64,000 nt of DNA from positions 84,196,001-84,260,000 of the forward strand of contig NW_027361696.1 in the NCBI RefSeq assembly GCF_039654945.1. Reading direction: 5' to 3'. Origin of the DNA: Dendrobates tinctorius. Lineage: Eukaryota. Positions within the stretch are counted from its first letter, which is position 1. The number at the start of each line of letters is the position of its first letter. The translations under genes and the position numbers were made by a program. The notes beneath the pieces were generated by a model. That model was not told where the DNA came from, searched no databases, and saw only the letters and a list, made by a program, of their open reading frames with translations. This document shows positions 1 through 64,000 of the stretch, piece by piece.

Positions 1-149
1 TGTGCAACAGACTTTTTCTTTCTAGGTAAAGAAAATTGCCTCCTAAGGAGATCAGACTTTTTTTCTCTTCAGATGGAGCAAGTGCCTCTTCACTTGTATT
101 TTGAGGGCATTTTACATGAAACAGCTTTTGATCATATTTTTTATATAGA

Positions 150-420
150 AAGTTAATCTAGTCCACCCTTAGTCGTCTCTTCTCACAGCTAAATAAATGT
201 AATTATAATAATCTTTTCTCATAACTATGATCATCCATGTACATTATCAGATGTGTGGCTCTTAGTATTATGTCCCTGTCCTGTGAGTCCATGAAAATAT
301 CCTGCTGCTCTTAGAAGCCGTTGATTGACACTGCACGCTGTTATTTAGTCTGTTATCTACCAATACACCCAGATCGTCCTTTACAAGTGACTCTCCTAGT
401 TGTTCTCCTCCTAAAATATA
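150..420 (-). mobile_element. Degenerate CR1-type LINE ORF2 fragment
   Basis: Minus strand translates to YEKRLL*LHLFSCEKRRLRVD*, resembling the CR1 motif YEERL..LGLFSLEKRRLRGDL. Confidence 0.6.
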
Positions 421-883
421 TTATGACCTCATATCTGCCGTGGGTCACAGAGGCTGCGTCCCCAGCTGGGCTGATCTGCGGTGACCTCAGCACCATGAGA
501 GAAAGTCACTGAGTTCACCGCAGATCTTGATGTTTGATCTGCAGTGAATTCACTGAGCTGAACTGCTGTGAACTCAGTGACTTTATCTCACGATGCTGAG
601 GTCTCTGCAGTTCAGCCCTGCTGGGAACGCAGCCTCAGTGACTGGAGGTAACCTCGATGACGTCATCGCTAGTTACTAATGCTGTGCTTGCAGCAGCTCA
701 GTCACCAGTGGTTCTCAGCCTGGACAGTCACATCTTGGCACCGTCCAGTTTGAAAACTATTTATCCCCAGACATGGATTACAGCGTGGGACAGAACGATG
801 GACAGGTGAGGGATATTGTTGTTTTTTTTATTTTTGTTTTATTACAGGAGAAAGAGGGCTTTGGTGGAATAGGCGTTAAGTGA

Positions 884-1049
884 GTATTATTATTATTATT
901 TATTATTATAGCGCCATTTATTCCATGGCGCTTTATATGTGAGGAGGGGTATACATAATAAAAACAAGTACAGTAATCTTAAACAATACAGGTCACGACG
1001 GGTACAGGAGGAGAGAGGACCCTGCCCACGAGGGCTCACAATCTACAAG
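884..1049 (-). mobile_element. L2-clade LINE/SINE 3' end with (TAA)n tail
   Basis: (TAT)n run, AGCGCCAT..ATGGCGCT stem-loop, and CCCTGCCC..GGGCTCACAATCTA motif typical of L2-type 3' ends. Confidence 0.55.
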
Positions 1050-2149
1050 TATAAATGTATGTGTTTAAATAAAAAAAGAAAACTGTTTTGTTTTATTTCT
1101 AATAAAAGACTTTATTCTGGCTGTGTCTTTATTTACAATATAGGATTAGTAATGGAAAGGTGTCTTCTAGATGCCTCTCCATTACTAATCCGTGGGCTTG
1201 ATGTCATCTGACAATACAAAGGCGACATGAACCCCACAAATATGAATCCCACTTGGCATTGCTACAGGGCAAGTGGAAGGAACCGGACAAAGCGCCAGAA
1301 TAGGCACAACTGATAGATGTGCCTTTTGTAGGCAGCTACGGGCTGCTATTTTTAAGCTGGGGGGATGGGGCAAAATTCATGGCCCCTTAAAAGCCTGAGA
1401 ATACCAGCCCCCAGCTGCCTGCTTTAGCAAGGCTGGTTGTCAAAAATTGGGGGACCCCACATAGTTTTTCTAGATTATTTAACTAAATAATAAAAAATAA
1501 AAAAACAGTGTGGGGACTCCTCTATTCTTGATAACTAGACTTGCTAACACTGGCAGCTGTGGTTTGCAGCCTGCAGATGTCAGTTATGCCTGGCCTGTTA
1601 TCAAAAATACAGGGGAACCCACTTTTTAAATTTATTTATAGTGTACTATCGTCCTTCCCTTTAACCCCTTCATGACCCAGCCTATTTTGACCTTAATGAC
1701 CTGGCCATTTTTTGCAATTCTGACCAGTGTCCCTTTATGAGGTAATAACTCTGGAACGCTTCAACGCATCTTAGCGATTCTGAGATTGTTTTTTCGTGAC
1801 ATATTGGGCTTCATGTTAGTGGTAAACTTAGGTTGATAATTTTTGCGTTTATTTGTGAAAAAAACAGATATTTGGCGAAAATTTTGAAAATTTCGCAATT
1901 TTCAAATTTTGAATTTTTATTCTGTTAAACCAGAGAGTGATGTGACACAAAATAGTTACTAAATAACATTTCCCACATGTCTACTTTACATCAGCACAAT
2001 TTTGGAAACAATTTTTTTTTTTTGTTAGGAAGTTATAAGGGTTAAAAGTTGACCAGCGATTTCTCATTTTTACAACAATATTTACAAAACCATTTTTTTT
2101 AGGGACCACCTCACATTTGAAGTCACTTTGAGGGGTCTGTATGGCAGAA

Positions 2150-4860
2150 AATACCCAAAAGTGACACCATTCTAAAAACTGCACCCCTCAAGCTACTCAA
2201 AACTACATTCTAGGAGATTATTAACCCTTGAGGTGCTTCACAGGAACTAAAGCAACGTGGAAGGAAAAAATGGACATTTTATTTTTTGCACCACAAATTT
2301 TCTTTTATCATTAATTTTTTTCATTTTCACATGGGCTACAGGATAAAATTGATCCTAAAATTTGTTGGGCAATTTCTCCTGAGTACACCGATACCTCATA
2401 TGTGGTCATAAACCACTGTTTGGGCGCACGGCAGGGCTCGGAAGGGAAGGAGCACATTTGACTTTTTGAATGGAAAATATGCTGGAATATTTAGCGCTTG
2501 CCATGTCGCGTTTGGAGAGTCGCTGTGCGCCTAAGCACTGGAGCTTCCCCACAAGTGACCCCATTTTGGAAACTAGACCCCCCAAGAAACTTATCTAGAT
2601 GCATAGTGATCACTTTGAACCCCCAGGTGCATCACAAATTGATCTGTAAAAAAAAAAAAAAGTACTTTTTTTTTTTTTCACAAAAAATATCTTTTAGCCT
2701 CAGTTTTTTAATTTTTATGTGGGCAACAGGATAAAATGGATCCTAAAATTTGTTGGACAATTTCTCCTGAGTACTCCAATGCCTCATATGTGGTCATAAA
2801 CCACTGTTTGGGCGCACGGCAGGGCCCAGAAGGGAAGGAGCACCATTTGACTTTTTGAATGGAAAATTCGCTCCAATCGTTATCGGACACCATGTCGCGT
2901 TTGGAGAGCACCTGTGTGCCTAAACATTGGAGCTCCCCCACAAGTGACACCATTTTGGAAACTAGACCCCTTAAGGAACTTATCTAGATGTGTAGGGAGC
3001 ACTTTGAACCCCCAAGTGCTTCACAAAAGTTTATAACGCAGAGCAGTGAAAATAAAAAATCATTTTTTTTCCTCAAAAATGATTATTTAGCACGCTATTT
3101 TTTATTTTCACAAGGGTAACAGGAGAAATTGGACCACAAAATTTGTTGTCCAGTTTGTCCTGAGTACGCTGGTACCCCATATGTGGGGGGGAACCACTGT
3201 TTGGGCGCACGGCAGGGCTCAGAAGGGAAGGAGTGCCATTTGACTTTTTGAAATGAAAATTAGCTCCAATCGTTAGCGGACACCATGTCGTGTTTGGAGA
3301 GCCCCTGTGTGCCTAAACTTTGGAGCTCCCCCACAAATGACCCCATTATGGATACTAGACCCCCTAAGGAACTTATCTAGATGCATAGTGAGCACTTTGA
3401 ACCCCCAGGTGCTTCACAGAAGTTTATAACGTAGAGCCGTGAAAATAAAAAATATTTTTTTTTCTTAAAAATTTTCACAGGGGTACCAGGATAAATTGGA
3501 CCCCAAAAGTTGTTGTACAGTTAGTCCTGAGTACACTGGTACCCCATATGTGGGGGGGGACCACTGTTTGGGCACACGTCGGGGCTCAGCAGGGAGGTAG
3601 TGACATTTTGAAATGCTGACTTTGATGGCATGGTCTGAGGTGTCATGTTACATTTGCAGAGCCCCTGTGTGCCTAAACAGTAGAAACCCCCCGCATGTGA
3701 CCTCATTTTAGAAACTAGACCCCCCAAGGAACTTATCTAGATGTGTGGTGAGCACCTTGAACCCCCAAGTGCTTCACAGAAGATTATAACGCAGAGCCAT
3801 GAAAATAAAAAAAATTTTTTCCTCAAAAAATGATTTTTTAGCTTGCAATTTTTTATTTTCACAAGGGTAACAGGAGAAATTGGACCCCGAAAGTTGTTGT
3901 ACAGTTTGTCCTGAGTACGCTGATACCCCATATGTGGGGGGGAAACCACTGTATGGGCACACGTCAGGGCTCAGAAGGGAAGTAGTGACATTTTGAAATC
4001 CTGACTTTGATGGCATGGTCTGCGGGCGTCATGTTACATTTGCAGAGCCCTTGATGTACCTAAACTGTGGAAACCCCCCACAAGTGACCCCATTTTGGAA
4101 ACTAGACCCCATAAGGAAGTTGCCTAGATGTGTAGTGAGCACACTGAACCCCCAAGTGCTTCACAGAAGATTATAACGCAGAGCCATGAAAATAAAAAAA
4201 TAATTTTTTTTTCCTCAAAAAATGATTTTTTAGCTCGCAATTTTTTATTTTCACAAGGGTAACAGGAGAAATTGGACCCCAAAAGTTGTTGTCCAGTTTG
4301 TCCTGAGTACGCTGATACCCCATATGTGGGAGGGAACCATTGTTTGGGCACACGTCAGGGCTCGGAATGGAAGTAGTGACGTTTTGAAATGCAGACTTTG
4401 ATGGAATAGTCTGCGGTCATCATTACGTTTGCAGAGCCCCTGATGTGCCTAAACAGTGGAAACCCCCCACAAGTGACCCCATTTTGGAAACTAGACCTTC
4501 CAAGGAACGTATGTAAGATGTGTTGTGAGCACTTTGAACCCCCAAGTGCTTCACAGAAGTTTATAATGCAGAGACGTGAAAATGAAAAAATCATTTTTTT
4601 CCACAAAAATAATTTTTTAGCCCCCAATTTTTTATTTTCCCAAGGGTAACACGAGAAATTAGTCCCCAAAAGTTGTTGTGCAATTTTTCCTGAGTACGCT
4701 GATACCCCATATGTTGGGGTAAACCACTGTTTGGGCACATGTCAGGGCTTGAAAGGGAAGGAGCACCAATTGACTTTTTGAACGCAAAATTGGCTGGAAA
4801 TAATGGTTGCACCATGTCGCGTTTGGAGACCCCCTGATGTGCCTAAACAGTGGAAACCCC
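2150..4860. repeat. About 7 tandem copies of a 360-390-bp unit inside the piggyBac-type element
   Basis: GAAACTAGACC-like motif recurs at about 2570, 2958, 3351, 3711, 4098 and 4487. Confidence 0.9.
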
Positions 4861-4865
4861 TCAAT

Positions 4866-5228
4866 TCTAACTCCAACCCTAACCCCAACACACCCCTAAC
4901 TACAGCCCTAACCCTAACACATCCCTAACCACAAGCCTAACCCTAATTCCAACGCTAACCCTAATTCCAACCCTAACCCTAATTCTAACCCCTAATTCCA
5001 ACCCTAACCCTAATTCCAAACCTAACCCTAATTCAACCCTAACCCTCTTTCCAACCCTAACCCTCTTTCCAACCCTAACCCTCTTTCCAATCCTAACCCT
5101 CTTTCCAACCCTAACCCTCTTTCCAACCCTAACCCTCTTTTCAACCCTAACCCTAACCCTCTTTTCAACCCTAACCCTAACCCTCTTTTCAACCCTAACC
5201 CTAACCCTCTTTTCAACCCTAACCCTAA
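4866..5228. repeat. Degenerate telomere-like (CCCTAA)n tract
   Basis: AACCCT/CCCTAA hexamers interspersed with TTCCAA and CTCTTT variants. Confidence 0.9.
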
Positions 5229-8208
5229 TGGAAAAATAAGAATATTTTCTTTACTTTATTAGTTGTGCCTACCTATGGGGGTGATAATCAGGGGGTTTAT
5301 TTACTTTTTCTTTCATTTTGATCACTGTGAGAGTGATCAAAATGAAAGAATTGAATCTGCAGCCGGCAGATTCGGGCGGGCGCACTGCGCATGCGCCCGC
5401 CATTTTCCAAAATGGCGGCGCCCATGAACCGGACCCGCCGGACACCGGGAGCGACAGGGGGACTTAGAAGGTGCCGGGGGAGGTGAGAGGGGGTGAGGGG
5501 GTTATCGAAAGCTGGCGGGGAGCAGAGGGAATGGGAGGGGGGCAGATGATGACAGCGGCGGCAGATCGCCGCTGTCATTCAGTTGCGGGGGGGGGCGATC
5601 GCCGGTGGGGGGGGGGTGGAATCGGTGTCTCCAGCCATGTCCGATGCTACTGCAGCATTGGCCATGGCTGGATTGTAATATTTCATCAATTTTCATTGAT
5701 GAAACATTACTATCGCTCTGATTGGCTGTTTCACTTTTAACAGCCAATCAGAGCGATCGTAGCCACGTGGGGGCGAAACCACGCCCCCTGTGGCGAAGAA
5801 CAAAGCCCCCTGTATCTGCGGGTCGGGTGACCTTTCAGTGACCTAGGTCACCCGACCCGCAGGGGGGCTTTAAAGTCATGACGCAACATAGGCGTCATGG
5901 GTCGTTCTGGCATGACTTTTCATGACGCCTACGTGGCGTCAAAGGTCGTGAAGGGGTTAATAAGGATTCTTAAGTCACAGGGCCCTCAGGGTCTTATTTC
6001 TGCTTTGTATACACATATGTTGTCCGTGGGCACCGATTCAGTTTCACTGACAATAAGAGGGAAATGGAAATCTCTCATCTCTGACATTCAAGATGAGGAT
6101 TGGGAAGAGATTCTTGAATCTCCAACCAAGGTGTCTCCGTCGGCTAATAACAGGATGACTCAACTATACATAGTGCACCAGTCTTAACTGACTCTGTTGC
6201 GATTATTTAGAATGGGATGATCTCAATCTTCAGACTGCCCAAGATGTCATACAATTGATGCAGATTTTATACATATGGTGTTAGGGTGCCCAATTATCCT
6301 ATCCTTCTGGAAAGAGTTAACTTCGTTGTTGACCTCTGTTATATGCACTCCAGTTCCTCTTAACCCGTTGGTGTATTTGTTTGGTGTGCTAGAGGAAGAG
6401 ATTTGGGGGCACCATGCTAAAATTTTCCTAAGTGAGACACTTTTCTTAGCCAGGAAAATATTGGCCTTGCTTTGGATGGGTAATGCACATCCATCTCTTA
6501 GAGCTTGGATTGAGTTGGTGAATTCAGTTATACCGTACGAGCGGACACTGTATCAAATAGGGGTTGCCTGGGAAAGTTTAATAAGATTTGTGATGTATGG
6601 AAAATATCTCACCTTACTATATCACCATGTAGACAATAGTTTGATACCATCATAATGGCTGTAGTGAAGAATACATTGACTCACACTTTTCTAATTTCAT
6701 AATATCATTAGCATTGTGGAGGTTGTTTATGGCGGCAAGATAGTAGTAGTTTTAGTTTTATGATCGATATGTTGAATGTAATGTATCACTCTGAACTATG
6801 CATAACCAAACATATAGAATAACGAATAATGAACCTTTTTTTTCTTTTCTTTTTAATTACACCTCAATTGTCCATAGGCCTTGCAAGGGAGTGAGGATCT
6901 GTGGGATTGAAGTCTGTACAAATAGCTCATTATGCAAGCTTGTTGTTTTACCATAATGAACCTGTATACATTACATTGGTTATGCACCAAATATGTCTGT
7001 TTGTTTGTTGCTCTTTAATAAACGAATTTAAAAAAAAAAAAATTTATAGTGCAGGCGGCGATTGATGAATACTCCCATCAGCCGCCTACTGTCACTGTTA
7101 TTAGCGGAAGCAGGTGTAAGCTGATAACAGTAGGAGTAGTAGTCCCATCAGCCACTGCCTGTTCTCGCTCTTATCTGTGGCATATAACTCTCAACATTCT
7201 CCCCTAGGGGCTCGTGCTGATTGCCGGCAGAGCAGGGGAGAATGATGAGAGTGGTCTTCAGCACCCGACGCTGGGGAACAGCGCTAACTGTACCACTGCT
7301 TCCCAAGCACCGATACGTGTAGTACGGATTCGGCACACGCGGTTGCCACAAGTATGACACACACGGACACTGATATCTCCAGTACTGTTATTTCCGGGAC
7401 CGGAAATATCAGGACGTGTGAAACCGGCCTAAGTCGGCTTGTAACTTATGATCAGCTTCCATAGACTGCACTATAATACATTGCTTGGTGTCACCTGCCA
7501 AAATAGAAATAAGACTATTAACCCCATCTTGTAGATCATTAATAAATAGTAGACCCAGCACTGAACTGTGGGGTCACCACTTATAACCAGGAACCAATCA
7601 GAGTGGAAGTCATTCACCACAACTCTCCTGAGTGCGATCTTTGAGACAGTTTTCAATCTATTTACTAACTTTACTTTCTAAAATGTTATTTAGCTTCGTT
7701 TTGACCATATCTATGTTTAACCAACAGCGTATATTAGCTGATGTATTAAAAGTAGTGGTACTGATCATATCCGCCACTTGCTCATTTGGCATATACATAG
7801 CTGAAGAACACATTTAGTAATCCATCCTTCTCCAGATCCTTAGAGACGAACTGAGCTTCACAAAAATGCCAAGACGGTAGCAACCGTCATAGTAATCTAT
7901 CAGCTGGTAACTCGTCAGACACAAACCGGCAATGAAGTCAAGCTCAGCTCAACACAACAGCTTTTCCGTATGTGAACTTGCAGTTATGGTGAAGGAGATT
8001 CCGGTATGAAAATGCATGCATGGAACTCCAGAACTTGGGGGAGACAGCTAAGCATATCTTTAGGTCAGGTGCCTTCAGGAAAAATCTGTATTTTAAGTTT
8101 ATTGCCCAGACGTTGACTTTAAGAGCTCATGATAAAATCATCAGTTGCTTTTCATCAGAAGATCATAGGTGTACTGTCCACAAAGCAAAACACAAATACA
8201 GGACTTGC

Positions 8209-8351
8209 CTCCATTCTCATTGATCCAGTACATGAAGAAGTTCATGGTGCCAGCTTCAGTCACTTGGTGGTCATTACCGTATAGCCAAAGAACTTGCTGA
8301 CATCCTTCCTTTGCTGCTGCATGTTGCACATAAATTGTGGGCCCATAGTTT
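8209..8351 (-). CDS. BCAT2: BCAT2 exon ([47 protein letters not shown]), ending at a GC donor
   Basis: NYGP, QVLWLYG and TE.GTMN motifs. catag| acceptor after a 101-bp intron, 143 nt, donor GAG|GCAAGT. Confidence 0.95.
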
Positions 8352-8452
8352 CTATGCGGAGGAAATATGAAAATATTGCAGAGAAAAATGAAAAAACAAA
8401 AAACGTATGACTGGTTGCAGACATGAAAACTATGGTGGAAACTTTTACTTAC

Positions 8453-8616
8453 CCACCCAGTTTATAGTTCCCTACTCCCCCCGTCCAGGCACGCACATAT
8501 TTTGGATCTGCCAAAAGTGAAACTGGGGTAAATCCCCCTGTTGGGAAGTAAGGTCCTACAGGTCCAAGAATGATATATAGTAAGGCATGGTTGGACTTTG
8601 TGACTCCAAGAGAGGG
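8453..8616 (-). CDS. BCAT2: BCAT2 exon containing the PLP-binding lysine (PSLGV...[38 protein letters not shown])
   Basis: [13 protein letters not shown] is the catalytic motif of class IV aminotransferases. ttacag| acceptor, GG|GTAAGT donor, 164 nt. Confidence 0.97.
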
Positions 8617-9180
8617 CTGTAAAAAGAGAGCAGATTCGGAAATTTGGTTTTGATGGTTATTCTATACCTATATCATTACTTCTAATGACTTTTTTTTAAT
8701 GATTTTTTTTTACTATTCACTTGCTTCAATAGTCTCCATGGGAGACTTGAAGCTGTGATCATTCAATCACCTGTGCTTCAGGCCTGCTATGTGTGGTAAA
8801 ATGATTATCTGCTATGAACGTCGGCCACGGGGCAGCGCTCACAGCAGATCTGCAATAACAAACACAAGGATCTCCTGCAGACCCTGAGTTGTGATGCCAA
8901 CCCGTCTGTGTCCCACAGTCGTGCTTGGCAGGCGGGATTAGTGATGCACTTCCGGCATGGCCATGTTAATTGACGCTGATGGGAGATTGACAGCGGCATT
9001 TAACGTTAACAGCCCCGTGTGGATTACGATTCCACCTTCGGTTGTTAGGGGCACAAGTCAACTGATCAAATCAGTTGACATGTGCCGGAAAACATACAGG
9101 CTCAGCACCGGAGCCTGTATGGAATGCAGGGATACGACCTATGACGTGTATATATAAGACATAGATCGAGAAGACGTTAA

Positions 9181-9581
9181 AGGGGTTATCCGGGACTATT
9201 GTGGCTGGTGCCAATCACAGCCAACACAGAGCGGTCATGGCAGCTCCCGCCAGCGATTTAGCGACTGGCGTTACGTCGACAGGACACCTGCATGTTTTCC
9301 ACTCTGCTCTGTTGATAGAACATCACTGCCGACGTCATGCTGATTGACAGCTGGACTCTATTGCCCAACTGCGGGGATCTGGCTGACAATAAGAATGACG
9401 TTCACACCCCCATTAACAGAGCAGCTCCGAAGAGGAAGAGCAGCTCTGTTGTCGTTGGGCAGCTGAATTACAGGCAGGCAGGAGCGGTCAATGACACACC
9501 AGCAGTGGCGGTTAGAACCTACCTGCCTGTTAGATTTTAGTTCCATAGTAAAAAAATAAATAAAAGACCCAGATAAATCTT
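9181..9581. mobile_element. Kolobok/T2-type MITE
   Basis: TTAA-AGGGGTTATCCGGGA start, a degenerate inverted end before TTAA at about 9582, and internal inverted segments. Confidence 0.5.
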
Positions 9582-9938
9582 TTAATAGACATGAGTGTGA
9601 CCGCCCGTTAACCCCTTATGAGTTTTACATCATCCATGAACATTAATAATAGACAAGTTGTTGATTATATAACAATTACAAATATTTTCAACTCCCCAAA
9701 CAGTCATCACAATGAACGATAGAATAAAATATAACAAAAAGCAAAATACATTAAAAATACTCGATTGCACGCCATTCACAAATCATTATCCATACAACCC
9801 ACACTGTAGTGAATAAAAAGGGGATGTCAACCTCACGACTACAAATTGCTCTTGCTAGTCATGTCATCCACTGCAATCATTTGATGTGATGGCCACAATA
9901 TAAAAAACAAGAGTAGGATAGTGAAAGCCACAAGATAC

Positions 9939-10058
9939 CTCTGTGCCAATAAAGGTGGGGCGAATATAGAGACTCGCAGAGGTAGATTTAGGAACCCATT
10001 CTCTGTCGATGTCAATAAGTCTTCTCAGGCACTCCAAGAGCTCTGCCTTGTCAAAAGC
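9939..10058 (-). CDS. BCAT2: BCAT2 exon ([40 protein letters not shown])
   Basis: Hand translation gives the WVP...SLYIRP.FIG motif. cttcag| acceptor, GAG|GTATCT donor, 120 nt. Not in the ORF track. Confidence 0.96.
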
Positions 10059-10279
10059 CTGAAGAAAAGAAAATCAGAAAATATAATAATATATTTACCC
10101 CATTATATATTACCCCATGCACAATTATCTCACCCATCACTGGATTATACATGCTTTTATTGAGCAGTTGTCATGCATTACAGGATATTTTGTATATTAC
10201 AGCAAGATGGAAGAGGAATCCATTGAGATGGCAACCCTGCGGTGAGGGCTCATTGTCTCACCAAAGTCAAGTTTAGTGT

Positions 10280-10640
10280 GCACAGCGATAATCAGAAAAA
10301 TGGAAGAATATTCAGCACATCCATCTTGTGAGAATTCATAAAACTTTATTTATTTAGTACATTAAAAGCAGAGGATCAGGAAAGGAATGAAAACTGATAC
10401 ATTCCTGGTGAGCTCAGCACAGTACTATGACTAAGGGTGTCAAGCGCACCAGAAGCGCGTCAGGTTTTTAATTGCTTTCCTGATCCTCTTTGTTTAAATA
10501 GGACTAAAAGTTTTATTAATTCTAATCGGATGGATGTGCGAATATTCTTCCATTTTTCTGATTACCGCTGTGCTCAAGCACTCTCTGGTTTCAACTATCC
10601 CTTCCTTCTCCTATGATCAGCAGGCGTGGGGGAACTTCTC
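10280..10640 (+). mobile_element. Penelope-like inverted-repeat remnant with a degenerate hammerhead core
   Basis: Arms at about 10280-10395 and 10463-10573 are inverted copies. The spacer reads TGACTAAG-GGTG-loop-CACC-AGAA-GCGCG-TC. Confidence 0.55.
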
Positions 10641-11801
10641 CTTTTCTCCTTCGCCTCATTGTAGGACATAGGACTGTGGGTGTATGCTACTGCCGCCAGG
10701 AGATTGACACTAAGTAAATTAAAAAAAAGGTTAGCTCCTCCTCCGCAGTATACACCCTCGCCTCCGATTCCAGGCGAAACCAGTTCATGCTTAGTGTCCT
10801 AGGAGGCACACATGTCTGGTCTTTTTCCCAGACTGTTTTCATTTTTTCCATGAAGATGAGACAGGGACGACGGACCCTATTGAAAGGGTCCGATCTCCCC
10901 AAACCAACAACGGGCGAGCACGTGGAGTGTCGCCTCCACGTATCCTCTCCCGCAACGTGGGACATGATGCCGGAGTCAGCCCTGACCACCATAAAGGTAT
11001 TGAAACCCTAGGCTGTACATAGGCACAGGTACAGTCCGTGCGGCCCCCACTGCACCACCAATGCAAAGACTGCGGTGGTGGAAGGAGGCGGACGGTCCAT
11101 CTCCTAGTTTCTTGGAGGGAAGATGGAGTTAGGGTGCATGCACCGTCCTTGATTTTTAATGCAGCCCCCCTTCCCCCCCTAACCTGAAGATCAGCTGGAG
11201 CTCCAGGGGTGAGGCGCGGAAGGAGGTGGGCTGGGAGGGCTCCTGTAGACCCCCGGGCAGTCGGCATAGCCGGTGGCCCCATTTTTTCTGCCCACATCCC
11301 CGGGCTCCCGCACGAGTACGGGCGCCAACATGCGCTCCCACAGCTGTGGCGGTCGGCAGCGCCATTCCTGCTCAGGCCCCTGCTTCTGGCCGTCCCACCC
11401 CCGTGTCCGGGCGGGCGCCAAAAATTTAGTTCCCGGCTTTTGCCGGCACTAGGCCGCGGGCGGAAGTCCTGCCCCCGCGAAGCGTCTACTTCCGATGGAC
11501 CCGCCCCCAGGGCCTCGGGCGGGCGTCGAAAATTTAGTCCCTGGCTTCAGCCAGTGCTAGGCCACGGACAGAAGCTCCGCCCCCATGACGCCACCGGCGT
11601 TCGCCTCTTCCGGGAAGCCCGCCCACACGCTGATGCGCACTCTTTTGAAAAGGGAGCAGCTGGACGCCTATGGGGATACAGGACAGGGGACACAGGACTG
11701 GGGTAAGTGCTACCCCCGAAGGAGGAAGGCCACGCTCTGTTTTTGCCAGAGTCTAAGCGTTTTTGCACCCCCCCCCCAGGCATATCACCTAGCAGTGCCA
11801 C

Positions 11802-13850
11802 CATGTCCAGAAAGGCTAAGACACACACGTTTCTGTACGCTGCGTGCACCTCCTGTCGGTCCGCCTTCCCAAATGCACAAAGCAAGCAAATCTGTGAAGC
11901 CTGCGATTCCGAACATGCCCAGGAGCCCTCCCCTGCGACCGAGCCCAGTGTACCTAGACCCCCGTAATGGGCTCTGTCTCTGTCGCAGTCCATGGCATCG
12001 CTTACGAGACCAATCAAGTCCCTTCGAGCCCCAGATAGGGGCAGGGATGGATAGCGGCTCGCCTGTCTTAGAGAGGTCCTCCACCTCACAGAAGCCTCCG
12101 GCCTGCAGGGACCGCTCTCACACTAGGCAGACGCAGGGGAAACGAACCGACACAGCGTCTCCCGGTCTGTCCGGTGCCTCGGCATCCATGAGCTCTGCCT
12201 CTTGCTCGCTCTCGCTAAAAGTCGATAAAGAGCAAAGCTCAGATTACAACGCCGACAAGCCCCTTAGTTACTCCAGGTTACCAGGAAACAGTGGAAAGCC
12301 TTATCGAGGCCGTCAACCAGACCCTGGGGATTGACAATGAATCCACCCTGGCCTCAGGGCACAAGGTGTCATTTAAGCGGGTCAAGCGGCCTCATATACT
12401 TTAGAATATTTTCCACTCACCCAGAGTTTGACGACATAGTACAATGACAAAGGGAACGGCCAGACAAGCGTTTCTTAGGCCAGAAAGCGCTCGAGGCGAG
12501 ATACCCGTTTGCCCTTGATCTCCGTAAAAAGTGGGCGGAATCCCCGACGGTAGATCCACCCGTGTCGCGCTTGGCCTCTAAGATCCTGTTGTCCATACCT
12601 TTGTGTTGGCAGCAGACTATTTGATTAATGCATCCTTGGATGCGGCTAGCTGCGCAGCACTCGCTGCCGCAAATGCAATTTCTATTAGGAGGGCTCTGTG
12701 GTTGAGGACTTGGCGTGCAGATTCAACCTCCAAGAAGTCTTTAACTTTGTAATGTCACGTGTGACTGGATACACCGCCTCCAGCAGGGCGAATTTCTATA
12801 ACACCCGTGAACCTGGATACACCGCCTCCAGCAGGGAGAATTTAAACAGAGTTAAGGGAAACACCGGGGAAACCGTTACAATGGAGGGCCCTGCGATAGG
12901 GAACGGGGACGTGGAGACCTCCTGCACTCCCCTGAGTCAGTGTCCCTACACTCCTGATGATCCCAAGGCAGGTTCCGCACCTAGCGACGAGCTGGATACC
13001 TCAAATCCCTAGCTCGCCCTGCACCTATCCCTTTCTAGTGAATTGGACGGTGCAGAAACTAATCCCGCCACTGCACTAATACACACAAGGAAAGTAACAA
13101 ACAGGGAAAACCACCACTTAGCTTTGCTCTGTTGCTATTGCTCCCAGCAACAGAGTACAACACCAAAGTTCAGCTTCACCCCTGAAGCTCGACACCTGAA
13201 TTCAGTTTCCGCCTGAAGCTATTAAACCAGAGCTCCCCTGAGCTGCCAGGAACTCCTCTCTGTAGTTGTTTCCTTCACCAGACTTGGTTGGAAATGAGCA
13301 ATAAACACCAACAGTGAGTGAGACCACCTGCTACTCCTTTATTGGTAGGAGCCAGGGAATCACACCTGCTTCATAATCACGTGCTATAACACTAGCGGCC
13401 ACCGGGGGCAACTAAACTAAAGTAACCAGAGTGCAATGACCCTAACGGCCACCGGGGGGCAAAACTAACTTTAAGCCAACAGCTTAAAGGAAAAAAAAGG
13501 TTACTTGTGCAAAATCTGTCATAATCCAAACTGGATCATGACAAACTTCTTTATATTACCAGAGCGGCCGCCTATTCGGTGAGAAGCTAGACCAGCTTAT
13601 CTCCACAGGGGGCAAGAGCAGTTTTCTCCCTCAGCAAAGGGTTAACCAGCCTTTTTGTCACCAGCTTCAGACACGGTTACGGTCCTTTCGCCACCCCGGG
13701 TGGGCTGCAGCAAAAAACCCCACCGTTTCAGGTCGTCCCAACCAGGACAGGGATCGTCAAGTCTCATATAGAGCCAACCCATTGGGAAGAATGCGATCCC
13801 AACAGCCCAGATTGAGGGGACCTAGGTCCCAAAGATCTTCAGCCAAATTA
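11802..13850 (+). pseudogene. DIRS gag remnant (frameshifted, interrupted by a solo LTR)
   Basis: ATG at 11802 followed by CxxC...CxxC (CTSC, CEAC). Later P.VDPPVSRLA segment. Multiple stops. Confidence 0.65.
12748..13543. mobile_element. Solo LTR (796 bp) inserted in DIRS gag
   Basis: TGTAATG...CATGACA termini. 5-bp TSD AACTT at 12743-12747 and 13544-13548. Confidence 0.85.
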
Positions 13851-13899
13851 CTCGAGGCAAGTTGCGGGCAACACCAGCAGTGTAGGCGGTCGCCTACTC

Positions 13900-15700
13900 T
13901 GGTTTCGCCATGTCTGGCTCTCCGTCGTACACGACACATGGATAAGAGAGCTGGTGTCCTCGGGGTACAAGTTAGACTTTGTCAAGCACCCCTCAAGCCG
14001 TTTTTTTTCTTTCTCGTCCTCCCAAAATGGAAACACTGGCACAGGCCTTGTTCAAGGCCATCGAGTTGCTCCGGCAAAACGGTGTTATTCCCGTATCGGA
14101 AAACAAAATATTTCAGGGTTTCTATTCCAACCTGTTCACGGTCCCCAAAAAGGACGGGACTGTCAGGCCCATTCTGGACCTAAAGCTTCTGAACAGATTT
14201 GTCATGGTCAGACATTTCCGGATGGAGTCTGTCCGCTCGGTCATATCTGCCATAGGACGGGGAGAATATTTGGCCTCTATCGACATCCAAGACGCGTACC
14301 TGCACATCCCCATTTTCCCTCCACATCAGAAATTTTACGCTTCACTATCAACGGCCTACACATTCAGTTCGCAGCCCTGCCCTTCATGCTAGCTACCACC
14401 CCCAGAGTGTTCACAAAGGTCATGGCGGTTGTCATGGCCACCCTGCACTCCGGGGACATAGTCGTCTTGCCTTACTCAGACGATCTCTTGGTCAAGGGCC
14501 CTTCATATCGAGCATGCGAGGAGAGCGTCAACATCACGCTACTCTTTCCCGCTTAGGCTGGTTGGTCAACCTGAAGAAATCATCTCGTTCCAGTTCAGAG
14601 GATTTCCTTTTTAGGGATGATCTTCGACACCTCCTGAGGGTTGGTAATTCTCCCTTGGGACAAGGCCCTAGCTCTCCAGCAGGGAGTCCAGGTACTTCGC
14701 CAACCAGTCCCTCATACCATTCGTTTTTGCATGTGGGTCTTAGGGAAAATGGTGGCAGCAATGGAAGCAAATCCATTTGCCCAACTCCATCTTCGCCCCC
14801 TTGGCATCGTGGAACCAGAACCCATTTACACTCGACCACCGGTGCCGGTTGTCCGCACAGGTCAGACAGGCACTCGGGTGGTGGACAATCAGTTCCTCCC
14901 TTCTTCAGGGGAATCCTTTTCCCCCGGACCATTGGTTGGTGGTCACAACCGACGCTAGTCTCCTCGGCTGAGGAGCAGTTTTTCGCCATCACACGACCCA
15001 GGGACGTTGGTCGCCGCAGGAGGCATGTCTCCCGATCAACTTGTTAGAGATACGAGCGATCCGGCTGACTCTGCAACATTTTCATCATCTTCTAGCTGTC
15101 CGGATTCAATCGGACAACGCCACGGCCGTGGCTTACATAAATCATAAGGGGGGCACCCGCAGCAGGGCAGCCATGCACGAGGTGGGGCATGTCCTTCACT
15201 GGGCCGAGAGAAACCACTTGGTGATATTGGCTGTCCACATCCCGGGCGTAGAGAACTGGGCGGCAGACTTCGTCAGCCGGCAGGGTCCTGCGTCTGGGGA
15301 ATGGTCACTACACCCCGAGGTCTTCGGGAAAATTTGCCAACGTTGGGGAGGCCTAATGGCCTCCAGTGTGAACGCCAAAGTGCCCGCATTTGTCGCTCGG
15401 TCCCGGGACCCGCAGGCAATCGCCGTGGATGCGTTGGTTCTGCCATGGAACCAGTTTCACCTCCCATACCTATTTCCACCGCTGCCACTACTTCCGAGGG
15501 TCATCAGAAAATCAAGGCAGAAGGGGTTCCAGTGATTCTGCTGGCCCTAGATTGGCTTTGTCAGGCGTGGTACGCAGACCTGATGCAGCTACTCACCTAT
15601 GTTCCCTGGCGGCTGCCAGAGCATCCCGACCTACTTTCCTAGGGACCGATCTACCACCCCAACTCAGGGGCCCTGTGTTTGACAGCTTAGCTGTTGAATC
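13900..15700 (+). pseudogene. DIRS pol remnant: reverse transcriptase, RNase H and DNA N6-adenine methyltransferase-like domain
   Basis: FYSNLFTVPKKDGTVRPILDLK, SIDIQDAYLHIP, LPF...PRVFTK, PYSDD, TTDAS, LEIRA, QSDNATAVAYIN, NWAADFVSR and YLFPP motifs spread over shifting frames. Confidence 0.92.
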
Positions 15701-16700
15701 TTGGGTTCTGACCCAGGCTGGGTTTGGACGCAAGGTGGTTGCTACAATGGTTCGCGCCCGGAAGCCCGCTTCAGCAAGTATTTACCACCACACCTAGAAG
15801 GTTTTCTTCACATGGTGTCAGGACCACGGTTGTTCTCCACTGAGATTCTCTATTCCCAACATCTTAGCCTTTCACTAGTCTGGCTTAGACTCAGGTTTAG
15901 CTCCAAGTTCCCTCAGGAGACAGATATCGGCCTTATCCGTCCTGTTCCAGCGCAGGATTGCTTCCAATCTTCATCCAGGGGGTCTCACACTTGGTACCCC
16001 CCTATAGGACCCCTCTGGATGCCTGGGACCTTAACCTGGTCCTAGGTGTTCTCCAGGAAGCTCCATTGGAACCACTACAAGATGTTTCTTTGACATACCT
16101 TTCCTGGCGGGTGGTGTTCCTCGTGGCGATAACATCAATTAGGCGGGTCTCGGAGCTGGCAGCTCTGTCTTGCCGAACTCCGTTCCTGATATTTCACAAT
16201 GATAAGGTGGTTCTCAGGCCCCCTTTTCTGCCAAAGGTCGTTTCCTCATTTCACATTAATGAGGACATTGTCTTGCCCTCCTTTTGCCCGGTACCGGTAC
16301 ACCGTGTGGAAATGGGTCTTCATACGTTGGATCTGGTGAGAGCTCTCAGGAGGTACGTGTCACGGATGGCATCCTTTCGTCAGACAGATATACTGTTCGT
16401 GCTCCCCGAGGGTCGCAGGAAGGGACTTGCTGCCTCAAGATCGACCATAGGCAGGTGGATTCGGCTGACGATTCAGGAATTCTACTGCAACAGAGACACA
16501 GCTATTCCAGAGGGGATCAGAGCACACTCAACTTGAGCAGTGGGTGCCTTTTGGGCTGTTCAGCACCACGCCTCATCGAAGTAGGTATGCAAGGCGGCAA
16601 CCTGGTCCAGCCTGCACACATTCTCCAAACATTACAATGTCCATACTCAGGCTTAGGCAGATGCAAGCCTGGGTAGAAGGATTCTCTAAGCAGTGGTGGC
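15700..16700 (+). pseudogene. DIRS tyrosine recombinase remnant
   Basis: RRVSEL, LDLVRALRRY, RAHST* (Arg codon mutated to TGA) and KAATWSSLHTFSKHY with the catalytic Tyr. Confidence 0.92.
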
Positions 16701-17944
16701 GCACGTTTAAACAGGAGGTGAGTGTAGCTTTGACTGGTGAGTCGACTTCCCACTCAGGGACTGCTTTAGGACGTCCCACAGTCCTGTGTCCCCCAATGAG
16801 GCGAAGGAGAAACAGGGATTTTTGTGATACTCAACGTAAAATCCTTTTCTCCGAGACGCTCATTGGGGGACACAGCACCAACCCTGTTAACCAATTGGCT
16901 CTTTTTGCTTTGTTTATTAATTTGTAGTTATGATACTAGGTGGGTTTTCTAGACATGTTGTTACCTGCATTAAGGTTGATTTTGTCTTTTTGTGATCTCC
17001 TACTGCTTTTGCACCAAACTGGTTTCGCCTGCAATCGAGGCGAGGGTGTATTATACTGCGGAGGAGGAGCTAATCTTTTTATCATTTACTTAGTGTCAGC
17101 CTCCTGGCGGTAGTAGCATACACCCACAGTCCTGTGTCCCCCAATGAGCGTCTCGGAGAAAAGGATTTTACGGTGAGTATCACAGTACTATTACAGTTTT
17201 TGGTGTTTTTTAGCCATTGCTGATGTGTAGGAAAGTCACCGCCAGGTAGAGCCGAACTGAAAGTGTAGAACATTCTGTATTTCCTGTCTCCTAAACAATG
17301 ATAGCGTTCAAGTTATGGCGAGACCTCCCAGATTAGGGCAAGGAAATCATCTTCAGTGCTAGGGAAAGAAAAAAGATAGGAGAGCTGGCTGGACATTCCT
17401 AAGCTTCAGCTAAGGAGCTGGAGGGGGAGAGGAAGCAGGAGCCGCTCTCCATGGATGCTGCCATATAGTTGATTGACACATCGGATAAGCGTGCAGCTCT
17501 GCACAGGTATCATCCATCTACATAGCAGCCTATACGGAGAGCAGCTCCTTCTACCTTTTCTCCTCCTCGTCCGATTTATACTTTCACCCCATGTGAATTC
17601 TGCTTTTCGTCCCTCCTTTGAGCAGCAATACTGTATCCCTGCCTCCTCCATGAATCAGCTCCATGCTGCTAAACCCATGTCCCCCAAGCACACCATTCCT
17701 CTACATCCTCTCCCCACCCAGCCAGAAGCAACCCTCCACTACTCCCAGATACATATATCTATCATATACAGTATACACATACATATATATTTATAAGGAA
17801 AGACAAGTAAAACCACTTTTAATTAAAACAAAAAAGGCAAACTGTCTATAGAAGTAAACGTAAAACCACAATGCTCATCATGGATATTGTATGTACACAG
17901 ACATACCATACCAGATGGGTACAGGACTATAATACATGACAAAC

Positions 17945-18908
17945 TGTTAGGCGTCGGATTCCGGTCGCTGCACAGCAGGAATCCCGAGCCTTGCATTCGG
18001 CTGTCTCCCATTCCTCTCCGGCCGCAGAGGAGGCTGCTCAGCAGATTTGTCAATCCAGGTGCTCTGCTCAGACCAGCTGTGCAGGTTTAGTTGCTGCTGC
18101 CACCTCTGGTCCAGCTATAGCAATGCAGGCTGGCCAGCAGCGAGCTACTCCAGGGACTAAGTCCTCCTTTCGGTCCACTGAGCATGCCCGTGGGACAATC
18201 TCTCATTGGAGATCGAAGGTCACATGCTCAAGTCCTTCTCCAGCTCGGATTGGACCATCAGAAAGGTCAGGAAGGTCCCGGAAGGACGCGGCTATAAAAG
18301 GTTCGCATGGCCGCTCGGCCATGCACTAGTATAGACTGCATTATCAGACTATGAGGAGTGAGTGTCGTATCATGTATGAATGTCTCTGGTGAATGACTCA
18401 TTAAGAAACCCCTACTCTTGGTACGCATGTGTTGTGCAGCCTAGCCTGTTAAGCGCCCAGGCTTAGGTGTAGGTAGGACAGAGTCTGAGACATACATCAG
18501 TGTCCACCTGTGGCTTGGCACGCCATCGTGCACGTGATCAACACTCCATAGTCAGCGTCTATAGTGGCATATGCAGGTGCGACGCCGCGCGCTCAGGAGG
18601 TCTACAGGGACTCTGACCCCGTGTCCTTGGGGCAGAGTTCTGTGACCACATTCTGAGCGCCCCCTTGCCAAGCTCTGTGAGTGCTAACAGACTCCGGAAT
18701 TTAAGTTTCGCGGTACTGCGGCTCTGTGACGTAACAGAGACCGCTCCTGTTCACACCGGGTGACGTTAACCCGCGTATGTCCTTTGTATACCGCTATATA
18801 CATCCGCCATTGTTAAGCAGCAGTTTACCACCTCTGCACGGTGGACCCCGGGCTGCGATCGCACCTACTATCATTATATTATTTGGTGCGTTCTGCCAGC
18901 CCGTAACA
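17945..18908 (+). mobile_element. Solo LTR (964 bp)
   Basis: TGTTA...TAACA termini, flanking duplication ACAAAC on both sides, internal TATAAAA at about 18293. Confidence 0.85.
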
Positions 18909-20611
18909 ACAAACATTGTTTCCCTCTATAATCATGTGACATGTATAAAGAGTCCATCGCGTTTTGCCAATGTTATACGTGTCTTAATACTAGGTAACAT
19001 TGTATTACGGTACTATTGTAATGCCCCATGACCATTGCACACAGCATCTACTGCTTGAAAACAATTTCATCCAATATATTTTTAACATCATTTGTCATCA
19101 TTCTTGGTGCGTTAGGTCATCGTACTGAGGGTGTTTTCTTGGTTCCCTTAAAAACCTGTGCTAAATCGAGAGAAACGAATTGGAACCCTTTATGCTTTAT
19201 AAATATTTTTCCCCTCTACAATCATTTGGCAAATGTTCTACCAAATATTTTGGTACTCCATCCATCACGTATGATGCAACTGTATGCATACATTAATCCA
19301 CGTAGCACATTGCTGTTTTACGTATACTTCTATGTCTTTATTTTTTTCACAAAAAGTGAAGTCTTTTTGACAGGTTACCTATTCTTTATGGAATTTCTAT
19401 AAAATAAGTAGGACATGTATAAAGTAATAACGGATTAGCACCTTATGAGAATGTGCCAGGCACGGTATTCTGGTTGTCAGGGCTGTGGCACAGCCTCTGC
19501 CCCATGGCTGATCGTTCGGGCACACTAGCCTCATACTGTCCATTATATGTCTACTGTCCGCTGATCATCAGTTAGTAAGTGCTTGAAACTTTCTAAGGCA
19601 ACACTTTCCTCTGCCTGAGGCAACACAGGAGGAATTGTTTCTGTCACATCTAGAGTCCTCTGTGCTCATCATAAATCAACTCAGTGACTTAGGAGCTCCA
19701 GTGGCTGCTGAGCTTACATGTCACTGACTTAATTTCTGAAGAACTACAAAAACTGGTGATGGCAGAAACAATCACTCCTGTGGTAAAACAGGCAGGGAAA
19801 TTTTTTACCTCAGAAAGTGGCCACCTTGAGCCTTTGTGGTCATGTCTGTATACTTACTTATCAAAACTGACTTGTACTTTCACCCCTGGCCAGGAGCTGT
19901 GGTATATGCTGACCATGAACTGGAGTAGCTCTGCACGGTCACACACAGCCACAGCACCGTACAAAGCAGGGTCACATTTAAGAGATTATCTCAGCAAAGG
20001 AACATTTTTTAACATCTAATTGTGGAACATATATTTATTCCAAGATATTATTAATTAAGATATACTTTGTTCGTGGGACAAGCCCTTTAAAGAGGTTTTT
20101 TAAATTTCCTGCAGCAGCTTTACAAGCGCATCTCAAAGATGTATGGATTGCGGCTTAGCAACACATGATCTTATGTACAAAGGTGAAATGGCTGGAGATC
20201 CACATTCCTGTAGAGATCTGGCTGTATCAGCATATCGCTAGTCAAGGTCCACCAATACACAGTGATACAGCAAAATAAGAGTGATTGATCCCTGACTATC
20301 TGTTGTTTTTTGCGTTATGGGGAAGAAAAATATGGGACGGCAAGAATTAGGACACTACCAAAATGGCACCACTAAGGCACATTCAGAAGTGCAAGCGAAT
20401 GAGGTTTTCCAATTCCCATTTATATGATGCAAATTTGAAGGCTTGCTGCAGAGTTTCGAAGCCTCTTCATGATTATTAGTACAGCAAACAAGATGCAAAG
20501 CAGAAGATCTGCTGCAAATTTGTATAGATTTTCCTGCATCTAAACTAAAGCTAATGCAAAACTTGCCAAAAAAGCAAATCCATAAGAGAATGCACGGTCA
20601 TTAATACTTAC

Positions 20612-20722
20612 AGGTAGACAAGCTCGGTGTCCCGTCCGATGCATCCTCTCCATGTTCATCATGGGTCGGAAAAGGCGAACCTGATTGTCCTCACCTCTGT
20701 AGGCTTTCATGCCCTCAAAGAG
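20612..20722 (-). CDS. BCAT2: BCAT2 exon ([37 protein letters not shown])
   Basis: LFEGMKAY and RLFRP motifs. ctgcag| acceptor, CCT|GTAAGT donor, 111 nt. Confidence 0.97.
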
Positions 20723-21309
20723 CTGCAGAAAGACAGAGGAACACGTCACTAAATATATACCCCACTATACCCTGTGGCATACATGCTACATTGCAAGTCA
20801 TAGCCAAAAAGGATATATATAGTACATCTCCGGGAACTAATTGCAAATCCACATATAGCCAATTTGCTCACACTCCAAAATACTACTAGTGTGGGATCAA
20901 GATGTGAAAAGCTCAAGGTTTCATCAAATATGGCATCTTTAGTGACAATCAAGGGTCATATATAATGAAATACACCTCCCAATGTACCTCTAAAAAGTAC
21001 TCATGGACCAGAGCAGAATAATTGCTTCCTTGCAGGGTGATGTGACATCATATGAAAATTTGGAGTAAGGATCTTCTCATAAAAAGGATCTCTCCACCAT
21101 CTCCATCAATGCAAGTCATAAATAATCTGTTATATGCTGAAAACAATGCCAGGTCTGACCCAATGCCAATTTTCCAACTACGAAAGCGGAGGAAATCAAC
21201 AAATGGGTCAGAAATCACCCCTACTTCTACAACAAACTTTTAAATAAAAAATACACAGCTTTTTCTGGAAGGCGATAGTAAAGCAATGACTTTGATCCCT
21301 ACACCTTAC

Positions 21310-21510
21310 CTCCACTGAATAATGCAGTGCAGAAGACGCAGGGTGAAGGGAAAGATTTTGGAAGGGCTTTATGAGAGGCTTTCCCCAGCCGTTCTCGTTG
21401 GTCCACTCTATGGTCAACATATGGTCGGTGAATGTTTTCCCAAACACCAACTCGGATACAGCCGGCTTCTTTTTAGGCTGTTTGTTCAATTCTACTTGGA
21501 GGTCTGTGGA
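21310..21510 (-). CDS. BCAT2: BCAT2 exon ([32 protein letters not shown]...[12 protein letters not shown])
   Basis: [12 protein letters not shown] and [16 protein letters not shown] are BCAT motifs. cttcag| acceptor, GAG|GTAAGG donor, 201 nt. Confidence 0.97.
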
Positions 21511-21672
21511 CTGAAGTACAAAGAAGACGATGAAATATATTTAAAAAAAAAGTACAAAAAAAAAAGTATAACAGTACTGACACGAAGACAACTGTGCAGG
21601 TTCTCCCCAAATGCACAATTTCTTCATGCAAGCTGCAAGACACGGGTGCCATTTAGGTCCATGCATTGTTCC

Positions 21673-21978
21673 TCAGTGATAAGCGACCAAGCTGGACTAA
21701 AGTGTTATCCGAGTATGGTTGGATAATAACAGAATGTCTTCGGCGTTGTCGAATACTATGTCCGAGTCCCCGCAGCTGCACGTCTCCTAGACAGCCTCAA
21801 CACATGCAGGGATTGTCTGTTTGTTAGGCAATCCTCCCTGCATGGGTTGTGCCTGTCGAAAAGCTGTGAGACATGCAGCCGCCGAGACTCGAACATATTT
21901 TTTTGAGCACGCCGAAGACACTCGGTTAGTACCCGAGCATGTGATAACACCTTATCCCAGCATGTTCCCTCACCACTG
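21673..21978. mobile_element. Short hAT-like MITE immediately next to a BCAT2 donor site
   Basis: CAGTGATAAGCGA...TCCCTCACCACTG degenerate inverted ends and a largely palindromic interior. Confidence 0.5.
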
Positions 21979-21986
21979 CTCCTTAC

Positions 21987-22064
21987 CTTAAACGTTGTGC
22001 TTGCAGCTCTCCATGAGATAATAGGCCAGCGGCGCTGAGCTGACATTAATTGTCTGCCAAAAAC
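21987..22064 (-). CDS. BCAT2: BCAT2 exon encoding the mitochondrial presequence (VFGRQLMSAQRRWPIISWRAASTTFK)
   Basis: ctttag| acceptor, AAG|GTAAGG donor, 78 nt, phase 0. The peptide is Arg-rich with no acidic residues and ends in FK, as in BCAT2. Confidence 0.9.
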
Positions 22065-23103
22065 CTAAAGAATAAAACAAAAAATGAGATGTAAGGAAAT
22101 AAAAGGACAAATATGGACTAATTCAGGCACCCATTTTTCACCAGGTTCACATCAAAGCTCAACTTGAGTTTGAAAATATTATTTTTCTCGAAAAACAAAA
22201 TAAAAAAAGTTTATCTTCTCCTATACCTAACCTGTGTTAACAAACCCTAAGGCCACATTCAAATGTCAGATTTTTTTCACGTACAAGAAAATCGGACCAA
22301 TTATTCTGACCAGTTTGATCATAGTGTGGTATGAGTGTCATCCAATTTTCATGTACGCGGAGAAATTCTCAATTCTGGGAGTCTGTGAAAATCGATGTCA
22401 TCCCAGTGCGGTCCGATTTTTTCACGGAGCCATTAACTTGCATTGCCGATTTTGATCTGACCTTCAAATCAAAACAGATAGGTCTTCGATATTTGCCACG
22501 GACCACTTGTTCCGAAGAAAAAGAAAATATCGGACATGTGAATGGTCCCATAGAATATCATGGGTATGAGTGTTAATCGTGAAAAACACGGAAAGCAGTT
22601 GAAGTAAGTTCATGCTGTGAATGGGAGTCTCACCAACACCACCATACACATAAGGCCCCAATAAAGATTAGATGAAAGTCGACTGAGCAGGCACATTTTG
22701 TCAGGACCGGCTGAGTACCTGACATGTATAGGGGCCCCTCCGACTCTGTACATTGGAATTTCAACAGTATTTAGGAGAGATGCACTGCTGCTGGAGTCTA
22801 GCAGAAAATTTCTCTTTGTGGAATACACAGGAACGCTCACATGAATGGGGAAATCGGCAGAGATAGCCGTCAGCAGAATCAAATAGCCATCTCATATTAA
22901 TGACCATTATACTCACTCAAACCAGCCATAGATATCAGATTACCCCGGGTGAGAAATAGCGGATGCCGGATGTAGGAGGACACAAGACGTTTCAAAAAAA
23001 CAATGGTTTAAGCAGTGACTGAAATTTTGTAACACAGATAACTTTTACGGATAATATTTGTCAGGTGGTGACTAAAACAAATTGTCAATTTTAATCAACT
23101 TAA

Positions 23104-24196
23104 AGGGTTTTTTCCCAACTCACAATATGGTCTTATAGTAATGTACACATATTTATTAATTTATGCCAATAAAACTCATTTTTAAACCTGACCTGTTTTG
23201 CACATATCATCCAAAAATTGCTCCTCCGTGCTCTATTTACCCTCCAGGTGCAATTACAACCATCCTGCTGAAGTGCCAGTGCTCCTGGTCCATCTTGCTC
23301 AATGCAATGTCTATCCCCGACTTCCAACCAGCACAGCTCTGCCACAACCTCAGACACAGTAATATACTTCTATGCATGCTCTGCTCCCGTACAGGACCCT
23401 TCCTGACCAATTATGTCTTCTACTATCTACATCAATATAGCAGTTGTGTGGTTTTACATAATTGTTGCCCGATGTGTAGCAGAGCTCAACTCTGCTGCAC
23501 TCCTCCACAATGGAGCTTGTAATCACTAAGCAATGCACAACACAGCAGTGTTTTGTTGTCTGAAAATGCTGCTTTGTTGATGCATACAGCAAAGAATAAT
23601 CTTCTGCCATATGCATCAACAGAGCAGCATTTGCAGTTTCACATCACAGATCTGCTCAAAAGATAGGCGTATGGATGGATACCCAACAGGAATAGACACT
23701 GAGGATAGTGAAAATGAAGTATAATGTTTTGTTTATATTTATTGCCTCCTTTCTGCATACCTAGATTGAGGGCCAAGGCCACCGGCAGCAGCTTCTTCCA
23801 GGCACGTTCTACCCATGCTGATGTTGCGCCCATTGTAGTACAACCTCCGAAAGGGAGCAGGTTTATTTTTTCGTGTTTATACCCTATGTGCACCATTTTG
23901 CGCTTTCTCCACAAGCTTTCTAACATCACAGATCTGTCAGCAGCAATCTGCATACAAGATAGAGAGGGAGGGGAATGCAGCACTAAGGAGAAGCAAGTGC
24001 TGCTGGGAAATATAGTTTCAGCAGATAAGAATAGGACCACTCTTTCTGCTATGTGAAGCTGAGGGACAGATAGAGATGAAACGAAGACACTAAGTAACAC
24101 AAAAGAAACTTTATGTTGGGCTTAGTCTATATATTACCAATGAGTATGTTTTTTCTGGGCTTTGTGAAAAATAGCGTGTTTGTGGAAATAACCTTT
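23104..24196. mobile_element. Old Kolobok/T2-type MITE
   Basis: TTAA-AGGGTTTTTTCCCA start and TGGAAATAACCTTTTA end. Confidence 0.4.
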
Positions 24197-27100
24197 TATG
24201 GGCACTGTAAGACTTAGGAGGCTACAAGGGAACATTTTACTTTTTAAATGGAGTCCGCTGTATCAAAGGAAATGCATTTTAACTAAAACTGGCTATAAAG
24301 TTCTAGAAATGTCAATGCCACAATACAAATGCCCAATGTGACCCGGGTCTTTCCAGCAGAAAACGCTTCTGTGAACTACAGCTAAAATGTCGCAGTCTTC
24401 ACCTTTGTAGACGATTTAATTATGGATGGAAGGATTTGGCCTGATTTTCCACAGAGGGATTAACAACAAAGCATTAATTATCATTCTGGCAGCACATTGA
24501 GGTAATGTCCCACTGGCAGACAGGGTACAAAAGGCAAATGGCTGATTTGCATTCTGTACAGCTCAGCTAGTTTAGTGGCGTGAGAAGCAACCCCCTGTCA
24601 TGAAGACTCCTCCTTTAAGGTGGGCTATGGAGGGACTGACTCCATCCAAACCAATCAGCCCAAGGACTGTCCTCATAGTTTACGGTGGATTTTGGACTTT
24701 GGACCCTGGGACTTGACACATGAACACTCCCTTACTCCATGAACAGTGCACTCATCAGACAAGCTGGAGAGAAGTGATGGAGAGCAGAAAGATGATCACA
24801 CATATAGGAAACGATGTCAGGCAGAAAATGGTGAGTACTTCATTACATAACATCAGAAAGGACTTTCCAGGACGTGTCCCGGCAGCTTGCGGGTTCCATA
24901 GGGCACAGGGGCAACAAATGGAGGCGAAAACTGGCCAGTACTAAATGGAGTTGCCTATGAAAAATATATAGATGCATAGAAAAATGGTCCCCATTCGGAG
25001 GCTCTCTGATCAGTGCAGAACTACCACTCCCAGCATGTCTCTACAGCGGCATGAAAAGGCTGGAGAGCTGTCCTGGGACCACAGGAGTCGCACAATGTGA
25101 ATACAGATCAGCCAGGAAAAGTTATAGCTCTGGTGGACTTTTGAGAAGTCGATGGAAAATTAAAAAATGGACCCCAACAGAGAAAGAAGTTGGCGACTTT
25201 CATTGCACATATGTTGCATTTTGCAGACTTGGCATTTCCTTCATAGAGTTCTTACTATGGACACTCTTGCATGTCAGTGCACACATTACATAAGATACTG
25301 AATCCAGTCTTACGATTTTGGCCATGTAACTCCGTGGCAGGCTCCCCGTCACAGCCCCTCTGAAGCTGGCAGCTCGGGTCCTTACACCCGTGTTTGGGTT
25401 AGGGCACGCTCACAATGGACTTGGGAGGGCAAAAGTTGCACAAATGAGAAAAAAATTATTACAAGCTATGTCGGATATATAATCATATCCTAGCATAAGT
25501 TAGCACAATTTTTAACATTTGCATATTGTGGTGGGAATGCATGGTTCATCCCGATCCCCCTGGTGCATGAAAAGAATGTCCAAGTCAGATCTTAAAAGGG
25601 AAAGTCCACAAGGGAATGTCATACATATACTGTAAATGGCTCACATGATTGAGTAGGTTCAGATCTTGGGGCCCATGGTAAAAAATTTATTCCGCAATGC
25701 AAAACCCAAAGCACCCTATTACTATTCAGTGAAGACAGACTTTCCCGACACTGAGATAGGAGATGACAGATGGTGCTCAAAGTTCTATGGAGAACTGTAA
25801 CTGATGTTTCAGGTGATCTTTCAGCAAAATGTCTGTGTCTGCCTCTAGCTTCTCCCTCCTCCATAGAACTATATCAGCACCAACTGCCATCTCCTATCTA
25901 AGTATTGGGGAAGTCTATTTTAACTAAATACAGATTTTACCCACAAATTGAGAGTGAAAAATCAGTTCAGGAGGAGAAAGAAGCAGATTGCAAAGTTGCT
26001 GAATTTCACGTGTACTACTGATTTCTGAAATAAAAATGAGAGTTACTCTTTAAGCGTATTTGTTACAATGCAGGTCAGAGAGCAGACTGGAGGAAAAATA
26101 AAGCCGATATCAGGCCGTGTAACCTTGGAAAACATTTCCAGGTGTCTGCACACATTGGTCTGTTCACAGAATCGTTTGCGGAGCAAGTGGCATGCTCCCT
26201 GCTCTGCAGCTTTTGTAACAGTCTCCGTCATGGGGTTTCTACAATGCTTTTCCATTGTCATGTAGAGCTAATCTTTTTTTCATTATAAATGTGGAACTAT
26301 TAATTTATCCTGTAAAACATCTTTAACCCTTCGTCTGCACTGTTAGAATTTCCGGACTAAGGTTTCCAGTTTAGAACAACAGAATACATTTGTCATCCAA
26401 CGAGCAGGAGGGAGCTACTCCAAGAGTCTTCTTAGTTACAGAGAGAGCTCTTACTCCCGGGCCCCATGGCGGCCACTGGCTGGGGGCCCCTGCAGGAGGG
26501 GGTCCGTAGGCAGCTGTCTGGTGTGACTGCCCCCAATGCCGGCCCTGTGTAGAGCCAGTCTTCCTTCACTCTCCACTAAACCTGAGGCAGAAGACATTGT
26601 GCTGATCAGTTGGGTCTGGACACTGAGGCCACCACAGATCAATAATTCTCACATGCTTCCAGAACATGTCAAACGTTTTCTGAAAGGGCAGGAACACTCG
26701 AGGGATGTCCAAACTTTTAATTAGACTTAGAGATCCAAAACAGTTAGAAACGTAGACTGTATAAAGGCTCACAAATATGACAACAATACTGACTTATTTG
26801 GGACCTTGTTCATACAGATAGGAAAACACTATCTTCGTGTGAACAAAGTCTGAAGTTTAGGTCATGCTCACACACAGCAGAAAAAAGCAAAATTTTTGCA
26901 AAGTTTTTTGTTTTGGTTTTTTTTGCAGAAACTCAGCCAGTCACACCCACTTTGCAGTGTGCTTAGAGAGTTTTTCTAGTGGTTTTTGGCACAGAAACTT
27001 AACAGAAACTCCAAGGCTTTTTTTTGTTTGTTTTTTTTAGTTTTATGTTTTTAAAGGGAACCTGTCACCCCCCCCCAGGGCGTTTTTAAGTAAAAGAGCC

Positions 27101-27780
27101 ACCTTCAGCAGCACTAAGGCTGCATTCTGTGAAGGTGGCTCTTCCGTTTCTGACCCCCAGTAACGCCGAAATATTAACTTTTATAAATAGGCCCTTATAC
27201 CTGTTATGGGTCCCATAGGTATGGAGCCTCCCCCTGAAGCAGCCGCCTCCCCGCCATCAATCATGTCTGTGCAGCGTCTGGGCCCCGCCTCCCATAGCCA
27301 TCCATCATGCTCCTGTGCTGCTGTCTGTGCCCCGCCTCCATCTGTCTCCTATGGCGGCGCCTGCTCTGTGAAAACAGATCCTGCCCCGCACTGTGAATCA
27401 TCATAACACACACTACGGGGCAGGATCTGAGGCCTCCACAACACGCAGGCGTGATCGCCTGATGTCAGTTCACGGGCAGCGCCCACTGCGCATGCCTGAG
27501 AACTGGTTTTTTTTCAGCAATTGAAAAATACAAAGAATGTTAAAAAATAGTACCATTTGTTTATAATTTAGTAAAATATGAAAAATAATTTTAAAAAGTT
27601 TGGTATTTCCACTTTTAAACACTAGGGGGAGCAGCTACTGAAATTTGACACAAAAACCTAGTGTACAACTAGCTCACATTACTGCCCTGCAGTAAATATG
27701 GGCTGAATCTGCTCACATGCGTGTGATATCACTCCTCTCCTTCTGGGTGTTTGCTAAAGGATAAGAGAGGATGATATTTA

Positions 27781-27963
27781 GGCTGGGGTCACACTTGTGA
27801 GTGCAATGTGAGAAACTCGCATCAATACCCGGCCCTGCTGCCGGCCCTCAGGACCGGAGTGTGCCGCTGCATGCATTTCCAAACTGCCGGGGGCAGTGCT
27901 GGGTATTGATGCGAGAGACTCGCATGAGTTTCTCGCATTGCACTTGCAAGTGTGCCCCCTGCC
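27781..27963. mobile_element. Harbinger-type MITE
   Basis: TTA TSD on both sides; GGCTGGGGTCACACTTG and CAAGTGTGCCCCCTGCC TIRs. Confidence 0.75.
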
Positions 27964-28101
27964 TTAGGAACAGTGTGGAGCCATTTTGTTGGTGACAAGT
28001 TATACTGACAAGTAGATGATCACCGAGGAAGGCAGGCAGAAAGGATTCTGTTAGTTGGTGCTGCTCGCTGTATCATGCTCACATGCTGACGCTAACACCC
28101 A

Positions 28102-28560
28102 GGCCAGGATCACACATGCGAGAATCTCGAACGAGTCTCCCATCTTAATACCCGGCACTGCCACTGGCACTTGGGAGCGGAGCGTGCAGCTGCATAGAAA
28201 GAAGTATCATTTCTCCTTGCGGAGAATGACATGCTAAGCATGTCGAGGTGAGGAGACTTAAAGCTGCAATGCTCCTCTGGAAAATATGCTAATTATGCAA
28301 ATTGTCTCTTCAGAGAGGAAGAGGACTAGAACTCTAGTGCCACCTATTGGAGGTAGCAATCCTAAAAGTCAATGTCGACCCTCTAACAAGCCTAGTTAAG
28401 TGACTTAGGATAAAAGCCAAGCCAGAATCTCCATTTGCAGACACTGTGTTTCGGGGTACTGCCCCTCATCAGTGCAAAGTGGGAGATCTGGTTTGGCACG
28501 CTCCGCTCCGGGTATTAAATGCGAGACTAGTCTGAGTTTCTCGCATGTGTGATCCCAGCC
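28102..28560. mobile_element. Harbinger-type MITE interrupted by a ~300-nt ribozyme-bearing unit
   Basis: GGCCAGGATCACACATGCGAGAA and TTCTCGCATGTGTGATCCCAGCC TIRs. Foreign insert at about 28200-28497. Confidence 0.75.
28416..28497 (-). ncRNA. Type I hammerhead ribozyme with canonical core, in a retrozyme/satellite-2-like unit
   Basis: Minus strand: GCCAAACCAGATCTCCCAC-TTTGCA-CTGATGA-GGGG-CAGTA-CCCC-GAAA-CACAGTG-TC-TGCAAA-TGGAGATTCTGGCTTGGC. All core nucleotides and stems are present. The predicted cut is GUC|, between 28440 and 28439. Confidence 0.9.
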
Positions 28561-29842
28561 TAACACTCACACAAGGAGGAATCTGAAATATTCCCCTCCA
28601 AAAAAAGACTCCTTGCGCATATTGCCCTGTCAGGAAAACTCATGCCCACTGTGTTTTAGGTCCTGTTCCTAGATGCGGCTACACGGTGTTTTTGTTTTTT
28701 TTTCCTGCAGGTGTCCGCACCAAAATAAACAATAGTAATCTGCCCTGATATTTTCATTTTTGTTGATTTTATTTTTTAAGCATCTCCCCCATTCTTAGAT
28801 TTTTGCGGTGGATGTGACACAGAAGCATTACTTTAGCGCGGGGATTGCTTGAATTCTGCCCTTAGACATGCATTTGCTCCCTATTAAAAGCTATAAGAAA
28901 AAAAAAAGCACGTGGAAAAAAATACACAATGCTGCAGCGTCTCTAAATGCAGAACGGGTAGGAATTTTCATGAAATCACTTCGTTTTTTCGGGTAAATGC
29001 AGCAGATTTGCTTTTCAAAAAAATGCAGGAGGGGAAAAAAAAACATAACGTTTACCCTGCAGACACAGCTTGCATTTTCGGTCATTTTTTTCTCTATGGG
29101 CTTCTATGCTATTTTTTTAAAAAATAGATGTAAAAAAATATATATTTTTTTAAGTGCAGAATTCCAGTGTTTTTGCACTAAAAGTGCACTTAAAATAAAA
29201 ATAACTGCACCAAAAGCACGCAAAAAAGGGAGAAAATGCTATCAAAAGTTGGAATAATCAAAGCAGATTGTTATAACGTATTTTAAAGGAGATGCCGTAG
29301 CAAAAAAACAAATAAAAACAAAAGTTTCCACACCGGGAACATGGGCAGAAAGAGACCAGTGACTGGAGGAGAGAACAAGGGTGCTTTGCTACACTACTAT
29401 GTTGTGTGGGATGCAGGTGTTGGAGCGTGTTCAGGTGTCCCCACCTTACCTGGATGGTGGGGTACCACACCTCAGGAGGAGGTGCAGTACTTCTGTGGTG
29501 ACTGAACCCTCAGGGGCGCCACATATATGTGTGTCTGTCTCCTCATTGCACTTCAGAGCACATGTTGACTGTCGACACCATTATAGTTTATAGCATGCGC
29601 CTGAATCCCGTTTTGTGGAGGGCTCAGCCGTAAGCCTGACGGGACCAATGAACGCATGACAAAAAGCAGTGAGAAAGCAGATCTGGAGCAATCAGCCAGC
29701 TTTCTTTTAACAAAGGGTTGTCTTGGTGAGGATGATTGCCATCAGTCATCTACCATTAGGTCCACCACCATCACATACTCCACTGCACGATCCTATTGTT
29801 GAGAGAAACTGGTATAACAGGTAAAACAAAACCCAAACCTAA

Positions 29843-30431
29843 GGGCCCCGTCACACATAACGACCCACCAGCGATCCCGACATCGATATCAACGTGTCAG
29901 GATCGCTGGTAAGTCGCTATGTGATCGCTGGTGAGCTGTCAAACAGACAGCTTCACCAGCGATCAGCACAGTGACGCCGAGCGCGCGGCGTCGCTGTGTT
30001 CGTTAGTTACCAGCGCGCTGATGCAGGGAGCTGGTAACTAACGTACACATCGGGTATCCAAGGGACGTGCGCCACTTAGATACCCGATGTGTACGTTAGT
30101 TACCAGCTCCCTGCATCAGAGCGCTGGTAACTAACATACACATCGGGTTTCTAAGGGATGCACGTCCCTTGGATACCCGATGTGTACGTTAGTTACCAGC
30201 TGATCGCTGGTCTCCCGCCTGTCACACGCAGCGATGTGTGCTGGCCAGCGGGAGACCAGCGACCAAAGAAAAGTCCTGGCCTTTCCTACAACGATCAGCG
30301 ATACCGGCAGGGGGGCCGGTCGCTGATCGCTGTCACACACAGCGATCTCGCTGGTGAGATCGCTGTTGTGTCACAAAACTTGTGACTCAGCAGCGATCTC
30401 GCTAGCAAGATCGCTATGTGTGACGGGGCCC
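29843..30431. mobile_element. Harbinger-type MITE with palindromic interior
   Basis: TAA TSDs; perfect TIR GGGCCCCGTCACACATA. Confidence 0.85.
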
Positions 30432-30764
30432 TAAGAGTCTCCAAGCTGCCTGTCGCCAGGGCACCATTCATAAATTAATCTTTTCCCACATAAAATGCGA
30501 ATTGTATCACGTCCATGTTCAGCGGCTTACTTCTATGATTATACATACAGAGGTGTAAATTGCAGTTTCAGGTACAAAAAAAAATAGAAATAAACAATTG
30601 AGTTTGGGCCCAATTTTTTAGGATGTTTCCAGTGATATTTTTGTCTAGGCAAAAATATTTTAGAAAATTATCAATGAAGTCCTGGAGACTGACGCGATTC
30701 ATGCATGTGCTCCATGAAATAATGACATGACCGTTAAGCCTCTGTGGACCTGTATACTTTGTTT

Positions 30765-31483
30765 ACATCCAACACGAAAAGGAAGCAATGCCTAAAATTC
30801 CAAAACTTTATTATGACATAATAAAAGATTTCACAGAAAAAAAAATTTTTTCACGGAAAAGTTCTATGTTGTTATAAAAGGGGGGACATAACACACAAAA
30901 GACCGCACCTTAGGCAAGCAGCAATGCTACATGTATGCATGATAATGTTCCCCTTGAGAAAGCTACGCGAAACGCGCGTCGGGGTTTCCTGCCCGCACCC
31001 TAAGGTAAACATGCTGTAGCAGCCGTTTTTCATCACTGTTTGGGTATATACTGGGTTTACTCTTCACTGCAACTAGCGCATATTCACGTTATATTGCCCA
31101 GTACCTTCAATTTGGCTGGTTTATCGCACTCTTGTAAGCATGTAATAGCCGCATTATTGTATTTAGCACTTTTATGTACTATTGCGGTTCCATCAGTAAT
31201 CAGGCTTGCATCCTTGTGGCTTTTTTGCTTGCAAAAGAATTATGAGAGCATCTCAATTATCATGCATACATGTAGCATTGCTGCTTGCCTAAGGTGCAGT
31301 CTTTTGTGTGTTATGTCCCCCCTTTTATAACATAGAACTTTTCCGTGAAAAATTTTTTTTTTCTGTGAAATCTTTTATTATGTCATAATAAAGTTTTGGA
31401 ATTTTAGGCATTGCTTCCTTTTCGTGTTGGATGTACTTCTTATGAAGCATTTCGTCTATTAGGCATTTTGTTATTTTGGATAA
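30765..31483 (+). mobile_element. Young Penelope-like non-autonomous insertion with an inverted terminal duplication
   Basis: 15-bp TSD CTGTATACTTTGTTT at 30750-30764 and 31484-31498. Near-identical ~180-bp inverted arms at 30764-30946 and 31256-31435. Minimal hammerhead at the inversion junction. Confidence 0.8.
30950..30984 (+). ncRNA. Minimal hammerhead ribozyme, U3-A8 core variant
   Basis: CCCC-TTGAGAA-A-GC-TAC-GC-GAAA-CGCGCG-TC-GGGG, with palindromic stem III (ACGCGCGT). Confidence 0.7.
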
Positions 31484-31934
31484 CTGTATACTTTGTTTGT
31501 TGCTGCACAGAAGATAAGTAGACTAGATTATTCAGTCATAAATACATTCAAGGATCAGTTCTACTGGACAAGAACTTCTGAAATTCTAAAGTGCCCCAAA
31601 TAAAAATATAAGAAATAAGAATCAGATCCCAGCCTGGTGCAGTTCCAGCAATTTCAACGCTGTGTCTCCTGGCAGTCACATGTGAACAAAGAAAAGCGTT
31701 CCTTGTGTGAATCTATATTGCCAATGTCGATGTTTGAGTGTTTCGCTCCTGTGGATGTAGATGACCAGAGTCCGAGTACAGGACAACGTTCTACTGGACT
31801 ACGCGTATCGGAGACGGACCGTCTCCATCAGGTCTCAGTGTTGTGCCTTGTACAGCCGATCAGCTCCATTTCCATCACGTCTAATGAAAGAGACAGTCTC
31901 CGAAATGCATAGCCCAATAAAAGGTTTTCCTTAA

Positions 31935-32829
31935 GGCTGAGTTCACACGTCGCGTTTTTTTCACGTTTTCGCGGCGGTTTTAAATGCGCGATTTTGCTGC
32001 GAAAGTAAGCATCCCATACAATCCTATAGGATTCCGCAATGCTGTGCTAATGCTGCGTTTTTTTCCGCAGCGGAATCGCTTTGCGGTAAAAAACGCAGCA
32101 TGCTCATTAATTTAGCGGAATCGCGGCGATCCCGCACCCATAGGATTGCATTGTTCCGCTTACTTCCCGCATGTGGCTGTGCCCACCATGCGAAAAGTAA
32201 GCAGAACATTTGCGGATGGTATCCACGGTCCGGAGGAGAGGAGACTGTCCTCCGGGCTGTTGGTACCATATCCCTGTAAAAATTAGAATTAAAATAAAAA
32301 ATATTGCTATTCTCACCTTCCGGCGTGCCGCGCAGCCTTCCCGCCTCTCTCCACGCTCCCAGTCCCAGTAATCCTTTGCAAGAATGACCGCGATGACGTC
32401 GCGATCTCGCGGGAGCGCGACGTCTCGCGGTCATTCGCGCAAAGGATTACTGGGATCGGGAGAGTGGAGAGAGACGGGAAAGCTGCGCGGCACGCCGGAA
32501 GGTGAGAATAACAATATTTTTTATTTTTTTTATTATTTTTTTACATCCTTTTACTACTGATGCTGCATATGCAGCCTCAGCAGTAAAAAGTTGGTCACAC
32601 TTGTCAAACACTGTGTTTGACGAGTGTGACCAACCTGTCAATCAGTTCTCCAAGCGATGCTACAGATCGCTTGGAGAACGCTAGCATTCTGCAAGCTAAC
32701 TACACTTGCAAATCGCTAGTTTTTCCACGGGAAAATCGCAGGAATTTAAAATGCGATTTTCCCGCAGAATAGAATTCTGGAATTCTCGCGGTAACTTTCG
32801 AGAGAGTTCTGCTATGTGTGCACATAGCC
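31935..32829. mobile_element. Harbinger-type MITE with a long internal palindrome
   Basis: GGCTGAGTTCACAC and GTGTGCACATAGCC ends with TWA flanks. About 32290-32400 is the inverted copy of 32420-32520. Confidence 0.7.
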
Positions 32830-33487
32830 TTACTCCAGTCATCCATATCCACAGACGCGCCAAGACGACACTGCTGTTCTTTTTCCTTTCTAGTATATCC
32901 CAGTAGTCACATGACATGATTATATCACGCGAGCACTGTAGCCCATCAATGGCAGCAGGCTTCTGATAGCTCCAGCCAATCAGCAGTCAATGCATATCAT
33001 GTGACTACCGCAGGACACAGAGCCAACATCGCTGGAGCCGCACTGGCCCTGAAGTGTTTTCTTTCTTTGTGTGTGTGTGTTTTATCTTTAACATTTAAGA
33101 AGGTTTTTCCAGAAGTGACCCTTTAAAAAAAAAAAAAAAAGTTGTTAATGTGGATTGTACAGATATAATAGAGCTGTTCGGGTATGTTCACACAATCATC
33201 TTTTTCCAGCAGCAAAAAGAAAAAGTTTTTCCAAACAGAAGATGCTTCAAGTATCTCTTCCTTTTATCTGGGGTTCTGTAGGCTTTTTTTAGGCGTTCTT
33301 GGTTGGTTGCGGAGCACTTTTTCACCATTTTTTACCATCTTTTAACTGACGTTTTCCAGACATGTTTCTTTTTTTTTTTTAAACTGAAACAATGAAGAAA
33401 ATACTGGTGCTTTTTTGAAGCATAAAAAAAACAAACACGTGGGCATCTTCAAAACGTCTTTGTAACCTTATCATTGACTTCTATTAA

Positions 33488-33846
33488 GGGTATATTGCCA
33501 CGGTCAGTAACCGGCAGTGCTTTGGACGCATCACATGTCCGCACCGTCCATAGCGCTGCCGGCTTTTGTAGGCGCGGTTTATCCACATGTGTTCATTGAA
33601 CAGAGTGGAATCACCGCATCCTATACATTGCACTGGTGATATTTATCTTGCGGAGACTCGCGTCTCCACAAGATAAAAAGACATGCTGCGGTCTGGAAAG
33701 ACGCGCCGCATGTGCGTCTCCGCAAGGAAGCCGCGGGTGTCGGAGCACGCATAGTGGACATGGCGTCCACTGTGCTGTAACATCTAGCCGCTGCGGATGT
33801 ACGCAGCGTTCAACCCGCAGCGTTTACTCACCGTGGGAACATACCC
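33488..33846. mobile_element. Harbinger-type MITE (same family as 35076-35430, opposite orientation)
   Basis: TAA TSDs; GGGTATATTGCCACGG and CCGTGGGAACATACCC ends. Confidence 0.8.
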
Positions 33847-35075
33847 TAACAGCTCCATTTGCTATTTTTGAGTTCTGAAATAAAAAGGGACAACCCTTTC
33901 AATAGCTTAAAATGTGTTTGTATTTATTTTTATTATTCTTTTTTTTTCAGAAATGGAAATGATGAAGCCTGTAAAGACCTTTGTTCTTATAAATGGATAA
34001 ATGACAAGGAGTAAAAAAGAAGTGACTAAGGGTCTACATCTGAAGACGAAACGTTCTGCCTTATTAATGTTTGATAATCGGCAATACAGCAGCTGCTAGA
34101 GGAGCTGGCAGTCAGGTAGGCTGCAGGTCCCTGCCATCACTCCTGAGAAAAGACAAACTCTCGTACATGAACAGGGACCATATAGTCTATGGCCCCTTCC
34201 CCACATACATCCAAAATCCGTTTTACGGGGGGATTCGGATGCAAGCCCTAACCGGACCCATGAAATCCAGAAAAGCACAATGTGAAACCACCTTAGCTTG
34301 TATTTTATGCACTAAAATCCCTGGTGTTTGTATGTATGACTCTAGTGGGCAGTCCTACTAAGTGACTGACAGCGATCTCTGAAGTACAGTTATACAGCGA
34401 AACCTGTCAATCACCGAGTAGGACCTGCCACTGAGCTCATACATATAAACACTAGGGATTTCAAAGAATAAAATGCAGGAATTACTGAAACTTGTCCCAT
34501 CAAATTGTATATAAATCTGATCAGATCTTCCTTTATAACATCCTGCCGGCAGATCAGACAACATTTCCAACACGACAAGTTAAAGATTTCTGTACCAAAA
34601 ATTTTCAACAATGTGCAGATGAGATTTAATAAAATCTCACTTACATTGCTAGTACTGTATTATGCGTCATACGCAAAAAACGGTCCGATTCCCATCAGTG
34701 TTTTGGATCAGATTTTTAATCAGAGTTTCGTCCACGAGTCAGATTTCGACATCAGAATTTGATCAGCTTTATTTTACATACAAGACGTTTTCTAAAACTT
34801 TATCAATGAAACATAAGTCAGACAGCATTCAGATGGCATTAGAGAGATTGTGATTTTCACGACCCATAGATTTGCATTGGAGAATTTGGTCCATGACTTA
34901 GATCAAAATCAGATGTCTCCAGTTTTTTTATGTGGATCACTTGATCTGCAAAAAAAAAAAAACAAAACACACGGATATGAGATCAGCCCCATGGGTTCGA
35001 TTTTTATCTGAAAAACACAGATTGTTTTTCACATACAAATTCTGTTTTTTGAAATACCGTAACTCATTCCTATAA

Positions 35076-35430
35076 GGGTATGTTCCCACAGCCAGTTAAC
35101 GCTGCTGGTTGGACACTCTGTACATCCGCAGCATCCAACCCACGGCATCCCAATGTTACAGCATAGCGGATGGGATTTCAAGAAATCCCATGTCCACTAT
35201 GCGTGCTTCGACACTCGCGGCTTCCCTGCGGAGACGGACATGCGGCGTCTTTCCAGACCGCAGAATGTCTAACATAAAGTCACCCATATAATGTATAGGA
35301 TGCGGTGATTCCGCATGGTTCAATGAACACATGCGGAATCACCTGCGTTCAAAAGCCGGCAGCGCTTTGGATGCAGCGGATATGTGCTGCATTCAAAGCT
35401 CTGCCGGTTGCTGACCATGGGAACATACCC
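35076..35430. mobile_element. Harbinger-type MITE nested in an older MITE
   Basis: GGGTATGTTCCCA and TGGGAACATACCC TIRs with TWA flanks. Confidence 0.8.
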
Positions 35431-35685
35431 TTATAGTCTATGGGGCTGATCACATGTGCAGACAGAGTGGTCAACAACAAAAGATGGAGATATGTCTAAT
35501 TTTGATCGGAGTCTCAGATCAAACTCGCCAGTGCAAGTCTAGGCGTCTGTGAAGAAAATCCGATAGTACTCATATGCCACTTATGTGCTGTCTTTCAGGT
35601 TTGTTTGATAGGAAAAGCTTAAGAAACCTTATCGTACATATATATAAAAAAATAAATAAATAAAACAATTAAATTCTGATGTTAA

Positions 35686-36078
35686 GGCGGGGGTCACATG
35701 AGCATTGATGCAAGAGAATGGGGTTGCTCATGATAATGACACTCTGCTCCGAGTTTGATCCATGTGTTAGTTTACTCTTATCCGATTGTCTTGCATAAGA
35801 GAATCACAGCACAAGTGCAAAGATGGAGAACTTAACTTCTCCATCTTCTCCACTGTCTGCATCCCAAAGAAGTCTGATGTTTTACTTGCACCCATAGACT
35901 TGAATGGGTGCGAGTTCTCCGATTTGCTGAGCCACTCTCGGCCTGCTGTGATTGTTTTCTCTTAAGCAAAAAAATAGCTGATCTGCACTGCACCATAGTA
36001 AAACACTGGGCCAAGTGATATCCAATAAAAAATATCGGGTAACACTCGTCTGATGAATACATTCATGTGAGCGAACCC
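35686..36078. mobile_element. Harbinger-type MITE nested in an older MITE
   Basis: TAA-GGCGGGGGTCACATG...CATGTGAGCGAACCC-TAA. Confidence 0.55.
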
Positions 36079-36957
36079 TAAAAGTGACACATGGACAAAA
36101 TACTGATGAAAATCTGAACTAAAATACTAATGGAAATCGGTCAGTTTTTTTAAATTAGAAAAATCACCGACATCTGAATGGGCCCTTATGCTGCAGCTTT
36201 TCCGCACATAAATCCACAAGTACGCCAAGTGGGAAAAGACCTTAAAAGTGCCATAGTGCCAAGTGACAAAGTCAACCTAACCCCGAAGGCAGTATTATAG
36301 GTATAGAGGCCTCCAGGACTCTCCCCGATAGCTTATGTCGGGGGAGAGGCGGGCCAGAGCATTAAAATTCGTCTGACGTTTTTCATTGACAAGATGTGGG
36401 CGCTCGCAGACCAGAGTATCAGGAGAGATAGCAATCTTCTAATGTGTATGGGGCATCAGGTCTGACTATATGGGATATATTTTCAGTATACATTTCTGTA
36501 ACCTGGATTCTTCAATTACTGCAGGCCGGTCCCAGGATGTGCTTGTTGGATAAGCTTGGAAGCATGGTTTTTCTTTTCTTCTTCTGCACTATTGTATTCC
36601 AAGGGATTGTCCGGGATGTAACAATTGATGACCTATCCCCTATATAAACTCAGGGGGGGCCAGAGCCAGTTATTCTCCACTGAAATCAGGATATAATAAG
36701 TTTATCTCCACTATTTATGTTGAGTATAATGGTGGTCTACCATCAGTGTGAGAAGGTGATTGAAACCCAGCCAGTGGTAGGCAGCAATCACCTAATCACA
36801 ATGATGGTAGCCCCCTCCTTCCACCATTCAGCTCAACATAGATGGAGGAGATAAACCTTTAAATGAGTAGTCAGACTGTCTGCTTAAATAATTTGGGTTA
36901 ATTAAAGTGTAAAATTTGCTAACTCCCATTGCAGATTACTGCAGCATCATTTGCATA

Positions 36958-36992
36958 GAATGAATGAATGAATGAATGAATGAATGAATGAA
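36958..36992. repeat. (GAAT)n microsatellite
   Basis: About 8 copies, read directly. Confidence 0.95.
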
Positions 36993-38186
36993 AGCTATTC
37001 GAGGGCTGTCACTGCAAAGAAAATCACATTTGGGATCTGTAAATTATCTTGACCTTTATTTTACTAAAGAAGGATTGACAATGTGTAAATCTCATGTACA
37101 GGCTGCCATGTTATGTTACGGATGTCAGACTGTTCACAGGTTTCCAGGATTTGTATATATCTGCCTTTAATACACAAGATGGGCAATGTCCAGTAGACGC
37201 TGTGTATACAGCAGTGATAGGCTCCCTAGGGACATACAATGACTGCATGATATGGGGTGTTATGTACTGCAACATCACATTGTGTGTCCACACAGTCATG
37301 TAGCGGTATGTTGCACATCGTAACAGCGACTGTCACCAAGGCCGCTGGCTTAATATCAGGAAGTGGCACACACCTTTGCCACCATAGTCCAACATGTAGG
37401 TAGTATACCCTTGCATCTTGATTGCGACCTCTATCTGATACAAAGAAAAAGACAACCCAAGTATGGGATGAATCTTACCATCCATCGCAAATATTAAACA
37501 GCCATAAAACGGGTCCATGCAACAAAAGCAGTAGCTGGACCTGATGGTTCTACTCAGCTATATTTAGAAGCCTATGGTGGGTCACAGTAATTGGAGATGC
37601 CATATCACCTTTTTGGGTCATGTCGTATGTTTACTAAGCAGTGACACAAGAGACCTCATTGTGTAGATAAAGGGATCCCCGAGGAATCAGCAACTTCCAT
37701 TTCACATGCACTTCAGCTGGTGTCCGAATACTACATGGTGGACCCTCACGGTGGAGATTTTATATGGGTGTTGTATCTGCCACATCAGTAAGGACATTGC
37801 TGTAGCAGTCACTAGCCTTTAGCATCACAGAGTGATGGGAACCATTTTATGGCACAATGGTATAGGCAATTATGTATTGATATTATTGTAGGTGTGAACA
37901 GTTCCCCAACACTTCATCATAGTCAAAACATGGAGTAACTGCATGGTGGCACGTTGGACTAGGTACTAGTGTGTAGTATATCCTTTTCAGCGGAGGCTAA
38001 ATCTGTGGTGGTCTATGCATTTTATGTCTCCACGATTACAACTCTTGATAATCACGAGCCATTGTTAAAAGGAAAGGGTCAAACACCGGTATTTCCCTAC
38101 AGCCTAGTGCTAATCTGCGAGTAATTTACACATACAGAGAAGTCTACATCCCCCATAACCTGTCAATATCAACAGGGTCGGTCAAT

Positions 38187-38520
38187 AGTCTAAAGTGGTG
38201 GCACCGGCCGACTAATGGTCACCAGTCTAATGTGGGGCACCCACCCTGTCCACTGACAGTCGATAGTCTAATGTGGTGGCACCGGCCAAATAATGGTTGA
38301 CAGTCCAGTGTGGGGCACACCCATCCTGTCCACTGACAGTCTAATGTGGTGGCACCAGCTGAATAATGGTCGACAGTCCAATGTGGGGCACACCCACCCT
38401 GTCCACTGACCGTCTAATGTGGCGGCACCAGCTGAATAATGGTCAACAGTCCAATGTGGGGCACACCCACCTTGTCCACTGACAGTCGACAGTGTAATGT
38501 GGGGTTACCGGCCGACTGAT
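38187..38520. repeat. ~73-bp tandem repeat, about 4.5 copies
   Basis: GTCTAATGTGGTGGCACC...GTGGGGCACACCCACCCTGTCCACTGACA recurs at about 38187, 38266, 38339 and 38412. Confidence 0.85.
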
Positions 38521-39759
38521 GGTCAGGGAGAGATGTCCATCTCACATGTCTGATTGTGGACTGTCGGTAGCACGGTTCTCCCGGAGATAAGCTGCCGGCC
38601 AACGTGTCAGTCTCATGATGAACACAGGAGCACTTGGCACTATTTTGACATCCCGTTTTAAATGCTATGGTCCCTCATGCAGAATAAAGAAACCTTATAG
38701 TCACTTCCCGCATTTACACGATTCAGGTGATGCCAGTGCCAGGTTTCTTGGCGTGCCGTATGATTTAGTTATGCCACGTGAGTGCTGCCTCCAATCAGTG
38801 GCGCCGCTGGGCTGCTGCACTCACTTCCCTTGTATAGAGTGCTGACATTCGATGACAGATACTGATAGTGTGAACGTGGCCTAAGGTCACCTGCATTTAG
38901 CCACGGTTAATGTGATGCAAAGTCATATGTGAAGTTAGTCTCCGATTTGCAAGGGATTTTCCACTATACATTGTAATGGGGTGAACTCCATGAAGTACAG
39001 TAGGTAGCCCACAGATCCAGTGGAATTTGCAGGTTTGGATGACTATGTTACAGTGTAATAAGTCACCACTGTTGGATCTCTATGACACAGTGTATATGTC
39101 ACACCCACAGCTCCCATTATGTGCTATATAGGTCACTGTACACACAAAGTAATACGATGCAGCGAAAGGTGACCTTCAGGATGTCTTCTTAGACAGCAGC
39201 GCTGGGTCTGACAGCCTCAGGTAGGGCAGTCATGAGACTTACACTGGAATGTCATCAAAGAAGAAGACGACCGTCAGCAGACACCATGGATTTCACCTCT
39301 AGTAACCCATTGTTTGCTTAAAGGCAAATCTGTTACTACGTATTCACACGTTGCAGAGATTTCTAATCTTCGGGTATGTGCACATGACGTCTTTTACACT
39401 AGGGATAACCAATAGTTTATATCTTCCCTCTTAAAAGGAGGGAAGTAGCCTTAGGCTACTTTCACACATCAGTTTTTTGCCGTCAGGCAGGATCCGGCTA
39501 TTTTTAGAAAAAACGGATCCGGCATAAATTTTGGACAACTGTAGAAACAGATCCGTTTTTGTGCCGGATCCGTCTGACCTGGACCCGTAGAAGCGAGTAA
39601 TCGCGAAATGGCCGTTGTCCGGCACCTCCCTCCCCTAGCATTCCTCCACGTCCTGCATGTCCACACATTTGATGGAAATTATGTGAAATAAAGACTCACA
39701 GTTTTTCAGCTACATTGGTGAGTGCTGCATATTTCTTCTTTTTTTGCTTCACATTGAAA

Positions 39760-40180
39760 TACACATCACTATGGCTGTACTATATACATACCGCTGTCTA
39801 CACAACACTATGGCTGTATACTATATACCGCTGTCTACACATCACTATGGCTGTATACTATATACCGCTGTCTACACATCACTATGGCTGTATACTATAT
39901 ACCGCTGTCTACACATCACTATGGCTGTATACTATATACCGCTGTCTACACATCACTATGGCTGTATACTATATACCGCTGTCTACACATCACTATGGCT
40001 GTATACTATATACCGCTGTCTACACATCACTATGGCTGTATACTATATACCGCTGTCTACACATCACTATGGCTGTATACTATATACCGCTGTCTACACA
40101 TCACTATGGCTGTATACTATATACCGCTGTATACACATCACTATGGCTGTATACTATATACACGTCACTATGGCTGTATG
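39760..40180. repeat. 37-bp minisatellite, about 11 copies
   Basis: Unit ACACATCACTATGGCTGTATACTATATACCGCTGTCT. Confidence 0.95.
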
Positions 40181-40321
40181 TAACAGCGTGTCCCTCCCCC
40201 AGCCGGTGTTCCTGGAATGTAATGTAATAAGCCCTAGGTCCACCTCACTTGTACTACATCTAGTGGGGGATTCTGTCTTTGTTCTTCTCAGCATGAGACT
40301 CTTCCAATACACAAAACCTGT

Positions 40322-40849
40322 AGCTACTTTCACACATCAGGTTTTTCCCAACAGGCAGGATCCTGCTATTTGTTAAAAAAAAAACGGATCCGGTGAAAGC
40401 TGCCGCCAGACCCGGTTTTCTCTCAATGAATTGTATTAGCGCCAGATCGTGCCGCGTGGCCTTCCGTTTTTTCCGGTTTTCGCCGGATCCGGCTAAATGT
40501 TTCATTCCGGCATCTGGAAAAAACGTCTCTAGTAATGTTTTTTGTCTGTGGCAAAAAACCGGATCCGGCGCTTCCAGCTTTTTGCTACAATGCAAGTCTA
40601 TAGGCGCCAGAATGTGCCAGATCCAGATAAAGACGGATCCAGCCACCGGATCCAATTTTTAAGTCTGAGCATGCTCAGATCCAATTGGCCAGCCCCCAGG
40701 AAACAGATAAACAATGCCAGTGAGCCTAGATGGATCCAGCATAAAAACGAATCAGTTTCATCAGTTTTCCATAATTTACGCCGGATCCGGTTTTTCTAAA
40801 AATAACCGGATCCTGCCTATCGGAAAAAAACTGATGTGTGAAAGTAGCC
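40322..40849. mobile_element. Harbinger-type MITE (truncated sister copy at about 39454-39600)
   Basis: GCTACTTTCACACATCAG and CTGATGTGTGAAAGTAGCC TIRs, with repeated CGGATCCG motifs. Confidence 0.8.
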
Positions 40850-41394
40850 TAAGACAGAATGGAGCCAATAGCTTCTGGAAACTTCTCAATGTAGCCACAT
40901 GTTAAAAGTTGGTGTGAACCTCCCCCATCCATGGGCTGATCCCAGGACACAGGACAATAGACTCATGTGTTGGCTGAGTTCAGTGGTGTGGTGACCTGTG
41001 AAGGGATGGGATCTTATGCTGAGGCGAGATCCCAGTGACCATGTGGATTGATAGAAGCTGCCATGTGAGACTGTGTTGTGTCCCTCATCTGCTGGATCCA
41101 CTGAATTCACCCAAGGACTATTTCTATTTTCCTGGCGTCGGATTGCCGGGTGGCACCCCCAGATCTGCTCCCTTTGTGTTAACTCATTGTGGACTCATTA
41201 TGGACGCTGCAGAATTACTTTCATTTGTGTTGCTCCAGTTCACCGTTCCAATAAATCTTGTTGGATTGTTTATCGGCCTGGTATCTCTTCCTGCTCTGTC
41301 ACATACCCCGTGAAACTGTATGCTATATACCGCTGTATACTATATACTACTACTATACTATATACTACTACTACTACTACTGTGTAGACTATAT

Positions 41395-41530
41395 ACTGTA
41401 TCTGTCTTGTTAGATGTTACTTGTTGTATCTGTTGTTATATATTATGTTGCCTCTTTGCCACAAAGAATTCCTTGTATATATGTAATATGTACTTGGCGA
41501 TAATAAATTTGATTGATTGATGATTGATTG
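41395..41530 (+). mobile_element. Possible Rex/Babar-type LINE 3' tail
   Basis: ATTCCTTGT...TACTTGGC..AATAAA followed by (TTGA)n. Confidence 0.4.
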
Positions 41531-42560
41531 GTATACACATCACTATGGCTGTACACTACATATCGCTGTATACACAGCACTATGGCTGTACACTATATAC
41601 CGCTGTATACACAGCACTATGGCTGTACACTATATACCTCTGTATACACAGCACTATGGCTGTAACTACATACCTCTGTATACACAGCACTATGGCTGTA
41701 CGCTACATACCTCTGTATACACAGCACTATGGCTGTAACTACATACCTCTGTATACACAGCACTATGGCTGTACGCTACATACCTCTGTATACACAGCAC
41801 TACGGCTGTACACTATATACCTCTGTATACACAGCACTACGGCTGTACGCTACATACCTCTGTATACACAGCACTACGGCTGTACGCTACATACCTCTGT
41901 ATACACAGCACTACGGCTGTACGCTACATACCGCTGTATACACAGCACTACGGCTGTACGCTACATACCGCTGTATACACAGCACTACGGCTGTACGCTA
42001 CATACCTCTGTATACACAGCACTACGGCTGTACGCTACATACCTCTGTATACACAGCAATATGGCTGTACGCTACATACCTCTGTATACACAGCAATATG
42101 GCTGTACGCTACATACCTCTGTATACACAGCAATACGGCTGTACGCTACATACCTCTGTATACACAGCACTACGGCTGTACGCTACATACCTCTGTATAC
42201 ACAGCACTACGGCTGTACGCTACATACCTCTGTATACACAGCACTACGGCTGTACGCTACATACCTCTGTATACACAGCACTACGGCTGTACGCTACATA
42301 CCTCTGTATACACAGCACTACGGCTGTACGCTACATACCTCTGTATACACAGCACTACGGCTGTACGCTACATACCGCTGTATACACAGCAATATGGCTG
42401 TACGCTACATACCTCTGTATACACAGCACTACGGCTGTACGCTACATACCTCTGTATACACAGCAATATGGCTGTACACTATATACCTCTGTATACACAG
42501 CAATATGGCTGTACGCTATATACCTCTGTATACACAGCACTATGGCTGTACGCTATCTAC
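41531..42560. repeat. 37-bp minisatellite, about 28 copies
   Basis: Unit TATACACAGCACTACGGCTGTACGCTACATACCTCTG. Confidence 0.95.
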
Positions 42561-42788
42561 CACACAGGGCACTCATTGTCCAGACCTGTGCAGCCATGTT
42601 ACCCTGTGGAGCATTACTATGTCATTACACCACGGAGATCACCTTCACTAGAGCAACCAATATCCCGTCATAAAGCAGGAGCAGCGATCACATGATAAGG
42701 GGTCTTCACTCGCGTGTGACCCCCTCCATGTACGTGTATTACGCCCCGGACCATCCTCACACACCGGATCCCTGCTGCCAGCACTCAC

Positions 42789-42821
42789 CTTCCCCCCGGA
42801 TAAACCTGCCCCGGCTGCCAT
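42789..42821 (-). CDS. BCAT2: BCAT2 first coding exon (MAAGAGLSGGK); the exon probably extends as 5'UTR to an acceptor at 42896
   Basis: Minus strand reads ctgaccATGG (good Kozak), 11 codons, then AAG|GTGAGT donor in phase 0. This joins in frame to the 22064 exon. The region is CpG-rich and resembles the short MAAA- first exon of vertebrate BCAT2. Confidence 0.75.
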
Positions 42822-42954
42822 GGTCAGTGAGCACCTCAGGATCTAATCTTGTTCTGCCGCTCTGAGGTTTCTACCGCCCGCCCGAGTCACAGGAGACTGG
42901 AAGAAAAAGAGGCGGGAGGAGCCAGAGACAGAGAGAGCCCAACCAGAGAAGTGT

Positions 42955-45900
42955 ATACAGCGCTGCACTAAACCCCCCTCATCTGCCGCTATAATACACA
43001 GCGCTGCACTAAACCCCCCTCATCTGCCGCTGTAATACACAGCGCTGCACTAAACCCCCTCATCTGCCGCTATAATACACAGCGCTACACTAAACCCCCT
43101 CATCTGCCGCTATAATACACAGCGCTGCACTAAACCCCCCTCATCTGCCGCTATAATACACAGCGCTACACTAAACCCCCTCATCTGCCGCTATAATACA
43201 CAGCGCTGCACTAAACCCCCCTCATCTGACAGCGCTAAACTAAACCCCCCTCATCTGCTGCTATAATACACAGCGCTGCACTAAACCCCCCTCATCTGCC
43301 GCTATAATACACAGCGCTACACTAAACCCCCTCATCTGCCGCTATAATACACAGCGCTGCACTAAACCCCCCTCATCTGCCGCTATAATACACAGCGCTG
43401 CACTAAACCCCCCTCATCTGCCGCTATAATACACAGCGCTGCACTAAACCCCCCTCATCTGCCGCTATAATACACAGCGCTGCACTAAACCCCCCTCATC
43501 TGCCGCTATAATACACAGCGCTGCACTAAACCCCCCTCATCTGCCGCTATAATACACAGCGCTGCACTAAACCCCCCTCATCTGTTGCTATAATACACAG
43601 CGCTACACTAAACCCCCTCATCTGCCGCTATAATACACAGCGCTGCACTAAACCCCCCTCATCTGCCGCTATAATACACAGCGCTGCACTAAACCCCCCT
43701 CATCTGCCGCTATAATACACAGCGCTGCACTAAACCCCCCTCATCTGCCGCTGTAATACACAGCGCTGCACTAAACCCCCCTCATCTGTTGCTATAATAC
43801 ACAGCGCTACACTAAACCCCCCTCATCTGCTGCTATAATACACAGCGCTGCACTAAACCCCCCTCATCTGCCGCTATAATACACAGCGCTGCACTAAACC
43901 CCCCTCATCTGCCGCTATAATACACAGCGCTGCACTAAACCCCCCTCATCTGTTGCTATAATACACAGCGCTACACTAAACCCCCTCATCTGCCGCTATA
44001 ATACACAGCGCTGCACTAAACCCCCCTCATCTGCCGCTATAATACACAGCGCTGCACTAAACCCCCCTCATCTGTTGCTATAATACACAGCGCTACACTA
44101 AACCCCCCTCATCTGCCGCTATAATACACAGCGCTGCACTAAACCCCCCTCATCTGCCGCTATAATACACAGCGCTGCACTAAACCCCCCTCATCTGCCG
44201 CTGTAATACACAGCGCTGCACTAAACCCCCCTCATCTGCCGCTATAATACACAGCGCTACACTAAACCCCCCTCATCTGCTATTATAATACACAGCGCTA
44301 CACTAAACCCCCCTCATCTGCTGCTATAATACACAGCGCTGCACTAAACCCCCCTCATCTGCCGCTGTAATACACAGCGCTGCACTAAACCCCCCTCATC
44401 TGCCGCTATAATACACAGCGCTGCACTAAACCCCCCTCATCTGCCGCTGTAATACACAGCGCTGCACTAAACCCCCCTCATCTGTTGCTATAATACACAG
44501 CGCTACACTAAACCCCCCTCATCTGCCGCTATAATACACAGCGCTGCACTAAACCCCCCTCATCTGCTGCTATAATACACAGCGCTGCACTAAACCCCCC
44601 TCATCTGCTGCTATAATACACAGCGCTACACTAAACCCCCCTCATCTGCTATTATAATACACAGCGCTACACTAAACCCCCCTCATCTGCTGCTATAATA
44701 CACAGCGCTGCACTAAACCCCCCTCATCTGCCGCTGTAATACACAGCGCTGCACTAAACCCCCCTCATCTGCCGCTATAATACACAGCGCTGCACTAAAC
44801 CCCCCTCATCTGCCGCTGTAATACACAGCGCTGCACTAAACCCCCCTCATCTGTTGCTATAATACACAGCGCTACACTAAACCCCCCTCATCTGCCGCTA
44901 TAATACACAGCGCTGCACTAAACCCCCCTCATCTGCTGCTATAATACACAGCGCTGCACTAAACCCCCTCATCTGCCGCTATAATACACAGCGCTACACT
45001 AAACCCCCCTCATCTGTTGCTATAATACACAGCGCTACACTAAACCCCCCTCATCTGCTGTTATAATACACAGCGCTGCACTAAATTCCCTCATCTGCTG
45101 TTATAATACACAGCGCTGCACTAAATTCCCTCATCTGCTTTTATAATACACAGCGCTGCACTAAGCCCCCCTCATCTGCCGCTATAATACACAGCGCTGC
45201 ACTAAACCCCCCTCATCTGCTGTTATAATACACAGCGCTGCACTAAACCCCCCTCATCTGCCGCTATAATACACAGCGCTGCACTAAACCCACCTCATCT
45301 GCCGCTGTAATACACAGCGCTGCACTAAACCCCCCTCATCTGTTGCTATGACAGCGCTACACTAAACCCCCCTCATCTGCCGCTATAATACACAGCGCTG
45401 CACTAAACCCCCCTCATCTGCTGCTATAATACACAGCGCTGCACTAAACCCCCTCATCTGCCGCTATAATACACAGCGCTACACTAAACCCCCCTCATCT
45501 GTTGCTATAATACACAGCGCTACACTAAACCCCCCTCATCTGTTGCTATAATACACAGCGCTACACTAAACCCCCCTCATCTGCTGTTATAATACACAGC
45601 GCTGCACTAAATTCCCTCATCTGCTGTTATAATACACAGCGCTGCACTAAGCCCCCCTCATCTGCCGCTATAATACACAGCGCTGCACTAAACCCCCCTC
45701 ATCTGCTGTTATAATACACAGCGCTGCACTAAACCTCCCTCATCTGCTGCTATAATACACAGCGCTGCACTAAACCCCCCTCATCTGTTGCTATAATACA
45801 CAGCGCTACACTAAACCCCCCTCATCTGTTGCTATAATACACAGCGCTACACTAAACCCCCCTCATCTGCTGTTATAATACACAGCGCTGCACTAAATTC

Positions 45901-48900
45901 CCTCATCTGCTGTTATAATACACAGCGCTGCACTAAACCTCCCTCATCTGCTGCTATAATACACAGCGCTGCACTAAACCCCCCTCATCTGCTGCTATAA
46001 TACACAGCGCTGCACTAAACCCCCCTCATCTGCCGCTATAATACACAGCGCTGCACTAAACCCCCCCCATCTGCCGCTGTAATACACAGCGCTGCACTAA
46101 ACCCCCCTCATCTGCCGCTGTAATACACAGCGCTGCACTAAACCCCCCTCATCTGCCGCTATAATACACAGCGCTGCACTAAACCCCCCTCATCTGCCGC
46201 TATAATACACAGCGCTGCACTAAACCCCCCCTCATCTGCCGCTATAATACACAGCGCTGCACTAAACCCCCCTCATCTGCCGCTATGATACACAGCGCTG
46301 CACTAAACCCCCCTCATCTGCCGCTATAATACACAGCGCTGCACTAAACCCCCCTCATCTGCCGCTATAATACACAGCGCTGCCCTAAACCCCCCTCATC
46401 TGCTGCTATAATACACAGCGCTGCACTAAACCCCCCTCATCTGCTGCTATAATACACAGCGCTGCACTAAACCCCCCTCATCTGCCGCTATAATACACAG
46501 CGCTGCACTAAACCCCCCTCATCTGCCGCTGTAATACACAGCGCTGCACTAAACCCCCCTCATCTGTTGCTATAATACACAGCGCTACACTAAACCCCCT
46601 CATCTGCCGCTATAATACACAGCGCTGCACTAAACCCCCCTCATCTGCCGCTATAATACACAGCGCTGCACTAAACCCCCCTCATCTGCCGCTGTAATAC
46701 ACAGCGCTGCACTAAACCCCCCTCATCTGCCGCTATAATACACAGCGCTGCACTAAACCCCCCTCATCTGCCGCTGTAATACACAGCGCTGCACTAAACC
46801 CCCCTCATCTGTTGCTATAATACACAGCGCTACACTAAACCCCCCTCATCTGCCGCTATAATACACAGCGCTGCACTAAACCCCCCTCATCTGCCGCTAT
46901 AATACACAGCGCTGCACTAAACCCCCTCATCTGCCGCTATAATACACAGCGCTACACTAAACCCCCCTCATCTGTTGCTATAATACACAGCGCTACACTA
47001 AACCCCCCTCATCTGCTGTTATAATACACAGCGCTGCACTAAATTCCCTCATCTGCTGTTATAATACACAGCGCTGCACTAAGCCCCCCTCATCTGCCGC
47101 TATAATACACAGCGCTGCACTAAACCCACCTCATCTGCCGCTGTAATACACAGCGCTGCACTAAACCCCCCTCATCTGTTGCTATAATACACAGCGCTAC
47201 ACTAAACCCCCCTCATCTGCCGCTATAATACACAGCGCTGCACTAAACCCCCCTCATCTGCTGCTATAATACACAGCGCTGCACTAAACCCCCTCATCTG
47301 CCGCTATAATACACAGCGCTACACTAAACCCCCCTCATCTGTTGCTATAATACACAGCGCTACACTAAACCCCCCTCATCTGCTGTTATAATACACAGCG
47401 CTGCACTAAATTCCCTCATCTGCTGTTATAATACACAGCGCTGCACTAAGCCCCCCTCATCTGCCGCTATAATACACAGCGCTGCACTAAACCCCCCTCA
47501 TCTGCTGTTATAATACACAGCGCTGCACTAAACCTCCCTCATCTGCTGCTATAATACACAGCGCTGCACTAAACCCCCCTCATCTGTTGCTATAATACAC
47601 AGCGCTACACTAAACCCCCCTCATCTGTTGCTATAATACACAGCGCTACACTAAACCCCCCTCATCTGCTGTTATAATACACAGCGCTGCACTAAATTCC
47701 CTCATCTGCTGTTATAATACACAGCGCTGCACTAAACCTCCCTCATCTGCTGCTATAATACACAGCGCTGCACTAAACCCCCCTCATCTGCCGCTATAAT
47801 ACACAGCGCTGCACTAAACCCCCCTCATCTGCCGCTGTAATACACAGCGCTGCACTAAACCCCCCTCATCTGCCGCTGTAATACACAGCGCTGCACTAAA
47901 CCCCCCTCATCTGCCGCTATAATACACAGCGCTGCACTAAACCCCCCTCATCTGCCGCTATAATACACAGCGCTGCACTAAACCCCCCCTCATCTGCCGC
48001 TATAATACACAGCGCTGCACTAAACCCCCCTCATCTGCCGCTATGATACACAGCGCTGCACTAAACCCCCCTCATCTGCCGCTATAATACACAGCGCTGC
48101 ACTAAACCCCCCTCCTCTGCCGCTATAATACACAGCGCTGCCCTAAACCCCCCTCATCTGCTGCTATAATACACAGCGCTGCACTAAACCCCCCTCATCT
48201 GCTGCTATAATACACAGCGCTGCACTAAACCCCCCTCATCTGCCGCTATAATACACAGCGCTGCACTAAACCCCCCTCATCTGCCACTATAATACACAGC
48301 GCTGCACTAAACCCCCCTCATCTGCCGCTATAATACACAGCGCTGCACTAAACCCCCCTCATCTGCCGCTATAATACACAGCGCTGCACTAAACCCCCTC
48401 ATCTGCCGCTATAATACACAGCGCTACACTAAACCCCCCTCATCTGTTGCTATAATACACAGCGCTACACTAAACCCCCCTCATCTGCCGCTATAATACA
48501 CAGCGCTGCACTAAGCCCCCCTCATCTGCCGCTATAATACACAGCGCTGCACTAAGCCCCCCTCATCTGCCGCTATAATACACAGCGCTGCACTAAACCC
48601 CCTCATCTGCTGCTATAATACACAGCGCTGCACTAAACCCCCCTCATCTGCCGCTATAATACACAGCGCTGCACTAAGCCCCCCTCATCTGCTGCTATAA
48701 TACACAGCGCTGCACTAAACCCCCCTCATCTGCTGCTATAATACACAGCGCTGCACTAAACCCCCCTCATCTGCTGCTATAATACACAGCGCTGCACTAA
48801 ACCCCCCTCATCTGCTGCTATAATACACAGCGCTGCACTAAACCCCCCTCATCTGCTGCTATAATACACAGCGCTGCACTAAACCCCCCTCATCTGCCGC

Positions 48901-49008
48901 TATAATACACAGCGCTGCACTAAACCCCCCTCATCTGCCGCTATAATACACAGCGCTGCACTAAACCCCCCTCATCTGCCGCTATAATACACAGCGCTGC
49001 ACTAAACC
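42955..49008. repeat. 41-bp satellite array, left block (about 147 units)
   Basis: Unit CTATAATACACAGCGCTGCACTAAACCCCCCTCATCTGCCG with point variants. Confidence 0.98.
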
Positions 49009-49587
49009 CACCGCCCGCAGTTGTGGCCTGTCCGCTGCCGCCCACGGTCCCCATAACGCAGCTCTGGGCTGCGGTTTGCCTGCAGCCACTCTAGGCCGCC
49101 GCCACCCGTTCCCATCTTGGGGCTGCGGCCTCCATTCTCCAGCCCCCAGGCGACACCGCACTGCCTCCGCCGGGGGGGCGCTACGACGAGGAACTCTCCA
49201 AGGACCTGCTGTGCCCCCAACTCGCCTGGGCCTAGGAGCGCCCGAAGTCTTTGCCCGATCCTCATCGGCTGGGCCCAGTGGCAGAAACGCCGAAGCATCG
49301 CCGATCAGTACTCTGCCGGACGTCAGAGAGGATAAGTGACACGTTGTAATTAAGGACCCGTAGTCGGCCATACCGCGACCCTATAGTGACCGGTCTTTGC
49401 CTGGTTAGTCGTGCTTGCATTACCAGTGTGTTCTTGTGTTGATCCCTGCGAGGACAATTATTGTTAGCTTATTTGGCTGCTCAAGATAGCCCCTATAGGC
49501 ATCTATAGATATATAAAAGTTACACTTTGAAGTTCAAACCGTCTCGCATCTCGTCACTGCATCCCGCGTAACTGCGAGTACTACGTT

Positions 49588-49605
49588 TGGCGTAGTCGGC
49601 AGGAT
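49588..49605 (+). promoter_or_regulatory. Primer-binding site complementary to tRNA-Ser
   Basis: TGGCGTAGTCGGCAGGAT is the reverse complement of the vertebrate tRNA-Ser 3' end ATCCTGCCGACTACGCCA, and it lies right after the 5' LTR. Confidence 0.85.
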
Positions 49606-50048
49606 GCAGTCTCCGAGCGCGGACGGAGGTGCCGTGGACTCGACAGGTAACGAAGGGCCCGGTCTAATATATCCTTGGGGGCTATGCTGAGCAACCAGCC
49701 CAGGTTCTCCGGCACCAAGACCATGCTGTGGAGCTGGACGGAGCAGATGCGAGGGCTCTTTCGAATGCATCCGATGACCCCCGACTTAGAAGCAGAAGTG
49801 GCCTTTATGGCATTGGACGGGGAGGCTCAGGATTCAGTAATGTGAGACCCCCCGGGCATCCAAATACCTTCGTTAGGGTCTTACAGATATTGTAGGAGAC
49901 CCATGGGGGTCCGATGAATGTGAGGGAGTTTAGAACCCAGTTGTTCAGTCGTATGCAAAGGGAAGGGGACTCTTGGGCAGTGTCTATTTGGTCTCTTCAG
50001 ACCACCGGGCCCTCGACCGAAGAAAAGGGCTGAGCCATCCTGGAGAGA

Positions 50049-53000
50049 ATGCTAGCCAAGATCTCTGGCCTTACCCTGGCCCAAATCCTCCATGTGGAAA
50101 CGCTTCTGGGCCAGTACCAGGAGGTATTTGCCAACCATGAGAATGATTTTGGATGTACCACAGCCATTACGCACCGCATTCCCATGGCAGGAACGGCTCC
50201 CATCAGGGAACGATATCGCCAGATTCCCCCACAACTATACCAGCAGGTGAAAACTTTACTGGGCCAAATGCTGCGGAAAGGAGTGATCCGAGAAAGCCAG
50301 AGTCCCTGGGCAGCCCCCATCGTGTTGGTCCTCAAGAGGGATGGCACCTTGCGGTTCTGTTTGGACTATCGAAAACTGAAGGCTTGTACCATCAAAGATT
50401 CGTACCCGCTGCCCAGCATAGAGGAGTCCCTATCCGCCCTGGGAAAAGCGACATACTTCTCGACTTTAGATCTGGCCAGCGGGTACTGGCAGGTGCCAAT
50501 GTCAGAGGAAGACCGTACCAAGTCCGCGTTCATTCTCCCCATGGGACTGCTAGAATTCAATCGTATGCCGTTCGGGCTGGCCAACTCCCCCAGGACCTTT
50601 CAATGGCTGATGGAGCGGTGTCTGGGAGATCTCAACTTCAAGACCACACTGATACCTGGAAGACCTCATCTATGCCGCCACATTCGAGGACCACCTGCGG
50701 CGGTTGGAGCAGGTGCTCGGGTGGCTGTAGAAGTACGGGTTGAAGGTAAAGCCCCATAAATGCCACCTATTTCGTACACAGATCGTATACCTGGGGCATA
50801 CCGTCTCCGCCAAAGGCGTTAGACCATCCATGGAAAAGGTGGCCGCGATCCAAGGATGGCCTACTCCCGAGACGGTAAAAGATGTACGAGCCTTCCTGGG
50901 GCTGGCCGGATATTACCATTGCTTCATAAAGAACTTTGCACTTCGAGCTCGAGCCCTGCAAGACCTGCTGCAGGGGGCCCCTGCCGGAGCGAATGGATGG
51001 AAGATTCAGTGGCAAGAACCGCAGGAAGAGGCCTTCAGAGATCTCAAAGCAGCACTCGGATGCCCCGATGTTAGCTTATATGGATTTCTCGCAGCCGTTC
51101 ATACTGCACACTAGGGTGACCGGATCTCATATGGGGGGGAAAAAAATGTCAGAATCTTGTTCGTCTGGACCCCACAAAACGATTCCCCTTTCCAGATATT
51201 GAGAGAGCCAAAATTTGAGCTCGATCAAACGACGTTAACCCGTGCCGCTCGTCGCTCAAAGTTTGAAAAAATCCAAATTGAGGTATTTTAAGATTTAGGT
51301 ATTTTGCATAGTCTGTTAGACTATAAAGAATGTGACAACAACATTGCAGAAATAGCCCTGACCAAATTTTCGAACCATTTGTGGTATTTGAATGCAGAGT
51401 TGGTGGGATTATCGTTTTTTGATCCCACCATTACAGACAATGAAAAGTTGTTAATGGCTAATAAATTGCTCAGTAGCACAGATGAACCATCAGAGCACGC
51501 TAACCTACATAAGTTGGTAATTTTACATAGTTATCTAATCTATTCTAGAGCTTTTGTTAAAGTAGTTTATGAAACGTCAGAATATAATGCTCGGCATTTG
51601 CTTACAACTTGCAGGACATATTGCTTTTGTTCTTCATCTTTTGTCAGAAGGTCGTTAAAGTCGGTTACTTCCTACCTCTTTTAATTTTTCTTTCCTAACT
51701 TTTGGATTTACAACCCTAGCGTGCTCTGACATCGACATCGATTGTTTGCGGTCACCCTACTGCACACTGACGGGAGCCTCCACGGGCTAGGTGCTGTATT
51801 GTCACAAGTCCAAGACGGCCGGGAGAAAGTGATCGCTTAAGGCAGTCGATCACTCCACGTAATCCCGACTATTACAGCTCCTTTAAGCTCGAGCTCCTCG
51901 CAGTAGTGTGGGCCATGACGGAGCGGTTCGCAGAGTACCTGGCGGGCTCCGAGGTGGTGGTACGGACTGACAACAACCCACTGGCCCACCTCGAAAATGC
52001 CAAATTAGGGGCTCTGGAGCAACGATGGGTGGCCCGGATGGCCAAGTTCAAGTACAAGATCATCTACAAAAGGGGAGCAGAGAATATACATGCTGACGCC
52101 CTCGCCAGGATCCGGCGCACAATCCCAGGGCAAAGCCGAGACGACGAACTGGAAGGAGAGGAGACACCGTTCGCTCTGGCCCCCGCCGGACTCACAGCCA
52201 CCACGCAAGAACAATCCCATATAGTACTCCCAAGGGGCATGCTAGAACAATCCCGTGATAAATGGATCCAGCAACAGCAAGAAGATGGAGAGATTGGACC
52301 CCTGCGCCAATGGGTAGCCACAGCCAAAATGCCTAGTGACTCCCAGAGGCAGACCTTGACTCAGGACGCATTGTTAATGCTATGCCAATGGGAGAAATTA
52401 GTAATCAGGAAGGGACTATTGTACCGCAAGACAGTATCACGGACGACATCAGCAACAGCATGGCAAGTCGTCGTACCCGGAGCCCAACTTATTGAACCAG
52501 CTCGAGAAGCCCATGAAAAAGGGGCTCATTTTGGGGCTCAAAAGACTTTTCAGTGGTTGCAGCAAATGGCTTACCATCCTCGTTTCCAAACCGCAATGGA
52601 AGAGGCTTGCCGGGCATGCCGCCTATGCGAGCTAGCTAAACCACCCGCACAACGGGCCCCAGTACAAACAATAGTAACATCAGCACCCCTCAAACTCTTG
52701 ATGATTGACTATTTGACTATTGGCCGTGCACACCAGGGGTATGAACATTGTCTCATCATGGTGGACCATTTCACCAAATTCGCCGTGGTAACCCCTACCC
52801 GAGATCAAACTGCGGAGTCACGCAATTTCCAAAAAATTTATTCAAGTATATGGCTGCCCCCAACGGATACATTCAGATCAGGGGGCGTGTTTCCTGGGAA
52901 AAGTCATGGAAGAACTACACCATCTCTATGGTATTGATAAATCCCGTACCACTCCGTACCACCCACAGGGGAATGGGGCCTGCGAACGATTCAATCAGAC

Positions 53001-53560
53001 GCTAATCCAAATGTTATGCACCCTGGAGAGCGACCGGAAGGCCCATTGGCCTGAGTACATCCCTGAACTAGTGTGGGTTTATAACAACCGGGTACACCGA
53101 GTCACCGGCTACACCCCCTACTCGCTGCTATTCGGCCGGGAAGGCAAGGGGATCACAGAGGTGGAACTGAATCCAGAAGAGCAACAACCATGGACGGGGG
53201 TTTAGTCGTGGGTCCGGAACTACCGGCATCAGCTACAGACCCTACATCGAATCGTCCATACAAAAGTCTAGGACCTGGAGCATCCAGGGGGGGACTCTGC
53301 CTCGGCCCATTGACCTCCAGGCCGGGGATCAGGTACTCATACAAGATCAGCGTCCGCAGAACAAGCTGGAGCCCCACTGGGAAGAGAGTCCATATCGAGT
53401 GTTGCGCCGAGTAAACCCCAAAGGGCCAGTGTACGAAATACAACTTGAAAAAGACGGAGGCCTCCCTACCCGTACCGTGCACCGTAATATGTTACGACCC
53501 TGTACTGCCACCGACCCCATACGACCCGAGCCCACGCCTCAGGTCTCAGAACCTCTGCTA
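50049..53560 (+). pseudogene. Gypsy pol remnant (RT, RNase H, integrase)
   Basis: SPWAAPIVLV.K.DG.LRFCLDYRKL, TLDLASGYWQ, MPFGL, YLED (frameshifted), HTD.S..GLGAVL, TDNNPL, HHCC zinc finger, IDY/HSDQG/GACERFN catalytic DDE. Stops and frameshifts throughout. Confidence 0.95.
51112..51759 (+). mobile_element. hAT (hATm-like) internally deleted DNA transposon inserted in the Gypsy RNase H region
   Basis: Perfect TIR TAGGGTGACCG. 8-bp TSD CTGCACAC at 51104-51111 and 51760-51767. Transposase-like fragment KFSNHLWYLNAELVGLSFFD. Confidence 0.85.
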
Positions 53561-54438
53561 GCAATCTGGGATGAGGACGACAAAGAAGACGACGGAGCAG
53601 GAGAGATGAAGCACGGGAGCTAGAGGTCCCAAGGGAGCCAGAGTAAGAGCCTTCGCCAGAGAGGAGAGCAGCGACAGGAAACTCACCGTGGGCAGAAGGA
53701 GGACGGTACCGAGCCGTCCAGCAGAGGAACACCGACCGGTCACCCTCATCCCTAGCGTCCGCCACCGCCCGACTTCAGCCCGCGGTTGCGACCTGTCCGC
53801 TGCCGCCCGTTGTCATCGCCGTTCCACTCCAGCCCGCAGTTGCAGCCTGGCCGTCGCCGCTCCACTCCCGCCGGCCTGTCCGTTGCCGCCTGCGGTCCCC
53901 ATAACGCAGCTCTGGGCTGCGACTGCGGTTTGCCTGTAGCCACTTGAGGCCGCCGCTGCCCGTTCCCATCTTGGGGCTGCGGCCTCCATTCTCCAGCCCC
54001 CAGGCGACACCGCACTGCCTACGCCGGGGGGCACTACGCCGAGGAACTCTCCAGGGACCTGCTGTGCCCCCAACTCGCCTGGGCCTAGGAGCGCCCGAAG
54101 TCTTCGCCAGATCCTTATCGGCTGGGCCCAGCGGCTGAAACGCTGAAGCATCGCCGATCAGTACTCTGCCGGATGTCAGAGAGGATAAGTGACACGTTGT
54201 AATTAAGGACCCATAGTCGGCCATACCGTGGCCCTATAGTGACCGGTCTTTGCCGGGTTAGTCGTGTTTGCATTACCAGTGTGTTCTTGTGTTGATCCCT
54301 GCGAGGACAATTATTGTTAGCTTATTTGGCTGCTCAAGATAGCCCCTATAGGCAGCTATATATATATAAAAGTTACACTTTGAAGTTCAAACCGTCTCGC
54401 ATCTCGTCACTGCATCCCGCGTACCTGTGAGTACTACA

Positions 54439-57400
54439 CTGCACTAAACCCCCCTCATCTGCTGATTTAATACACAACGCTGCACTAAACCCCCTCAACT
54501 GCTGCCATAATACACAATGCTGTACTAAACCCCCCTGATCTGCTGTTATAATACACAACGCTGCACTAGACCCCCCTCATCTGCTGCTATAATACACAGA
54601 GGTACACTAAACCCCCCTCATCTGCTGCTATAATACACAGAGGTACACTAAACCCCCTCATCTGCTGCTATAATACACAGCGCTACACTAAACCCCCCTC
54701 ATCTGCTGCTATAATACACAGAGGTACACTAAACCCCCCTCATCTGCTGCTATAATACACAGAGGTACACTAAACCCCCTCATCTGCTGCTATAATACAC
54801 AGCGCTACACTAAACCCCCCTCATTTGCTGCTATAATACACAGCGCTACACTAAACCCCCTCATCTGTTGCTATAATACACAGCGCTACACTAAACCCCC
54901 CTCATCTGCTGCTATAATACACAGCGCTACACTAAACCCCCCTCATCTGCTGCTATAATACACAGCGCTGCACTAGACCCCCCTCATCTGCTGCTATAAT
55001 ACACAGCGCTGCACTAGACCCCCCTCATCTGCTGCTACAATACACAGAGGTACACTAAACCCCCCTCATCTGCTGCTATAATACACAGAGGTACACTAAA
55101 CCCCCCTCATCTGCTGCTATAATACACAGAGGTACACTAAACCCCCCTCATCTGCTGCTATAATACACAGCGCTGCACTAAACCCCGCTCATCTGCTACT
55201 ATAATACACAGCGCTACACTAAACCCCCCTCATCTGCGGATATAATACACAGCGCTGCACTAAATCCTCCTCATCTGCTGCTATAATACACAGCGCTGCA
55301 CTAAACCCCCCTCATCTGCTGCTATAATACACAGAGGTACACTAAACCCCCCTCATCTGCTACTGTAATACACAGCGCTGCACTAAACCCCCTCATCTGC
55401 TGCTATAATACACAGAGGTACACTAAACCCCCCTCATCTGCTACTATAATACACAGCGCTGCACTAAACCCCCTTCATCTGCTGCTGCTATAATACAATG
55501 CTGCACTAAACCCCTTCATCTGCTGCTATAATACACAGCGCTGCACTAAACCCCGCTCATCTGCTGCTATAATACACAGCGCTGCACTAAACCCCCCTCA
55601 TCTGCTGCTATAATACACAGCGCTGCACTAAACCCCCCTCATCTGCTGCTATAATACACAGCGCTGCACTAAACCCCCCTCATCTGCTGCTATAATACAC
55701 AGCGCTGCACTAAACCCCCCTCATCTGCTGCTATAATACACAGCGCTGCACTAAACCCCCCTCATCTGCTGCTATAATACACAGCGCTGCACTAAACCCC
55801 CCTCATCTGCTGCTATAATACACAGCGCTGCACTAAACCCCCCTCATCTGCTGCTATAATACACAGCGCTGCACTAAACCCCCCTCATCTGCTGCTATAA
55901 TACACAGCGCTGCACTAAACCCCCCTCATCTGCTGCTATAATACACAGCGCTGCACTAAGCCCCCCTCATCTGCTGCTATAATACACAGCGCTGCACTAA
56001 GCCCCCCTCATCTGCCGCTATAATACACAGCGCTGCACTAAGCCCCCCTCATCTGCCGCTATAATACACAGCGCTGCACTAAACCCCCCTCATCTGCTGC
56101 TATAATACACAGCGCTGTACTAAACCCCCCTCATCTGCTGCTATAATACACAGAGGTACACTAAACCCCCCTCATCTGCTACTATAATACACAGAGGTAC
56201 ACTAAACCCCCCTCATCTGCTACTATAATACACAGCGCTGCACTAAACCCCCCTCATCTGCTGCTATAATACACAGCGCTGCATTAAACCCCCTCATCTG
56301 CTGCTATAATACACAGCGCTGCACTAAACCCCCCTCATCTGCTGCTATAATACACAGCGCTGCACTAAGCCCCCCTCATCTGCCGCTATAATACACAGCG
56401 CTGCACTAAGCCCCCCGCATCTGCCGCTATAATACACAGCGCTGCACTAAACCCCCCTCATCTGCCGCTATAATACACAGCGCTACACTAAACCCCCCCT
56501 CATCTGCCGCTATAATACACAGCGCTACACTAAACCCCCCTCATCTGCTGCTATAATACACAGCGCTACACTAAACCCCCCTCATCTGCTGCTATAATAC
56601 ACAGCGCTACACTAAACCCCCCTCATTTGCTGCTATAATACACAGCGCTGCACTAGACCCCCCTCATCTGCTGCTATAATACACAGCGCTGCACTAGACC
56701 CCCCTCATCTGCTGCTATAATACACAGCGCTGCACTAAACCCCCCTCATCTGCCGCTATAATACACAGCGCTGCACTAAACCCCCCTCATCTGCCGCTAT
56801 AATACACAGTGCTACACTAAACCCCCTCATCTGCTGCTATAATACACAGTGCTGCACTAAACCCCCCTCATCTGCTGCTATAATACACAGCGCTGCACTA
56901 AGCCCCCCTCATCTGCTGCTATAATACACAGCGCTGCACTAAACCCCCCTCATCTGACAGCGCTAAACTAAACCCCCCTCATCTGCTGCTATAATACACA
57001 GCGCTACACTAAACCCCCCTCATCTGCTGCTATAATACACAGCGCTACACTAAACCCCCCTCATTTGCTGCTATAATACACAGAGGTACACTAAACCCCC
57101 CTCATCTGCTGCTATAATACACAGCGCTGCACTAAACCCCCCTCATCTGCTGCTATAATACACAGCACTGCACTAAACCCCCCTCATCTGCTGCTATAAT
57201 ACACAGCGCTGTACTAAACCCCCCTCATCTGCTGCTATAATACACAGAGGTACACTAAACCCCCCTCATCTGCTGCTATAATACACAGCGCTACACTAAA
57301 CCCCCCTCATCTGCTGCTATAATACACAGCGCTGCACTAGACCCCCCTCATCTGCTGCTATAATACACAGCGCTGCACTAAACCCCCCTCATCTGCTGCT

Positions 57401-60400
57401 ATAATACACAGCGCTGTACTAAACCCCCCTCATCTGCTGCTATAATACACAGAGGTACACTAAACCCCCCTCATCTGCTGCTATAATACACAGCGCTGCA
57501 CTAAACCCCCCTCATCTGCTGCTATAATACACAGCGCTGCACTAAACCCCCCTCATCTGCTGCTATAATACACAGCGCTGCACTAAACCCCCCTCATCTG
57601 CCGCTATAATACACAGCGCTGCACTAAGCCCCCCTCATCTGCCGCTATAATACACAGCGCTGCACTAAGCCCCCCGCATCTGCCGCTATAATACACAGCG
57701 CTGCACTAAACCCCCCTCATCTGCCGCTATAATACACAGCGCTACACTAACCCCCCCTCATCTGCTGCTATAATACACAGCGCTACACTAAACCCCCCTC
57801 ATCTGCTGCTATAATACACAGCGCTACACTAAACCCCCCTCATCTGCTGCTATAATACACAGCGCTACACTAAACCCCCCTCATCTGCTGCTATAATACA
57901 CAGCGCTGCACTAGACCCCCCTCATCTGCTGCTATAATACACAGCGCTGCACTAGACCCCCCCTCATCTGCTGCTATAATACACAGCGCTGCACTAAACC
58001 CCCCTCATCTGCCGCTATAATACACAGCGCTGCACTAAACCCCCCTCATCTGCCGCTATAATACACAGCGCTACACTAAACCCCCTCATCTGCTGCTATA
58101 ATACACAGCGCTACACTAAACCCCCCTCATCTGCTGCTATAATACACAGCGCTACACTAAACCCCCTCATCTGTTTCTATAATACACAGCGCTACACTAA
58201 ACCCCCCTCATCTGCTGCTATAATACACAGCGCTACACTAAACCCCCCTCATCTGCTGCTATAATACACAGCGCTACACTAAACCCCCTCATCTGCTGCT
58301 ATAATACACAGCGCTACACTAAACCCCCTCATCTGTTGCTATAATACACAGCGCTACACTAAACCCCCCTCATCTGCTGCTATAATACACAGCGCTACAC
58401 TAAACCCCCCTCATCTGCTGCTATAATACACAGCGCTACACTAAACCCCCCTCATTTGCTGCTATAATACACAGCGCTGCACTAGACCCCCCTCATCTGC
58501 TGCTATAATACACAGCGCTACACTAAACCCCCCTCATCTGCTGCTATAATACACAGCGCTACACTAAACCCCCTCATCTGTTTCTATAACACACAGCGCT
58601 ACACTAAACCCCCCTCATCTGCTGCTATAATACACAGCGCTACACTAAACCCCCCTCATCTGCTGCTATAATACACAGCGCTACACTAAACCCCCTCATC
58701 TGCTGCTATAATACACAGCGCTACACTAAACCCCCTCATCTGTTGCTATAATACACAGCGCTACACTAAACCCCCCTCATCTGCTGCTATAATACACAGC
58801 GCTGCACTAAACCCCCCTCATCTGCTGCTATAATACACAGCGCTGCACTAAACCCCCCTCATCTGCTGCTATAATACACAGCGCTGCACTAAACCCCCCT
58901 CATCTGCTGCTATAATACACAGCGCTGCACTAAACCCCCCTCATCTGCTGCTATAATACACAGCGCTGTACTAAACCCCCCTCATCTGCTGCTATAATAC
59001 ACAGAGGTACACTAAACCCCCCTCATCTGCTGCTATAATACACAGCGCTACACTAAACCCCCTCATCTGCTGCTATAATACACAGCGCTACACTAAACCC
59101 CCCTCATCTGCTGCTATAATGCACAGCGCTACACTAAACCCCCCGCATCTGCCGCTATAATACACAGCGCTGCACTAAACCCCCCTCATCTGCTGCTATA
59201 ATACACAGCGCTGCACTAAACCCCCCTCATCTGCTGCTATAATACACAGCGCTGCACTAAGCCCCCCTCATCTGCTGCTATAATACACAGCGCTGCACTA
59301 AACCCCCCTCATCTGACAGCGCTACACTAAACCCCCCTCATCTGCTGCTATAATACACAGCGCTACACTAAACCCCCCTCATCTGCTGCTATAATACACA
59401 GCGCTACACTAAACCCCCCTCATCTGCTGCTATAATACACAGCGCTACACTAAACCCCCTCATCTGTTTCTATAATACACAGCGCTACACTAAACCCCCC
59501 TCATCTGCTGCTATAATACACAGCGCTACACTAAACCCCCCTCATCTGCTGCTATAATACACAGCGCTACACTAAACCCCCTCATCTGCTGCTATAATAC
59601 ACAGTGCTACACTAAACCCCCTCATCTGTTGCTATAATACACAGCGCTACACTAAACCCCCCTCATCTGCTGCTATAATACACAGCGCTACACTAAACCC
59701 CCCTCATCTGCTGCTATAATACACAGCGCTACACTAAACCCCCCTCATTTGCTGCTATAATACACAGCGCTGCACTAGACCCCCCTCATCTGCTGCTATA
59801 ATACACAGCGCTACACTAAACCCCCCTCATCTGCTGCTATAATACACAGCGCTACACTAAACCCCCCTCATCTGCCGCTATAATACACAGCGCTGCACTA
59901 AGCCCCCCTCATCTGCTGCTATAATACACAGCGCTACACTAAACCCCCCTCATCTGCTGCTATAATACACAGCGCTACACTAAACCCCCTCATCTGCTGC
60001 TATAATACACAGCGCTACACTAAACCCCCTCATCTGTTGCTATAATACACAGCGCTACACTAAACCCCCTCATCTGTTGCTATAATACACAGAGGTACAC
60101 TAAACCCCCTCATCTGCTGCTATAATACACAGCGCTGCACTAAGCCCCCCTCATCTGCTGCTATAATACACAGCACTACACTAAACCCCCCTCATCTGCT
60201 GCTATAATACACAGCGCTACACTAAACCCCCTCATCTGCTGCTATAATACACAGCGCTGCACTAAGCCCCCCTCATCTGCTGCTATAATACACAGCGCTA
60301 CACTAAACCCCCTCATCTGTTGCTATAATACACAGCGCTACACTAAACCCCCCTCATCTGCTGCTATAATACACAGCGCTACACTAAACCCCCCTCATCT

Positions 60401-60742
60401 GCTGCTATAATACACAGCGCTGCACTAAACCCCCTCATCTGCTGCTATAATACACAGCGCTACACTAAACCCCCTCATCTGTTGCTATAATACACAGCGC
60501 TACACTAAACCCCCCTCATCTGCTGCTATAATACACAGCGCTGCACTAAACCCCCCTCATCTGCTGCTATAATACACAGCGTTGCACTAAACCCCCCTCA
60601 TCTGCTATTATAATACACAGCGCTACACTAAACCCCCCTCATCTGCTGCTATAATACACAGCGCTGCACTAAACCCCCCTCATCTGTTGCTATAATACAC
60701 AGCGCTACACTAAACCCCCCTCATCTGCTATTATAATACAGC
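54439..60742. repeat. 41-bp satellite array, right block (about 154 units)
   Basis: Same unit, mostly the CTGCTG variant. Confidence 0.98.
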
Positions 60743-60859
60743 GCCCCCTTAGCACACACATTGGTATTACACAGCAGCGATGACGGACAGGCAGTGACTC
60801 TCTTTCACCTCCTTGTACATCTGTGCGCAGTAACCCTTAGCTCGCCCCCTGTCGGCACC

Positions 60860-61030
60860 ATGTAGTACCACACGCTGACCTTGAACAAAGCTTTATACAC
60901 TGATTCTGGGACACGTGCTGCGCGCTCCAATCCAGGCTCCCTTCCTATCATCCAATCAGAGAGCCGCTCTGGACCCACCTCCATCTCTGGACCAATCAAA
61001 ATCAAGGGCGGCCAATCTGACCAATCACAG
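60860..61030 (-). promoter_or_regulatory. Candidate Pol II promoter facing BCAT2 (TATA, five CCAAT boxes, E-box, GC box, ERRE-like site)
   Basis: TATAAA on the minus strand at 60892-60897. CCAAT at 60927, 60952, 60992, 61012 and 61021. CACGTG at 60912-60917, GGGCGG at 61006-61011, TCAAGGTCA (minus) at 60876-60884. Confidence 0.6.
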
Positions 61031-61874
61031 GTCAGCTTTAATCAACGCCCCCCGTGCAGCTGATCAGCTGATGATCTACATCAGAGTAAACAGGCGGCTG
61101 AGCTAAGTGTTGGGAGGAGCTGTGCTACGAGGCACGATAGTGCCGGAAACCAGACGGTCCTCGGGGCTTTCTCGCTGAGTGACTTGCTTGTGTTACATAT
61201 TATCAGGCTGAATAATAAGCAGCCCTGCCCTGCGCCACAGAGGTTGTCAGGCTTCATCACCGGCCTCCTGCCAGGCAATGCCCGGATGCCACTGGTGTGT
61301 GGAGCCTGCACAGGGCATGGCCTGAACCCATAGGCATAGTGCACACTACCAATGGGGCTGCAGAAAATAAAGGGTTCCTCCGTCATGTCCATCAGCAGCA
61401 CCAGGGCCGGACTGGGACTAAAATTCAGCCCTGGCATTTGAAGTTACACAGGCCCACTAGTCACATGGTGACTATATAATATCTTTGTACACTTGTAGTT
61501 TACAAGAAGTGAGAGGAGATTAACACGACTATATAACATGTAGTCAGAGCTGTGCCCAGTATTTCAGCTCAGTCCTATTTATTGCTTTTAGGTACAGTAC
61601 TCCTCCCAAATCTCTGTCCCCTTTTGTATGCATGATTACAGAATTCCTGGCAGAACTGCTCTCTATTGGGCAACCAGACCCCCTGGTCATAGCCGCCCCT
61701 ATCATACCTCCCAACTTTTGAAGAAGGGAAAGACAGACAAAGACTGCGGCAAATTTTGGCCACGCCCAGCCACACCCATGTCACAAATAGTCACACCCAT
61801 GTCCACACCTAATCGCACCCATTTAGCACTGCTGATCACACTGACTGGTACTGAGGGCACAGTGGCTGGCACTA

Positions 61875-62165
61875 AGGAAGAGAGAAAACAGAGAGAGAGA
61901 GAAAAAAGAAAACAGAGAGAGCGAGAAAGAAAGGGGAAAGAAAGAAAGAACAGTGAGAGACAAAGAAAGAACAGTGAGAGACAGAGAAAGAGGGGAAAGA
62001 AAGAACAGAGAGACAGAGAAAGAACAGGGAGAGAAAGAAAGAAGTAAAGAAAAGAAAGAACAGAGAGAAAGAGAGGAAAGAAAAAGAAAGAAAGAAAGAG
62101 GGGAAGAAAGAACAGAGAGAGAAAGAAAGAACAGAGAGAGAAAGAAAAAGAGAGAAAGAAAGATT
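61875..62165. repeat. GA-rich low-complexity tract
   Basis: Almost purine-only (AGAA/AGAG)n. Confidence 0.9.
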
Positions 62166-62479
62166 CTACAAAGATACTATAGCAGCCCGGCTCCCATTGT
62201 AGTGCCCACCTGAGCCTCCCGGTGCAGGACCTATCATGATCCGCTCACATGGCCGGCATCCCCGATTCCAAGGCGATCCTGCTGTCTGCGCTGTCGGAGG
62301 AGGACACGGTGATGGATCTGAAGCATTCCTGGTTCCGTCACAATCTCCTCAAGAAATTATCTCATTTCCGGTCAGCTTCCAGCACATCACTTCAGGTGGA
62401 ACATCATGTGTGTGTTTTAAAATGCTCCTCGGGGCTCCGCCGTATACTCCTGTGTCCGTGGGAAAAGCACGCTTTGTAT

Positions 62480-63480
62480 GCTTTGTACACACTTGGCTCC
62501 GCTCCGTACATCCCGTACACATATGGCTCCACTCCATACACACACGGCTCCACTCTGTCCACCTCGTACACGCGTGGCTCCTCTCCGTACATCTCGTACA
62601 CATCCGGCTCCGCTCCGTACACCTCGTACACACGCGGCTCCTCTCCGTACACCTCGTACACGCGCGGCTCCTCTCCGTACACCTCGTACACGCGTGGCTC
62701 CTCTCCGTACACGCGCGGCTCCTCTCCGTACACCTGCGGCTCCTCTCCGTACACCTCGTACACGCGCGGCTCTGCTCGTACACCTCGTACACACACGGCT
62801 CTGCTCGTACACCTCGTACACACACGGCTCTGCTCGTACACCTCGTACACACACGGCTCTGCTCGTACACCTCGTACACACACGGCTCTGCTCGTACACC
62901 TCGTACACACACGGCTCTGCTCGTACACCTCGTACACACACGGCTCTGCTCGTACACCTCGTACACACACGGCTCCGCTCGTACACCTCGTACACACACG
63001 GCTCCGCTCCGTACACCTCGTACACACGGCTCCGCTCCGTACACCTAGTACACACACGGCACCGCTCCGTACACCTCGTACACACACGGCTCCTCTCCGT
63101 ACACCTCATACACAAACGGCTCCGCTCCGTACACCTCGTACACAAACGGCTCCTCTCCGTACATCTCGTACACCTGCGGCTCCTCTCCGTACACCTCGTA
63201 CACGCGCGGCTCCTCTCCGTACACCTCGTACACGCACGGCTCCGCTCCGTACACCTCGTACACGCACGGCTCCGCTCCGTACACCTCGTACACGCACGGC
63301 TCCGCTCCGTACACCTCGTACACGCACGGCTCCGCTCCGTACACCTCGTACACACACGGCTCCGCTCCGTACACCTCGTACACACACGGCTCCGCTCCGT
63401 ACACCTCGTACACACGGCTCCGCTCCGTACACCTCATACACACACGGCTCTGCTCCGTACACCTCATACACACACAGCTC
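62480..63480. repeat. ~28-30-bp minisatellite
   Basis: Unit GGCTCCGCTCCGTACACCTCGTACACACAC with variants. Confidence 0.95.
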
Positions 63481-64000
63481 TGCTACATCCACACTGTAAA
63501 TCCTGACCCCACACATACTTACCTCAACCAGCACCATGACAACAGCAAAGCAGAGTCTTGCAGTCGCAGACGGTAGAGGCAAGGCTGAGCGCACAGGACC
63601 TGTGATGAGGTCACAGGAGGGGCGGAGTCAGGGGTGACATGATCGGGGGTCTGGACAAAGGCTCCTGATCATGTGACCCCCTGACTCCTCCCCTCCTGTG
63701 ACCTCATCACAGGTCCTGCGAACAGAGCGAGCAGGCAAGCGAGTGCGACGCTGTGAGTGGCTGCGGGGGGGAGGGGGTCTCATGCTAAGGCGAGGGCGTG
63801 GCGGCTTATCTCCCTGCAGTGCCGGAGGAACTTGGAAACTATCACCGCCGTGCTGCAGAGGGCCGGCGGCAGGAGCAACAGTGGCCGCAGCAGCTGGCAA
63901 GCGGCCAGATGATCGGGCACTGCCGCCCGCGGCCCAGGTGTCAGCGGCCCAGCGGGAAAATGCCCGGTTGGTTATATTGCCAATCCGGGCCTGAGCAGCA

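What the first reader, a model, noticed from the sequence alone, without database searches (positions are those of the whole stretch)
28200..28497. Intact hammerhead ribozyme in a retrozyme-like unit on the sense strand of a BCAT2 intron
Seen: a ~300-nt unit interrupts a Harbinger MITE. Its minus strand has a complete hammerhead core (CUGAUGA, GAAA, GUC), a 4-bp stem II and a long bulged stem I. Stem III has only a 1-nt loop (ACAC-A-GUGU). The unit also has tandem octamer-like motifs (ATGCTAAT 28286, ATGCAAAT 28295) and a CTCF-like motif (TGCCACCTATTGG 28338-28350). Known: newt satellite 2 and non-LTR retrozymes are small ribozyme units with snRNA-like octamer promoter elements, they yield circular RNAs, and their unstable stem III favours dimeric cleavage. 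Inference: this is a dispersed monomer of such a family, and it is transcribed within the BCAT2 pre-mRNA. The intron could be cleaved in cis, or by pairing with abundant retrozyme RNA in trans.
Basis: partly seen in the sequence, partly recalled or inferred. Interest (0 to 1): 0.78.

Follow-up and report, generated by a model that had tools for sequence, protein, structure and literature searches.

The report
Solo frog hammerhead retrozyme copy in intron
This is one stray, nearly complete copy of a very abundant frog jumping repeat that carries a small self-cutting RNA motif (hammerhead); it sits in the first intron of a BCAT2-like gene and is an ordinary example of a kind already described in amphibians.

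Summary
The minus strand at 28497-28415 carries a complete type I hammerhead. All core bases are present, helix II has 4 bp, and helix I has 6 bp followed by an internal loop and a long closing stem. Helix III is the palindrome ACAC-A-GUGU, and the predicted cut lies at 28440|28439. My descriptor finds this one site in the window and none in 300 shuffles. Rfam does not call it (best 13.6 bits, RAGATH-1 hammerhead).

Public contigs show that 28199-28497 belongs to a hugely repeated family. Summed word depth is 1.5-5.6e5, against about 7 in the unique flank. The family also occurs in a run under another organism label and in possible RNA runs. One head-to-tail joint gives a unit of about 326 nt, so this copy is a 299-nt monomer that lacks 27 nt. 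It sits in the centre of a palindromic MITE, with about 11 nt of target lost and no TSD.

The BCAT gene is on the minus strand. I found a missed exon 2 (22064-21987), so the unit lies in intron 1 on the sense strand. As a lone monomer the fold hides the core, and only two copies form the active double hammerhead, so cutting of the pre-mRNA is probably weak. The scan has noted this kind of element many times in this genome, including a 326-nt unit. The finding is ordinary.

The parts
28199..28497 (-). Solo copy (299 of about 326 nt) of an abundant hammerhead-bearing non-coding repeat (non-LTR retrozyme or PLE-derived). Its 5' end is at 28497 and its 3' end at about 28199-28201, read on the minus strand.
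   Evidence: summed word depth is 1.5e5-5.6e5 over this span, against 6.8 in the unique flank 28602-28900. Loose ends behind 28497 share a consensus, so the family runs on where this copy stops. A joint 28497->28199 with 27 letters between is a head-to-tail arrangement; the fold z-score is -4.7.
28415..28497 (-). Type I hammerhead with its full helix I closing stem.
28466..28472 (-). Core bases C3-U4-G5-A6-U7-G8-A9.
   Evidence: and the alignment.
28453..28465 (-). Helix II (GGGG/CCCC, with the G10.1-C11.1 pair) and loop 2 (CAGUA).
28441..28452 (-). G12-A13-A14 followed by the palindromic helix III, ACAC-A-GUGU. It is too short to be stable alone. Two copies pair into an 8-bp helix with a central A.A mismatch.
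   Evidence: the cofold of two copies (-76.0 kcal/mol) forms the extended helix III.
28439..28440 (-). Predicted cleavage site, after C17 (28440) and before U1.1 (28439).
   Evidence: Position deduced from the core numbering. Not tested.
28286..28302 (+). Two octamer-like motifs (ATGCTAAT, ATGCAAAT). In this copy they lie 3' of the ribozyme on the RNA strand.
   Evidence: not above chance in the window; many family copies stop matching at about 28290-28298, which marks a subfamily or module boundary.
28337..28350 (-). CTCF-like motif, inside the most deeply covered part of the repeat (28315-28355).
   Evidence: 1 mismatch to the consensus, with 1.3 such matches expected per window; the depth peak falls here.
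28099..28200 (.). Left arm of the interrupted palindromic MITE.
   Evidence: other copies of the MITE continue after 28195/28200 with the MITE centre instead of the unit.
28498..28565 (.). Right arm of the interrupted MITE. About 11 nt of the MITE centre are missing at the junction, and there is no target-site duplication.
   Evidence: (I2, I10), and the loose ends and table 5c.
42789..42821 (-). Candidate coding part of BCAT2-like exon 1: an ATG, 11 codons, then a GTGAGT donor.
   Evidence: It is in frame with the 18-nt leader and the ATG of exon 2. It is too short for a homology test.
21987..22064 (-). It has a pyrimidine tract and AG acceptor, an ATG at 22046, a 20-codon arginine-rich, acid-free peptide ending in FK, and a GTAAGG donor.
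21310..21510 (-). BCAT2-like exon 3.
   Evidence: the best solved-structure match is human mitochondrial BCAT (E 8e-25, 89 bits), against 80 bits for the cytosolic enzyme.

Best explanation
The stretch 28199-28497, read on the minus strand, is one solo copy of a very abundant non-coding frog repeat. It is slightly 5'-truncated, holding 299 of about 326 nt. Each unit of the repeat carries a type I hammerhead. The repeat is therefore an amphibian non-LTR retrozyme, a class now thought to derive from the terminal repeats of Penelope-like elements.

The copy landed in the central loop of a palindromic MITE inside intron 1 of a BCAT2-like gene, in the same orientation as the gene. I infer the following about how it works. 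In tandem arrays or multimeric transcripts, two neighbouring ribozymes pair their palindromic helix III strands into a double hammerhead. They cut after C17 and release unit-length RNAs, which can be circularised and reverse-transcribed.

This copy has an uncut ribozyme and ends that do not coincide with the cleavage site. It was therefore copied from an uncleaved multimer or a circle, not from a self-cleaved linear monomer. As a lone monomer within the pre-mRNA it is expected to fold mainly into an inactive hairpin and to cut slowly or not at all. It is most likely a neutral intronic passenger.
For: Shown:
- The core and all three helices are complete.
- The motif is unique in the window and absent from 300 shuffles.
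- The architecture matches the 'canonical' metazoan type I hammerhead described in PMC4209133: helix I of 6 bp, helix II of 4 bp, and a short palindromic helix III.
- The span is massively repeated in DNA contigs of organism A and in a run under another organism label (organism B), and it is present in the possible RNA runs.
- In the printed part, the only hammerhead position at which most contigs differ from this copy is 28432, in helix I. A further 97 variable positions were not printed.
- The family continues beyond 28497 in other copies, and one contig shows a head-to-tail joint with 27 extra letters. That gives a unit of about 326 nt. This is near the amphibian mean of 316 bp and the 330-350 nt of newt and axolotl units.
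- Other copies of the MITE continue with the MITE centre where the unit starts, so the unit is an insert.
- The monomer's lowest-energy fold (-36.3 kcal/mol) pairs A2.1-C3-U4-G5 (ACUG) with the CAGU of helix III. The active fold is 3.5-3.9 kcal/mol worse. Two copies cofold into the double hammerhead (-76.0 against 2 x -36.3).
- BCAT exons lie on the minus strand below 22.1 kb, and exon 2 has an acceptor site, so an upstream exon must exist. The in-frame candidate lies at 42.8 kb.

Literature:
- Amphibian hammerheads cleave poorly as monomers and well as dimers (PMC7229834).
- In Xenopus about 43% of retrozyme copies are intronic, monomer derivatives are common, and only 1 of 9 dimers cleaved in vitro (bioRxiv 10.64898/2026.07.22.740005).
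Against: - Rfam does not recognise the motif. There is no Hammerhead_1 hit even at E up to 10, and the best hit is 13.6 bits to RAGATH-1-hammerhead.
- I could not fetch a single other copy as sequence. Family conservation of the core therefore rests on the summary tables, where 97 variable positions were not shown.
- Contig depth is not a copy number.
- The copy has no target-site duplication and no tail. Retrotransposition is therefore inferred from the family, not shown at this site.
- The tandem unit length comes from one contig joint, in a run under another organism label.
- The helix III palindrome has an odd central A, so the dimer helix carries an A.A mismatch.
- Exon 1 at 42.8 kb has only 11 codons and is not verified by homology or RNA.
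Confidence: 0.85

Rival explanations
1. It is the terminal repeat (pLTR) remnant of a heavily 5'-truncated autonomous Penelope-like element, not a copy of a non-autonomous retrozyme.
For: PLE terminal repeats carry type I or minimal hammerheads. Most PLE insertions are 5'-truncated to a single terminal repeat, and Xenopus retrozyme families sit next to PLE pLTRs in trees. This copy is 5'-truncated.
Against: PLE 'min-HHRs' typically have a longer helix II (6-8 bp), a short helix I and no helix III. This one has the canonical 6-bp/4-bp architecture of retrozyme and satellite hammerheads. A head-to-tail joint with a unit of about 326 nt is the retrozyme arrangement. No reverse transcriptase or GIY-YIG reading frame adjoins it. 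The two readings overlap and cannot be fully separated without the genome.
Confidence: 0.1
2. It is a working intronic ribozyme that cuts the BCAT2 pre-mRNA, alone or paired in trans with abundant retrozyme RNA, and so tunes the gene's output.
For: It is on the sense strand, the core is intact and helix I is long and stable. Family RNA may be present in cells: contigs in runs guessed to be RNA hold the family. A trans dimer through helix III is thermodynamically allowed.
Against: The monomer fold hides the core. No second hammerhead lies within 64 kb. Amphibian monomers cleave at 6-22% per hour in vitro, and 8 of 9 Xenopus dimers did not cleave at all. The copy looks like a random insertion inside another transposon. 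Nothing here suggests conservation of this site. From my own knowledge (Dye et al. 2006; Fong et al. 2009), only fast-cleaving ribozymes placed in introns disturb splicing.
Confidence: 0.03
3. The 300 nt are not an insert but the native internal region of a longer Harbinger-type non-autonomous element. The hammerhead would then belong to a DNA transposon.
For: The unit is flanked by perfectly complementary 14-nt MITE segments (28174-87 / 28496-509), and no target-site duplication is visible.
Against: Other MITE copies continue past 28195/28200 with a short MITE centre and then the complementary arm (loose ends and table 5c). The neighbouring MITE copy has no such insert. Contigs hold the unit with unrelated flanks, and its depth is about 4 times that of the MITE arms.
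Confidence: 0.02

Closest known systems
Amphibian non-LTR retrozymes / newt satellite 2 (axolotl Rtz331 and Rtz353; Xenopus retrozyme families)
   Same: The unit is about 326 nt, non-coding and highly self-paired. It carries a type I hammerhead with 6-bp helix I, 4-bp helix II and a weak palindromic helix III that calls for a dimer. Abundance is huge, head-to-tail copies exist, and dispersed monomers are often intronic.
   Different: Sequence identity to any published family was not tested, because no frog repeat library is at hand. Helix III here is a 9-nt palindrome with an unpaired central A, not a 1-2 bp stem with an even tetraloop. This copy is a solo monomer without a TSD. Circles and cleavage were not tested.
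Penelope-like element terminal repeats with minimal hammerheads (Cervera & de la Pena 2014)
   Same: Both are hammerheads in a retroelement that are thought to act as dimers. Insertions are 5'-truncated. These repeats are the probable evolutionary source of animal retrozymes.
   Different: PLE min-HHRs have a long helix II, a short helix I and no helix III. No PLE reading frame adjoins this copy.
Conserved intronic hammerheads of amniotes (HH9, HH10; De la Pena & Garcia-Robles 2010)
   Same: Both are hammerheads on the sense strand of an intron of a protein-coding gene.
   Different: Those are single-copy, ultraconserved, stable monomeric ribozymes with their own Rfam models. This one is a copy of a repeat with tens of thousands of relatives, gets no Rfam hit, and shows no sign of site conservation.

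Membership tests
Hammerhead ribozyme, type I | Conserved core C3-U4-G5-A6-N7-G8-A9, G12-A13-A14, the A15.1-U16.1 pair and H17 | tested here: met
   All are present on the minus strand at 28472-28440.
Hammerhead ribozyme, type I | Three helices around the core, with helix I open-ended | tested here: met
   Helix I has 6 bp plus a closing stem, helix II has 4 bp, and helix III is closed by its own palindrome. There were 0 hits in 300 shuffles.
Hammerhead ribozyme, type I | Recognised by the curated covariance models (Rfam Hammerhead_1 and relatives) | tested here: not met
   There is no gathering hit. The only hit is RAGATH-1-hammerhead at 13.6 bits, E 3.9.
Hammerhead ribozyme, type I | Self-cleavage after position 17 | not testable with these tools
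   This needs in vitro transcription of monomer and dimer. The folds predict an inactive monomer and an active-shaped dimer.
Metazoan non-LTR retrozyme | Small (about 170-400 nt) non-coding unit with one type I hammerhead | tested here: met
   The unit is about 326 nt (299 here plus 27 in the joint). It holds one hammerhead. No reading frame of 150 aa or more overlaps it.
Metazoan non-LTR retrozyme | Many genomic copies, with head-to-tail tandem arrangement in at least some | tested here: met
   about 25,000 contigs were laid on the 1.2-kb stretch (two MITE copies plus the unit), and depth is highest over the unit. One head-to-tail joint runs 28497->28199. Further 'goes back' joints were seen. 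The tandem evidence is thin (contigs only).
Metazoan non-LTR retrozyme | Target-site duplication of more than 4 bp at insertions | tested here: not met
   There is no direct repeat at 28199/28497. About 11 nt of the MITE centre are missing instead. The literature says 'when present', so this is not disqualifying.
Metazoan non-LTR retrozyme | Expressed as linear and circular unit-length RNAs | tested here: inconclusive
   Runs guessed to be RNA hold family contigs. The RNA label is a guess, contigs show no ends or circles, and the MITE is present in those runs as well.
Metazoan non-LTR retrozyme | Sequence homology to a published retrozyme or PLE pLTR consensus | not tested
   No eukaryotic repeat library or frog genome search is available here.

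The most novel reading that the evidence does not exclude
The family is not a passive passenger. Its most deeply covered segment (28274-28355) holds two octamer motifs and a near-consensus CTCF site. The repeat may therefore carry its own snRNA-type promoter, as shown for newt satellite 2. It may also have seeded thousands of octamer and CTCF-like sites across the frog genome. Abundant family RNA could pair through the helix III palindrome with solo sense-strand copies such as this one and cut host pre-mRNAs in trans.
Probability: 0.06. Interest if true: 0.7.

Novelty: new member of a known kind. Interest (0 to 1): 0.17.

Why it matters
It matters little as a single locus. It is a clean, well-anchored example of a solo intronic retrozyme monomer with an intact hammerhead motif. 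It could serve as a test case for two questions: whether lone amphibian hammerheads cut host pre-mRNA at all, and whether retrozyme insertions are copied from uncleaved multimers or circles, since the ends of this copy do not coincide with the cleavage site. It also corrects the local gene model: the exon that most likely encodes the mitochondrial presequence lies at 22.0 kb. The class, its abundance in amphibians and its frequent intronic location are already published.

Tried and rejected
- Rfam at gathering and relaxed thresholds gave no usable hammerhead call.
- A blastn search of the unit and the MITE against the window found no second copy of the unit and only two MITE copies.
- A pattern scan of metagenome contigs returned 116 loci, none of which holds the unit. 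They share only about 31 nt of hammerhead core with unrelated ribozymes.
- Scans of viral and prokaryote genome contigs with a hammerhead pattern and a core-segment pattern found 0 matches.
- The look-up of earlier findings by sequence was blank.
- An RNAalifold run on this hammerhead plus four metagenome hammerheads sharing the ACAC..GUGU helix III returned a non-hammerhead consensus. The alignment was out of register for helix II, so I dropped it.
- Three papers could not be opened: De la Pena & Garcia-Robles 2010 (RNA) by DOI and by a PMC id recalled from memory, and Coats et al. 1994 by PMC id. The snRNA-type promoter of newt satellite 2 is therefore cited only through PMC2220036.
- All sequencing runs offered were contigs. 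No read ends, strand, circles or expression level could be read.
Exon 1 (11 codons) is too short to test by homology, and the in-frame reading across exons 1-2-3 was done by eye only.
- Rejected readings: a chance motif and a native MITE interior.

Full report
**What is in the sequence**

Read on the minus strand, 28497-28415 contains every element of a type I hammerhead.
- The core C3-U4-G5-A6-U7-G8-A9 lies at 28472-28466.
- Helix II is GGGG/CCCC with loop CAGUA (28465-28453) and includes the G10.1-C11.1 pair.
- G12-A13-A14 lies at 28452-28450.
- Helix III is A15.1-C-A-C-[A]-G-U-G-U16.1 at 28449-28441.
- Helix I is UUUGCA/UGCAAA (6 bp). It is followed by an internal loop CAC/U and a further 15 pairs in three 5-bp blocks, reaching 28497/28416 (hairpin z-score -5.0).

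I wrote a simple descriptor: helix I with at least 5 of 6 pairs, CUGANGA, a 4-bp helix II, GAAA, U16.1 and H17. It finds this one site on either strand of the 64-kb window and none in 300 dinucleotide-preserving shuffles. The motif is therefore real and not a chance match.

- Nothing reaches gathering score in the window.
- Nothing hammerhead-like appears at E up to 10 in 500 nt.
- In a 101-nt slice the only hit is RAGATH-1-hammerhead at 13.6 bits, E 3.9. Its alignment does trace helix I, the core, helix II, GAAAC and GUC.
- I read this as a failure of the models on a 1-nt 'loop' in helix III and a very long helix I. It still counts against the claim.

**It is a copy of a very abundant repeat**

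I could not search the frog genome itself. Public runs that hold the stretch were found, and their contigs were laid on 27700-28900 at 80% likeness or more.
- The unique flank 28602-28900 has a summed word depth of about 7 in the best DNA run.
- The two MITE copies have about 1e4-7e4.
- The span 28192-28497 has 1.5e5-5.6e5, from thousands of contigs.
- The same picture holds in a run of a second organism label and in two small runs that are guessed to be RNA.
- Depth of contigs is not a copy number, but the span is plainly a high-copy family.

Three further details matter.
- First, 167 contigs in X1, and more in the other runs, continue beyond 28497 with a shared consensus where this locus switches to MITE sequence. 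This copy is therefore truncated at its 5' end on the minus strand.
- Second, one contig joins 28497 back to 28199 with 27 other letters between. That is a head-to-tail arrangement and gives a unit of 299 + 27 = about 326 nt. An unchecked first-reader note elsewhere in this genome (s1-369655) independently describes a 326-nt hammerhead retrozyme with octamer and CTCF-like sites.
- Third, in the printed part of the table the only hammerhead position where most contigs differ from this copy is 28432, in helix I. No core position is listed, although 97 variable positions were not printed.

Many copies stop matching at about 28290-28298, so the family is modular or has subfamilies. Most copies also carry a different 7-nt block at 28394-28400.

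**It is an insert in a MITE**

Inverted arms 28101-28143 / 28519-28561 and 28174-28187 / 28496-28509 flank the unit. A second, uninterrupted copy of the same palindromic MITE lies at 27781-27964, bounded by TTA on both sides. That repeat fits the 3-bp duplication of the Harbinger/PIF kind.

Other genomic copies of the MITE continue after 28195/28200 with a short centre followed directly by the complementary arm (loose ends and table 5c). The unit therefore entered the central loop of the MITE. About 11 nt of that centre are missing, the left junction is ambiguous by 2-5 nt of microhomology, and there is no target-site duplication.

The ends of the copy lie about 57 nt upstream of the cleavage site and the ribozyme is uncut. 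The template was therefore an uncleaved multimer or a circle, not a self-cleaved linear monomer. This last point is my inference.

**Gene context**

BCAT-type exons lie on the minus strand. Exon 21510-21310 matches human mitochondrial BCAT best (E 8e-25, 89 bits, against 80 bits for the cytosolic enzyme).

- It has a pyrimidine tract and an AG acceptor.
- An 18-nt leader precedes an ATG at 22046.
- It encodes 20 arginine-rich, acid-free codons ending in FK. This looks like the mitochondrial presequence.
- It ends at a GTAAGG donor.

Because this exon has an acceptor, an upstream exon must exist. By eye it is in frame with the leader and the ATG of exon 2.

With that caveat, the unit lies in intron 1 (42788-22065) on the sense strand, 14.3 kb from exon 1 and 6.4 kb from exon 2.

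**How it most likely works**

PMC4209133 describes the canonical metazoan type I hammerhead as having helix I of 6 bp, helix II of 4 bp, and a very short helix III capped by a small palindromic loop. That helix III prevents efficient cutting by one copy but lets two copies form a double hammerhead. PMC7229834 shows the same for axolotl retrozymes of 331 and 353 nt: monomers cleave 6-22% in an hour, dimers cleave much better, and the RNAs accumulate as linear and circular monomers.

This motif fits that architecture, and the folding results agree.
- The monomer's minimum-energy fold (-36.3 kcal/mol) pairs A2.1-C3-U4-G5 (ACUG) with the CAGU of helix III.
- The catalytically shaped fold is 3.5-3.9 kcal/mol worse.
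- Two copies cofold into the double hammerhead with an 8-bp helix III carrying a central A.A mismatch (-76.0 against 2 x -36.3).
- The whole unit is strongly self-paired (z-score -4.7), as reported for retrozyme RNAs.

No second hammerhead lies in the 64-kb window, so no cis dimer can form in this pre-mRNA. Li, Clavereau and Pollet (bioRxiv 10.64898/2026.07.22.740005) report the following for Xenopus:
- 57 retrozyme families, with an amphibian mean consensus length of 316 bp;
- common monomer derivatives;
- about 43% of copies in introns;
- a close relationship to the terminal repeats of Penelope-like elements;
- cleavage in vitro by only 1 of 9 tested dimers.

From my own knowledge (Dye et al. 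2006; Fong et al. 2009), only fast-cleaving ribozymes placed in introns disturb splicing. I therefore expect this copy to be a neutral passenger. Cutting of the BCAT2 pre-mRNA, in cis or in trans, is possible in principle but unsupported.

**The promoter and CTCF claims**

The motifs are present. ATGCAAAT occurs 6 times in the window against 4 expected. A CTCF consensus match with one mismatch is expected 1.3 times per window. Their only claim to interest is that they sit in the most deeply covered segment of the family (28274-28355).

In this solo copy the octamers lie 3' of the ribozyme on the RNA strand, so they cannot drive its transcription. The snRNA-type promoter of newt satellite 2 is known (Coats et al. 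1994, cited through PMC2220036). A 2020 review states that metazoan retrozymes seem to lack promoters (PMC7761336).

**Verdict**

This is a dispersed, nearly full-length monomer of an abundant amphibian-type hammerhead retrozyme in an intron. The kind is published, and this scan has noted it many times in this genome: 529 notes mention hammerheads. That the genome is a frog's comes from those earlier notes; I did not verify the taxon.

Noticed in passing
window 21987-22064 (minus strand): An unreported BCAT2-like exon 2. It has a strong acceptor, an ATG at 22046, a 20-codon arginine-rich peptide ending in FK (a likely mitochondrial presequence) and a GTAAGG donor. It is in frame with the 11-codon ATG exon at 42821-42789, so the protein may start at either ATG.
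   Followed up: partly
window 27781-27964 and 28099-28565: Two copies of a palindromic MITE lie 130 bp apart. The first is bounded by TTA on both sides (Harbinger/PIF-like duplication). Contigs show the family's short centre in both orientations relative to the arms.
   Followed up: partly
window 28290-28298 and 28394-28400: Many family copies stop matching at about 28294, which marks a module or subfamily boundary within the octamer pair. Most copies carry a different 7-nt block (TGCCACA) at 28394-28400.
   Followed up: no
window 27700-28900 against runs X6, X8-X14, X17-X20: Runs under five other organism labels hold 10-19% of the sampled 31-letter words. The repeat, the MITE or both are therefore shared almost unchanged with other organisms. 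X6 also holds the unique flank 28683-28900 with 13 other letters and 8 gaps over about 220 bases, so it is a close relative or homeologue.
   Followed up: no
L046:80-389, L016:11652-12826 (metagenome contigs): These contigs hold tandem hammerheads 280 and 331 nt apart, with helix I closed by a loop and helix III open. They are retrozyme-like repeats of some unidentified eukaryote in environmental samples and share only the core with the frog unit.
   Followed up: no
L027:84-114, L111:910-940, L041:819-848, L056:481-510: These contigs hold type I hammerheads whose helix III is the perfect 8-nt palindrome ACACGUGU. That is the frog motif without its central A. Their helix II sequences differ from one another.
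   Followed up: partly
window 39760-40161 and 41531-42555: Two arrays of a 37-bp satellite (10.8 and 27.8 copies, 96-98% matches) lie in intron 1, just downstream of the candidate exon 1. They create long spurious reading frames on the plus strand.
   Followed up: no
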